A stretch of 63,574 nt of DNA, the filler included, from Welwitschia mirabilis (taxonomy: Eukaryota): assembly GCA_051453625.1 (NCBI GenBank). It is 5 parts of one record of this genome, joined end to end, with 100 filler letters (N's around TTAATTAATTAA, not from the genome) between each part and the next. Parts side by side here need not be neighbours in the genome. Positions count along the whole stretch, not along the records: positions 1 to 31,226 come from JBOZIK010000001.1; 4 more parts are not named here. One strand, given 5' to 3'. The position numbers and the translations under genes were made by a program. The notes under the pieces are model-generated. The model had not been told where the DNA came from. It saw nothing but the letters and a program-made list of their open reading frames with translations, and did not search any database. This document shows positions 1-63,574 of this stretch, in pieces; the stretch's first letter is position 1; the number at the start of each line of letters is the position of its first letter.

Positions 1-3000
1 ATCTGATAATAGAATTAAGAGGCTTATAGTAGGAGGTCGAGTTACAGAAAATGAAGAAGAAATAGCAAAGGAACTGAAGACCCATTTTTAGAGAGTTTAG
101 AAATGGGACGATATCACCCCTAGCTTAATTCCAAGGAACAAGAAGGTTTTGGAGGATAATAATCAAATGCCGAGTAAACCCTTAAGTAGAGAGGAGATCC
201 TAGCTGGAGTCAGATCGATAAAAAATAATCGAGCCCCTGGGACAGATGGATGGCCAGTTGAGCTCTTCAAAACTTATTTTTCTATCCTAGGAGATAACCT
301 CCATGATGCAATGTAGGAAATTTTCCATAAACAATGGATTCCTAGAGAGATGAATAGAACCAAAGTAGTTCTCATATCCAAAAAAAGGGGATGCCAGTAG
401 ACTAGAAGACTTTAGACCCTTATGGTTTACAATGTTATTTATAGAATCTTCGCAAAAATTATGGTTGGCCAAGTCACCCTCTTACTCCCTAATGTGATTT
501 CAGGGAACCAAGCCAGCTTCATTCATTCTAGGTATATTTAAGACCACATCCTTTTGACTTATAAAATTATTCACTTATTAAAAAGCATGAATTTCTGCTT
601 CTCATTGCTAAATTAGTTATTGCAAAAGCTTATGACTTGGTTAGTTGGTAATCTTAATTATGCATTCTTAGGAAAATTGGCTTCTTTCAAAATATTATTA
701 ACCCATGGCTAGACATGCAGGCTTCGGCTGAATTTAGTGTAGAGGTCAATAGTCACAGATCAAACTACTTCTTAGTAGGAAGGGGCTTGAGACAAGGGGA
801 TCCTCTATCCCCATACCTCTTCTTGTTTGTAATGAATGTTTTATAAGTTTTCTTAAAAAACAACAGAGTTACAAGAATCAAAATTGGAAGCCAAATTTTT
901 CTCAATAACCACTATGTAGACAATACTATTATCATGATCAAGGTAATCAGTCAACAAGCAAAATCTATAAAAAATGTTATAAATACATTTACAGAGGTAA
1001 CATGACTTCATACTAATTAGAACAAATAATGAATACATACCTTAGATAGACAATGTATCAAAGGGGGCGAAATTGCTCGCATCATGAATGCAAAGTTAGG
1101 AGACCTACAGGACATCTTCCTAGGCATTTCTTTATGAAAGTGGCACAAGACAAATACTTGGAACTACATTCTGGAATATATACAAAGGAGGTGCAACTCC
1201 TGGAACAACAATTTTGTATCTTTAAAGGCTAAAAACATTCTTACAAATTCCTATATAATTTCATCCTTTTGATATATAGCTTCTGTTATCCCCTCTCCCC
1301 CAAAGAAAAAAAAAATAATTCAAAAAATTGATAGATCTTAAAATATTTTATATGATCAAGGGGAAAAGACCACCATAAAATACATCTATGTAAATGAGAA
1401 ATCATAGCCTGTCCTAAAGAATTAGAAGGATGGGGCTCACAAGAGCTCAAAGGATTTTAAAGAGATTATAAGAGGGAGGAAAGTCTAGGAGTGACTTAAT
1501 AAATCACAAGTATAGAAACTCGACAATTGAACATGGAGTGTCTCATCTTTGAAAGCATCTCTACAAAGCTAACTAACAACTTTCTGATTTGAACATTGCT
1601 TAGAATAAAACATCCAAATAGATCCTGATCAAGAAATATGACAAACAAGAAGGTTACAAAAAGCATTAGAGGGGCCAAATACAGGAGAAAATTAAAGTCT
1701 TTTACTGGCCGAAAGAGCCCCACCAAATCTTGATAAGAGACCAATTATNNNNNNNNNNACAGAAATAATTTAGCCTCTCTTTCATCAATGCGCCTAGAGT
1801 AAGGAGCTAATTGCATTAATGACTAACTACCATCAAAGTAGTGGTGCCTTTGACATGCATTCAGTTAATGGGATTCACTTGACGTTATGAAAGATATGGC
1901 AAATCAGAAATAGTTTAATTTTTAATAACATTCCCCTTCCCTTCCCTATTTACACATCCAGAAAGATAATCTTCAATCACTTTAAAATTAAAATTTCCAT
2001 GGAAGACACTCCAAAGTATGAGCCTGTTGACCTAGGCCTCTTCGAAAGATGCCCGGAGCTGTGGAAAAGAAATACAAGCAGTGGAATAGGTAACCAATCT
2101 GCATAAACTGAGAGGAGATATGGGGGTTAATATTACCCCATTTTATAGGCGATGGAGAGGAGGAAGAATAATTTTAGAAGAATCCTGATAAAAATTTTAG
2201 AAGAATCTTTTACCAGACTATTGGAGGTCCCAGCAGAAGGAGAGAGGATCCTGTTTGGAAGTAAAGGCTAATGAGAAGCCCTTCATTTATTTTCAAGTGG
2301 AATCCCAAAGCTGCCCAGTGGGCATATCAGCAGGAAGACGCTACCGCCCCCATGGGGACTCGGGGCAAAACTAGTGGGTAGATATTTCATTTAATCTGGT
2401 AATTGTTCTAACCTTTCTGGAATTCATTTTATGTTTCTTAAGGCTCTTAACCTGGGACACTAGGTGAATAGCGAAAGGACTCCTCTAGGAACTTAGGGTT
2501 AATTATTGCTCTTTAGAGAGAAGCTCAAGAAGCTCAGGCTAGAGAGGTCCCTCCCCCTCCTCCCCCTTACCGTCCTCGCCAAACCAACTTTAGAAGAATT
2601 TGTACCAGAAGTTCCTCCTTCACTCAGAACCCTATCCTAAAAGAAATAGCAGCTCCTTCTAGCTCTAGCAGTAGGGGGCATCTTTGCCCTAGCTTCCTCA
2701 GTAGGTCCATCTTCATCCTCGGCCTAATATAAATCTCCCGAGGAGCATCCTTTTAGCCCAACTCAAGCTCAGTCTCCACCTCATCCTTTTTCAGCTTCGG
2801 GCCCTTCCTCACCGGCTAACCTGCTCAGGAATCCTAGCACTCTTTCCCTCCAGCTTTAGACCCTAGTACTCTCTAAAGCTCTACCTTTGACTCCTCTTCT
2901 TTGAAACGCTAACCCCAAACTTAAGATATTGACATGAATACAGCTAGGAAGGAGGTTCTTCTGGTAACATTGCATGGGTTGAAAATATGTCCATTTGTTA

Positions 3001-3021
3001 CTCTGGGTCTCTCTCATCAAG
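1..3021 (+). mobile_element. L1-clade LINE copy 1: decayed ORF2 (RT to C-terminus) plus ORF3, cut by the window start and a gap
   Basis: RT motifs RAPGTDGWP (~230), GRGLRQGDPLSPYLF (778-822) and YVDN (913-924, decayed YADD). ORF2 TAA at 2104-2106, ORF3 ATG at 2120. J-domain start CPFVTLGLSHQ at 2988-3020, then a gap. Colinear with ~4838-7947 but clearly diverged from it. Confidence 0.93.
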
Positions 3022-3121
3022 NNNNNNNNNNNNNNNNNNNNNNNNNNNNNNNNNNNNNNNNNNNNNNNNNNNNNNNNNNNNNNNNNNNNNNNNNNNNNNN
3101 NNNNNNNNNNNNNNNNNNNNN

Positions 3122-3757
3122 ATCATGATTAAATAAACCCAATTAGTTTTAGCCAGATTCTATGTGTGGATGAGCCTCGAAGACACTAAGAAAATTTAAT
3201 CCATAAAGTTTAGATCCAAATGGAGAACTTATGATCTAGAAGTTACATATGATAATCTTCTCATCCCATGCTCTACCTATGGGAAATCAAGATACTCCTA
3301 GGGAAGATGTACTCCTCCCAAGAAGAAATGCTCTCATTGTGGAAGATTGAATCATCTACAAGAAGAATGCCTGAAGAGATTGATATACATTAGAGAAAAG
3401 TAAAAGGAAACTTATACCTTTTGTAAAAAGACTAGACATAATTAGAGCATATGCAGGCACAAGCAGCAGAAGGAACAAACTAAAAGAAGCACCACCATTT
3501 TTCTAAAGAAAAGCAAGAGAAAGAAAGATCCAAAATAGGAAAACCCATTTCAACCTCTCATGGACGAGAATAACACCCAACTAAACATTCAAGATGATGA
3601 ATCTAATAAAGTGAAAACCCAGACAAAGGGAAGGCCTAGCAAAAGAACCTTATGAGAGTGAGAAACAGCAAAGAACATTGCAAATGGTTTCTAAGCTATA
3701 ATTGAAAACACATTGAAAAAAGAACAAGTGCCTAAAAAGGGGTAAAAACACCCCTAA
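3122..3757 (+). pseudogene. LINE ORF1 (gag-like) 3' remnant with zinc knuckles
   Basis: Intact CCHC CSHCGRLNHLQEEC at 3329-3370. It is preceded by a decayed second knuckle CSTYGKSRYS*GRC (~3268-3310) and a VTYDNL motif. Basic tail GRPSKR..E..NIANG. Several in-frame stops. Confidence 0.8.
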
Positions 3758-6700
3758 TAAATTGTCTCTCATGGAACTATAGGGTATTAGGGTTATCCTA
3801 CAAAAAAAAAAGATCCTACAAAATCTAATTACTTAATATAATATTGATTTAGTCTATCTTTAGGAGATAAAGTTAAAACAAAACATGAAAAACATGAAGA
3901 TGGGTTGACACTAGACCTCATTTAGCATAGCAGCCCAAGGTAAATTCAGTGGTCTTTTAGTTTTTACTAAAAAAGAGGCAGATCTGATTTGTAGCAGCTA
4001 GAATCACATTAGGATTTTTCTTAAGAATAAAGGATGGACCATTACAAATATCTATAGTCTGCAACACAACCTAGACAAGGCTACAGTATTATAAGAAGCT
4101 CAAAAGAATGTAGTGGACAAATCCAAATGGACAATTTTGGGCTACTTAATCAATGCCTCCATCGCTAGGAAAAATTAGATGGGGACAACTAAAACTCTCG
4201 AAGGGCCTCTATCCTAAAAGATTTCTTAGTAAGATATTCTCTCACAGATATACCCATCACTAGTGACAAATACACATGGTCAAATAGAAGAGTAGGTATA
4301 GAGCTAATAATGTCCAAGATTGACAAAGTGATGGCTGAGAAACATCTAGCTAAACATCTTATTGAAGCTAGTGTTCTAAATAGGATTGCCTTGGATCACC
4401 ATCCCATTATGCTTAGAGTTGAGGCCTTTTCACTTTTGAAAACCTTGTTTCATATGGAACGGTACTGGATCAACCAAACAGAAATTAGAATGCTCTTAAA
4501 AAAGATCTGGGCATAGTATGATGATATACAACCTATCACTTTCTTATATAGAGGCTTCAATACCTTGAAGGCTCACATAAGATACTAGAGAAAGAAAGAC
4601 AAGAAGAGGTTTGACTCAAAATTTGAAATTGAGGAGGACCTCAAATGCATTTAAACTAAATAGGAGAAGGGAGGTAGTTAGGATAGCCTTAAAAACAGAG
4701 AATACCAGTGCCTAATGGAGATCCAAGAAATACATGAGAACAAAAAAAATTATTGAAGAGAATGATCAAGGATCAAGTGGCTTAAAGAAGGTAATAGACA
4801 TAGTAGATTTTTCTTCTAGTAGGACAACCAATAAAGATTTAATAACAGAATTAAGAGGCTTAGAATAGAAGGCTGAGTTGCAAAAAATAAAGAAGAAATA
4901 GAAAAGAAATTACAAACCCATCTTCAGAGAGTCTGGAAATGGGATAATATCATCCCCAGCCTAATTCCAGAGAACAAGAAGGTTTTGGAGGAGGATAACC
5001 AAATGCTAAGCAAACCCTTAAGTAGAGAGGAGATACTAGCTACAATCAGATTGATGAAGAATAACCGAGAACCTGGTCTAAATGGATGGCCAATCATACT
5101 CTTTAAAACTTATTTCTCTATCCTAGGAGATAACCTCCATGATGCAATGTAGGAAATTTTCCACAAATGGTGGATTTCTAGAGAGATGAATAGAACTAGA
5201 GTAGTTCTCATACCAAAAAAAAAGGATGCCAGTAGACCAGAGGACTTTAGATCCTTAGGGATTTGCAATATCATTTACAAAATCTTTGCAAAAAATTATG
5301 GTTGACTGAATCATCCCCTTACTTCCCAATGTAATTTTAGAGAATCAATCCGACTTCATTCATTTCAGGTATATCCAAGATCAAATCTTTTTAATCCATG
5401 AAATTAGTCACTCCATTAAAAAGCAAAAATTTCCACTTCTCATTGCTAAACTAGATATTGCAAAAGCTTATGACTCAGTTAGTTGGTAAGCTTTAGGGTG
5501 AATTCTTAGGACAATCGGCTTCTCTCAAGATATTATGAACCTATGGCTAGACATGCAAGCTTTGGTTGAATTTAGTGTGGAGATTAAAAGTTATAGATCA
5601 AATTTATTCTCAATAGGAAGAGGCTTGAGATAAGAGTATCCTCTATTCCCATACCTTTTCTTGTTTATGATGAATGTTTTATAGGTTTTCTTAAGAAAAA
5701 ACGAAGTTACAACAATCAGAATTAGAGGTCAAATGTTTCTCAATAACCACTATGCAGATAATACTATTAACATGACCAAGGCAACTAGTTAACAAGCAAA
5801 ATCTATAAAAAAATTCCATGAAGACATTTAAAGAGGCAACAGGGCTTTACATTAATTGGAAAAAATGAAAAATATATACCCTGGATAGGAAATGTATTAT
5901 AGGGGGCAAAATCACTCACATCATGAATACAAAGTTAGGAGACCTTCAGGACACCTACCTGGGTATTCTTTTACAGAATTGGCATAGGAAAAATACCTAA
6001 AACTACATTATGAAATCTATACAAAGGAGGTGCAGCTCTTAGAAGAACAATTTTCTATCTTCAAAGGCTAAAATCATTCTTACAAATTCCTATCTAATTT
6101 TTTTCTTTTAGTATATAGCTTCCATTATCATCCCCAAAGAATATTATTTAAAAAATTGACAGGATCCTAAAAGATTTTATATGGTCAGGGGGAAAAAGAC
6201 CATCATAGAATACATCTATGTAAATGGGAAATCATAGCCTATCCTAAAGAATCATAAGGATAAGAAATATAAAAACTTGAAGATTGTATTCTTACAGGAG
6301 CTCAAAGAATTTTAAATAAATTACAAGAGGGAGGATAGCCTTGGAGTGACTTAATAAATCACAAGTATAGAAAATGGACAATTAAACATGGAGTGTCTTA
6401 TCTATGAAAGCATCTCTGCAAAGCTAATCAACAACTTTTTAATTTAAACATTGCTCAAAATAAAACATCTAAATAGATCCTAATCAAGAAATATGGCAAA
6501 CAAGAAGGCTACAAAAAGAATTAGAGGGGCTAAATACCAAAAAATATTAAAGTCTTTTACTGGATAAAAGAACATCATTGAATCTTGATAAGAGATGTAT
6601 TATTAAAAAGAGAATTTAAAGTTGATATCAAATGTCCCATCAGTCAGTCCATTACAAAAAAAATTTAGTATCTCTTTTATTAATGTGCTTTAATTAAGGA

Positions 6701-7001
6701 GCTACTTGTATTAATGACTAAGTATTATCAAAGCAGCGGCACCTCTAAGATGTATTCAGTTGATGGGGTTCGCCTAACTTTATGGTAGACATGAAAGATC
6801 AGAAATAGTTTAATTTTCAATAATGCCCCCCTTTTCTTTCTTATTTATACAACTAGAAAGATAATTTGCAATCACTCTCAAATTAAAATTGCCATGGGAG
6901 CCACTCCAACGTATGAGCTTACTGATCCAAAAATCTTCGAAGGATGCCCAGAACTGTGGAAAAAAAATCCAGGTGATGGGGTGGAGAGTCCTTTTGCATA
7001 A
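3757..7001 (+). pseudogene. LINE ORF2: APE endonuclease, reverse transcriptase and degenerate zf-RVT; many stops and frameshifts
   Basis: INCLSWNYR start (ATA, probably a decayed ATG). YTWSNRR, SKIDK and LDHHPI (endonuclease). EPGLNGW, KLDIAKAYDSV (5448) and YADN (5751-5762). CPISQ..YLFY*C (~6633) and W*T*KIRNSLIF (~6783). TAA at 6999-7001 is at the same position as in copy 1. No RNase H seen. Confidence 0.92.
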
Positions 7002-7014
7002 ATTGAGAGAAGAT

Positions 7015-8135
7015 ATGGGGGCTAATATCGCCTCGCTTTATAGGCAATGGAGAGGAGGAAGAACAACTTTTAGAAGGATCCCAATAAAAATTTCAGAATA
7101 ATCTTTTACCAGTTTGTTAGAGGTCCCAGCGGAAGGTGAGAGGATCACGTTCAGAAACAGAGGCTAATGAGAAGCCCTTCATTTCTTTCTAGGTGGAATC
7201 CTAAAGCTTCCTAGTGGGTATATCAGCAGGAAGGCACTACCGCCCTCGTGGAGACTTGAGGCAAAACTAGTAGACAGATATTTCATTCAATTTGGTAATT
7301 GTTGTAAGCTTTTGGAATTCATTTTATGTTTCTTAAGGCTCTTGACCTAGAACACCAGGTGAACCTTCCCTACTTCTTCATTCAAGTCCTTAAGCGAAAG
7401 GACTCCTCTAGGCACTCAGGTTTAATTCTTTCTCTTTGGAGAGCAGCTCAAGAAGCTCGGGCCAGAGAGGCCCCTCCCCCTCCTCCCCCTTCTCGTCCTC
7501 GCCAAACCACCCCTAGGAGAACTTCTTCTAGAAGTTCCTTCTCACATTGGAACCCTGTCCTGGAAGAAACAATAACTTCTTCCATCCCTAGTAGTAGGAG
7601 GGCATCTTCACCTCCAGTTCCCTCAGCAGGTCCATCTTTATCCTTGGCCCAATAGAAATCTCCTGAGGAGCCTCCTCCTAGCCCAACTCAAGCTTAGTCT
7701 CCATCTCATCCTTCCCCAGCTTCAGGCCCTTCCTCACTAGCTAACCCTACTCAGGAATCCTAGCACTCTCCCCCTCTAGCTTGAGACCCTAGTACCCCTC
7801 AAAGCTCCACCTCTGACTCCTTTTTTTTGGAGCCCCAACCCCAAACTCAGGATGTTGACATGAATATAGCCAGGAGGGAATTTCTTCTAGCGACATTGCA
7901 TGGGTTGAAAAGATGCCCATTCGTTACCCTGGGTCTCTCTCATCAAGCTCTTCCCTAGGCTATAAAATTGACTTATAGGAAGAAAGCTCTATGCATTCAT
8001 CCAAATAAGAACCTGGCTAGTGCTAAAGAAGTGAAGATAATCAATTGAGCTTTTGAGGTGCTCTCAGATGACCTGGGCAGATTCTTACTTGAGAACAACC
8101 ATCATAACATGTTCCCTTACTGCAAAGGTCTATAG
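7015..8135 (+). pseudogene. LINE ORF3 (about 373 aa reconstructed): N-terminal globular domain, Pro/Ser-rich linker, C-terminal DnaJ J-domain
   Basis: ATG at 7015. A 1-nt deletion near 7310 is absent from copies 1 and 3. From 7326 the frame continues into 7914-8081, which reads CPFVTLGLSHQALP*AIKLTYRKKALCIHPNKNLASAKEVKIIN*AFEVLSDDLGR and fits the J-domain pattern. Terminal TAG 8133-8135 is shared with copy 3. Confidence 0.85.
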
Positions 8136-9138
8136 AGGACTAGTATCCTCTTTCTTTTTGGTTTTTCCATGGTAATCCAAGTTCTTTGTAAGTTCTGGTT
8201 TCTAGAGGTGGTTTTGCCCCCAGTTTTCAGCAATCTTAAGTCCTTTTATATGGTTGTTTCCATTAGTACTTACATCCTTTTAGGCAACTTCTTATTATGT
8301 TGTTTTTTGAGGGGTTGTTTTGCCCCCTTTTTTGGTTTTCTATTCTCTCTGCTATGAACAATTTTATGCTTCTGTAACACTCGAGCGATTTTGCCCTCTA
8401 ATATACATTTCCTAGTTTAATACATATACTTTTTTCCCAAAAAAAATATTGAATTGCAAATACTTTTATGATCTATTAAGTAATTAACCTTAATTTTTTG
8501 GTGATCTTTTATAATTTTGATTTTTTATTAACATAATAATAATGATAATTATTTATGAATTTGTTTCATAAGAAAAGAAACTAATAAAGAAAAGTTATCT
8601 AAAATGTTAAAATCAAATAACTCCATTTATATAAAGGCATCTGATATACATAGTAAGATTGTTAAATTGAAAATTTTCACAGAGTTATATAATAATAAAA
8701 AAATATTTACATAATTGTAATATAAAATCTATATTTTATTTATTCATTCATGTATCTAATCTAAGTCTACAAAGTAAAACTACTTAATAAAAATAGATAG
8801 TTAATGTCGTTGGTAAAAGAAGTGGATACAAAAAATTAAGTGTAATACATTCTATCATGATATTTTCTTTATTGTATTTTATGTTGATCGATTCGATGGA
8901 TCTTGAAATTCATGAGATGTAAAAAGTATGTGTACTATTATCAATGAATTAAGAATTATGAAAAATTAGATTTTACTCTATCATAACTTTTATCCTTCTT
9001 GATACCTGTGAAAGTACTTAATTTATGAAACATATATATTTATTAAAATTAAAAAATTTTATCTTGATGTATCACATGAAAATTTGAAAAAAAAAAACTC
9101 TACATAAAAAATATTGACTCTTTTAATGCTATTACACA

Positions 9139-10585
9139 TTTTTTTTGAAAAAATATATGTATTAGACTAGGAAATATACATCAGAGGTCAAAATCACCTG
9201 AGTGTTATAGAAGCATTAAACTATTCATAGCAATGAGAACAGCAAACCAAAAAAGGGGGACGAAACCGCCCCTCAAAAAAATGGCATATCAAAAAGTTGC
9301 CTAAAAGGGTGTAAGAACTAATAGAAACAGCCATAGAAAAGGACTTAAGATTATTGAAAATCAGGGGCAAAACCACCCCTAGAAGCTAGAACTTATAAAG
9401 AACTAGGAATACTAAGAAAACAAACTTAAAAAAAAAGAGGATTCCAGTCCTCTACAGTCCTCTACAGAAAGGAAACATGTTTCCATGGTTATATTTAAGT
9501 AAAAATCTGCCTAGGTCATCTAAGAGCATCTCAAAGGCTTAATTGATTTTCTTGAATTCTTCAGCAGGAGTCAGGTTCTTATTTAGATGGAGGCGAATAA
9601 CTTTCTTCCTATAAGTCAACTTTATAGCGTGAGGTAGAGCTCGGTGAAAGAGACCTAGGGTCACAAATGGGCATCTTTTCAAACCCTAAATCATTGCCAG
9701 AAGAACCTCCCTCTTGCCTGCATTCATGTTCATATCCTGAGTTTGGAATTGGGGTTTCATAAAAGAGGAGACAAAAGCAGAGCTTTAGAGGAAACTAGGG
9801 CCTAAATCTAGAGAAGGATAGTTTTGAGCATGCCCACCTTGTTCCTAGGGAGGGTGAGCTGGAGAAGAAGGGCCTAAAGCTGAGGAAGGATGAGAAGGAG
9901 GCTGAGCTTGAGCTAAGCTAGAAGGATGCTCCTCAGGAGTTTTAATGGGCTAGGAGCGAAGACGATTCTTTTAAGTGAGCTAAGGGCAAAGGCACCCTCC
10001 TATTACTGGGGCTGAAATGAGCTGTTGTTTCTTCAAGAGTAGGGTTCCTAGCTAAGGATGAACTTCTAAAAGAAGTTCCCTAGAGGGGGTCTGATGAGGA
10101 CATTGAGGGGGAGGAGGGGGAGGGGTCTCTCTGGCCTAAGCTTCTTATGCTGCTCTCCAAAGGGATTAAACCTAAGTGCCTTTCGGAGTCCTTACGCTTG
10201 AGCACTTGAATGAATAAATAGGGAAGGTTCACCTAGTGTCCTAGGTCAAGAGTCTTAAGAAACATTAAATGAATTCTNNNNNNNNNNNNNNNNNNNNNNN
10301 NNNNNNNNNNNNNNNNNNNNNNNNNNNNNNNNNNNNNNNNNNNNNNNNNNNNNNNNNNNNNNNNNNNNNNNNNNNNNAAACATTAAATGAATTCTAAAAA
10401 GCTTAGAACAATTACTAGATTGAATAAAATATCTATCGACCAGTTCTACCCTAAGTCCCCATGGGGGCGATAATGCCTTCCTGCTAATATACCACCGGGC
10501 AGTTTAGGAATTCTATATGAAAAGAAATGGAAAGCTTCTCATTGGCCTCTGCTTCTAAACGGGATCCTCTCGCCTTCCATTGGGA
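9139..10585 (-). mobile_element. 5'-truncated LINE copy 3 containing only ORF3, 3'UTR and poly(A), with TSD
   Basis: Poly(T) at 9139-9146. The sequence is the reverse complement of ~7125-8446. AATGCTATTACACA occurs at both 9125-9138 and 10586-10599. J-domain at ~9506-9673 reads CPFVTLGLFHRALPHAIKLTYRKKVIRLHLNKNLTPAEEFKKIN*AFEMLLDDLGR. Confidence 0.92.
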
Positions 10586-11883
10586 AATGCTATTACACAT
10601 TATTAATGCATGTTTGAATAAATTAAATATGATTATGAGTATATAAAGAATTATTAAATAGCTAGTAAAGAAAATGATATATGTAATAAACTTTGTTAAT
10701 TAAAGTAAGAGGATTACTCATCCTAGGTAGGTACATGAGTCATAAATATGATTTCTTCTTGTCATTTACAAATCAATGTTACTCATCACTTAAGTAGATT
10801 CAATTTGTTAAATTAATATTATCTAATCTAATGTAATGAATCTTATATAATTTAATATGATCATACTACATTGTGTTAATTCGATCAAAAATCCTTAGTC
10901 TATAATTTACCTATAAATAGAGTTTTTATCTCTCTTTTAAACTAATTGTTCATTATTATGCAAGTATATCCTATAAATTACCTTCTCATTTTTTCCTCTC
11001 CTTATTTTCCTTCTCATCCTCTTACTATAAGTGTTGAAGTTGAAGCTTGGAGATTGAAGCCTGAGATCTGTATTTAAAGATCTTAGCTTAAGACATGATT
11101 AAATCTTCGTCGATCTTCATAGAATTGTAGTTTCATATCATTCCTTTTTTAAGTAGGTAACATTTACTTATTTTATTGGAATAAGAGAGTATTACCTTAG
11201 GCCATTTTATATCTTTATTATAATATTTCTTTTAATGAAATTTTCCCTTCCATTTGGGTAAAACCAAGACAAGGGAGATATTCGAGAGATCTATTTACAT
11301 GTTTCATTTAGAAGATTACTAAGGAAAATAATGAACTAAGTGATTAAAGGGTTAATTTAATATTTGAGTACACATGTTCATTTTACATCATATATTATTG
11401 AATGCTTTTCATAATTGTATTATGCACCAAATGCATATTAAAACCCTCTTATTACCTTCCAGTCAATCATAAGGCTTACTGAATTTGTTTACTTTAAATT
11501 AATCTCACATATTGATTTTTCCTAATTAATGTAGACTTGTATTAGTAATTATTTACTTTGTATATTACATAGATTAATTAGTTTAAGTATTTATACTAAT
11601 CTTATCATCTATGCTTGATTATATTTATTTATGAATTATTATGTTCTTATTATAGCCAAAGTTCATTTTCCCCCAAAATGGTAACATAAGTTTAAAATAT
11701 GATAACTTATTAAGTATTGAAAATACTAAATAATATTGTTTTACAAGTTTAAGTACTTGTTAAGATTATAAAAATTTAAAAATGGTAATTTTTTGGATAA
11801 TTTTTAAAAATTATTTTATGGTAATAACTTAGAAAATAAAATCAAAAGTAACGAGTGATTATTTTTACTTTAAAAAATTAATA

Positions 11884-12846
11884 TTTTTTCCTTTCTTTGA
11901 TAAATTTTGTATTTCTAGTGAATGGTTGAATTTATAAAAGTACTTTTAAAAAACTTGAAACATAATTTAAAGGAGGATTAACAACCCTCTATTCTGCAAC
12001 TAACAATAACTTTAAGAAACCTTTACTCTTCATTAAAAATAGGGTTTCTTCATTTATATTTTGGACAAACTAAACATTAATACTAACTATAAACATGTAA
12101 CAAAGTAGTATCAAACAAAATAAAGGTAAAAACAAGAAGGGAAATCTCCTCCTTAAATTATTTCTAAACTATAAGCTAATGGGTGGGAAGTCCTCCTAGA
12201 GAAAATTGTGAACCTAGTAAATTCCCCCAATTGCTTAGTATCATTAATTATATTTTTGCTATAATTTTTCCTTGGACATGAAATGATAGATCTCTTTGGT
12301 TCTTCTATTAATAAGCATTCCTAGGCATTATTGATTTTGATGGTCTTCTCAGGGCCTCTTAGGTCCTATGTCTACTTTTGACTAGATGCTAGACCAAGAC
12401 AATTTTCTATGTGCCTTAGTAATTTAATCATTTGAGGATCTAGGCTTAAGGCCCAGAGTTACATAATAATCTTCCACTACTTAATTAACTCAATTTCATC
12501 ATATTTCACTTGTTTTTCTAATCTAATAACTCTTAATCATTAGATATCTCTAAAATGGATTCTTTTATAGCTATAGAAGATTTATAATATGAAGCCTTTT
12601 ATTTCCTCTCCCTGACCTTCTCCTCTTCCTCATCACTCTATGTGATGATGATCCTTTAGTGGGTCTAGGACCTAAGCCATATAGTCTAACTGGCTTTGTA
12701 TCTACTAGATGTTCTTTAGGGTTTCCCTTTGCACTGGCTACTCTCACCTCTCATTTTCCCCTATAGCGTGTTCTCTTAAGCTAGGAAACTCTCCTTTCCT
12801 CCTCTTTCTTATGCTTTTTTTTGCCAGTGACACTTTATCTACATGC
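11884..12846 (-). mobile_element. Decayed 5'-truncated LINE-like 3' end of a different family, carrying a J-domain remnant
   Basis: Minus strand 12474-12291 reads EDYYVTLGLKPRSSND*ITKAHRKL(fs)LV*HLVK...(fs)PEKTIKINNA*ECLLIEEPKR. It is followed by a T-rich UTR-like tract and an interrupted poly(A) (T-run at 11884-11898). Candidate degenerate TSD: AAAAATTAATA (11873-11883) and AAAAATTGACA (12847-12857). Confidence 0.68.
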
Positions 12847-14566
12847 AAAAATTGACATTTAGATCAGGTGTATATGATCAATTTAGCTTAGGAAAAGACA
12901 TTAAAATAGTCTCATTTATTATAAAATTATGTCTTCTATTCTTTTTATCATAAATTATGAAATTTTGAACTTTCCCATAACATTTTCAGATTAGTTTCTA
13001 CCTTCTAAAAGACATTCTACAAAATGAGGGAATTCCATCAGAAAACATTAATACCATCTTCTACATCATCAATGCCATCAGTCTTTTGGGCAAAATGAGT
13101 CTAAAGATACATTCTTACATCTTTATGGAAATGTCATCACATTTCACTTGTGGACTTTATTAAAAATTAAATCAGAAATAATCACCAACCTTGATAAAAC
13201 ATGGAAAAGATGCAAAGTGATACATGATAGCAACATGCCACAGTGACATGATGGTAACATTGGAAACACATGCCTAGTGTTAATTGATAAAGGCATTATG
13301 ATTCAAAGGAAACATGTTGGAGTCATTATGATAACCATCGCCTAACACAAGAAGATAATATTTACATTTCATAAGAAGACAAAGTTCTTACCTAATGCTA
13401 CGTGATGAAAATTGTAACCTCCTCTTAATGTAAGTGCCTAAAAGTATAAGCCCCCTTATGTAACTACCACTAACCACTATAAGCAAAAGATTCGTAAGCC
13501 TTTCCTCATCTATAAAATTGCATTAACCCTTCATTATAAANNNNNNNNNNGAAATACTTAATGCATTGAGAAGTCATGACTTTCTAAGCACCTTCCTTAG
13601 GAACGGACTTGTTCCGAGGCTAGTTTAAGAAGTCCATTTTAGCTTCATTTTTATTTCTTAATGTAACATATTTTCTAAATTAATCTAAGAAGAAGTTATT
13701 CATTCTTCAATTTCTATTTTACATTAATATGGTACTTTTAATCCTTATGTGAGACTCTTTCTTATATTTAATGTTATAGTGGTTGTTTATTTTTTAATTT
13801 CTAGTGCACATTAACAATTCTTAGGTGAGACTACATCATCAAGATTTTTCAAATCAAGTGAATTCTCTAAAGTTAACTTTTTAGTTATAATCATTATTAT
13901 ACTATAGGTCTTAGTTACTATTATATTTACTTTCTATGTTCACGAAGGACTATAAGGGACCAAAGTGACTATTGAATCCACTAATACTCAAGTAGTAACT
14001 GAGATTATGTTACCATGCCAGAAACATCATGAGTTAATGATTTGAAGTTATGTTTTAGGAATTATAGGAAATCATTAGATCAAGAATGGGTTGTTAGACA
14101 AACTAATTTAAATCTCTAAAGTATGTTTTTTTTCTACATCACTAACTAAAGTTTACTAAAATTTCTCAAACTCTTGATTTTACATTTGTTTAATTTTCAT
14201 TATAGGATTAAACTATTATATCACTTTTGTTATGTTTACCACAAATCTCCCTTTAAAAAGATGATACTAGATTCTTGCCTAGTTTATTTGATGTTTGCAT
14301 TTCACTAGAACAAATATGAATAATTTATAGTAAATAGATTTTTAACATCATTGTTGAAAACATTGACATAGTAGCTTTTTTAAAAGAATCATAGTTTTTC
14401 TTTCTTATAATTTTTAGTTTAGTTTTTAGTTTTCTAGTGGTTAATATTAGTCCATTTCTAGTGATATGCAAACTGCTCCTTTTCTAAATTCTATTGAATT
14501 TTCATTTTAACACTAAAATTTATTTTTCCATATCAGATCTTTTATGTTATAGGTCTAGTAAGTTTT

Positions 14567-16684
14567 TTAGGATCATTGAACTTAGAGGAAAGGGATGAAT
14601 GAGTTCTGATAAATGAGAGTTTTCTTGCAAGATAACACTGTCTTTCCTACAAGGAAATAGTGGTTTTTACAAATGCACCATGAACCTTATAATAGTGAGA
14701 GTCTTCTTGCAAGGCAGCACTCTCTCCACTGCAAGGAAATAGTACTTTTCATATGTACATCACGAACCTTATAATAGTTAGAGTCTCCTCACAAGATAAC
14801 ACTCTCTTCCCTACAAGGGAATAAGGGTTCTCTAGCTTACCAATAACCTTATAATAAACAAGCACTCACAGGCATAACCTAAAATACATGCCAGTACAAG
14901 GGTTTTCTTATAAGATGTTTGGTATTCAAGAATTGACTTACAACAATATTCAATAATAAGATAGTCTACAATGTATAATCAAAAATATAATATAATAATA
15001 AGGCTGAAGATATAGATTTAATGAAGATTTGAGATCTCTAATGTTGTTGTTGTCATCATGAGTGTTAATGAGGATTGCAACAATGAAGATCTAAGAGGAA
15101 ATGATAAAGTAATATAAGCTGCTTTGCAAAAAATGCCTTTGATTCTTTATGATAAGTCCCTTTCATCCATGCATTCATTATTCTTGATCTAATTGTTGTG
15201 TATCAAGATTCAAAATTTGAGTATTTATTAATGTTTTAAAATTGTGAAATGATTTTTAATGTCAAGGCTTTATATGATTAAATAAGATCTAGCTATTTGA
15301 GCTTGAAATATAGTCATTTAACTTTGTAATTACCATGCAATAGATAGAAAATGTCTAGACATTAAGCACATAACTTTGATTTTTATTGATGTAAACTTTA
15401 GTTCAAGACATCTTCACTTTTATAGATGTCTACTAATAGTTAAATTTCTTTACCTTATAAACATCTTTAGTTAACTTGTTTAGATTTTGATGAAATTTTT
15501 TTTTTGTAGTATCCTTAGGCCTCTTGATCATGAATACATGATCTATAAGTTCATACCTTACTTAAAATGTAATATGCTAGTCAAAAATAAAATTAACTCT
15601 ATCAGTTGTTTTACCTCAGTATAGATGTCTTCAACCATGTAAATGTTTTCATTTGTGTCAGGTTCAACTTTAAGAAAATTCATCTTGAATAATGTAGTTA
15701 TCTTTTAGCCTGTGTCTTGCATTCTACATACAAGACGTCTTTATTTTCTAGACATCTTTACTAGATATGTTTTCAACTTTTTAGATGTCTTTAANNNNNN
15801 NNNNNNNNNNNNNNNNNNNNNNNNNNNNNNNNNNNNNNNNNNNNNNNNNNNNNNNNNNNNNNNNNNNNNNNNNNNNNNNNNNNNNNNNNNNNNNNNNNNN
15901 NNNNNNNNNNNNNNNNNNNNNNNNNNNNNNNNNNNNNNNNNNNNNNNNNNNNNNNNNNNNNNNNNNNNNNNNNNNNNNNNNNNNNNNNNNNNNNNNNNNN
16001 NNNNNNNNNNNNNNNNNNNNNNNNNNNNNNNNNNNNNNNNNNNNNNNNNNNNNNNNNNNNNNNNNNNNNNNNNNNNNNNNNNNNNNNNNNNNNNNNNNNN
16101 NNNNNNNNNNNNNNNNNNNNNNNNNNNNNNNNNNNNNNNNNNNNNNNNNNNNNNNNNNNNNNNNNNNNNNNNNNNNNNNNNNNNNNNNNNNNNNNNNNNN
16201 NNNNNNNNNNNNNNNNNNNNNNNNNNNNNNNNNNNNNNNNNNNNNNNNNNNNNNNNNNNNNNNNNNNNNNNNNNNNNNNNNNNNNNNNNNNNNNNNNNNN
16301 NNNNNNNNNNNNNNNNNNNNNNNNNNNNNNNNNNNNNNNNNNNNNNNNNNNNNNNNNNNNNNNNNNNNNNNNNNNNNNNNNNNNNNNNNNNNNNNNNNNN
16401 NNNNNNNNNNNNNNNNNNNNNNNNNNNNNNNNNNNNNNNNTGCATTCTACATACAAGACGTCTTTATTTTCTAGACAACTTTACTAGATATGTTTTCAAA
16501 TTTTTATATGTCTTTAAATAATTTATTTTGGTTTTTAATAAGTGATACTTTTTGTGAAAGGTTTCCTTTGAAGATCCACCATTATTTGATGCTTATTAAT
16601 GTTTGATTTTCTTCGTGTTAACCTATCTACACAATGATACAAAGTATTTGACAAGTGGAATCATCAAAACTAGATTTAGTAATA
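14567..16684 (-). repeat. 3' LTR of the Sirevirus-type element (contains an assembly gap)
   Basis: Aligns with 22247-23842 from (T)TAGGATCATTGAACTTAGAG to GTGGAATCATCAAAACTAGATTTAGTAATA. Confidence 0.85.
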
Positions 16685-17339
16685 ATCTTACTCTTTTTGA
16701 TGATGTCTAAAACTTGGGAAATCTTGTTAGTACAACCTCATCTAATTAACTAAAATTATACATTTATACCCTAGATAAATTCTTATAATTAATGTTTGCA
16801 ATGATATTAAAATATCATGATATTAACCACTTGAAATTAGATTAAAACACATAAATATATATCACTTGAAAAATAGAATAAGATACATCTATAAACCATT
16901 TAAGTAATAACTAAACATAAAAAAATAGTAAATAAATCATGGTATTTGCCATTCAAATAAACATTTATAATGTAAAGCATAGAAGTGTTTGACAATTTCT
17001 TAAGTAAAATATACTAATGGTAATATGCCAAAAATATCAGAGGAGAGAATTGAAAGTTAAGTTTTAATAATAAATCCTGTAGCATAGTGTCTATGAAAAT
17101 ATTGATTAATAAACATTAAAACATTATATTATAAAAAAATGCATTAGTAGCATATGACATGAAGATCATGAAAGAATTTTAATAAAAAATTATTAGAATA
17201 TAACCCATTTAAGAGCATATGTCAATCATAAAAACATGTGCTAACAAGAAATACTAGTAGAAATATTAGATAACAATAATATGTGCCAAAAACATTAAGA
17301 GGAATCATCAATAATAATGATGATACTTATCAATTTAAT

Positions 17340-19189
17340 TTAATATCTCATAATCAAGAACTCCATGCCCAATAAGGTATCCTCAATCTGAAAGGTATAG
17401 TGTCCAACTGAATCCCACTAATCTGCCATTGATTTATGAATGCTTGTCCCCCTCCTCAGATAGCATAAAAGGCTCTAATCACTCAAAGATGAGTCACTTA
17501 TATAATACATGCTCTAACCTTCTTTATCACTATTGTCACTATCATGGGTGATGGAGGTTTATCAGGTGTAGGATGTTAACGAAGTGGGACGTGTAGTGTG
17601 CCTCTTCCTAAAATGATGCTTAGATGTTTACTAGGTCCTTTAAAGACCTATCTCCTCATATGTTGGTATTTTTAGGGAGTGATAGACATCTAATTATGGT
17701 ATTTTCTATAAAGGATGGAGGTAACTATATGAAGAAAAGTGTTTCTACTTGAATAGGCTCTATATGAGATGGTGGTGATGATGGTGGATGCACTGGAGGT
17801 GGGGAAGGTAAAGGTGAAGGTTATTAAACTATGAAATGTAGTGATGATCATTATGTAGGATAGTGAATATGGATCTTATGATGTAAATGATGAAAGATAA
17901 GAGGAAGTACATCCAAGATCTTAGATTTTATCTCCTATTGTGCCTGCCTCTACTGTGAAGGACTTAAAGCTTGTTGCTCCCTGTGCATAGATGCCTTTAT
18001 GAAAGCCTAGTGCTCCCTCTGATTCTATGCCTTATTTCTTGATGAATCCTCTAAAGATTCAATATACTTGAGTTACATGTTGTGCCAAGTGCAGTTGAAT
18101 GTTTTGCTTCCTCTTCTTCTTCTGATTCTTCCTCTAAATTTGATCACGTGGAAGTCCTTATGAATTCCCACCTCTCTACTAGTGCCTTGCCTTGACTTGC
18201 TGTAGATCTATGTTTCTTAAGCCTTAAAATATTTATTTCAATTTTACCCATCATTTTTGTGATGGCCTTTCATTCCTTTTTCACAGATGAAAAGTTGTGA
18301 GTAGTGGTAGAAAATAATCACTGATACCATGGTATCCTCCTTCTTGTGCCCTTACCTAATGACACTTGTACTCTACGTTTTTCACTAAAAACTGCTAATG
18401 GTTTTTTTTAGTAAATAAGAATAACTTGTGGTACAAAAATATTTGCACTACTAATGATCAAGCTAATAAGACGAGGGTGATCAAAGTCTGCTCCTTGTGA
18501 AACAATGAGATGATTTCCATGCATAGAATAAAACCCAAATCTATCTATAATCTAGTGAGTAAGTAATATACAATGAAGGTCTACATTGGTTTACAATAAC
18601 TATAACTACTTCCTCTGACCAAAATGTTGTAAAGTGCTATCAAACTAAGAATTAAGGCATTTGATATTATATTTTTACTTTCAATGTTCTCAACAAAATT
18701 CATTATACTATGTCCAAATGAAATATTTCTGATATTATGCTAAGATACACTGAGAACTCTAAAACTGAATATTTCCTTAAATGAATGAGTGTAAATCTGA
18801 GGTACATCTGAGTTATCCTTGTCAATCAGAAAATTAACAAAACTAGGAATAATGTGCAAAGAGGTATCCCTAACCTATGTTTGAAAGGCAGTTGTGCTAT
18901 CATCAATTTCATGAATGTTGACATAAGATTCTCTTACTATTGGATCTAGAATAGACTAGTATAGCTAAAAGATTATTTTCCATTTAAGGTATGCAAAGTA
19001 ATCCATAGGCTGATCTTTATACTTCTTAGATAAACCAAGGGCTCTTTCTATAATGATAGAGATTCTAAACCATGTCTTAAATCTTCTTGTAGTTGCCACA
19101 TGGTAGAACTGCAGTTTGTATTGAGATCATTATTGTTTTGAGGCTTTTTCTTTTATTCTAAAAGTTCTAGTTGCCTTTCTTCTAGTCAT
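17340..19189 (-). pseudogene. Sirevirus extra ('env-like') ORF resembling the putative plant transposon protein (Transposase_32-like) domain, with a Pro-rich tail
   Basis: MTRRKATR start. Motifs LDPIVRESYVNI..VRDTSLHIIPSFVNFL, LYNILVRG..FIVYYLLTRL*IDLGFIL and PRLISLII, then PSPLPSPPPVHPPSSPP. Many stops. The 3' boundary is approximate. Confidence 0.65.
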
Positions 19190-20499
19190 TTTTTCAATAT
19201 AAAACAAGAAACTAAACAAAAATCAATTGAAATAGAAGAAACTATTAAAAAATATGCACATGTTCAGTAGAAAACCTTGTTCTTGCTTACTGTTGAGATG
19301 TCTCAAAGATCCAAGATGTCTTNNNNNNNNNNNNNNNNNNNNNNNNNNNNNNNNNNNNNNNNNNNNNNNNNNNNNNNNNNNNNNNNNNNNNNNNNNNNNN
19401 NNNNNNNNNNNNNNNNNNNNNNNNNNNNNNNNNNNNNNNNNNNNNNNNNNNNNNNNNNNNNNNNNNNNNNNNNNNNNNNNNNNNNNNNNNNNNNNNNNNN
19501 NNNNNNNNNNNNNNNNNNNNNNNNNNNNNNNNNNNNNNNNNNNNNNNNNNNNNNNNNNNNNNNNNNNNNNNNNNNNNNNNNNNNNNNNNNNNNNNNNNNN
19601 NNNNNNNNNNNNNNNNNNNNNNNNNNNNNNNNNNNNNNNNNNNNNNNNNNNNNNNNNNNNNNNNNNNNNNNNNNNNNNNNNNNNNNNNNNNNNNNNNNNN
19701 NNNNNNNNNNNNNNNNNNNNNNNNNNNNNNNNNNNNNNNNNNNNNNNNNNNNNNNNNNNNNNNNNNNNNNNNNNNNNNNNNNNNNNNNNNNNNNNNNNNN
19801 NNNNNNNNNNNNNNNNNNNNNNNNNNNNNNNNNNNNNNNNNNNNNNNNNNNNNNNNNNNNNNNNNNNNNNNNNNNNNNNNNNNNNNNNNNNNNNNNNNNN
19901 NNNNNNNNNNNNNNNNNNNNNNNNNNNNNNNNNNNNNNNNNNNNNNNNNNNNNNNNNNNNNNNNNNNNNNNNNNNNNNNNNNNNNNNNNNNNNNNNNNNN
20001 NNNNNNNNNCACTTGCCCTTTAAAGATGTCTATAAAATTCAACATGTCTTTCACAGATACATCTACAGAATTGTAGATATTTGAAATAAAAGTTTTAGAA
20101 ACATTGAAAAATATCTACAACTACTATAATCCTAATCATAATACTTTGATAAAGTAAATAATAAACACATTATTCATCTTTTAACTACTGTTAATAAATA
20201 ATATCAAATCATAAGATAATTGTAATGTGGAGTTGAGAATTTTAAAAGATANNNNNNNNNNACTTACCTAATTGGAAAAGGCCTAATCTTCAAGTTCATG
20301 CATAACCTCATATATCTTTCTATACATTCTACTTTTAAGATCTTGTTGTCAACTGTATCACTAGTGTTCTATTTTGTATTGTCATTGTTATGCCTTGAGT
20401 TTTCATTACCAATGTGTCAAGCATGCTTCTTCTTGGTTTTAGGTGTAGTTTGTGTTATGAGAGCTAGTTTTTTTTTTTTGGTAGCCAAATTTTTCTTTG

Positions 20500-22194
20500 T
20501 TTATTCTACATAAAATACTATACCATTCTACTAGGCCTTTTGGCATTATTAGTATAATAGCTTTTTTTNNNNNNNNNNNNNNNNNNNNNNNNNNNNNNNN
20601 NNCTATTATGATAATAATAGAAAATAATATTGTATGTAAATGCTAAATGTTCATACCTTGGCTTATAGTTCCATTTTTCAGATAGAGAGGCTAAAGTGCT
20701 AGTTGTGGCTTTATTATGTCCAAGCCATTCTTGTCAATTAAACTTTTGCATTACCCAAGCATGATATTCAAAGTCTCCTTGCCTTGAATAAACCTTTTAA
20801 TAATTTTCTTTGAATTTGAAAGTTCCTATCTTACATTTTTCAAATCATACATTAGTCTACCAACCTGATCTTTAAGAGCTGATTTTTTAGAGGATAAGGT
20901 ATTATAAGAATTCTTTTCTTGTTCATATGTTTCTTCACAAGCATGAAGTAGCTTTTTTGTCTTAGTATATAATTTTTGTAGATTGATAAACTCTTTAGAA
21001 ATTATAATGCACCTTTCTTAAATACTTATATTTGTATCATCTTTACTTTTTGAATCATACACTTACTTGTGTCTTATAATTTCTTTTTGAAAGTGTGCAA
21101 TAGCCATGTAGGAAGGACGTGCTTTCTCATCATTAGATGCTTATTTTTCCATTGCCTATTCATCATTATGCCAACCTATAAATAATTATTTCTTTTTAAT
21201 TTGATCTTTCTTTTGTTCCTTATCTTATAATCTGTCAACATTAGGACATTCTGAGGCTATATATCCTCGTTCTCCACATATCCAACATTTTACTTTTGAA
21301 ATATTAGAAAATGAAATATTTTTAGAATACTTACCTTTTAACTTACCGTTGGCTGAATACCTAGATGATTTTTTGAAGTCCTCCCTTTTGTTATGTTTAT
21401 GAGCAAGAAGTCTCTTTACTCTTTTTGTGATAAAGGTAAGTTTTTCATCTTCATTAGTAGAGTCATCTTCTTCCTATTCTTTCTTTTCCTTTCATTTTAA
21501 TCTCTGATTTATGCTTTGACATGTCTTAAGTGCAATAGGTTTTTCTTTTAATTCTCTATCTGGCATGAAATTCATTATATGCTATATAAGCACTTTGTAG
21601 CTCTTTTATCTTCATTGTATTAAAATCTCTAGACTCTTCCATAGTTGTAGTTTTGGACCTATAATTAGCAATTAGAGATTTAATAACTTTTTTACTACCT
21701 TTGCTTTTGGAACATCTTATCCAATGCAATGTATTACATTTACAATATTGGAAACTCTAGTAAAATACTCATAAACTCTTTCTCCATGATTCATCTTGAG
21801 ATTTTCACTTAATTTGTCCATATTAGAAGCTTTGATTGTTTCATAATATAAGTGCCTTCGTATGTTACAACTAAAACATTCTAAACTTCTTGTGTTATCT
21901 TGAAACCTACTATTTTATTAAAGTATTCTATAGTTAAAGTAGAATAAAGTGCATTTTTAGCTTTAGAATCATACATGAAAGTATCTTTTTCTTTGTCTTT
22001 CCAATCTTTTCTTTTCTTTATCTAAGTAATGGTATTGCTTGTAGCATTTGTTAGGGTTTTTGTAGGATCTGTGTAGCCTTATTTTATCATACTTGAAACT
22101 CAAAAGACTATAAGTACACCTAGATCCTCATATTTCAATAGTCATATTTTGTTCCATCAAAGAGTGTAGGTCTAATGGATGGTATCCCTTTCAT
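20500..22194 (-). pseudogene. Copia (Sirevirus) gag remnant
   Basis: MKGIPSIRPTLFDGTKYDY*NMRI matches the SIRE gag RPPLFDG.NY..WK.RM motif. Knuckle VKCWICGERGYIASECP at ~21240-21292. The 3' boundary is approximate. Confidence 0.82.
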
Positions 22195-22246
22195 TGTTCA
22201 CTCAAAAAAGTTACTTCTTTTTATGTGTATCCATTTTACTACCACT

Positions 22247-23842
22247 TGAAGATCATTGAACTTAGAGTGGAGGGATGAATGAGTTCTACCAAATAAAAAT
22301 TTAAACTCACAACAGAATGGAAATACATAATGAAAACACCCTATCAAGATAATGTGGTTCTTCAACTTGGGTATGTCCACACATAGAGGGTAGCTTCTAC
22401 TTACACTTTCAAATATTCTTGACCTGCAAAAATAGTGATTTTTTGGAGCACCACCAACCTTATAATAAATGGGAATCTCCTTGTAAGACAGCACTTTCTT
22501 CCTCACAAGGAAATAGTGATTTTTATAGGTGCATCATAAACCTTATAACATTAAAATTTTCCTTGCAAGGTAGCACTCTCTTCCCTACAAGGAAATAGTG
22601 GTTTTCATAGGCACACGATAATCTTACAATAGTGAGAGTGTAGGGTAGCTCTTTCTCCCTCTTAAGGTAATAATAATTTTATAGCTTATTAATAACTTAG
22701 GTAATAATAATTTTCTAGCTCACCAATAACCTTATGAAAAAAAAGTTCTCACAGGCATAACTTCAAATGCACACTTGTACAAGGGCCACCTTACAAGATG
22801 GTTGATATTTAAAAATGAACTACTTATAATAATATTCAATAATAAGATAGTTTGCAACATATAGCTAAAAATACAAGATAATAACAAGCTTAAAGATATA
22901 TCTTTGATAAATATTTGAGATTCTTTATGTTATTGTTGTCCTCATGAGTGTTAATACAGATTGCAATAATAAAGATCTAGGAGCAAAAGATAAAAGTAAT
23001 GCAAGCTCCTTTTACCTGTGCATTTATTATTTTTTATTCTTCATGAGAAGTTTCTTTTACTTGTGCATTTATTGTTTTTCAGTTGATTGTTATTTTCTAA
23101 CATTTAAAAATTAAGTGTTTATTAAGATTCCAAAAATTTTAAAATGATTCTTGATGTTGAGGCTTTAGACAGTTAAAGAAGATCTAGTTATTTGAGCTTG
23201 AAAGGTAGTAATTTAATTTTATAACCACCGTGCAATAGATAGGAAATGTCTCGGCATCAAGCATGTAACTTCAGTTTTTATTAACATGAAATTTGATTCA
23301 AGACATCTTCACTTTTGTAAACATCTACTAACAGTCAAACGTATTTAGTCAACTTGCATAGATTTTGATGAAAGTTGCTTTATAGTATCCTTGAGCCTGT
23401 GTGATCATGAATCTATCATGTAGAAGTTAATTACTCACCTGAAATATAATATATTAGTTAAAAATCAAATTGATTCTATTGTCTTTTTTAACTTAATATA
23501 GACACACTCAATCATGTATACATCTTCATCTATGTCAGGTTCAATTTTCAACAAAGTCATCTTGAATAATGTAATCATCTTTTAGCTTGTGTCTTAAATT
23601 CTAATACATATAATACATATTCAATTTCCTAGAATTCTTTACTAGATATGTATTCCACTTTCCAGACATCTTCAAATAATTTATTTTTCTTTTCAATAAC
23701 TAATTATTTTCATGAGATATTGCCTTTAAAGATTCACCATTGTTTGATGCTTATTAAGGTTTAATGTTCTTTGTATTAACCTATCTACACCATGACATAA
23801 AATATTTGATAAGTGGAATCATAAAAACTATATTTACTAATA
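22247..23842 (-). repeat. 5' LTR of the Sirevirus-type element (~1.6 kb)
   Basis: Begins TGAAGATCATTGAAC next to the PBS, ends TTTACTAATA, and is followed by TSD GTTTT. Contains ~78-bp tandem repeats. Confidence 0.85.
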
Positions 23843-24049
23843 GTTTTCTATAAATTGTGACTCAAAAGAGAATAGAACAAATGAAATGATAAGAGCTAAA
23901 TCAAACTTATGTTTCTTTGTATTTCATTTTATTTTTTACAAGGTTTTTTTTGTAGGTTTCATTTCATTCTATTACTTAGTTTTTTTCACTTTTATACTAT
24001 CCATTTTTTGTCCTTTATAATATAAATTAATTTTTATAATCAATAACTT

Positions 24050-25960
24050 GTTGTAGATCTTTTTTAAACCATTTCTCTAAAAAAACATAAGCATCATTAT
24101 AAACAATAACTAGTTTTGATGGCTTTTTCACAAATTTTTCATTCAAATTTTGTGTACAACCTCTTTGATCTCTTAAACCCTTTTTGATATCAAGCCTCCT
24201 TTAAAACCTTAAAAAGTTATGAAAACATAACCCTATAGTGGATTTCATAGATAGTTTTTTAAAACTTAACATGGGTTAAGCACATGATCCTTTTAGTAGA
24301 TTATATGAAGGACCTTTGGAACTCTGAGATGTCTATTAAAACCATGAAAATTCTTATAACATTGCTAATTAGTTTAATCTAAACAAACTATAGTATATTA
24401 TATGCAACTTAAGAAAAATTAAGGTGATTAACTTTAATGAGGATACAATAACCCATGCCATTTTAAACCCCTAGACCCTTCTAACACTAGGCAAATATTT
24501 GAATAATATCTTCAAAGCCTAAATTACCATTTATACATTGATCAACATCTTTATAATCATGAATGTGGATATACTTATTTTAAATAATAATAGTTTTAAC
24601 CCATCCCTCATAACTCGTATTCTTTACTACTTGATCAATCTTCTTCATTTTTTTCCCTCACCCATCTAACCAGCAATAACCTTATTCATCTACTCAACTA
24701 GAAGAATTATTAAAAAAATTCATGAAGTCCCAAGCCCAAATTAACTTTGATCATCAACTTATTACCTAATAATATTTCTCCTATAGAGTTTCTTAGAAAG
24801 TGTTGCCGAAGAAAACATTCAAAGAATTATGGAATCTTATAAGCAAATCACATTCTCCAAAAAAATATCTCTTCTTTAAACTAGACTAAACCTAACAATC
24901 ACTTTTAACTTAACCCACAAAAAAAGAAAAACCTTCCTACATTTTATAAACATAATTCTAAGAGTCTTGAAAATATTAAAAGAATTAAGGATAATAAAAT
25001 CTATGATACCTAAGCCATATTCTTTAGGAATGAATAAGAAATTAATGAGAAAACCTATGAGGATCTTAAGTTTAAAAATGCCCTAGAGAATGATCAATTA
25101 TTTGTGAAAAGGCTATACCTTGTTAGAGCATTAAACATATTAGATGATGAGAATCTTTAAAAGATAAGTAGACTTTTGAGTAAGGCTATATCTTAAAGAG
25201 TTACACAACAAAGGATGAGTCATAAAGCAATACTAATGAATAGAACACTAAATTACAACCATTTTCACTTAAGCAATCATATGAGGAGAAATCCACTTGT
25301 GGTCTTAATGAAGAAAAGAACATTAGCAAAGAGCCCACACATGATCCATCCTATGAAAAAACTTTGCCTCTTTCTCAATAGCTTTATAAGATAAATATTT
25401 CACTTTCGGAACCATTTTCTAATAATTTTCTTCCTGAATATTTACCTTTTCTAAGGGTTTTCAACTCATTTTTTTCTTCACCTCAAAATAATGTCTTACA
25501 TAGATTATTGAGAAAGTAAAAATAAGCTAAAGGATGGACTATTTCTAACTTTAAATGAATATCATTTTTTTTGCTTATACTTATTGTCTCTATAATTTTA
25601 TGGACTCATGCATAAAATTTTACATGGATTTTCTCCCAAATAAGAATGCTTTATATAATTTTAATTCATCATCCAACCTTTACATTCATCACATCTTAAG
25701 CATTCACATATGCACCACCTTGGAAAATCCCTTATAAAATTTTTAATTTAATTGCATACTTTTAGTTTAGATTTTTTTCTTTTTAAATTACATTTTTCCT
25801 TTAGGTTAGATGTAGAATGGAAAAAAATAAAAAGACTTTAAAAACACTTTTTATTAATGCCCTGTCTCACTTAAAATCATTTAAGCACCACTACTTAGAT
25901 AATCATTACCTTAAACCCTTTCATTTAGAAAACTTTAAATACCACCCTTAGAATAAACCA
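24050..25960 (+). mobile_element. Possible very old LINE remnant (ORF1/endonuclease)
   Basis: Only scattered motif traces: GPL (GPW-like) at ~24310, AAGGATGGACTATT similar to the copy-2 endonuclease at ~4030, and KPFHLENF (KPFRFENFW-like) at ~25915. Confidence 0.3.
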
Positions 25961-27303
25961 TCATTGCCCTACATCTCATCATCTATCCCTTTCACTTTAT
26001 CATTACCTAATAAAACTCATCAACCATCCTTCCATCTCCTTTATTTATAAATTCCTAAGACTTAATGACCCTAGCTAATGGTCCTTGATAAATAAGTTAT
26101 TAATAATTTATTACTTTATCAGTACAAGTTAGGTAGAATTTAAGTGTACTTGTATTTTTTAAGAAAAGATGTTACTTATGTTTTAGTTAACTTGTTAATT
26201 TTGTTTTTCTTAAGGTCCCTAAATTTGAAAAATATGAATCTACTTTTATATTATCTTTCATGTTTTTAAGACTTTTGATGGGAATAAGATTTTTCTTGAT
26301 TAAGATCATGAGCCAGTGACCTCTTTCATGTGCATAAATAATATTTCATATGAGATGTATAAATCAAAAGAAAATAAAACATCTCTTCTCTAAAAGCATA
26401 TCACATTTTAAAAAATTAAAATTAAATTTAGCTAACTACATCAAGGATATGGATACTTACTAATAATGTAGATCTAATAATTTATTTATAACATATGCAA
26501 TTGCATCAAGGATATAAACACTCAATGGTAATGCAACACTAACTTCTTCATAAAATAACATGCTTAGTTTTGTCATAAGAAGATGTTACAAAACTGGATG
26601 CTCAGTTTAATTCAAATGCTTGAAGCAATGAATATGTGTGATTGTAGAAAAGGTAAAAATTGAAAATAGAAAGTGGGATTTCAAGATACTTATGTGTTTA
26701 ATTTCTTTCACTTATGTACTTGACAATTAGCTTATTAATTTTTATATTTTTACAAGATTATTTAGAGGATATCTTATTTGTGTAAAATTGTAATCCATTT
26801 AAAAATAAAATTTAGAAAAATTTCAATAATATGGTCATTATCCTAAGCATTTTTGTCTTTGACATTCATAAGTGTTTAGATTAAATTTTAATTTCCATTG
26901 TTATGCATTATAAATAAAAGCTCTAGTCTTAATGATTTTTTACATGTAGTGAAAATTTACATTTCATTCTTATTTTGTTCATTCCATTTACCATCAAATT
27001 TATCTTGTATCATTAAACTCTATTTTTTTAGCTAATAAAACACTTCATAAACTTTCACTCTTACATTTCCAAAATAACTAGAACCATCACTAGTCCTTAC
27101 CTACACCTCATCCATTTTTCAAGTTTTACATTCATAGTTTTCTCTAACATAACCCATCACATCTATATTCTTTTTCAATTTTCTACTCCTTATAAAATTT
27201 TCTAGAAACTGACTATAATCCATTTCTAACTAGCACATTTTACCTTCATCTTTTCATTTTTAGCCCCATTCTCCTCGCCTTCAATGAACTGAATATAACC
27301 TAG

Positions 27304-30300
27304 TATTATTCTTCCACAATAATATATGTGATAATTTAATCAGAGAAAATATGATAACTCAACTTCCAGTGAAACTCAAATAAACTAAAAAATTAGAAAG
27401 TTAAGAAGACGGTGATATTTTCTTGGTAACATAAGGGAATGAAGTGCCTCAAAGGTCTAATTAATTCACATAACACTTCACCTTCACTCTAATGATTCTT
27501 GTATCTTGCAATAAAACTAAAATTATCGAGTTGTTAAGACTCAGCGTGGAGGCATGTTGCAGTGCGCAATTTTGCAATCCTTTACATCTTACTGAATCCT
27601 ATTAATCACAAATAGATGCATTACAAAATACGATACACTAGTATGAATGGAAGTAATCCAAATATGATAAACCTGTTGAAAGTGCGTAAGAGAAGAAGGA
27701 GGATTGTTTTTCAAGAGAAAATGTCGTATCCTGATTTAAGAAGAATGTAAGAAAATAAATATGTGAGGTAATGAAAATGTAATGTAACATAGATGAATAA
27801 CTATTCGATCACTAAATTGACTTGTCTGGAAGATTGGCCCTATATAACTTAGATTAGCCAAGGAGACTGTCAATAACCAAGATCAACTTTGGCTATCAAG
27901 TGAGTTGAATAAATGTAATGCAAAATGCTTCTAAACTACTATTGTTAACCTTAATAAAGGTTACTCTTAAGACCTATATTATTAATAAGATTGTCACTAA
28001 ATTAAGAATAACATAAACCATAAGGGATATTAATAGTATAAATGCACAAAGAAGGCAAAGTTTGTATTAACAATCGAACTAGCATTTGGGTTACAAAATA
28101 GCTACACTTAATAGAGGATACACAGCCTAACACCAAGGAAACATCTTTCTGCAACTTATAAGATGGATCTTCTACCTTCAATCTCTTGTTACGAGAATTT
28201 CTAGTGAAAATGAAGATGATAAGAAGATCGAGGGGTTTATTTATACAATACAAAAGGCAAAATTATCATACAAAATGCACTAAAAAACATGCTTGAATGC
28301 AAGAAAGTAATGGATGAAATAGATAAAGGTTGGCTAGCCATTTTAAGTGTTATTTTGACTGTCATGGAAATAACCAAGGGGATGATGATACATGTGTTAT
28401 CATTAGTTATTCTACATGTCGTGGGGATGACATGAAGATGACAACCCTTTAGAAAAGATGACTTCAGTGGTACTGGCTCTAATCCACATCAGCATTCCCA
28501 TGTGGCTTGTGTAAGGTTGTCATCCTATCTATCATGGGAATGCCAATGGGGATGATAGTCTTATTTATCTTTCTAACTGAAGAGAAGATAGCCTCAAATA
28601 TTATTGATCTTCCTCTAAAGTATTGAGCATCATAATAGGCATGAAAATGCCTCTAAACATGCTAAGAATTGCATGTTTCTGTGATCATCCATTAACTCTT
28701 TATAATCCTTATAATTACATCTAAACCTATATAAATGTCCTACAAAATAGCTCATAATACTCTATCAAATACATATAATTTGGTAGTGCATTATAGTCCT
28801 CACTTAGCCTTTATCAGTCCTTGACAAAACTAGGCAAACAACTATAATGCAAACCAAATTGTTTTAAAAAAATCAATTTGAAAATTATAAAACAACCTCA
28901 TAAATATTCTCAAACATATTTTATAGCAAAATAGCATGTAACACATCATGTGTATAGTGTGAAAATTGCAAAAATTATATCTCATGAAAGATTTAAAATA
29001 ATTCAAAAAATTATGAAAATGAGTCCTGAAAATGAATCCTACTCTTCCCTGAGAAAAATGATACTCTTATATTGGCTAATAAAGCAGAGAAATCAGATGA
29101 AATCAATATGTCTAAATGAGAAGATGGATGGTGGGTGGTTTTGAATTTTAACATTTGAAAAATTTAGTGCAAAGTTAAGTGTAGAAATATCAAATTTAAA
29201 AAATAGAGATGTAGGAAATATTTAGACAAACATGAAAAGAGTGATGAAAATGTGCTAATTAGGATGAAGCAAATCCATGAGTGCCTGACAAATGTGCCTT
29301 TAAGAAAATGATTAAGAATAGTATTTATAACTTCAAAAGACTAAAAATAAACATCACAAAATTTGTAAGGAAACTTATCTAAGTAAGAAATTAACTCTTT
29401 ATTGAAAACTAAGTAAGGAAATCATTAAATGTTAAGGTTCTAAAATGATAAGAAAATATAAAAATGACTTTAAAATAACTAACTAAACAATGAAAGACAA
29501 CAGAGATAATGGACATAAGATAACATAAAGAAGATAGCCTTCCTACCCAAATTTTAACCTAGTAGACTCCCATAGAAGAACTTATAACATCAGTTAATTT
29601 AAAAGCATGACTAAATGTATAAATTTGTGAAATTCCATTCAATAAGGTAGTGGTTATGATGATGCTAAAAATCAAATGCTTGAAACAATGAGTGAAAAGA
29701 TTGAGGAGTNNNNNNNNNNNNNNNNNNNNNNNNNNNNNNNNNNNNNNNNNNNNNNNNNNNNNNNNNNNNNNNNNNNNNNNNNNNNNNNNNNNNNNNNNNN
29801 NNNNNNNNNAATCCATTCGATAAGGCAGTGGTTATGATGATGCTAAAAATCAAATGCTTGAAACAATAAGTGATAAGATCAAAGAGCTGTTTAGAAATAA
29901 ACTCACCTACTTACATCTCAAAATAAACACTTAAATCCTTAGAAATGAAATGATCATGTGGAAATACTATGAGTTTAAAAAATAAGGAATGTCTCTTATG
30001 ACACCAAGAACACCACTAATCTCGTAAGCCTAAAGTTTTTATAATTATACCGTCTATGATAAGGGAAGTGCAACCACAGTTAGAGGAGTAAGGATTTGTG
30101 AACCATGGTTACATGACCTCCCTATAAAATTTCCATCTATACCATATTATACTACCAATAGCTCCTCATGGGAAAATTTGCCCTAGTGTACGTGCAGTAA
30201 TATATATGATAATTTAATCAGAGGAAATATGATTAACTCAACTTTCAGTGAAACTCAAATAAACTAAAAAATTAGAAAGTTAAGAAGAAGGTGATATTTT

Positions 30301-31226
30301 CTTGGTAACACAAGGGAATGAAGTGCCTCAAAGGTCTAATTAATTCACATAATAACTCACCTTCACTCTAATGATTCTTGTATCTTGAAATAAAACTAAA
30401 ATTATCAATTTGTTAAGACTCGGCATGGAGGCATGTTGCAGTGCATAATTTTGCAATCCTTTACATCTTACTGAATCCTATTAATCACAAATAGATGTAT
30501 TGCAAAATATGATACACTAGTACGAATGGAAGTAATTCAAATATCATAAACCTATTGAAGGTATGTAAGAGAAGAAGGAGGATTGTTTTTCAAGAGAAAA
30601 TGTCGTATCCTGACTTAAGAATAATGCAAGAAAATAAATATGCAAAGTAACAAAAATGTAATGTAACATAGATGAACAACTATTCAATCACTGAATTGAC
30701 TTGTCAAGAAGATTGGCCCTATATAACTTAGATTAGCTAGGAAAACTGTCAATAACCAAGATAAATTTTGGCTATCAAGTGAGTTGAATAAATGTAATGC
30801 AAAATGCTTCTAAACTACTATTGTTAACCTTAACAAAGGTTACTCTTAAGACCTATATTATTAATAAGATTATCACTAAATCAAGAGTAACATAAACCAT
30901 AAGGAATATTAATAGTATAAATGCACAAAGAAGGCATAGTTTGTATTAATAATCGAACCAGCATTTGTGATACAAAATAGCTACACTTAATGGAGGATAC
31001 ACAGCCTAACACCAAGAAAACATCTTTCTACAACTTATAAGATGGATTTCCTACCTTCGATCTCTTGTTATAAGAATTTCTAGTGCAAATGAAGATGATA
31101 AGAAGATCGAGGGGGTTTATTTATACAATACAAAAGGCAAAATTATCACACAAAATGCACTAAAAAACATGCTCAAATTCAAGAAAGTAATGGATGAAAT
31201 AGATAAAGGTCAGCTAGCCATTTTAA
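27304..31226 (-). mobile_element. Non-autonomous LTR retroelement (Gypsy-derived, LARD/large-TRIM-like): ~1.5 kb LTRs and ~1.35 kb non-coding interior
   Basis: Highly similar direct repeat 27317-28346 vs 30195-31226, the second cut by the scaffold end. Shared start TATTAT(T/A)CT(T/A)CCA at 27304 and 30145. PBS-like ...TATACCA at 30130-30144. PPT-like TAGTCCTCACTTAG after 28793. No TE protein motifs found inside. Confidence 0.7.
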
Positions 31227-31326
31227 NNNNNNNNNNNNNNNNNNNNNNNNNNNNNNNNNNNNNNNNNNNNTTAATTAATTAANNNNNNNNNNNNNNNNNN
31301 NNNNNNNNNNNNNNNNNNNNNNNNNN
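31227..31326. other. Artificial scaffold-join spacer
   Basis: 44 N + TTAATTAATTAA + 44 N = 100 nt, with stops in all six frames. The same spacer recurs at 45331-45430, 52780-52879 and 61714-61813. Confidence 0.95.
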
Positions 31327-32531
31327 TAGAAATATTTCATTCATAACAATATATTTGTAGTTTGTGTGATAGAATGTGATGTTTGACATACTAAGGTACA
31401 ATCATGAACATGAGCGTCATATTGATCTTGAATTTCCTCCATATTTGATTGGACCATCTATCCCTTGGATGGTTGTTCGTTTTACTTCATGACACAAGTG
31501 TGACACTTAAGCCTTTATATTTTCTATAGGAAGTGTGGAAAAAAACATTGGAAGGTATTTGACCTTGTGTCATATGCTCATTTTATCTTTTCACATATTT
31601 GGGTAATGGACTTCAAAAGGTTCTTAATATGAAGAAAGCTCTAGATTTCTTCGAATAAGTGTGAAGAAGGCTTTAAAAGGTCCAAGGGACTTCATGTCTT
31701 CTCTCCTCTCATATTTTATTTTGGACTTTAAGTTTCTGAGTTGGAAAGCATAAATATGGAAGGAAGTGATAGAAAAATATTTGACCAAGGCTCATGGAGG
31801 TATCCCTTGCACAGGTGGTGTTGGTTAAGTAACCAAAAAGTGTTGGCATGTTGCGGATAGAAAAGTGTGACAAAGTAGCATGTGAACTTAGTACAGGAGT
31901 TGATGCCATCGGTTATTCATGTTCTAGGGGGTCAAAAGCACTACATGGAGCATAATTGAGTTGAAGACTACTTCTCGATGAAAGGTGGGTCATCAATAGT
32001 ATTGGTGTGATTTATTGGATGTGAAGCCAAATCTATGTTTAATCACACTCTTGCGCCGTTAGGTTGATCTTTATGTTCTATTTTGNNNNNNNNNNNNNNN
32101 NNNNNNNNNNNNNNNNNNNNNNNNNNNNNNNNNNNNNNNNNNNNNNNNNNNNNNNNNNNCATGTTTTGCAATGTGTTTCTTTCAACGAGGTCAATTTAAA
32201 GTACATTGGAATTTGTTTGTTTTTAGGATTTCCTTTGTTCTCTTCATATAAGGGAAATCGGGTTCTATTCTCTCAAAAAGGCCATTCTTGCTTTGTGATT
32301 CTAATTTCTGTTGGTTGAGAAGAATACAAGCTTTGCACTACTTTCTTGTGGATTTGGGTGAGAGAGATGCCAAACCATGCAAATTCTTGTGTGTTGCTTA
32401 TTTGTGTTTCCTGTTTTTATTTTTCTTCAATTTTCATTTGCTACTACATTGATCAAATTGATAATTTACAAACAATATCAATATAGAGCTTGATATTGGT
32501 GTAGTGGACCTTGTTTTACCTCCATCTCACA
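31327..32531 (+). mobile_element. Probable LTR retrotransposon LTR fragment
   Basis: Non-coding, with an LTR-U5-like tract (GGATTTGGGTGAGAGAGATGCCAAACCATGCAAATTCTTGTGTG). No partner LTR and no PBS seen. Confidence 0.3.
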
Positions 32532-32839
32532 TTTTTACTGATTTTTCCAGTACGCCTTCGAGCAGCTAAAGACAGTACGTTACTTCAATATTCACTTTCC
32601 ACCATAGCCCAATAAACATTTTTTATTGCATTAGCGACCTTAGGACTGAGGATGTTAATGTATGCTAACTACAAAGATTTCCTTGGTAGTCTTATATTAT
32701 CCTATGGATGTAGAAAGGTGTGATCACATCATCATTTTTGCAATACTTTATGCCTTATTCAAGCTAAGATTATCAAACATTCCAGAATTGTGAACTGATT
32801 TTTGAATTTATTAGATATTTTGACATGTGTAGTTCAAAT

Positions 32840-33167
32840 TTTGATATTCGGTTAGGTCAATTAAAGGAAGTGCATTTTATATGACCGAGAATTTTAGTTA
32901 ACTTGTGGGCCATAACTCCAACATTTGTGAGCTCCTCCTCTTTGGACCAATTAAAATCGATTCTTTCTTAGTATATAACAAGCTCTCAATTTGGAGTGCA
33001 TCAAACTCATTTCCTATTGATTGAAGAAGATCTGGGAACAGTTCAACATTTGATATCCAATATTAGTTACTAATGCAAGATTTTGTTGAAATCTCTCAAG
33101 GAAATGTCCAATGGGTGCATGTGGGATATTGAAGTTGTTAGTTGTATGGTATGTTTTGTCTTTTTCC
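32840..33167 (+). repeat. Left part of the bystin segmental duplication, split off by the hAT insertion
   Basis: Reverse-complement match to ~49373-49670. In that copy the sequence runs on uninterrupted into the equivalent of 41310 onward. Confidence 0.85.
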
Positions 33168-35695
33168 CAGTGAGTAAATAGTTGGCAAAAGTAAAAGGTC
33201 AACAATCTCAAAAAAAGAGTTGGGTTGTTGAGTCAGATAGTAGTTGGCATAAAAAAAAGTCGGCTAAAAAAGTTTGCATTAAAAAAGCATTAAAAGAATT
33301 CATTTTTTTGGCCCTTACTTTCTCTTTCCTACCTTGACTTTTTTATCCTTTTTTTAAATATTTTTTGATAAAATAAAAAAATATTTTTAAAAATAGGTTA
33401 AAAACGATTTATCAAAAAAGGTTCAGTAACACTCACAACACCTAAAACATTTGGGATTATTAATACCTATACAACATGATTAGATAAATCGTTTTACTTG
33501 CTTTACTTGCTGTCTTTAAGACATTGGCAAGTGAATTACGATGGGTTTCAACTAGTGCGAAACCTTCTAACACCTATAGTTTGTCTATTGCATGATCTTC
33601 ATTCGCAAGTCGCAACAACTCTACACTAACCTTGCTTTTGATGTGGCATTTTTAGCTTTGACATCTTATTGAAGGTGTCTTCAGCATGGTCTCATCACAG
33701 TTCTTTAACATGAAATATCCTTGTAGATTACAGTCACATCATTGCTCCTTGTTTTTTAGTGACCAGTGTAAAGTTCTGGTAGGATGGCTGCATAGTTTGT
33801 CACCATTAAAACAAAGGCTGCCTCTTCATTCATGTTGCCACATCACCATGCGCAAATCCATGCACAAATACGCTAACTCGCGAGCTGTAGTGCTAACATC
33901 ACCACCTTCTTTGCAAGCTAGTGCTTCTCTACAAAACAACTCATCCTTTTTTGTGTCCCCCATGTTTCTTTTGATCTAGCGCTTCTAGCAAAGTAATATT
34001 TCATTAAAAGTGTTGCGCTCTTAATGCCTTGACTACTCTCATCATCATGTTTCTTGTTGCTCATTACATTTCCCACTGCCATAACCATTGCAAACTCTTA
34101 CATTTATCACCAGACTGCATTCTGAATCTACATCACAGTAAAAGCACAAGCTAAATACCACTCTCCTTGGTTTGCATCAAGAAGAAGCTAGGCCATCTAC
34201 ATTGCAAGTGGCCTAAGTTTCCAAACATGTCACCAATCTCCTTGTCCAAGCACACTGTGCAAGTCAAAGCATGCAGATCAACACCGTCATTCCTATCACT
34301 AGCTGCTTACATAATAGAATTTACCTTTTGCTTTTGCTCTTATGGACCATGACTTCTTACTCCTTGTGGCACAGTTTATTACCAATATAGACAATTGCTA
34401 TTTTCCGTCACATTTCTCTTACCCTACAAAACAAGTGAAACGATTTATCGAAGAAGGTTTAATAATGTTGAATGCTAAAGGTTTATAATGCTGAAGGTTC
34501 AAAAACACGGAACTGCACTGAAGTTTGTTTTTAAGTAAAGTGGCATTGAAGTCTATTTTTAAACAAAGTTATGCACCTATCACGCGCACAATGATGAAAA
34601 TGTCGGCAATTAGTTTATGTTGGTGGCCTGAAAAAGTCATGTTGGGGAGACATGTCGCCATGTCGATGCAAAATGTCAGTAGTTGTTTTTATTTAAANNN
34701 NNNNNNNNNNNNNNNNNNNNNNNNNNNNNNNNNNNNNNNNNNNNNNNNNNNNNNNNNNNNNNNNNNNNNNNNNNNNNNNNNNNNNNNNNNNNNNNNNTGT
34801 CTCCATGTCGATGCAAAATGTCAGTATTTGTTTTTATTTAAAAATTAAGGGAAATTTGTTATTTACAAGATTTAAAAGCAACATATAGCTAAAAAAGCTA
34901 AAAATAAGCAATTCGAATATTCATTTTATGTGCATAGATAGCTAGCAACCAATTCTCACATAGTCACATGGAGAGCTAAAGCTCTGAAAGCATTAAAAAT
35001 TACAATAAACATTATTCATTTCCTTCATTGCATAATAATGTGTAGTATNNNNNNNNNNNNNNNNNNNNNNNNNNNNNNNNNNNNNNNNNNNNNNNNNNNN
35101 NNNNNNNNNNNNNNNNNNNNNNNNNNNNNNNNNNNNNNNNNNNNNNNNNNNNNNNNNNNNNNNNNNNNNNNNNNNNNNNNNNNNNNNNNNNNNNNNNNNN
35201 NNNNNNNNNNNNNNNNNNNNNNNNNNNNNNNNNNNNNNNNNNNNNNNNNNNNNNNNNNNNNNNNNNNNNNNNNNNNNNNNNNNNNNNNNNNNNNNNNNNN
35301 NNNNNNNNNNNNNNNNNNNNNNNNNNNNNNNNNNNNNNNNNNNNNNNNNNNNNNNNNNNNNNNNNNNNNNNNNNNNNNNNNNNNNNNNNNNNNNNNNNNN
35401 NNNNNNNNNNNNNNNNNNNNNNNNNNNNNNNNNNNNNNNNNNNNNNNNNNNNNNNNNNNNNNNNNNNNNNNNNNNNNNNNNNNNNNNNNNNNNNNNTTGA
35501 AAGCATTAAAATTTAAAAAGTATAATAAACATTATTCAATTAATTCATTACACAATAATGTACAATACTGAATTACTTAAAACAACATATAAGTTTATAA
35601 CAAATAGACCATCAAGTGTCATTACAAAATACAAACTATAAGTCGGCAACGTGTTCACTCCATCATTTTGTGCCACTACTAAATGCATCACCCAT

Positions 35696-38600
35696 TTATC
35701 TTGTAGATTTTAGCTTTTTTCTGTATTTTTGTGTCTCTCTTAGTGCTTCAGGAGTCTCTTCCCTTATAGTAGCAAATTGTTGTGCTTCCTGTTCAAGTCG
35801 TAAAAGCTCCTCCTCAGTGAATAAATCATCATGGTTAGGGGTAATCTCTACACCCTTATCCATCTCCTCTTCCTCCTCTGCACTGTAATCATCATCAGAA
35901 GAAGAATCATCATTAATATCCATGTCCTCATAGCCAACATATAAGGGTTTAGAAGAGTGGTGTCATGGACGAGATGTCGTAGTCTGAACTGGAGGTGCAT
36001 CAAGAAGAGGCAAAGTAGGACGATCTTCCTCTGGAGGAAATTCTGCTTCCTCTGCTTGCTCCTATGCATGTGCATGAGAAGTAGAAGCTCCATCAGTCAT
36101 AGGTGCATGTACATGTGCATATGGATCATCATCAACAGTGGCAAGAATCCAATCATAAAGAGGCTTAGAAGCATGAACATTTTTAAAGTCCACATCCTAA
36201 TGCTCATGTCATTAATAGCATCAGTAGCCCTTAAGACATCTTTGTGTATTAACTTTAGATTGTAATGCACAAATACTAGATCATTTAATCTTTCTGTAGT
36301 GAGCCTATTATGTTTGTTAGAGTGAATGTGTTCAAATACACTCCAATTCCTTGCACATCCTACATCAACATGGAAACGACAATAATTAAGGACAAATTAA
36401 ATAAGGGCAACATGTATAAAAAAGCACTTAAAATATTAGAGTTAGACTAAACTCACCAGATGCACTGCAAGGTTTGGTTAATATTATAATGGCTAGTTGT
36501 TGTAAATTTGACATTTCTATTCCAAAAACCAAGCCACCAATCATCTAGAAGTACACCATAGTCTACAACCAAAGTAAAATTAATAAATGATAGAGAAGAA
36601 TACTATAAGAACACAACTAAAGTCAAAAACTACTAACTTGTAAGTTCTAAGCACAAGTACAATATGTTGACACTTAATAGTAAACTATAAAGTGTATTTG
36701 GTGTGTATTCATTAACTCCTAATTCACTTGAGGCCATCATGAATGTTGGGCAATCTCTCTTTCTATATCTATTTAGCTCATTGNNNNNNNNNNNNNNNNN
36801 NNNNNNNNNNNNNNNNNNNNNNNNNNNNNNNNNNNNNNNNNNNNNNNNNNNNNNNNNNNNNNNNNNNNNNNNNNNNNNNNNNNNNNNNNNNNNNNNNNNN
36901 NNNNNNNNNNNNNNNNNNNNNNNNNNNNNNNNNNNNNNNNNNNNNNNNNNNNNNNNNNNNNNNNNNNNNNNNNNNNNNNNNNNNNNNNNNNNNNNNNNNN
37001 NNNNNNNNNNNNNNNNNNNNNNNNNNNNNNNNNNNNNNNNNNNNNNNNNNNNNNNNNNNNNNNNNNNNNNNNNNNNNNNNNNNNNNNNNNNNNNNNNNNN
37101 NNNNNNNNNNNNNNNNNNNNNNNNNNNNNNNNNNNNNNNNNNNNNNNNNNNNNNNNNNNNNNNNNNNNNNNNNNNNNNNNNNNNNNNNNNNNNNNNNNNN
37201 NNNNNNNNNNNNNNNNNNNNNNNNNNNNNNNNNNNNNNNNNNNNNNNNNNNNNNNNNNNNNNNNNNNNNNNNNNNNNNNNNNNNNNNNNNNNNNNNNNNN
37301 NNNNNNNNNNNNNNNNNNNNNNNNNNNNNNNNNNNNNNNNNNNNNNNNNNNNNNNNNNNNNNNNNNNNNNNNNNNNNNNNNNNNNNNNNNNNNNNNNNNN
37401 NNNNNNNNNNNNNNNNNNNNNNNNNNNNNNNATGCAGTCCCCATGCCCAGCCCGACAAGTGAGTAAATGTAATGGATTCCAGTTTACCAAATTCCACTAA
37501 TAGTCATGGCTTTTGGTGTGATGTAAAGGGCCCAACAATTAGTATCAGAGCCAAGGTTATTGGCAGGTCTCAGGTTCGAGTCTCCTTGGTGGCTTTCCGG
37601 TTCATGTGAGCACTTGGCATGTGGATAGAGGGGGAGATTGTTGCGTATGCGGTCCCCATGCCCAGCCCGACAAGTGAGTAAATGTAATGGGTTCTAGTTT
37701 ACCAAANNNNNNNNNNNNNNNNNNNNNNNNNNNNNNNNNNNNNNNNNNNNNNNNNNNNNNNNNNNNNNNNNNNNNNNNNNNNNNNNNNNNNNNNNNNNNN
37801 NNNNNNNNNNNNNNGGTCTCTCACTATCTACGATGTGCGATACGTTGAAAAAAATTGCGTCAACTTACTTATGTTAATTGTAAACAAGAAAAATTGAAAA
37901 GTACAACGTTGGAAATTGGTATTACTTACAAGTATAATATTCTCCACACTAAACCAAAAATGTGTTTCATAAAGAATGGTTCTTTTGGAAGCCTTGGCTA
38001 AATGAGGTCGCCTTGTCCTGTGGAACTGGTTAGAATCCCTCCATTCTTCACTAACGAGCATGTTCATCAAAGGACTTTTCCTTTTGGATCAGGAATCCAA
38101 TGGAATAAAATTAGTGGCAAACCTTGTTATACAAAGTTTAATGATTTCATTGCCTTTTGAAAATCGCAAGAAGAAATNNNNNNNNNNNNNNNNNNNNNNN
38201 NNNNNNNNNNNNNNNNNNNNNNNNNNNNNNNNNNNNNNNNNNNNNNNNNNNNNNNNNNNNNNNNNNNNNNNNNNNNNNNNNNNNNNNNNNNNNNNNNNNN
38301 NNNNNNNNNNNNNNNNNNNNNNNNNNNNNNNNNNNNNNNNNNNNNNNNNNNNNNNNNNNNNNNNNNNNNNNNNNNNNNNNNNNNNNNNNNNNNNNNNNNN
38401 NNNNNNNNNNNNNNNNNNNNNNNNNNNNNNNNNNNNNNNNNNNNNNNNNNNNNNNNNNNNNNNNNNNNNNNNNNNNNNNNNNNNNNNNNNNNNNNNNNNN
38501 NNNNNNNNNNNNNNNNNNNNNNNNNNNNNNNNNNNNNNNNNNNNNNNNNNNNNNNNNNNNNNNNNNNNNNNNNNNNNNNNNNNNNNNNNNNNNNNNNNNN

Positions 38601-39626
38601 NNNNNNNNTAAATTAACCTCATTGTTTAACTATTAATTAAGCAATAATCATTGTATAGCTTAAAAACTTACTTGAACCACATTCTCTGCACCAATCTCCT
38701 CGATGCATTCTCTAATAACACCAAATAAGTATTCGGCATTCTTCACATGCTTAGATGCATCTATGCTCTTCAAAAACATGATTCTAGATGCAGAGCCAAC
38801 CAAAAAATTCAATAAAGTTCTACCTCTTTTGTCTTCCCACTCATCACACATTAAACTCCAACCCTTTTCTTGCCATGTTTCATGATGGTTTCTCGACATG
38901 CCATCAATGTCAGATTTTACTTCATCAAGTAATTCTGTTCTCATCTCACTATATGTTGGTGGTTTGAAATTAGGCCCTACTTTATAAATTGCATTGTACA
39001 TCTCTTTTAACATGGTAGTAGAACGAAAACGATTAAGAACCAACATTTGAAAATACCAAAATTTGGCCATTTTCTTTTTGGCTTCATGCATCAATTTTCT
39101 TCATTTGGGGAGTATTGTGCAATGTATGTTCTACTAATGAAGGAGAAGATGAACTTCCCAATCCTCCACCACCCCCACTTCTGCTTGTTTGAGCAGTTGT
39201 TTTGCTTGACATAAGATCTATTTGCTCTCTCTCACTTTTTTGAATCCGAGGAGGAGGGGCATAAAATGTTCTTGACTGGCTTAAAGTATCTCCACCAGCT
39301 GGACAAGCTTCCACACCTGGAATGTTTGAGCAAGACTGAAATTGCTTTTGGTTTCTTTTTGCAATCATTTCCTCTGCCTGTCTAGAAGCACCTCTTCTTT
39401 TACCTTTCTTTGCAAGCATTGCCATGCACTCTTGCCTGATTTTTTCACTGATTACACCTCTTAGATCAAGACATTTGCAAATATCATGCCCTAGAATGCC
39501 TGCAATATGGTATTTCAATCATGTAACTCCACCAAAAACACTCATACCACAAAACCTACAAATAACTTCTGTTGCCTTTGTTTCAGAAGTACAACACTGC
39601 CAAGCTTTATCTTTAGGGCAAACCAT
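35696..39626 (-). pseudogene. hAT transposase (BED finger, DUF659-type region, hATC dimerisation), intron-containing, disrupted
   Basis: MVCPKDKAW..ICRFCG..GGVT*LKYHIAG (BED finger, stop at ~39520). FKPPTYSEMRTELL..GWSLMCDEWED..RTLLNFLV..FLKSIDAS..IGAENVVQV. LTKPCSASG/CARNWSVFEHIHSNKHNRLTTERLNDLVFVHYNLKL. Acidic tail. Frameshift near 39090. Confidence 0.93.
37432..37707 (+). mobile_element. TRIM (terminal-repeat retrotransposon in miniature) nested in the hAT
   Basis: LTR of ~115 bp ending GGCCCAACA (37537). PBS TAGTATCAGAGCC (tRNA-iMet type, 37540-37552). Interior ~100 bp. PPT AGAGGGGGAGA (37627-37637). Second LTR starts TGTTGCG at 37639. Flanked by gaps. Confidence 0.88.
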
Positions 39627-41738
39627 CTTCAAAACTCAACCAAACGAATCCTGTAAACAACATTAGTAATAAAAATTATAAAATGAAGAAAAGGTAAGTA
39701 CTCAAAAGTCACAATGTTGTACATAAAAAATTCAAAATTTTTACAAACTGTCCCAAATTGTAAAGCCTTCTCTAATAATATTTAGGCCTTCAAAGAAAAT
39801 AAATAACATTATCTAGATTCTAGAAGTTAGAACAAAGTGACATATAGTAGATCAAATTTGCAAAACTAGGCTCCAATGAATGATCCATCATAGCAAAAAT
39901 ACCAATACGTATTAAGTAGGATGGAGATCCTAGAACATAAATCAAAGCATGCAATATATGACACTTCTATCTGTTCGAAACATTACTTCTTAAGCATGCC
40001 ATTTAAAAAAATCTCTAAGAAGGGCATTAGAAGATGGAATTCCATTTAAAAAAAATGCAACAATAGAGAGGCAAGTTACCAAAACCTCAAAGTTTTAGGT
40101 TCTGTACTTTTGTAAGTGACATTTTGATTCGAAAACAAAATAGATCAAAGATTAATTTAAAATCTGGCAAAGGTGTTCTGCTAGGAATATTGATGTAAAC
40201 TGGGCATTGGTATCTCCTCTTCACATCTGTCAAATATGGTGTTTAATTGTAACATAGTAGAATTGTCTTCTATGGCATATAGCATAGACCATTGATATAA
40301 AACTGTTTTCAGATACTATGATTGATGAAGGGCTGTATACCGTTGCTCCTGTATTTGTAGTAAATTTTTTGTGCAGAGTAGTAGCGCTCCTTTCCACTTC
40401 TCTCATGAGCTTTCCTTTGCATTGGAGGGACCCACAATGTAAATCTTTGTGTTGTCTTTGTCCCTTTTAATTATTGTATAGTTTGTTACTTTATTTTTTT
40501 CTGCAGTTTTTTTGTGTTGTTTTTTGTAAAAGAGAGAAGATTTTCTTCAATAATGCTAGCTTTACCTTTTTGCACCTTTTTTTCTGTTATATAGGAAGTC
40601 TCTTGAGTTCTTAATAGGCTTTGCAAGAAAGAAATTTTTCATGGTGGCGGAGTGAACTAGTTTAATAGTCAAATAGCAAGGCAATTGAAAGTTATGTGAA
40701 ACTGATAGATTAGTTTAATAGTCAAATAGCAGAGGATCATTCTTTGTTGGTGTGAATTAAAGTATTTACAATTACAGTCAGATATAATGAAGAACCTTTC
40801 ATACTGAAGAGTGAAGACAGTAAGGGAGTGCCTGGAAGAAACTGAAGATAGTAAGGGAGTGATTGGAAAAAGATATTGCGCTGTTTCATCACCTGTGTCG
40901 ACAGTGTTACAGAGGGTACTTGCTTGCCTGTTTCGCTATTTCTCCTCTCTTCCAGGCTCCATCACCTCTCTGCCGTTTCCACGTGTTTTGTTGTTTCCTT
41001 GTTTCTCTCCCGCTTCCCGCAAGTTTCTCCCTTCGCATGCTTCTTTCTCCTCTCACGCAAGCCTTTTTTTGCAGTTTCAAAAAAGCTTGACATGTTGACC
41101 TTTGTTGGCGACATGTTGCCCATTATAAAATAATGCACGCGTGACTTTTTTTGATTTTTTTGCTCTCAAATGTTGACTAGTCGCCCTTTCTCTAGGCAGC
41201 GACCAGTCGCTCTTAGTCTCCTGATTGCCGCATCTGACTCAGAAAAAGGCTTTTCCAATTTTTCAAGGCTGGGCGACTAGTTGTCGCTACTTTAATCATT
41301 GCTTTTTCTTTTTTTTTTTGATTTTGTGTTCTTAAAATTTAGACAAGCATAGTTTTTTCTTAGTTGGAAAATGGACAAGCATAATTTTGTATTGACATTA
41401 AAGAGGACAAGCATAATTTTGTATCGACATTAAATAGGACAAGCATGATCTCATATGACATTTGCATCTTGAAGGGTATGTTGTGTTGTTCATTAAAAAG
41501 GGCAACGGCATTCCTTAAATAATTTGAAGTGGTACTTAACATTCAAATTCCCACATCATTTGCCACACTGATTTGGTATTGTGGGTACTTGTATTAACAC
41601 TAAAGTAGCTTGCCATTTTAACTTTATTAATGCATTTTTTTGCTTAATTTATTGAGATGACACATCTTCCCATACTCATGATGATAATTTCTCCTTTGGA
41701 TTCTTTAATTAAATAGCTTTGTAATTTGCCTTTTGCAG

Positions 41739-42809
41739 ATAACACTATTCCTGGTCTAAGTGATGATGTTATCAGTATCTATAAGGGGTATGCAATTAAT
41801 ACTCAAATATATTTGTTTCAGTCATTGTTTTATAGTTGCTAAAGGATTATTTCTTTTATTTTCCCATTTAATCAATTAATTCTTGTTTCTTGACTTGCTT
41901 ATACAGTGTGGGGCAGATTCTTAGTAGGTACACCACAGGCAAGCTTCCAAAAGCTTTAAAGGTTGTGCCATCATTGACCCATTGGGAGGAGGTTCTTTAC
42001 CTAACCGAGCCAACAAAATGGTCTCCAAATGCGATGTATCAAGTAACTCGAATTTTTGTATCAAACATGAATGCAAAGATGGCTCAGCGTTTTTGCTACC
42101 TTGTGTTGCTTCCACGTGTCAGGGAGGATATCAGTAAGAACAAACGTCTTCATTTTGCTCTGTACCAAGCATTGAAAAAGACTCTCTACAAACCACAAGC
42201 CTTTTTCAAGGGCATTCTTCTACCTCTCTGTCAGGTCTGCATTTAGTTTTCAACATCATGCAGTGTCATTAGTATGTAAGCTTTTGCATAGGATTTGGAA
42301 ACATTAAAGAGGATACGCTTGGTTTAGTACTAGTTATCCATCCTTTTGTATCATATAAATGATTTATTGATATATTGAAGTGAATGGTTACTGAAATTTT
42401 GAGATTTCCGCATCACTTTCTTTCAATGTTCTATTATCTAATATTGTTTGAGATATTCAATTTGATTCTGCAGTCAAGGACATGCAACTTACGTGAAGCT
42501 GTCATTATTGGAAGTGTCATTCAGAAAGTTTCAATACCCTCATTACATTCCAGGTGTGTTTCTACATTCTACAAAGATCTCAGTTTTAATAAAATAAATT
42601 TGTTTCTTTGGTGCACATATAGGATAAAGTTGTGAATGAGGTTCATTTGTTCACTCTTTTTTTGGTAATATATTTGAAGAGGTTTTAAATTAGATGCCAG
42701 AGTTTCTCATTTTAACTTCTGATTCAGGTTTATTAAACTTTGTTGAACTTTTATGCAACAGTGCAGGACTGATGAAAATAGCAGAAATGGAATATTGTGG
42801 CACTAACAG
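41739..42809 (+). CDS. BYSL: Bystin (Enp1, 40S ribosome biogenesis factor), four internal exons: 41739-41787, 41907-42234, 42474-42553, 42762-42809
   Basis: GT-AG introns splice to an open frame: [67 protein letters not shown]...[71 protein letters not shown]. No 5' or 3' exons were found in the window, so functional status is uncertain. Confidence 0.85.
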
Positions 42810-45430
42810 GTATCATGCTGACAAATCATGGATCATTTGCACTTTTTAAGACAACATACTTTGAAGTTTGAGTGAATCATTGCCATGACATATTTTCTAT
42901 GTTATTAATTCATTCAATGCTGTATTCATTTGTGAAATTTAGACTAAGTTTGATACTATGGTATCTATCTATGATTTGAAAGACAGATGAAGAATCTTAG
43001 TTTCAGTTGGAATAATTTTGATACATAGACAAAGGAGAGCCATGCTAGAATACACAGAAAGAAATTATGGCTTTTGGAATGGGTGAATTTCTTCAATTAT
43101 TTGCTCAAAAGAGTATGCAAGTAAAATCACATAAAACAGGGTGTTAGACACACGACCTACATTTTCTTGAACATAGGAAATGCACAACATAGTTCAGGGT
43201 CTAAAGTCTTGAAATTTATAATGTGTACCATACTTTTATGCTTGGTCTCTAACCTCTGTCAGTATGTCGACTCTTTGGAACAGCTGAAAGGGCTAGCTGA
43301 CTCAGTTATTTTTCTTTAATGCATGGTGATCTGGTGTTATTACTTCTACTGTTCTAGCTGTGAATGTATTTTGCTTCCTAAATGATAAACGAAATATGTA
43401 ATGCTGTCAATCTAGACTTTAATTTGTAAATGATGGAATCACGTATATTTTTTATGTTTGAGTTAGAATACAAGTCTCATGTGAGTTTGTCGTATTTTTA
43501 GATAGTGTTCCCAATCCCATCCCATTTGTATGCCATTCTTCATGACTACTGATCTGAGTGAAAGTACAAAATTGGAGTCCCTGCTAGAATGTTACGTTTT
43601 CTTGCCTCTCACCACTATGTTCTGACACACTTTTGAGTGCAGTGATCCTTTTAAACCATTTTTGCATGTTGCTTTGTTGTGGTAATTAGTATGTACATTC
43701 TCTTTCTAGGATATTTGTCTTTATTCAAACTCATGGTCATGCTAAAGACCATGCCTCTTAAATTTGAATGTTTGATAATACTTAACAACATGGTATTTGT
43801 AGAAGTCTGGGGGGAGAACATGTACCCTTAAAAATTGCATTTGTTAGAAGTTACAACCTTTTGAGTTTTCTCTTAGAACTGTACCTTCTTTATTATTTCC
43901 ATGTACATGCACTGGGAAATTTCTGNNNNNNNNNNNNNNNNNNNNNNNNNNNNNNNNNNNNNNNNNNNNNNNNNNNNNNNNNNNNNNNNNNNNNNNNNNN
44001 NNNNNNNNNNNNNNNNNNNNNNNNNNNNNNNNNNNNNNNNNNNNNNNNNNNNNNNNNNNNNNNNNNNNNNNNNNNNNNNNNNNNNNNNNNNNNNNNNNNN
44101 NNNNNNNNNNNNNNNNNNNNNNNNNNNNNNNNNNNNNNNNNNNNNNNNNNNNNNNNNNNNNNNNNNNNNNNNNNNNNNNNNNNNNNNNNNNNNNNNNNNN
44201 NNNNNNNNNNNNNNNNNNNNNNNNNNNNNNNNNNNNNNNNNNNNNNNNNNNNNNNNNNNNNNNNNATTTCTGCATTGCACTCCTTTCTTGAGATCCCACA
44301 AATGAGTCATCAGATTTTGATTAGCATTGTCCAATAGCTAGATGGTGTTGATGCAGTTTTCTTTGGATTTTGGAAGGTTAGTTGCTTGAGGACAACTGAG
44401 GTATGAGTTGTTATCTCTTCTTTGGTGTGCTGGGTGGAAGACTATCAATTCTGTCACCCAGCAAGGAAGAAATCCATAACTTAGCGGTGTGTATCATCGT
44501 TCTTCAAGTTCTTGTTATGGAACTATTAATCCCTGAAACAAGCAAAAATCAAAGATTGCCACTTGTGCAAGATACGACCATTGAAAGAACTCCAAAGTTT
44601 CCTTCTTTAGATTGTTTGACCGTATAAAACAAGCAAAAATCCACTCATGCAAGATACGATCATTGAAACAGCTCCTGATGTTTCCTTCTTATATGCTGTT
44701 TGATCTCACACAGAAACCTTGTTGATGAGGTTTTCATGACATGTGATATGAGGTTTTTAAAAAGCTTGAAACTTTAGCTATTGTCTCCTCTTTCAGAATT
44801 TCACCAATGACCATAGAATTACAGGTTTATTTTGCATTCATCCCAGTGCTAGACATGATTTTTTTTTTTTTTTTTTGGCATAGAAGAGGTTGTTAGAATC
44901 TTTGAACCTTGTAATTATCATTATTGTCCATGAAACTAGAGGTTCAAGGAAATGCCCTTGTTTTGGCACCAGAAATAGATGCTTCCTTTCCATGGGCTCA
45001 GAATGTTGAATCACCCCAAGGACTTTGTTTAGTTGAATTGTTATCTAATAATTGAAGCATTGGTGGAAAGTTGGAAAGAATATTAGATCTTCTTAGGGTG
45101 TTAAGAAGAAATCTTCTAGGACAAGTTTTAACTTAAGGTTGTTTCTTCTCACTCAACGAGAATGTAATTGTCATGTTTACCCAACAGGTAATATACCCTC
45201 TTCATGTTCTTGTGAGGTTCTATCTAGTGTATAGTTCATCGGTTTCTTGTGAGTCATGAAAGCTAACTATAGAAAGATATCTCTAAAAATTAGGTTTGTG
45301 AACATAGATCCCTAAAAAAAACATTTTTGTNNNNNNNNNNNNNNNNNNNNNNNNNNNNNNNNNNNNNNNNNNNNTTAATTAATTAANNNNNNNNNNNNNN
45401 NNNNNNNNNNNNNNNNNNNNNNNNNNNNNN

Positions 45431-46576
45431 AGTAAAGAACTTCACTTCTGCCAACAGATTTACCTTCACACTTGCTATGTTCATGGACATCGTCTCTTTT
45501 GTATGAACAGCCCTTTCTAACAGCTAAGGCTTCACTAGGGGCATCTACCATAGTAGTCTTATATGCATCCAGTAGCTTTGAAATAACAATATTTAGAGAT
45601 GGTAAAGTTCTAGAAGCAGCAGTCAAGGTAGTCCGAACCATTTCTGAGGATTCTGGTAAGGAACTCAATACAACAACAACCCAGAGATCTTCTTTGAAAT
45701 TTATACCCAGATCATGGATCTAAGCAAACTAGTCATTCATCTCATCCAAATGACTTGGCAAAGACGTTCCTTCCTTCATTTTAATCTTGAAAACCCTGTT
45801 AATGGTATAATATTTATTCATTCCAGTGGGTTGGTCATACCTTTCATTCAACATTTTCCATAAGACATCTGCCTCGGTTATTCGCCTGTACGTTGCAAGT
45901 ATATTGTTGCCAAGACACGGATGAATTCTGGTGAGAGCTTTTCGATTGAGTTTTTCCCATTCTTTGTAAGGTATTTCTTCAACCAATCAGCATCTGACAA
46001 TCCGGATGTTGCTTTCACTTCGCCCTTTGATTTGAGGACAACATCTCAAGCCTTCAAGAAAAGAACATCCTCCATCAAGATTTTCCAATTTTCCCAGTTC
46101 TCGACTCCAACCAATTTGTCCGTCGTTGACAAGTGCTCCATCTTGTACAAACCCTAGTGCTTAAATCTGCAACCCCAAAAAATTTCACCACTCGCACGCA
46201 CCTGCTCCCTACAAATCTTTACTAAAAATCAATTGCTAAACAAAGGGGAACAATAAACAGAAGTACAAAACACACACAGATTTACGTGGAAAACCCTTGC
46301 GGCAAAAACCATGGGAAGTAGGCAGAGCTCTTAATGTTATTCAAGAAGCAAAAAGAATCACCATACAAAATAAACCCCTAAGCAACTTTAGATACGTTTA
46401 GTGTTTCAAGCCAAGACAATCTAGAAACTTCCTCTCCCTTTCTTTTCTTTTCTTTCATTTAAATACCCCAAGGAGTTAAAACATAACCTTCTTTTACAAT
46501 CTTACAAAAGGGGAATCAATGTTAAAACGTAACATCACAATATAAACAAGACAAGTTTGCCTTCACTTTTCCAACA
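45431..46576 (-). mobile_element. Copia LTR retrotransposon 5' end: LTR ~46234-46576 plus gag remnant
   Basis: gag ATG at 46141 (MEHLSTTDKLVGVENWENWKILMEDVL...EWEKLNRKAL...KIKMKEGTSLPSHLDEMN...LSSLPES), UBN2/gag_2 type. The LTR contains GATTTACGTGGAAAACCC and ends CCAACA. It is inserted at the end of the bystin duplicate arm. Confidence 0.85.
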
Positions 46577-49500
46577 GTTTCAAGGAGTAATATTTCAATA
46601 ACAAGAACTTGAACAATGACAATACACACTGCAAACTTATGGAGAACAATCCCAAGTTAAGTCTTGATTAGAAGGATTTCTTCCTCGTTGGGTAAGAGAA
46701 TTGTAGTCTTCCACTCGACACACCAAAGAAGAGATAATGTCTTATACCTCAATTGTCCTCAAGCGACTAACTTTCAAAAACCCAAGGAAAACTGCATCAA
46801 CACCATCTGGCTACTAGACAATGATAATCAGAATCTGATGACTCATTTGTGGGATCTTAAGAGAGGGGCCCAATGCAGAAATTTCCCCTTGCATGTACAT
46901 GGAAATAATAAAGAAGGTATAGTTTAAAAAAAGTAATTTTGAGGGGTACGTGTTCTCCCACCAGACTTCTACAAATATCATAGTGTTAAGTATTATCAAC
47001 CATTCAAATTTTAAGAGGAATGGTCTTTAGCATGACCATTAGGTTGAATAAAGGCAAATATCCTAGAAAGAGAGTGTGTATACTAATGACCAAAACAGAG
47101 CAACATGCAAAAATGGCTTAAAAGGATCATTGCACTCAAAAATGTGTCAGAACATAGTGGTTAGGGGCAAGACAACGTGACACTCTAGCAAGGAGCCCGA
47201 TTTTATAAAAGAATTTAGCTCAGATCAGTGGTCATGAAGAATGGCATACAAATGGGATGGGATTGGGACTGTCTAAAAATGCCACAAACTCACATAAGAC
47301 ATGTATTTTAAATGAAACTCGAAAAATATATGGGATTCCTTCATTTCCAAATTAAAGTTTGGATTGATGGCATTACATATTTCGTTTATCATTCAGGAAG
47401 CAAAATACATTCACAGCTAGAACAGGAGAAGTAATAACCCTAGATCACCGTTCATTAAAGAAAATAATTGTGCTAGCCAGCCTTTGCAACTATTCCAAAG
47501 AGTCGACATACTGACAAGTTAGAGTCCAAGCATAAAAGTATGGTTCACATTATAAATTTCAAGACTTTAGACCCTGAACTATGGTGTGCATTTCCTGTCT
47601 TCAAGGAAAAGTATGTTGTGTGTCTTACACCCAGTTTTAGGTGATTTGACTTGCATACTCTTTTAAGCAAATAATTTAAGAAATTCACCCATTCCAAAAG
47701 CCATAATTTCTTTTTGTGTATTCTAACATGCTTCTCATTTGTTTATCTATGTATCAAAATTATTCCAATTGAAAACTAAGGTTTTTCTTTTGTCTTTCAA
47801 ATCATAAACAGATGTCATAGTATCAAAACTTAGTCTAAATTCACAAATGAATACAGCATTAAATGAACTAAAAACATGGAAAATATGTCATGGCAATGAT
47901 TCGCTCAAACTTCAAAGTATGTTGTCTTAAAAAGTGCAAAGCGATCCATGATTTATGAGTCCTGCACTGTTGCGTAAAAGTTCAACATAGTTTAATAAAC
48001 CTTAATCAAAAGTTAAAATGAGAAACGTTGGCATTTAATATAAAACCTCTTCAAATATATTACCAAAGAAATAGTGAACAAATGAAGCTCATTAACAACT
48101 TTAGCCTATATATGCACCAAAGAAACAAATTTATTCTATTAAAACTGAGATTTCTGTAGAATGTAGAAACACACCTAGAATGTAATGAGGGTATTGAAAC
48201 TTTATGAATGACACTTCCAATAATGACAGCTTCACGTAGGTTGCATGTCCTCGACTGCAGAATCAAATTGAATATCTCAAACAATATTAGATAGTAGAAC
48301 ATTGAAAGAGAGCGATGTTGAAATCTCAAATTTTCAGTAACCATTCACTTCAATATATCATCCATATGATACAAAAAGATGGATAACTAGTACTAAACCA
48401 AGCATATCCTTTTTAATGTTTCCAAATCCTATGCAAAAGCTTACATACTAGTGACACTGCGTATGTTGAAAGATAAATGCAAACCTGACAGAGAGGTAGA
48501 AGAATGCCCTTGAAAAAGGCTTGTGGTTTGTAAAGAGTCTTTTTCAATGCTTGGTACAGAGCAAAATGAAGACATTTGTTCTTACTAATATCCTCCCTGA
48601 CACGTGGAAGCAACACAAGGTAGCAAAACCGTTGAGCCATCTTTGCATTCTGTTTGATACAAAAATTCGAGTTACTTCATACATAGCATTTGGAGACCAT
48701 TTTGCTGGCTCAGTTAGGTAAAGAACCTCCTCCCAATGGGTCAAGGATGGCACAACCTTCAAAGCTTTTGGAAGCTTGCCTGTGGTGTACCTACTAAGTA
48801 CTTGCGCCACATTGTATAAGCAAGTCAAGAAACAAGAATTAATTGATTAAATGTGAAAATAAAAGAAATAATCATTTAACAGCTATAAAACAATGACTGA
48901 AATAGATATATCTGAGTATTAATTGCATACCCCTTATAGATACTGATAACATCATCACCTAGACCAGGAAAAGTATTATCTGCAAAAGTCAAATTACAAG
49001 CTATTTAATTAAAGAATCCGAGGGAGAAATTATAATCTTGAGTATGGAAAGCTGTGTCATTCCAATAAATTAAGCAAAAAATGCATTAATAAAGTTAAAA
49101 TGGCGAGCTACTTTAGTGTTAACACTTAAGTACCCACAATACCAAATCATTGTGGCCAATGATGTGGGAGTTTGAATGTTAAGGTTAAGTACCACTTCAA
49201 ACTTATTTAAGGAATGTCATTGCCCTTTTTAATGATCAACACAACATACACTTCAAGATGCAAATAACATATGAGATTATGCTTGTCCTATGTAGTGTTG
49301 ACACAAAATTATGCTTGTCCATTTTCCAACTAAAAAATATATGCTTGTCAAAATTTTAAGAACACAAACAAAGGAGAAAGACAAAAATATACCATACAAC
49401 TAACAACTTCAATATCCTACATGCACCCACTACACATTTCCTTAAGAGATTTCAACAAAATCTTGCATCAATAACGAATATTGGATATCCAATGTTGAGC

Positions 49501-49670
49501 TCTTCCCAGATCTTAAATCAATAGGAAATACATTTGATAAGTAAAAGTCGATTTTAATTTGTCCAAAGAGCAGAGGAACTCACAAATGATAAGTTATGGC
49601 TCGCAGGTTAACTCAAATTCTAGGTCATATAAAATGTGATTCCTTTAATTTAACTAGCCAATTATCTAAA
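46577..49670 (-). repeat. Second copy of the bystin-containing segment, inverted as assembled
   Basis: Continuous reverse-complement similarity to 32840-33167 plus 41310-44540, introns included, with many substitutions and indels. Confidence 0.92.
47958..48979 (-). pseudogene. BYSL: Bystin pseudogene fragment (exons 48931-48979, 48485-48811, 48175-48254, remnant 47958-47966)
   Basis: The acceptor of the large exon is mutated from AG to AA. A 1-bp deletion frameshifts it (327 vs 328 bp). Most of the fourth exon and its donor are deleted. Confidence 0.9.
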
Positions 49671-50599
49671 TGAAGAAATGACTCATTTGTGAGAAATGCC
49701 TCGTTTTTGGGTTTCTCTCTCCATCCCCAGCCTCCTCGCCTTTTTCTTGTTCCTGTTCTTTTGTGTTTTGCTTTAACTAGCCTCGCTCTGTTTCATCATT
49801 GATTCTGAAGAAAAGCTTTGAAGGAAAGAAAGAAATAAGGGGGAGATTGGAGGGCTCCATTCATCTTTGCCAAAAACGTGTCATAAATTTCGCTAGTCTG
49901 GAGAGACTCTAGAGCAAGAACATTGCAACATCCAATGTTGTTGAGGGCACGAGCCCTGTTTTAAAACATAAGTGAGTTACAGAGAAGAGAATTTGACCAG
50001 AAGGGCTGGAATTGAAGCAACAGAGAACATGTTTGTTGTACCACATGCATTCCTTTCTATTCTAGATCCTTCAGATGTTCATAAAGTTAGGACCAAGTTT
50101 CAATTCCCAGTACACTCCACTACCGTTAATTCCAAATTGAAAAACTATTCTTTATCAAGTTCAACGCTTGAATGTAAAGGGCATTCTATTGCCAACTCCT
50201 GTATTTCATGCTCTTGAGGTCAACTTTCCATTCCTGTGTATTTCCCGGATTCTAATTCACAATTTTGTAAATAGTCAATAAGCCTTTAAAATCATAAATA
50301 GTTGAGTTCTGTATATTCTATTCCTTAAAATCATTTATGCTTAGATTACATTATTTTTATACTAGTTATATTTTTAAGCATTTAGTCTTATATTTAAAGT
50401 GTTATCATGAAAACTCATTTTTTAAATAAATAAGTTTTCTTATTTCATTAAGAAAATAAATACTTGCACATGGTTAATTGTTAATACATGCCTTTTTTTG
50501 AAGTTTTAATCTTAATGATTGCGTACAAATATTTTTCTTGAAAAATAATCATCTAAATTAGGGAACCTTATGAATTACTTACAAAGTGGAAATATTTAC

Positions 50600-50910
50600 C
50601 TATGTAAGGTCCTCTTGAAATTTTGTTTCTTATAATATTTGTTAAGAATCCCAAATTACATGGTTTATAAATGACTTCTTTAAGACCAATCATGCACATC
50701 TATTTCGTTCTAATTCTATTGGAACTTTCATTTGGTATCAAAGCCGTCATCAAGTTCTTAATAAACTTCTAATTACTGATTCTATTTCTTGTAATCATGA
50801 TGTAAGAAATTCTGATAATGGTAACAAAAAAACCAATACCAGTTTCTATACAAATGTTATATCTAATCAATATCCTAGTCAAACTCAATGATGAAAATTT
50901 TAGAGAGGCT
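50600..50910 (+). mobile_element. Copia 5' remnant (LTR end, PBS, gag start)
   Basis: ...TTTCA TT TGGTATCAAAGCC (tRNA-iMet PBS, 50733-50745), then INILVKLNDENF, similar to the Copia gag N-terminal KL...NY motif. Confidence 0.5.
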
Positions 50911-51596
50911 CCATCACCTCAAAGAGACAATAATAGAATCCTGATGCCACTGTTAAGGCCAATATACGCAATAACATTTTGGAATACAATGTGCCCTCTA
51001 AATCTTGTTAAATTATCATTATATTTGAAATCTTGCGTAATTCATGATTTTCTAGTCTAGTTCTTATTCTCGACAAGTTCTTGATTAACTAAATTTTGTC
51101 AAATTCATTACGAGTTCTTGATTACTCTTGTCTAATTCTTAATTGTCAAATATGGAGGCCCCATCCCCTGGCATGCCAAGGACAACGGCTGGGCACATTT
51201 TTCATTAGCTTCAATTATAATTTATACATAATGCAAGTAACAATATTCCCCCTAATTCACTCCCTTAAATCCACATTTCATGGATTCATTGTTATCGTCC
51301 TTCTAACTTTGGATCTTTGACTTGACCACCCACTAAAGTGGGAATTTTTTCATCCTCTCTCTCTTTTTGTTTTTGCCCATCTAGCCTTAANNNNNNNNNN
51401 NNNNNNNNNNNNNNNNNNNNNNNNNNNNNNNNNNNNNNNNNNNNNNNNNNNNNNNNNNNNNNNNNNNNNNNNNNNNNNNNNNNNNNNNNNNNNNNNNNNN
51501 NNNNNNNNNNNNNNNNNNNNNNNNNNNNNNNNNNNNNNNNNNNNNNNNNNNNNNNNNNNNNNNNNNNNNNNNNNNNNNNNNNNNNNNNNNNNNNNN

Positions 51597-52779
51597 AGTA
51601 TGAAATTTGGAATACCATCAACTCTATGAAAAAGAATAAGGTGTTAGGGCCTGATGGATTCACTATAGAGTTCTATCAAACTTTTTGGGATATTATCAAA
51701 GTCGATGTTTGTAATGCCATCCAAGAAATGTTCGAGAAAAGTACCTTTTACAAACCTTTCAATGATACACTTATCACCTTATTCCCAAAACAGAAGATGC
51801 AGAAAGTCGTCACCAATACAGGCCAATCAGTCTTTGTAATGTTTTCTATAAGATTGCACTAAGATTATTGCAGACAGGTTAAAAGTGCTTCTCCCAGATA
51901 CGGTCTTCCCATCTCAAAACAGTTTTGTTTCAGGAAGAGTTATCCACAATAACATAATCCTCACTGATGCATTCCTTCATTTGCATCACAGAAGAAACAN
52001 NNNNNNNNNNNNNNNNNNNNNNNNNNNNNNNNNNNNNNNNNNNNNNNNNNNNNNNNNNNNNNNNNNNNNNNNNNNNNNNNNNNNNNNNNNNNNNNNNNNC
52101 ACAATAACATAATCCTCACTGATGCATTCCTTCATCTGCATCACAGAAGAAACAAACTTGCAATGTTCCTTAAGCGTAATATAGCTAAAGCATTTGATAC
52201 GGTCCACTGGGAAACAATAGACTATGTATTACAGTAGCACGATGTACCCGTGCTCCTCAAGCGTCTAATTCACTTTTATATCTCGACGCCAACCTTCTCT
52301 GTTATGGTCAATGGGAAGAGATACAGCTACTTGCAGGGTAATAGCAGCCTGCATCAAGATGACCCCCTTTCTTTGAGTCCTTTTGTTCTGGTGATGCATT
52401 CTTAGCCAAACNNNNNNNNNNNNNNNNNNNNNNNNNNNNNNNNNNNNNNNNNNNNNNNCATATCCCATCCTTCAGTTCACAGATGACACTCTCCTATGCC
52501 TAGACTCTAGCCTTCCCATGGCAAGGCAAACTCGCAATTTGGACTTACAATAAATTGACACAAATCAAAAACTCTTCCTCAACAACACTCCCCGAGCAAG
52601 GAAGACAATTATTTCTTAGGTTTTCCAATGCTTGCAAGCCATGTTTCCTGATGCCTATCTTCGTCTTCCTTTTAATTCAAATCAGATTGTTGATAACATT
52701 TGGCCTCATTTGGTGAAGAAAATTGTAGCTCGATTAACTAGATGGGACAACAAGTTCTTATCGAGTGCAGGGAAAGTTC
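51597..52779 (+). mobile_element. L1-clade LINE reverse transcriptase fragment, a different family from copies 1-3
   Basis: KNKVLGPDGFTIEFYQTFWDII, FNDTLITLFPK, QNSFVSGRVIHNNI, KAFDTVHW, LHQDDPLS, LQFTDDTLL and WDNKFLSSAGKV. Confidence 0.92.
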
Positions 52780-52879
52780 NNNNNNNNNNNNNNNNNNNNN
52801 NNNNNNNNNNNNNNNNNNNNNNNTTAATTAATTAANNNNNNNNNNNNNNNNNNNNNNNNNNNNNNNNNNNNNNNNNNNN

Positions 52880-55800
52880 TTATGTGATGTATATGTTTTT
52901 AGTTATTTTTAGGATTTGTTTAAGGATGTAATGATTGGACAAATATACACCACAACATTTTCGCATTGTTGCCAAGGAAGAATGCTTGGAGTTTGAGGAT
53001 TGTAATTACTTAGATAAGTAGTTTAAATTTTAGTTTACGTATTTGTCTATAGTGATGTTATGTTCTTATAGTAGAAATTTAGGTTTTTCTTTTCACATTT
53101 TCTAATTTATGTTTTGAAAATAATGCACTGTCGTCTTCCTTGTTGTTTAGAAAACTTGTGGTAACAATGGTTTATGAAATTTAGGGCTTTTTATTTTTAA
53201 AGGAATTATGGTTTTTCTTATCATCCCATCTATCATCTAGATGACTCGTAGAATGACTATGAATTTTGTTTCTATGTTATTTTGTGATTCTATTTTTCTA
53301 TGTTTTTTATTTTTTGTTTTTTTTGTGTTTTCTATTGTCTAGGTATGTCATCCAAATAACTATAGAGACAAAGCTTAGAAAAACAAAATTGAGCATGATG
53401 GAACATAGTAAAATTGGGTAAAAAAATGAAGTATCAAATGGAGTGGTTGTTGATTAAAGAAAACATCCGAGAAAGTTTGATTAACTATGAAATAAACCCA
53501 GGTACACACGCCTTAGGTGCATAAAATATTTAAGAATTAAGCAAGAAGATTTTTCTACATTTATGATTTCTGAATATGATTTTTTTCAAAGAAAATTTTT
53601 CATTTAGAAAAAAATCATTTTATTATAGTGTTGAATTCTATGTAAAAAAAAAAAATAAGTAGCTTCACCTAATCCTTTTATCATGATTGAAAGCTCTACT
53701 ACCTCATACATCCAAATGCTAATGTAAGTTTTAAAGAACTAANNNNNNNNNNNNNNNNNNNNNNNNNNNNNNNNNNNNNNNNNNNNNNNNNNNNNNNNNN
53801 NNNNNNNNNNNNNNNNNNNNNNNNNNNNNNNNNNNNNNNNNNNNNNNNNNNNNNNNNNNNNNNNNNNNNNNNNNNNNNNNNNNNNNNNNNNNNNNNNNNN
53901 NNNNNNNNNNNNNNNNNNNNNNNNNNNNNNNNNNNNNNNNNNNNNNNNNNNNNNNNNNNNNNNNNNNNNNNNNNNNNNNNNNNNNNNNNNNNNNNNNNNN
54001 NNNNNNNNNNNNNNNNNNNNNNNNNNNNNNNNNNNNNNNNNNNNNNNNNNNNNNNNNNNNNNNNNNNNNNAAAAATAAATAAAGAGGTAACAAATTTCCA
54101 ACAATAATCTAGTGAAGATTATACCTCCACTTATAAATGATTTTTCATTTCAATACACTCTAATCCCATAGATGAGTTCACTCAAGAATAATTAGTAGAT
54201 TATTTCTATAGTGGACTTATAGCCAAACCAAATAACTTGTACATGTTTCATGTATAGGAAATTTAATAAATTTCATATTAGAAAATACATGAAGATTGTT
54301 GGAAAAACTATTAGAAGTAATTCAAACACGATCTAAACCCATACCTAAATAAAATCGTATTATAAACTAAATCATAAACATTCTTAAAGAAGTAAAACAA
54401 GAAAAAGATAAAGTAAAAACCAAAAAGAACCAAAAAATATCTTTAAATATTTCACAACAACATTAGAAAAATATACTCAAATGATTTTAGATGCAAAAGT
54501 GGTAGCTGAAAAGAATGTAATTTTGACTCATGATTTATGTGAAGACAACTATTATGTGACTAAAAAATTTCCTTTATTGTCAACTTTCAAAGAGAAAACT
54601 TATGAAGAGGTGTGTGAATTCAACTAGAAGTCTTTAAACCTTAGAAATCAAAACCAAAATCAAAATCAATTTCAACCTAGAATAAATGAACAACCTAGTT
54701 TTTAATATTTTGAGAAAAAATTCAAAAAGTTTCAAGCAAATCATACAAATTTTTAACCATTTATAAATATATTTGAGAATGCTAACTTTTAAACAAATAA
54801 CTCAAAGTTTCAATCATGTAGCTTCAAATGTCAAGCAAGCATATGAAATTCTCAAAACCAAAATGATCCACATAGAACTTACATTGATAAATTAAGAAAA
54901 TATTAAGAAAAGACAATTCAAACATTAAAAATATTATTAATCTTCTTCAATAAACTATGCTTGCAAATCGAAGACCACAAGGCTCACTTGCAATACAATA
55001 TTCACTAGAACCTAATGAAGTAAGAAAAGATTGTAAAGTTATGATAAGAAGTGGAAATGAAATAACACCTCATACCCATGAGGCTTCAACTTCATAAAAT
55101 GATAAAAATAATTAAAAAAAGAGGATATTAAAATATTAGAAAATCATACTTTTCCTTGTCCCTTAAGTGATAAGCTTAACAAGAAAAATTCTTCTCAAGA
55201 TAAAGGAAACGAACCTGCTATCCCTTAGCTTAATAGATTAAATGTCAATCCTACCTTTGAAGATCATCTTAAAGCCTTAATTCAAAATGTAATAAAAATT
55301 TACCATTTTAAAAACTGTTGTAATAAAATCCTAAATATTCTAAGTTGGGAAAAGATCTAATTAGAAGGAAATAAAAATAAACCATACCTAGTAAAGCCTT
55401 CCTAACCTAATCTATAACTAATTTAATTTTGCAAAATATCCAAAATTTAAGGATCCAGGGGCAGCAACAGTTAGTGTCATATTAGATATAGGAGTGAGTG
55501 TTAACATTATGTCTTTATAGATTTCTTAATGACTTGGCTTAGAAAATAGAATTAAGCTTATACATATTGTCTTAGAATTAGTAAATACATCAGTAAAGAA
55601 ACATTTATAAATAATAAAAGATTTACTAATACAAATTAAAGAAGTATTCTATCCAATAGATGTGATTNNNNNNNNNNNNNNNNNNNNNNNNNNNNNNNNN
55701 NNNNNNNNNNNNNNNNNNNNNNNNNNNNNNNNNNNNNNNNNNNNNNNNNNNNNNNNNNNNNNNNNNNAAATAATAAAAGATTTAGTAATAAAACTTAAAG

Positions 55801-58800
55801 AAGTATTCTATCCAATAGATGTGATTCTAATTGAAGTTAAGCATAATGAAGGTTATCCACTACTTATAAGTAGAGAATTTTGTATAATAGCCCATTGTAT
55901 TATTGATACAAGAAGTGAAATGATGGAATTTCATTGAGGAAATAAAAATTTTACCATTAGAGGTTCTAATGCTACTAAGAAATACCTAGGTGATGAGTTG
56001 AATATTAAAGAAAAAATTAAGCCAAAATAGTTTTTACAGCATCATCTACTTAAACGGAGATGCTTTGTAACCCTATCTTGTTTAATGATCCACTTAAAGT
56101 AGAAAACTTAAAAGATTTTAATGATGGTAAAGTAAATTATGATAATTTAGGAAATAACTATTTTTATAAGAAGACTAAAGAAACTGAAACTACAATCTAT
56201 AAAGAAGTTCAACATATGAAAGCAACTAAGATTTCATATTTTGAGGGAGGTCATCCACCACTATTGTCCAAATTATTGTCTAAGATGACATTCAACTTTG
56301 ATAAAAAATTAGCAGAGACAGAAAATTTGAATTTAAATTTAAAACCTTTACCAAGTGGACTAAACTATATCTTTTTATGTTATGATCAAAATTAATCACT
56401 TATAATAAATGAGAATATTTTCCCTTAATAAGAATTGATTTTAATTTCACCTTTGAATACCAAGGTTAATGCATTTGCTTGGACCCATAGAGACTTAACA
56501 ACCATTTCTACTTCCATTATTCAACATAAAATCTACATTGAAGATAATGTAAAACCTATTAGGTAACACAACTTCGACTAAATTCATCCCTGAAAAATTT
56601 CATAAAGAAAGAAATCATTAAATTAATGGATGTTAAAATTATTTATGCCATATCTAATAGTGAGTGGATTAGCCCTTTCATAGTTGTANNNNNNNNNNGA
56701 AATACCGTTGCCCTTTACCTTTTCTTAACCAAATACTTGATAAAATTGAAGGAAATTCCTTTTATTGATTTCTTGATAGGTATAGTAGCTACAATTAGAT
56801 TTGTATAGCTAGTGAGGATCAAGCTAAAATATATTTCACTTTATCTTTTGAAACATTTACTTTTAGATGCATGCCTTTTTAACTTTGTAATACCCCTGGT
56901 ACTTTTCAACATGTTATGATGGGTATCTTTTCTAATATGTTAGAGGATTTAATTAAAATTTTTATGAATAATTTCTTAATCTATGGTAAAAACTTTGAAC
57001 AAATCTTAAAAAGGTTAGACAAAGTCCTTAATAGATGCATTGAGAGTGGCCTACATTTGAGTTGANNNNNNNNNNNNNNNNNNNNNNNNNNNNNNNNNNN
57101 NNNNNNNNNNNNNNNNNNNNNNNNNNNNNNNNNNNNNNNNNNNNNNNNNNNNNNNNNNNNNNNNNTAAATGAAAATATTTTTTCTTAATAAGAATTGATT
57201 TTAATTTCACTTTTGAATACCAAGATTAATGCATTTGCTTGGACCCATAAAGATTTAACAACCATTTCTACTTCCATTATTCAACATAAAATCTACGTTG
57301 AAGATAATGTAAAACCTATTAGGTAACCCTAACTTCGACTAAATTCAGCCCTGAAAAATATTATAAAGAAAGAAATCATTAAATTAATGGATGTTAAAAT
57401 TATTTGTGCCATATCTGATAGTGAGTGGATTAGCCCTTTGATAGTTGTACCTAAGAAAGATGGAAAGTTGAGAATGTGTATTAATTTTAGAAATATTACT
57501 AAAGTAATGAAGAAATACCATTGCTCTTTACCTTTTCTTAACCAAATACTTGATAGAATTGAAGGAAATTCCTTTTATTAATTTCTTAATAGGTATAGTA
57601 GCTACAATTAGGTTTGTATAGCTAGTGAGGATCAAGGTAAAATAGATTTCACTTTATCTTTTGGAACATTTACTTTTAGATGCATGCCTTTTTAACTTTG
57701 CAATACCCTTGGTACTTTTCAACATGTTATGATGGGTATCTTTTCTAATATGTTAGAATATTTAATTAAAAATTTTATGAATAATTTCTTAATCTATGGT
57801 AAAAACTTTGAATAAATCTTAAAAAGGTTAGACAAAGTCCTTAATAGATGCATTGAGAGTGGCTTACATTTGAGTTGAAAGAAGAGTTTCTTTTTAGTTG
57901 ACAATGAAATTATCTAAGATTACCACATTTTTAATAATGAAATTACGATGAACTCTAAAAAAGTAAGTATCATTAAGAACCTAACTCGTTCTACAAATGT
58001 AAAACAAGTTTTATCTTTTCTTAGTTATCATGATTTTTATTATAATTGATTTAGGATTATGCTAAAATTTATAAATCCCTTCACTTATTACTTAAAAAAG
58101 AAGATAAATTTAAGTGGATTGAATCNNNNNNNNNNNNNNNNNNNNACTTAAAATCTCTTCTGCATTATTATAATGAGACATAATTAGAATAAAGATTTTG
58201 AGTTAATGTGTGATGCTAGTAATATTATTATGGGTGGGGTTCTTGGATAAATGTATAAAAATGATTTCAAAATCATATTTTAGCATAGAAAAACTTTATC
58301 TAAAGCTTAAATAAATTATACTATTACTGAGAAAGAAATATTAGCTATAATATTTTACCTTGATACTCTTAGATACTATCTTTTAGAATTTTATACAATT
58401 GTTTATACTAACCATATAGCTATTAGATAGCTCATGATCAAGAAAGATTATAATGATTTAATTATCGATGGATCCTCCTCATGCAAGAATTTAATCTTAC
58501 CATCATTGATAAAGTAAGAAAACATAACAAAATAATAGATCATTTTTCATATCTTTCTTTCTCTCTTGATAATTTTATGATTAATGNNNNNNNNNNNNNN
58601 NNNNNNNNNNNNNNNNNNNNNNNNNNNNNNNNNNNNNNNNNNNNNNNNAATTATCTTATTACCATGAAAACACCACAACTTTAGAGTGATAGTCAAAGAA
58701 AATATTTTCTCCATAGGATAGATGATTATGAATGGATAGAACCACCTGTTTACCATAGGTGGAAGGACTAAATCATTTGAAAATATCTACCCAAATGGGA

Positions 58801-60450
58801 AAAATTAGACATCCTTTATCTTTGACATAGTGGTATTTATGAAGGTTATTTTAGTGAATAGAAAACAAAAATGAAAGTTCTCCACTCTAGTTATTATTGG
58901 CCTACTCTTTCTTAGAACTCTTTTGATTTTGTTAGAAGGTGTTATGTTTGTCAACATTATGGTACCTTATTCATTCTTACAATATGCCTCTTAGATCTAT
59001 TCTTGAATGTAAACCTTTTAATGATTGGGGAGTTGATTTTATAGGCCCTATTAAACCACCTTATAATGAGAATAGCTACATTTTAGTTACTATTAATTAT
59101 GTTATTATATTGGTTGAAGCTATTTCTACTTTTATGAATGATTCCCTAACTATTTATACTTTTGTTAGAACTTATATTTTTCAATGTTTTGGTTTTCTTA
59201 AAATTATCATTAGTGATTGATGAACTTATTTTATTAATTANNNNNNNNNNNNNNNNNNNNNNNNNNNNNNNNNNNNNNNNNNNNNNNNNNNNNNNNNNNN
59301 NNNNNNNNNNNNNNNNNNNNNNNNNNNNNNNNNNNNNNNNNNNNNNNNNNNNNNNNNNNNNNNNNNNNNNNNNNNNNNNNNNNNNNNNNNNNNNNNNNNN
59401 NNNNNNNNNNNNNNNNNNNNNNNNNNNNNNNNNNNNNNNNNNNNNNNNNNNNNNNNNNNNNNNNNNNNNNNNNNNNNNNNNNNNNNNNNNNNNNNNNNNN
59501 NNNNNNNNNNNNNNNNNNNNNNNNNNNNNNNNNNNNNNNNNNNNNNNNNNNNNNNNNNNNNNNNNNNNNNNNNNNNNNNNNNNNNNNNNNNNNNNNNNNN
59601 NNNNNNNNNNNNNNNNNNNNNNNNNNNNNNNNNNNNNNNNNNNNNNNNNNNNNNNNNNNNNNNNNNNNNNNNNNNNNNNNNNNNNNNNNNNNNNNNNNNN
59701 NNNNNNNNNNNNNNNNNNNNNNNNNNNNNNNNNNNNNNNNNNNNNNNNNNNNNNNNNNNNNNNNNNNNNNNNNNNNNNNNNNNNNNNNNNNNNNNNNNNN
59801 NNNNNNNNNNNNNNNNNNNNNNNNNNNNNNNNAAAAAATGCTATAAAGAATTCTCTTTATTAATAAGAAATCTTGGGCTTCTAAGATTAATGATGTTCTT
59901 TAGGCTTATCATTCTACTTGACATAATTTTCTTGGTTTCTTACTTTATAAACTTGTGTATAGAAAAGTTTATTATTTACCAGTTGATGTGTGTTAGAACT
60001 CTTATCATTTTTTTCATCAACTTAATTTTGTTGATCTTCATGGAAATCTTAAAAATATATTAGTCTAACTTAATCAACTATATGAAAAAAATACTTATGC
60101 TATACATCAAAAACTCATTCTCAAAGCCCAAGCTAAGTTAAAAAATGATAGAAAGTTACTTCATAAAAAGTTCAAACCTAGTCAACTTGTTCTTCTATAA
60201 AATAATAGAGTGCATCTTTTACATAATAAGTTGACCCCTAAATGGTTAGGTTCTTATCTTATAAATAAAATACATTCTAATGGCTCCATTAAGATTTTCA
60301 ACTTAAACATTAAGGAGATTTAAAAAGTTAATGGACAAAGGTTAAAAATATATGACAAACCTTTCGATGTAACCTTGAACATAATAGAAGCAACTATATT
60401 GGAGGTTCCCCTCAATGGGGAGGACTTTTTCCCTACCATTATCTAAATTA
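52880..60450 (+). mobile_element. Athila-type Gypsy retrotransposon, decayed (LTR end, PBS, gag, PR, RT, RH, INT)
   Basis: LTR end CACAACA (52957). PBS TCGCATTGTTGCCAAGGA (52961-52978), similar to the Athila TGGCGCCGTTGCCGGGGA. gag LVDYFYSGL. PR KDPG..LDIGVSVNIM (~55450). RT SEWISPLIVVPKK and FMNNF. RH FELMCDAS and NYTITEKEILAI. INT WGVDFIGP and KVNGQRLKIY (~60350). Confidence 0.93.
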
Positions 60451-60589
60451 TCTCTTAGCTTATACCTTTGATGGATGTTATGATGTCACTTTATCATCTT
60501 TAACTTGACTTATGTGTTTATTTTGTGAAGTTTTCATGACTAGTATCTATACTTGGGCGTTTTTATAGTGATAAGATTAAATTAATCTA

Positions 60590-61713
60590 ATTTGCATAAA
60601 TCCCTAGAAAAACTTATCAATAGGACCTAAAAATGTACTTCACAAGTGTATTTAATAGGTTAAGTTGGCATCAAAACATAGCCCCTCACTTAGCATTTAT
60701 CAGTCCCTAACAAAGTAAGTAAATAACAAGTTATGAGCCAACTGATGAAAAGAAACTCAAAATATGTATATCATTTAGAATTAAGAGTAAAACATGTAAA
60801 ATACATTTATAAAAAAGCATAAGTAAAATTTATGTATATTATAAATAATTAAGTTTAACATCATAGAAATTTTTCATAAGTTATGAAGAAAAGGTAAAGT
60901 AGAGTACGATTTCATGATTACAAGTTTAAGTGATAGAAGAGGTTATAAAAAGGGAGATTGTTAAAGGAAATATGAGCATTAATACTATTATGCAAAAGAT
61001 GATCAAGGAAGAGGTCAATTTGATTTCATGCATAATAATCGAGTGATGAAAAATGTAACAAGTAGACTAGAAAATGATAAATTCATAAATATTATTTTGG
61101 AAGAGGTAAGAAAAATGACTTTGAGAAGACAAACCCACAAACTAAGATAAGACAAAAAGAAAAATGGACAAGATAGAACATAAATAATATTAAATTTTTG
61201 CCTAAAATTCAAACTTAGCAAATCTTCTTGGTAAGGGTTATAAAGATATTTGATATAGAAATGCATGTTTCAATGTAGAATACCATAGAGTACCATTCAA
61301 AAGGGTAGTGATGATGATAATATCTAGTGGTTATATTTAGTAAGGTATCAAGTTATGTTTGGACTATAGTTCAATCCATCTTTATCTATGACAACCATAA
61401 TAATTTGATAAGATATCATCTAATGATCAATATACTTATATGCTCTTAAAGTCTATGCCTCTAAGTGAAGGGAGTTTTTAGTCAATGGGGTATTAAACAA
61501 CACCATTCATAATGATGAAGGGAGTTTAACCACTGCCAAGAGAATAATGATGCCAAGAGAATAAGGACTTGTAAGCTAAAGCTAGATCATGACTAACTAA
61601 TCCTCTGGTGGAGTTCCCACAGCTACCATATCATACTACTAGAGGCCCCTCTTAGGAAAAATTACCCTGGTAAACTTGTGGTAGTACATCATGGTATAAT
61701 TGCAAGAGGGTAA
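60590..61713 (-). mobile_element. Second, diverged copy of the non-coding LTR element family seen at 27304-31226
   Basis: Shared blocks in the same order: CCTCACTTAGC(A/C)TTTATCAGTCC, CCATTCAA(A/T)A(G/A)GGTAGTG and TACCATAT(C/T)ATACTAC...GGAAAA(A)TT(A/TG)CCCT. PBS-like TTCCCACAGCTACCA at 61614-61628. Confidence 0.65.
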
Positions 61714-61813
61714 NNNNNNNNNNNNNNNNNNNNNNNNNNNNNNNNNNNNNNNNNNNNTTAATTAATTAANNNNNNNNNNNNNNNNNNNNNNNNNNNNNNN
61801 NNNNNNNNNNNNN

Positions 61814-61886
61814 AAAAAGTCGGCTTCATTAAGTCGGGGCTACTAGTCGCCCATGAGGCTACTAATCGCCTCCTTTTTAATCACTG
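61814..61886. mobile_element. Terminus of a hAT-family element related to 33168-41301
   Basis: Ends TTTAATCACTG (reverse complement CAGTGATTAAA) and carries CTAGTCGCC subterminal motifs like those at 41177-41301. Confidence 0.7.
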
Positions 61887-63387
61887 TTTTGGAACAATAA
61901 CAAATTGGAAGTTCTCCACCCACTGTTGTTTTCCATCACTAGACGAAGGCCTTGCAAAATCCTTCAATGTAGAGAGATCTTGTATCAAATTGTGGGAACA
62001 AACTTGATGCAACCAAACTGTATGTACAAAAAGTCCAATGCGACCAATTTGAATGAGTTCTACATCAATGTGTAAACTTACATAAGCTGAAAACTGGAAC
62101 AAAGCAATAAACAGGAGATTGGACAACTTGTGTTAGCATTATGTCATTATGTAATGCACCATGACTCTGCTCAAGAAGCGTCAAAGTGTGATAAGACCAT
62201 TCTCAACAACAAGACTGAGTTGTCTTGAAGGCTTAGCCTTGTCGAAGAAATCATCATTATGCATAAGCAGTGGACTGTTTGCCTTCATTTGTTCTTTCTT
62301 GTTACATTTTCAGCAAAGTGATTCACTTCTTTTTCCTTCTTGGAGCCTCCACCAATTTATAAAGTCTCAGCCCCAGATGAAGATCTACCATCTTAGAATG
62401 TCTTTCTTGCCTCATCTTGAAAACAACAGAAAAATTATTATAGTCCATGGTTGTAAATGTATTGGTGCTAATTGCTATGACTCCTTGTCTCCAACTTTTT
62501 AGATTCTTGTCTATCCATTCAGTGAAACTTTTGGTGAAGATGAACCTTGTTGCATGTATTCATAGCTCAAAAACACATGTCCATCTTCTTCCATAGAAGT
62601 TACTGTTGTATGCTTTTCTTGGTAGTAGAGCAAGATTGAATTAGCAATGCACCTTTGGACTAAGTCAAATGCCCTTTGATTTAGCCTTGACCATTCCTTA
62701 CTTGATAGAGACGACGCTGTACCAAAAAGAGTAGTGTCTGTCTTCTCTTGTACAAGAGCTCTGTAATTTTCATCTCCTGTACACCATAGTTCCTCCCATC
62801 AAACTTTTCAACAGTAGCCATAGTCATATGCATGGCTTCCACTAAATTAAGAATCTGCAATGGAAAAAAAACAATGAACTGTGACTTTAGGCAAATCCCT
62901 CTATCCTCCAAGTTCACACCAAACGTCTTTAGAGATTTGCACTAATCTCTATGCATGACAACTACATCTTAAACAGGTTGGAAAATCCTAGATTTGCCTT
63001 CTCTAGACTTCTACACTACCTCTAGGTTCATGCATGTGCTAACATCCAAGGATTGGAGCTCGACTCCCTGGTAACCTTGTTATGAAAAAGTTTACATGGA
63101 ACAACAATAAAAGCGACAAAAGCTAGAGCAACAAAAAAAGTCGAAAACAAGAAGAGCCACAAGACACACAAATTTATGTGCTAAAACTTCAAAGACAGTG
63201 GCAAACATGTATGAGAAAGGATGGAGTTTTAATACCAATCATGCAAATGAACTTGTCACAATTCTCAATGTGCAAGGATCCAAGCTGTTTAAATAGGGCT
63301 AGGGTTAACCCAAGCCAAGTTTGAAACCATAGATCTCACTCTTCATCCCTCCTAAGTCTTGCTTTATTCCAAATTTTATTTACAACA
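61887..63387 (-). mobile_element. Copia retrotransposon 5' part: LTR ~63078-63387, decayed gag and pre-integrase region
   Basis: MTMATVEKFDGRNYG..MKI (gag N-terminus), EWSRLNQRA, a decayed knuckle LC*KCNKK, and VWLHQVCSH..DGKQ (GAG-pre-integrase-like). LTR runs TGTTATG...ACAACA. Confidence 0.75.
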
Positions 63388-63574
63388 TGTAAATGGACTA
63401 CCAAGGGCTATCCTGATAAAAATTGGACACCTGAGGATGTCAAAATGAGATATAGGTAGCACAAGGCAGCAGCAGTTCTTCATTGGAGTTCTTATTGTTT
63501 TATCTCCTTTAAGAAAAATGTGACTCTTTTGGAACTGGAGATAACGAATAGGATTATTCTCAATTTGAAATCAG

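Follow-up and report, generated by a model that had tools for sequence, protein, structure and literature searches.

Does the stretch that follows ORF2 of a LINE in Welwitschia mirabilis (GCA_051453625.1), at positions 7015–8135, hold a third gene through which the element supplied its own DnaJ (Hsp40) co-chaperone, as the initial annotation of this locus proposed, or a piece of host sequence carried along in the tail of the element? LINEs are not known to carry genes besides ORF1 and ORF2, apart from additions confined to certain lineages (RNase H or the primate ORF0, for example). The window, i.e. the whole stretch of 63,574 nucleotides analysed here, is eukaryotic and AT-rich and is broken by numerous N gaps; the non-genomic 100-letter joins between its parts (each composed of paired 44-N runs with 12 bases between) occupy 31227–31326, 45331–45430, 52780–52879 and 61714–61813.

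A high-copy L1-type LINE and its 3' unit

Self-comparison of the window revealed three copies of one LINE, 78–80% alike and all heavily decayed, and no further J-like segments or copies of this element beyond these three. Copy 1 (6–3021, plus strand, delimited by BLASTN) comprises a part of ORF2 with its stop codon and the post-ORF2 module as far as codon 32 of the J region; its translation reads ...DIDMNTARKEVLLVTLHGLKICPFVTLGLSHQ, it corresponds to 4842–7947 of copy 2 (79.3% over 3120 columns in BLASTN), and it is cut off by the N gap at 3022–3121. The 5' end of copy 2 (3122–8447, plus strand, from the self-comparison) falls in the same gap, which therefore conceals the 3' end of one copy and the 5' end of the next.

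Copy 2 opens with the end of ORF1 (3122–3700, plus strand), in whose frame-1 translation strings resembling CCHC zinc knuckles (CSHCGRLNHLQEEC) can be recognized by eye near 3250–3450; no Pfam match was found in this region at E ≤ 0.01. It is followed by a decayed ORF2 (3700–7001, plus strand), which contains a reverse transcriptase domain (RVT_1, 5277–5816, E 9e-11, 42.3 bits) and a zf-RVT match (6501–6701, E 5.2e-4, 21.1 bits, under the cut-off of 27.5) of the kind that we take to be typical for plant L1 elements, and which ends with the stop codon TAA at 6999–7001. The beginning of ORF2 looks endonuclease-like by eye (strings SWN... and DHHPI), with no Pfam match at E ≤ 0.01 in any of the three frames. 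The cheapest frame path through ORF2 requires 38 stops and four frameshifts. Judged by the RVT_1 match in its sequence, the element is an L1-type LINE.

Behind the ORF2 stop of copy 2 we distinguish, all on the plus strand, a decayed first part (7002–7460) with an ATG at 7015, i.e. 13 nt past the stop; a C/T-rich stretch (7461–7859), which has few stops in any frame and reads as a Pro/Ser-rich linker in one of them; the J-domain segment (7860–8135), delimited by the Pfam DnaJ match, a gap-free structure alignment and the codon table; and a 3' untranslated tail (8136–8446) that ends in an A-run (~8440–8447), where the homology between copies 2 and 3 stops. Copy 3 (9140–10585, minus strand, BLASTN 78–80%) contains the post-ORF2 module only. 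It corresponds to 7124–8446 of copy 2, with its J region at 9450–9742, and it ends in an A-run and is enclosed by an exact 15-bp target-site duplication, with the 3' side at 9125–9139 (AATGCTATTACACAT on the plus strand) and the 5' side at 10586–10600. This string has exactly two matches in the window and none in 100 shuffles. The target-site duplication, the A-run and the module-only content together indicate that copy 3 arose by an independent, 5'-truncated retrotransposition. The same 18 bases (AGAATTCATTTAATGTTT, element strand) flank the N gap at 10278–10377 within copy 3 on both sides; the gap therefore looks like a scaffolding artefact with no sequence missing.

The junction between the ORF2 stop and the module is common to copies 1 and 2. 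Contigs of two DNA runs (X1 and X2, carrying two organism labels) were placed on 5000–8700 at a likeness of at least 80%, which yielded 19,880 contigs from X1 and 17,194 from X2. Their depth over 7015–8447 is of the same order as over the end of ORF2, and past 8446 it drops from 8688/3469 to 645/488 between adjacent bins; 44 contigs of X1 and 48 of X2 diverge from the window behind 8446, where they continue with an A-run. From the contig numbers, the depth and the common 3' end we conclude that the family is high-copy and that its unit ends at 8446. It is very improbable that 7124–8446 constitutes a separate non-autonomous element sharing the tail of the LINE, with copy 3 as a full-length member: although copy 3 begins at 7124, inside the module, and has a target-site duplication of its own, copies 1 and 2 are unbroken from ORF2 through 7124, the depth shows no step at this position (1374/1137 in the bin 6984–7107 and 1518/1061 in the bin 7108–7231), and 5' truncation is the rule for LINE insertions. 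The three copies in the window are old and dead members of a high-copy family of plant L1-type LINEs, in which the ~1.45 kb after the ORF2 stop (7002–8446) is an integral 3' part, retrotransposed with the LINE, and the J segment is family-wide and fixed in the retrotransposed unit.

Some other observations concern the surroundings of these copies. Among the 19,880 contigs of X1, 691 are at least 99% alike to the decayed copy and 2597 are 95–99% alike; since the near-identical contigs exceed the expectation for one locus, they hint that the decayed region was duplicated at a later time, or that copies due to polyploidy or to haplotypes are present. Just past the 3' end of the LINE, 77–85 contigs per DNA run start to match at 8602, and many joints skip 8498–8602, which suggests that a second repeat family, or an AT-rich insertion that varies, lies from 8602 onward. 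Elsewhere in the window, reading of open frames revealed two adjoining frames of 146 and 144 aa (38660–39518, minus strand, ...LMCDEWEDKRGRTLLNFLVGS...), whose strings we take to be typical of hAT/DUF659-type plant transposase-related proteins; a 124-aa frame (41872–42246, plus strand), presumably an exon of a bystin/ENP1-type ribosome biogenesis protein and, if so, likely a host gene; part of the reverse transcriptase of another LINE (51326–51862, plus strand, ...NKVLGPDGFTIEFYQTFWDII...); and a Copia gag-like frame (45375–45719, minus strand). The self-comparison of the window found no J-like segment near either of the latter two.

The J-domain segment and its defects

With its stops read as X, the region 7842–8135 of copy 2 matches the Pfam family DnaJ (PF00226) with E 2.2e-9 and 37.7 bits, above the cut-off of 27.8, while the corresponding region of copy 3 (9450–9718, minus strand) scores just under it (E 7.4e-6, 26.4 bits). 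A profile built from the J regions of the three copies, compared with solved structures, identified 31 J-domain chains at E ≤ 0.01, the best of which were dnj-12 and DNAJA1, and could be aligned without gaps over 55 positions to the solved J-domains of class A/B (DNAJA-type); the core of the domain lies at ~7920–8095 in copy 2. Among 1.84 billion representative sequences the profile found 116 matches at E ≤ 1e-3, none of them at 1e-10 or better, led by a protein with six J-domains (55.2 bits). These matches span the J core only, i.e. they are generic J-domains, and in the 12 of the 116 sequences compared with the flanks of the J segment no resemblance to the flanks was found. On these similarities, the segment is to be regarded as a true homologue of J-domains of the cellular class A/B type, present once and in full within the tail, in sense orientation.

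The protein searches revealed no intact relative. Homologous-protein searches among sequences of near lengths gave 1562 candidates for the 276-aa read-through, none at E ≤ 0.001, and seven candidates for the 98-aa J region, none at E ≤ 10. In metagenomes, a scan with a peptide pattern returned 86 pattern matches, none of which was confirmed, and a scan with a DNA pattern returned no match.

The ends of the frame are conserved: the ATG at 7860 is kept in all three copies, and the terminal TAG (8133–8135) in both copies that reach it. Within the frame, the HPD site reads HPN in copy 2 (CAT-CCA-AAT, 7998–8006) and HLN in copy 3 (CAT-CTA-AAT, 9581–9589, minus strand). In-frame stops occur at 7956 and 8046 in copy 2 and, in copy 3, at the codons that correspond to those at 7899 and 8046, so that one codon in helix III is a stop in both covering copies (TGA at 8046–8048 in copy 2, TAA in copy 3). 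Copy 1 ends before the HPD site; this site and the stop at 8046 are covered by two copies only. Up to this point the initial annotation has been borne out, as regards the L1-type nature of the element, its three copies, the position of the ATG 13 nt past the ORF2 stop, the J-domain-like segment, the two strings at the HPD site and the stops at one and the same codon.

As to the ancestral state of these codons, position 8047 is A in 785.7 of 791.8 (X1) and 957.7 of 957.7 (X2) of the contig depth. Since ~99% of the depth shows A, the G at this position is private to copy 2 and the family codon is NAA, into which CAA (Gln) or TAA would fit; this refutes the CGA ancestor that was initially assumed for the shared stop. 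The two best solved J-domains have Q at the residue aligned to the 8046 stop, and in four RNA reads from a relative the bases ahead of 8048 are ...AATCA, i.e. CAA. Both observations make an intact CAA ancestor plausible, and the original J-domain very likely had CAA at 8046–8048. That no difference was noted at 8004 or 8046 among the 40 listed out of 1259 rows of differences was rejected as evidence on the family state.

How far back the defects reach can be estimated from the rate of decay, which for C>T is ~0.07–0.16 and for G>A 0.06–0.12 per copy (799 sites aligned in all three copies). With hot contexts allowed for, the joint probability that both copies were hit in parallel at both sites is ~1e-4 to 4e-3; because such parallel hits are improbable, the common ancestor of copies 2 and 3 probably carried at least one of the two defects. 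An ancestral HPD, from which the initial annotation derived HPN and HLN through transitions, is not supported: both covering copies lack the D.

Coding signal and origin of the segment

The initial annotation had read a frame of about 373 codons from the ATG at 7015. Taken literally, this frame is interrupted by 17 stops over its 374 codons and misses the J-domain, which is read in a different frame. The cheapest frame path over 7015–8132 has nine stops and one frameshift, at a cost of 12 vs 14.1 in shuffled sequence; because the module is no more open than shuffled sequence, its openness is no evidence of a gene. Frame openness was in fact rejected as a coding test altogether, ORF2 itself being near shuffled sequence (cost 50 vs 68.1), and codon-position chi-square tests proved powerless (P=0.146 for ORF2 itself).

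A single long ORF3 of ~373 codons from ATG 7015, with a J-domain at its C-terminus that a Pro/Ser-rich linker joins to an N-terminal domain, is on the whole improbable. Copies 1 and 2 do keep the ATG at 7015, the three-copy majority gives one frame from ~7045 to 8135 with ~9 stops, and there is a weak synonymous excess over 7015–7305 (19 vs 15.4, P=0.135) and 7171–7305 (12 vs 9.2, P=0.153). In addition, an Atlas feature search of 7308–7472 offered a weak lead, with the clusters "plant transposon protein" (0.91) and PF20167 (0.87), although by the tool's own figures a score of 0.9 arises by chance 4–10 times per 100, and a query with the remaining half of the first part returned nothing usable. 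The family PF20167 is related to an extra ORF of Athila retrotransposons, according to passages of PMC11728184. Against these leads stand the 17 stops of the literal frame and the TGA at 7168–7170, which is common to all three copies. The first part and the linker show dN/dS of 0.76–1.05, i.e. no coding signal, and in the linker (7461–7859) the synonymous counts are even under expectation (16 vs 21.0 and 25 vs 29.0); no frame of the linker shows a coding signal, and the scarcity of stops in all of them is due to its C/T-rich composition. None of nine translated N-terminal pieces matched any Pfam family (Transposase_32, PF20167, included) at E ≤ 10, and a homologous-protein search with an alignment of pieces of the first part, among near lengths, gave 521 candidates, none at E ≤ 10. 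Of the third ORF with a J-domain, what stands is the J-domain homologue within the retrotransposed unit; the continuous frame does not, its linker and N-terminal part being neutral.

The J segment on its own behaves differently. Between copies 2 and 3 its frame contains 26 synonymous and 36 non-synonymous differences, where 17.4 synonymous ones are expected (P=0.005, with differences shuffled among like bases, 5000 shuffles), whereas the other two frames over the same region have 10 and 15 and show no excess. The dN/dS ratio according to Nei and Gojobori is 0.30 in the J frame (CI 0.14–0.56) vs 1.29 and 1.09 out of frame, and for ORF2 (copies 1 vs 2) it is 0.46. The synonymous changes flank the stop at 8046 and extend to the shared TAG at 8133, and at the start of the J region copies 1 and 2 differ by eight synonymous and seven non-synonymous changes, with 4.7 synonymous ones expected (P=0.049). 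However, compared with expectations from per-base rates in the flanks, third-position differences are raised (29 vs 18.5), while those at first and second positions are not clearly lowered (33 vs 37.7). The excess is therefore ambiguous; it suggests, without going further, a signal compatible with a short ORF that was translated and selected. No RNA sequencing run is listed as containing sequence of the window. Reads from two RNA runs (200 from X14 and 52 from X17) are mostly less than 90% alike and about two thirds of them run on unlike the window, and no conclusion on expression was drawn from them.

How should the J segment then be interpreted? If the signal is taken at face value, active ancestors would have translated a J-only protein of ~91 codons, from ATG 7860 to TAG 8133, that recruited host Hsp70 either for folding or assembly of the particle of ORF1p/ORF2p and RNA or to interfere with silencing complexes. 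Decay would have set in once the copies were inserted, with parallel methylation-driven transitions producing the HPN and the stop that they share. Such an origin would account for the synonymous excess confined to the J frame and for the conserved ATG and TAG, and the domain has remained recognizable despite ~10% decay per copy; judging from the sequence context, the G>A change that turned D into N sits in a CHG context on the other strand, and the NAA family codon, aligned to a homologous Q, also suits it. We nonetheless consider a J-only ORF unlikely, since the pattern of raised third positions and barely lowered first and second ones is unlike classic purifying selection, both defects are present in both covering copies, none of the protein searches revealed an intact relative, and the frame begins 860 nt past the ORF2 stop, with no known translation route from LINE RNA. 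That active ancestors encoded their own Hsp70 co-chaperone in either form, as the J-only ORF or as a longer ORF3 ending in the J-domain, and that it was selected during their spread, is possible but doubtful; a co-chaperone or anti-silencing function of the segment can at most be conjectured.

The explanation that we prefer, and to which we give about an even chance of being correct, is that a segment of a host J-domain was captured into the tail of the LINE and has been a passenger rather than a gene that the element needed. We read it as a passenger because the J-domain is disabled in the copies seen, and probably was so already in their common ancestor, by the N in place of the D of HPD and by the stop in helix III. 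An ancestral master element would most likely have captured the sequence from a gene for a host J-protein, either by read-through 3' transduction of a host gene located downstream or by template switching, and the captured segment would then have been propagated as part of the 3' region of the LINE. The layout of the module (the C/T-rich stretch, the ATG, the J-coding stretch, a stop 13 codons past the domain, 310 nt and poly(A)) would fit the 5' end of a host gene taken up by read-through transduction, with the C/T-rich stretch as its 5' UTR, ATG 7860 as the start codon and a J-coding first exon next to it. The protein and metagenome searches returned no donor locus, so that the mechanism of capture is inferred, as are the host origin and the passenger status.

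Comparison with known systems

A survey of L1 domains in 503 genomes (PMC5203782) contains no occurrence of DnaJ in its main text, and full-text searches of the literature gave no description of a LINE or other non-LTR element with a J-domain or DnaJ extra ORF. Fixation of a J-domain relic in a whole family of plant L1 elements is unusual for such elements and means one of two things. Either a successful LINE can adopt a piece of a host gene for good or, if the frame was once open, a LINE could have enlisted the Hsp70 machinery through a co-chaperone of its own; this, if true, would make it the first non-LTR retrotransposon known with a chaperone-recruiting gene, and would offer a handle on the role of chaperones in the assembly of LINE particles or in their escape from silencing.

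Plant L1-type LINEs carry an ORF1 with a CCHC knuckle or RRM and an ORF2 with endonuclease, reverse transcriptase, zf-RVT and sometimes RNase H. The present element resembles them in the RVT_1 and zf-RVT matches, the CCHC-like end of ORF1, the A-run, the 5' truncation and the target-site duplication, but differs in possessing ~1.45 kb with a J-domain homologue past ORF2. The 3' transduction by L1 and the capture of host sequences by LINEs are said to have been described by Moran in 1999 and by Goodier and Pickeral in 2000. The likeness to L1 3' transduction lies in a sequence, here of presumed host origin, that is located between the body of the element and the poly(A) and is copied along with it; the difference is that the J piece is fixed in a whole high-copy family and not private to one insertion.

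Compared with J-domains of class A/B (dnj-12, 2och; DNAJA1, 2lo1; DNAJB1, 1hdj), to which it aligns gap-free over 55 positions with E of 5e-8 to 4e-7, the segment has the K/R-rich helix II and the helix III motif AFEVLSD. Unlike them, it has HPN or HLN for HPD and stops at 7956 and 8046, and it is located at the end of its reading frame, with no G/F or zinc-finger region after it. The T antigens of polyomaviruses carry intact, HPD-bearing J-domains, as shown experimentally. As selfish elements that use host Hsp70 through a J-domain of their own, they provide a functional analogy for a co-chaperone in the LINE, from which the J segment differs in being decayed and known from sequence alone. A parallel in the addition of a region to an element is offered by the extra ORFs of the LTR retrotransposons Athila and Tekay. 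These belong to another class of elements, and DnaJ has no occurrence in PMC11728184; yet there, as in the LINE family analysed here, a region that is possibly host-derived has been added beside the canonical genes.
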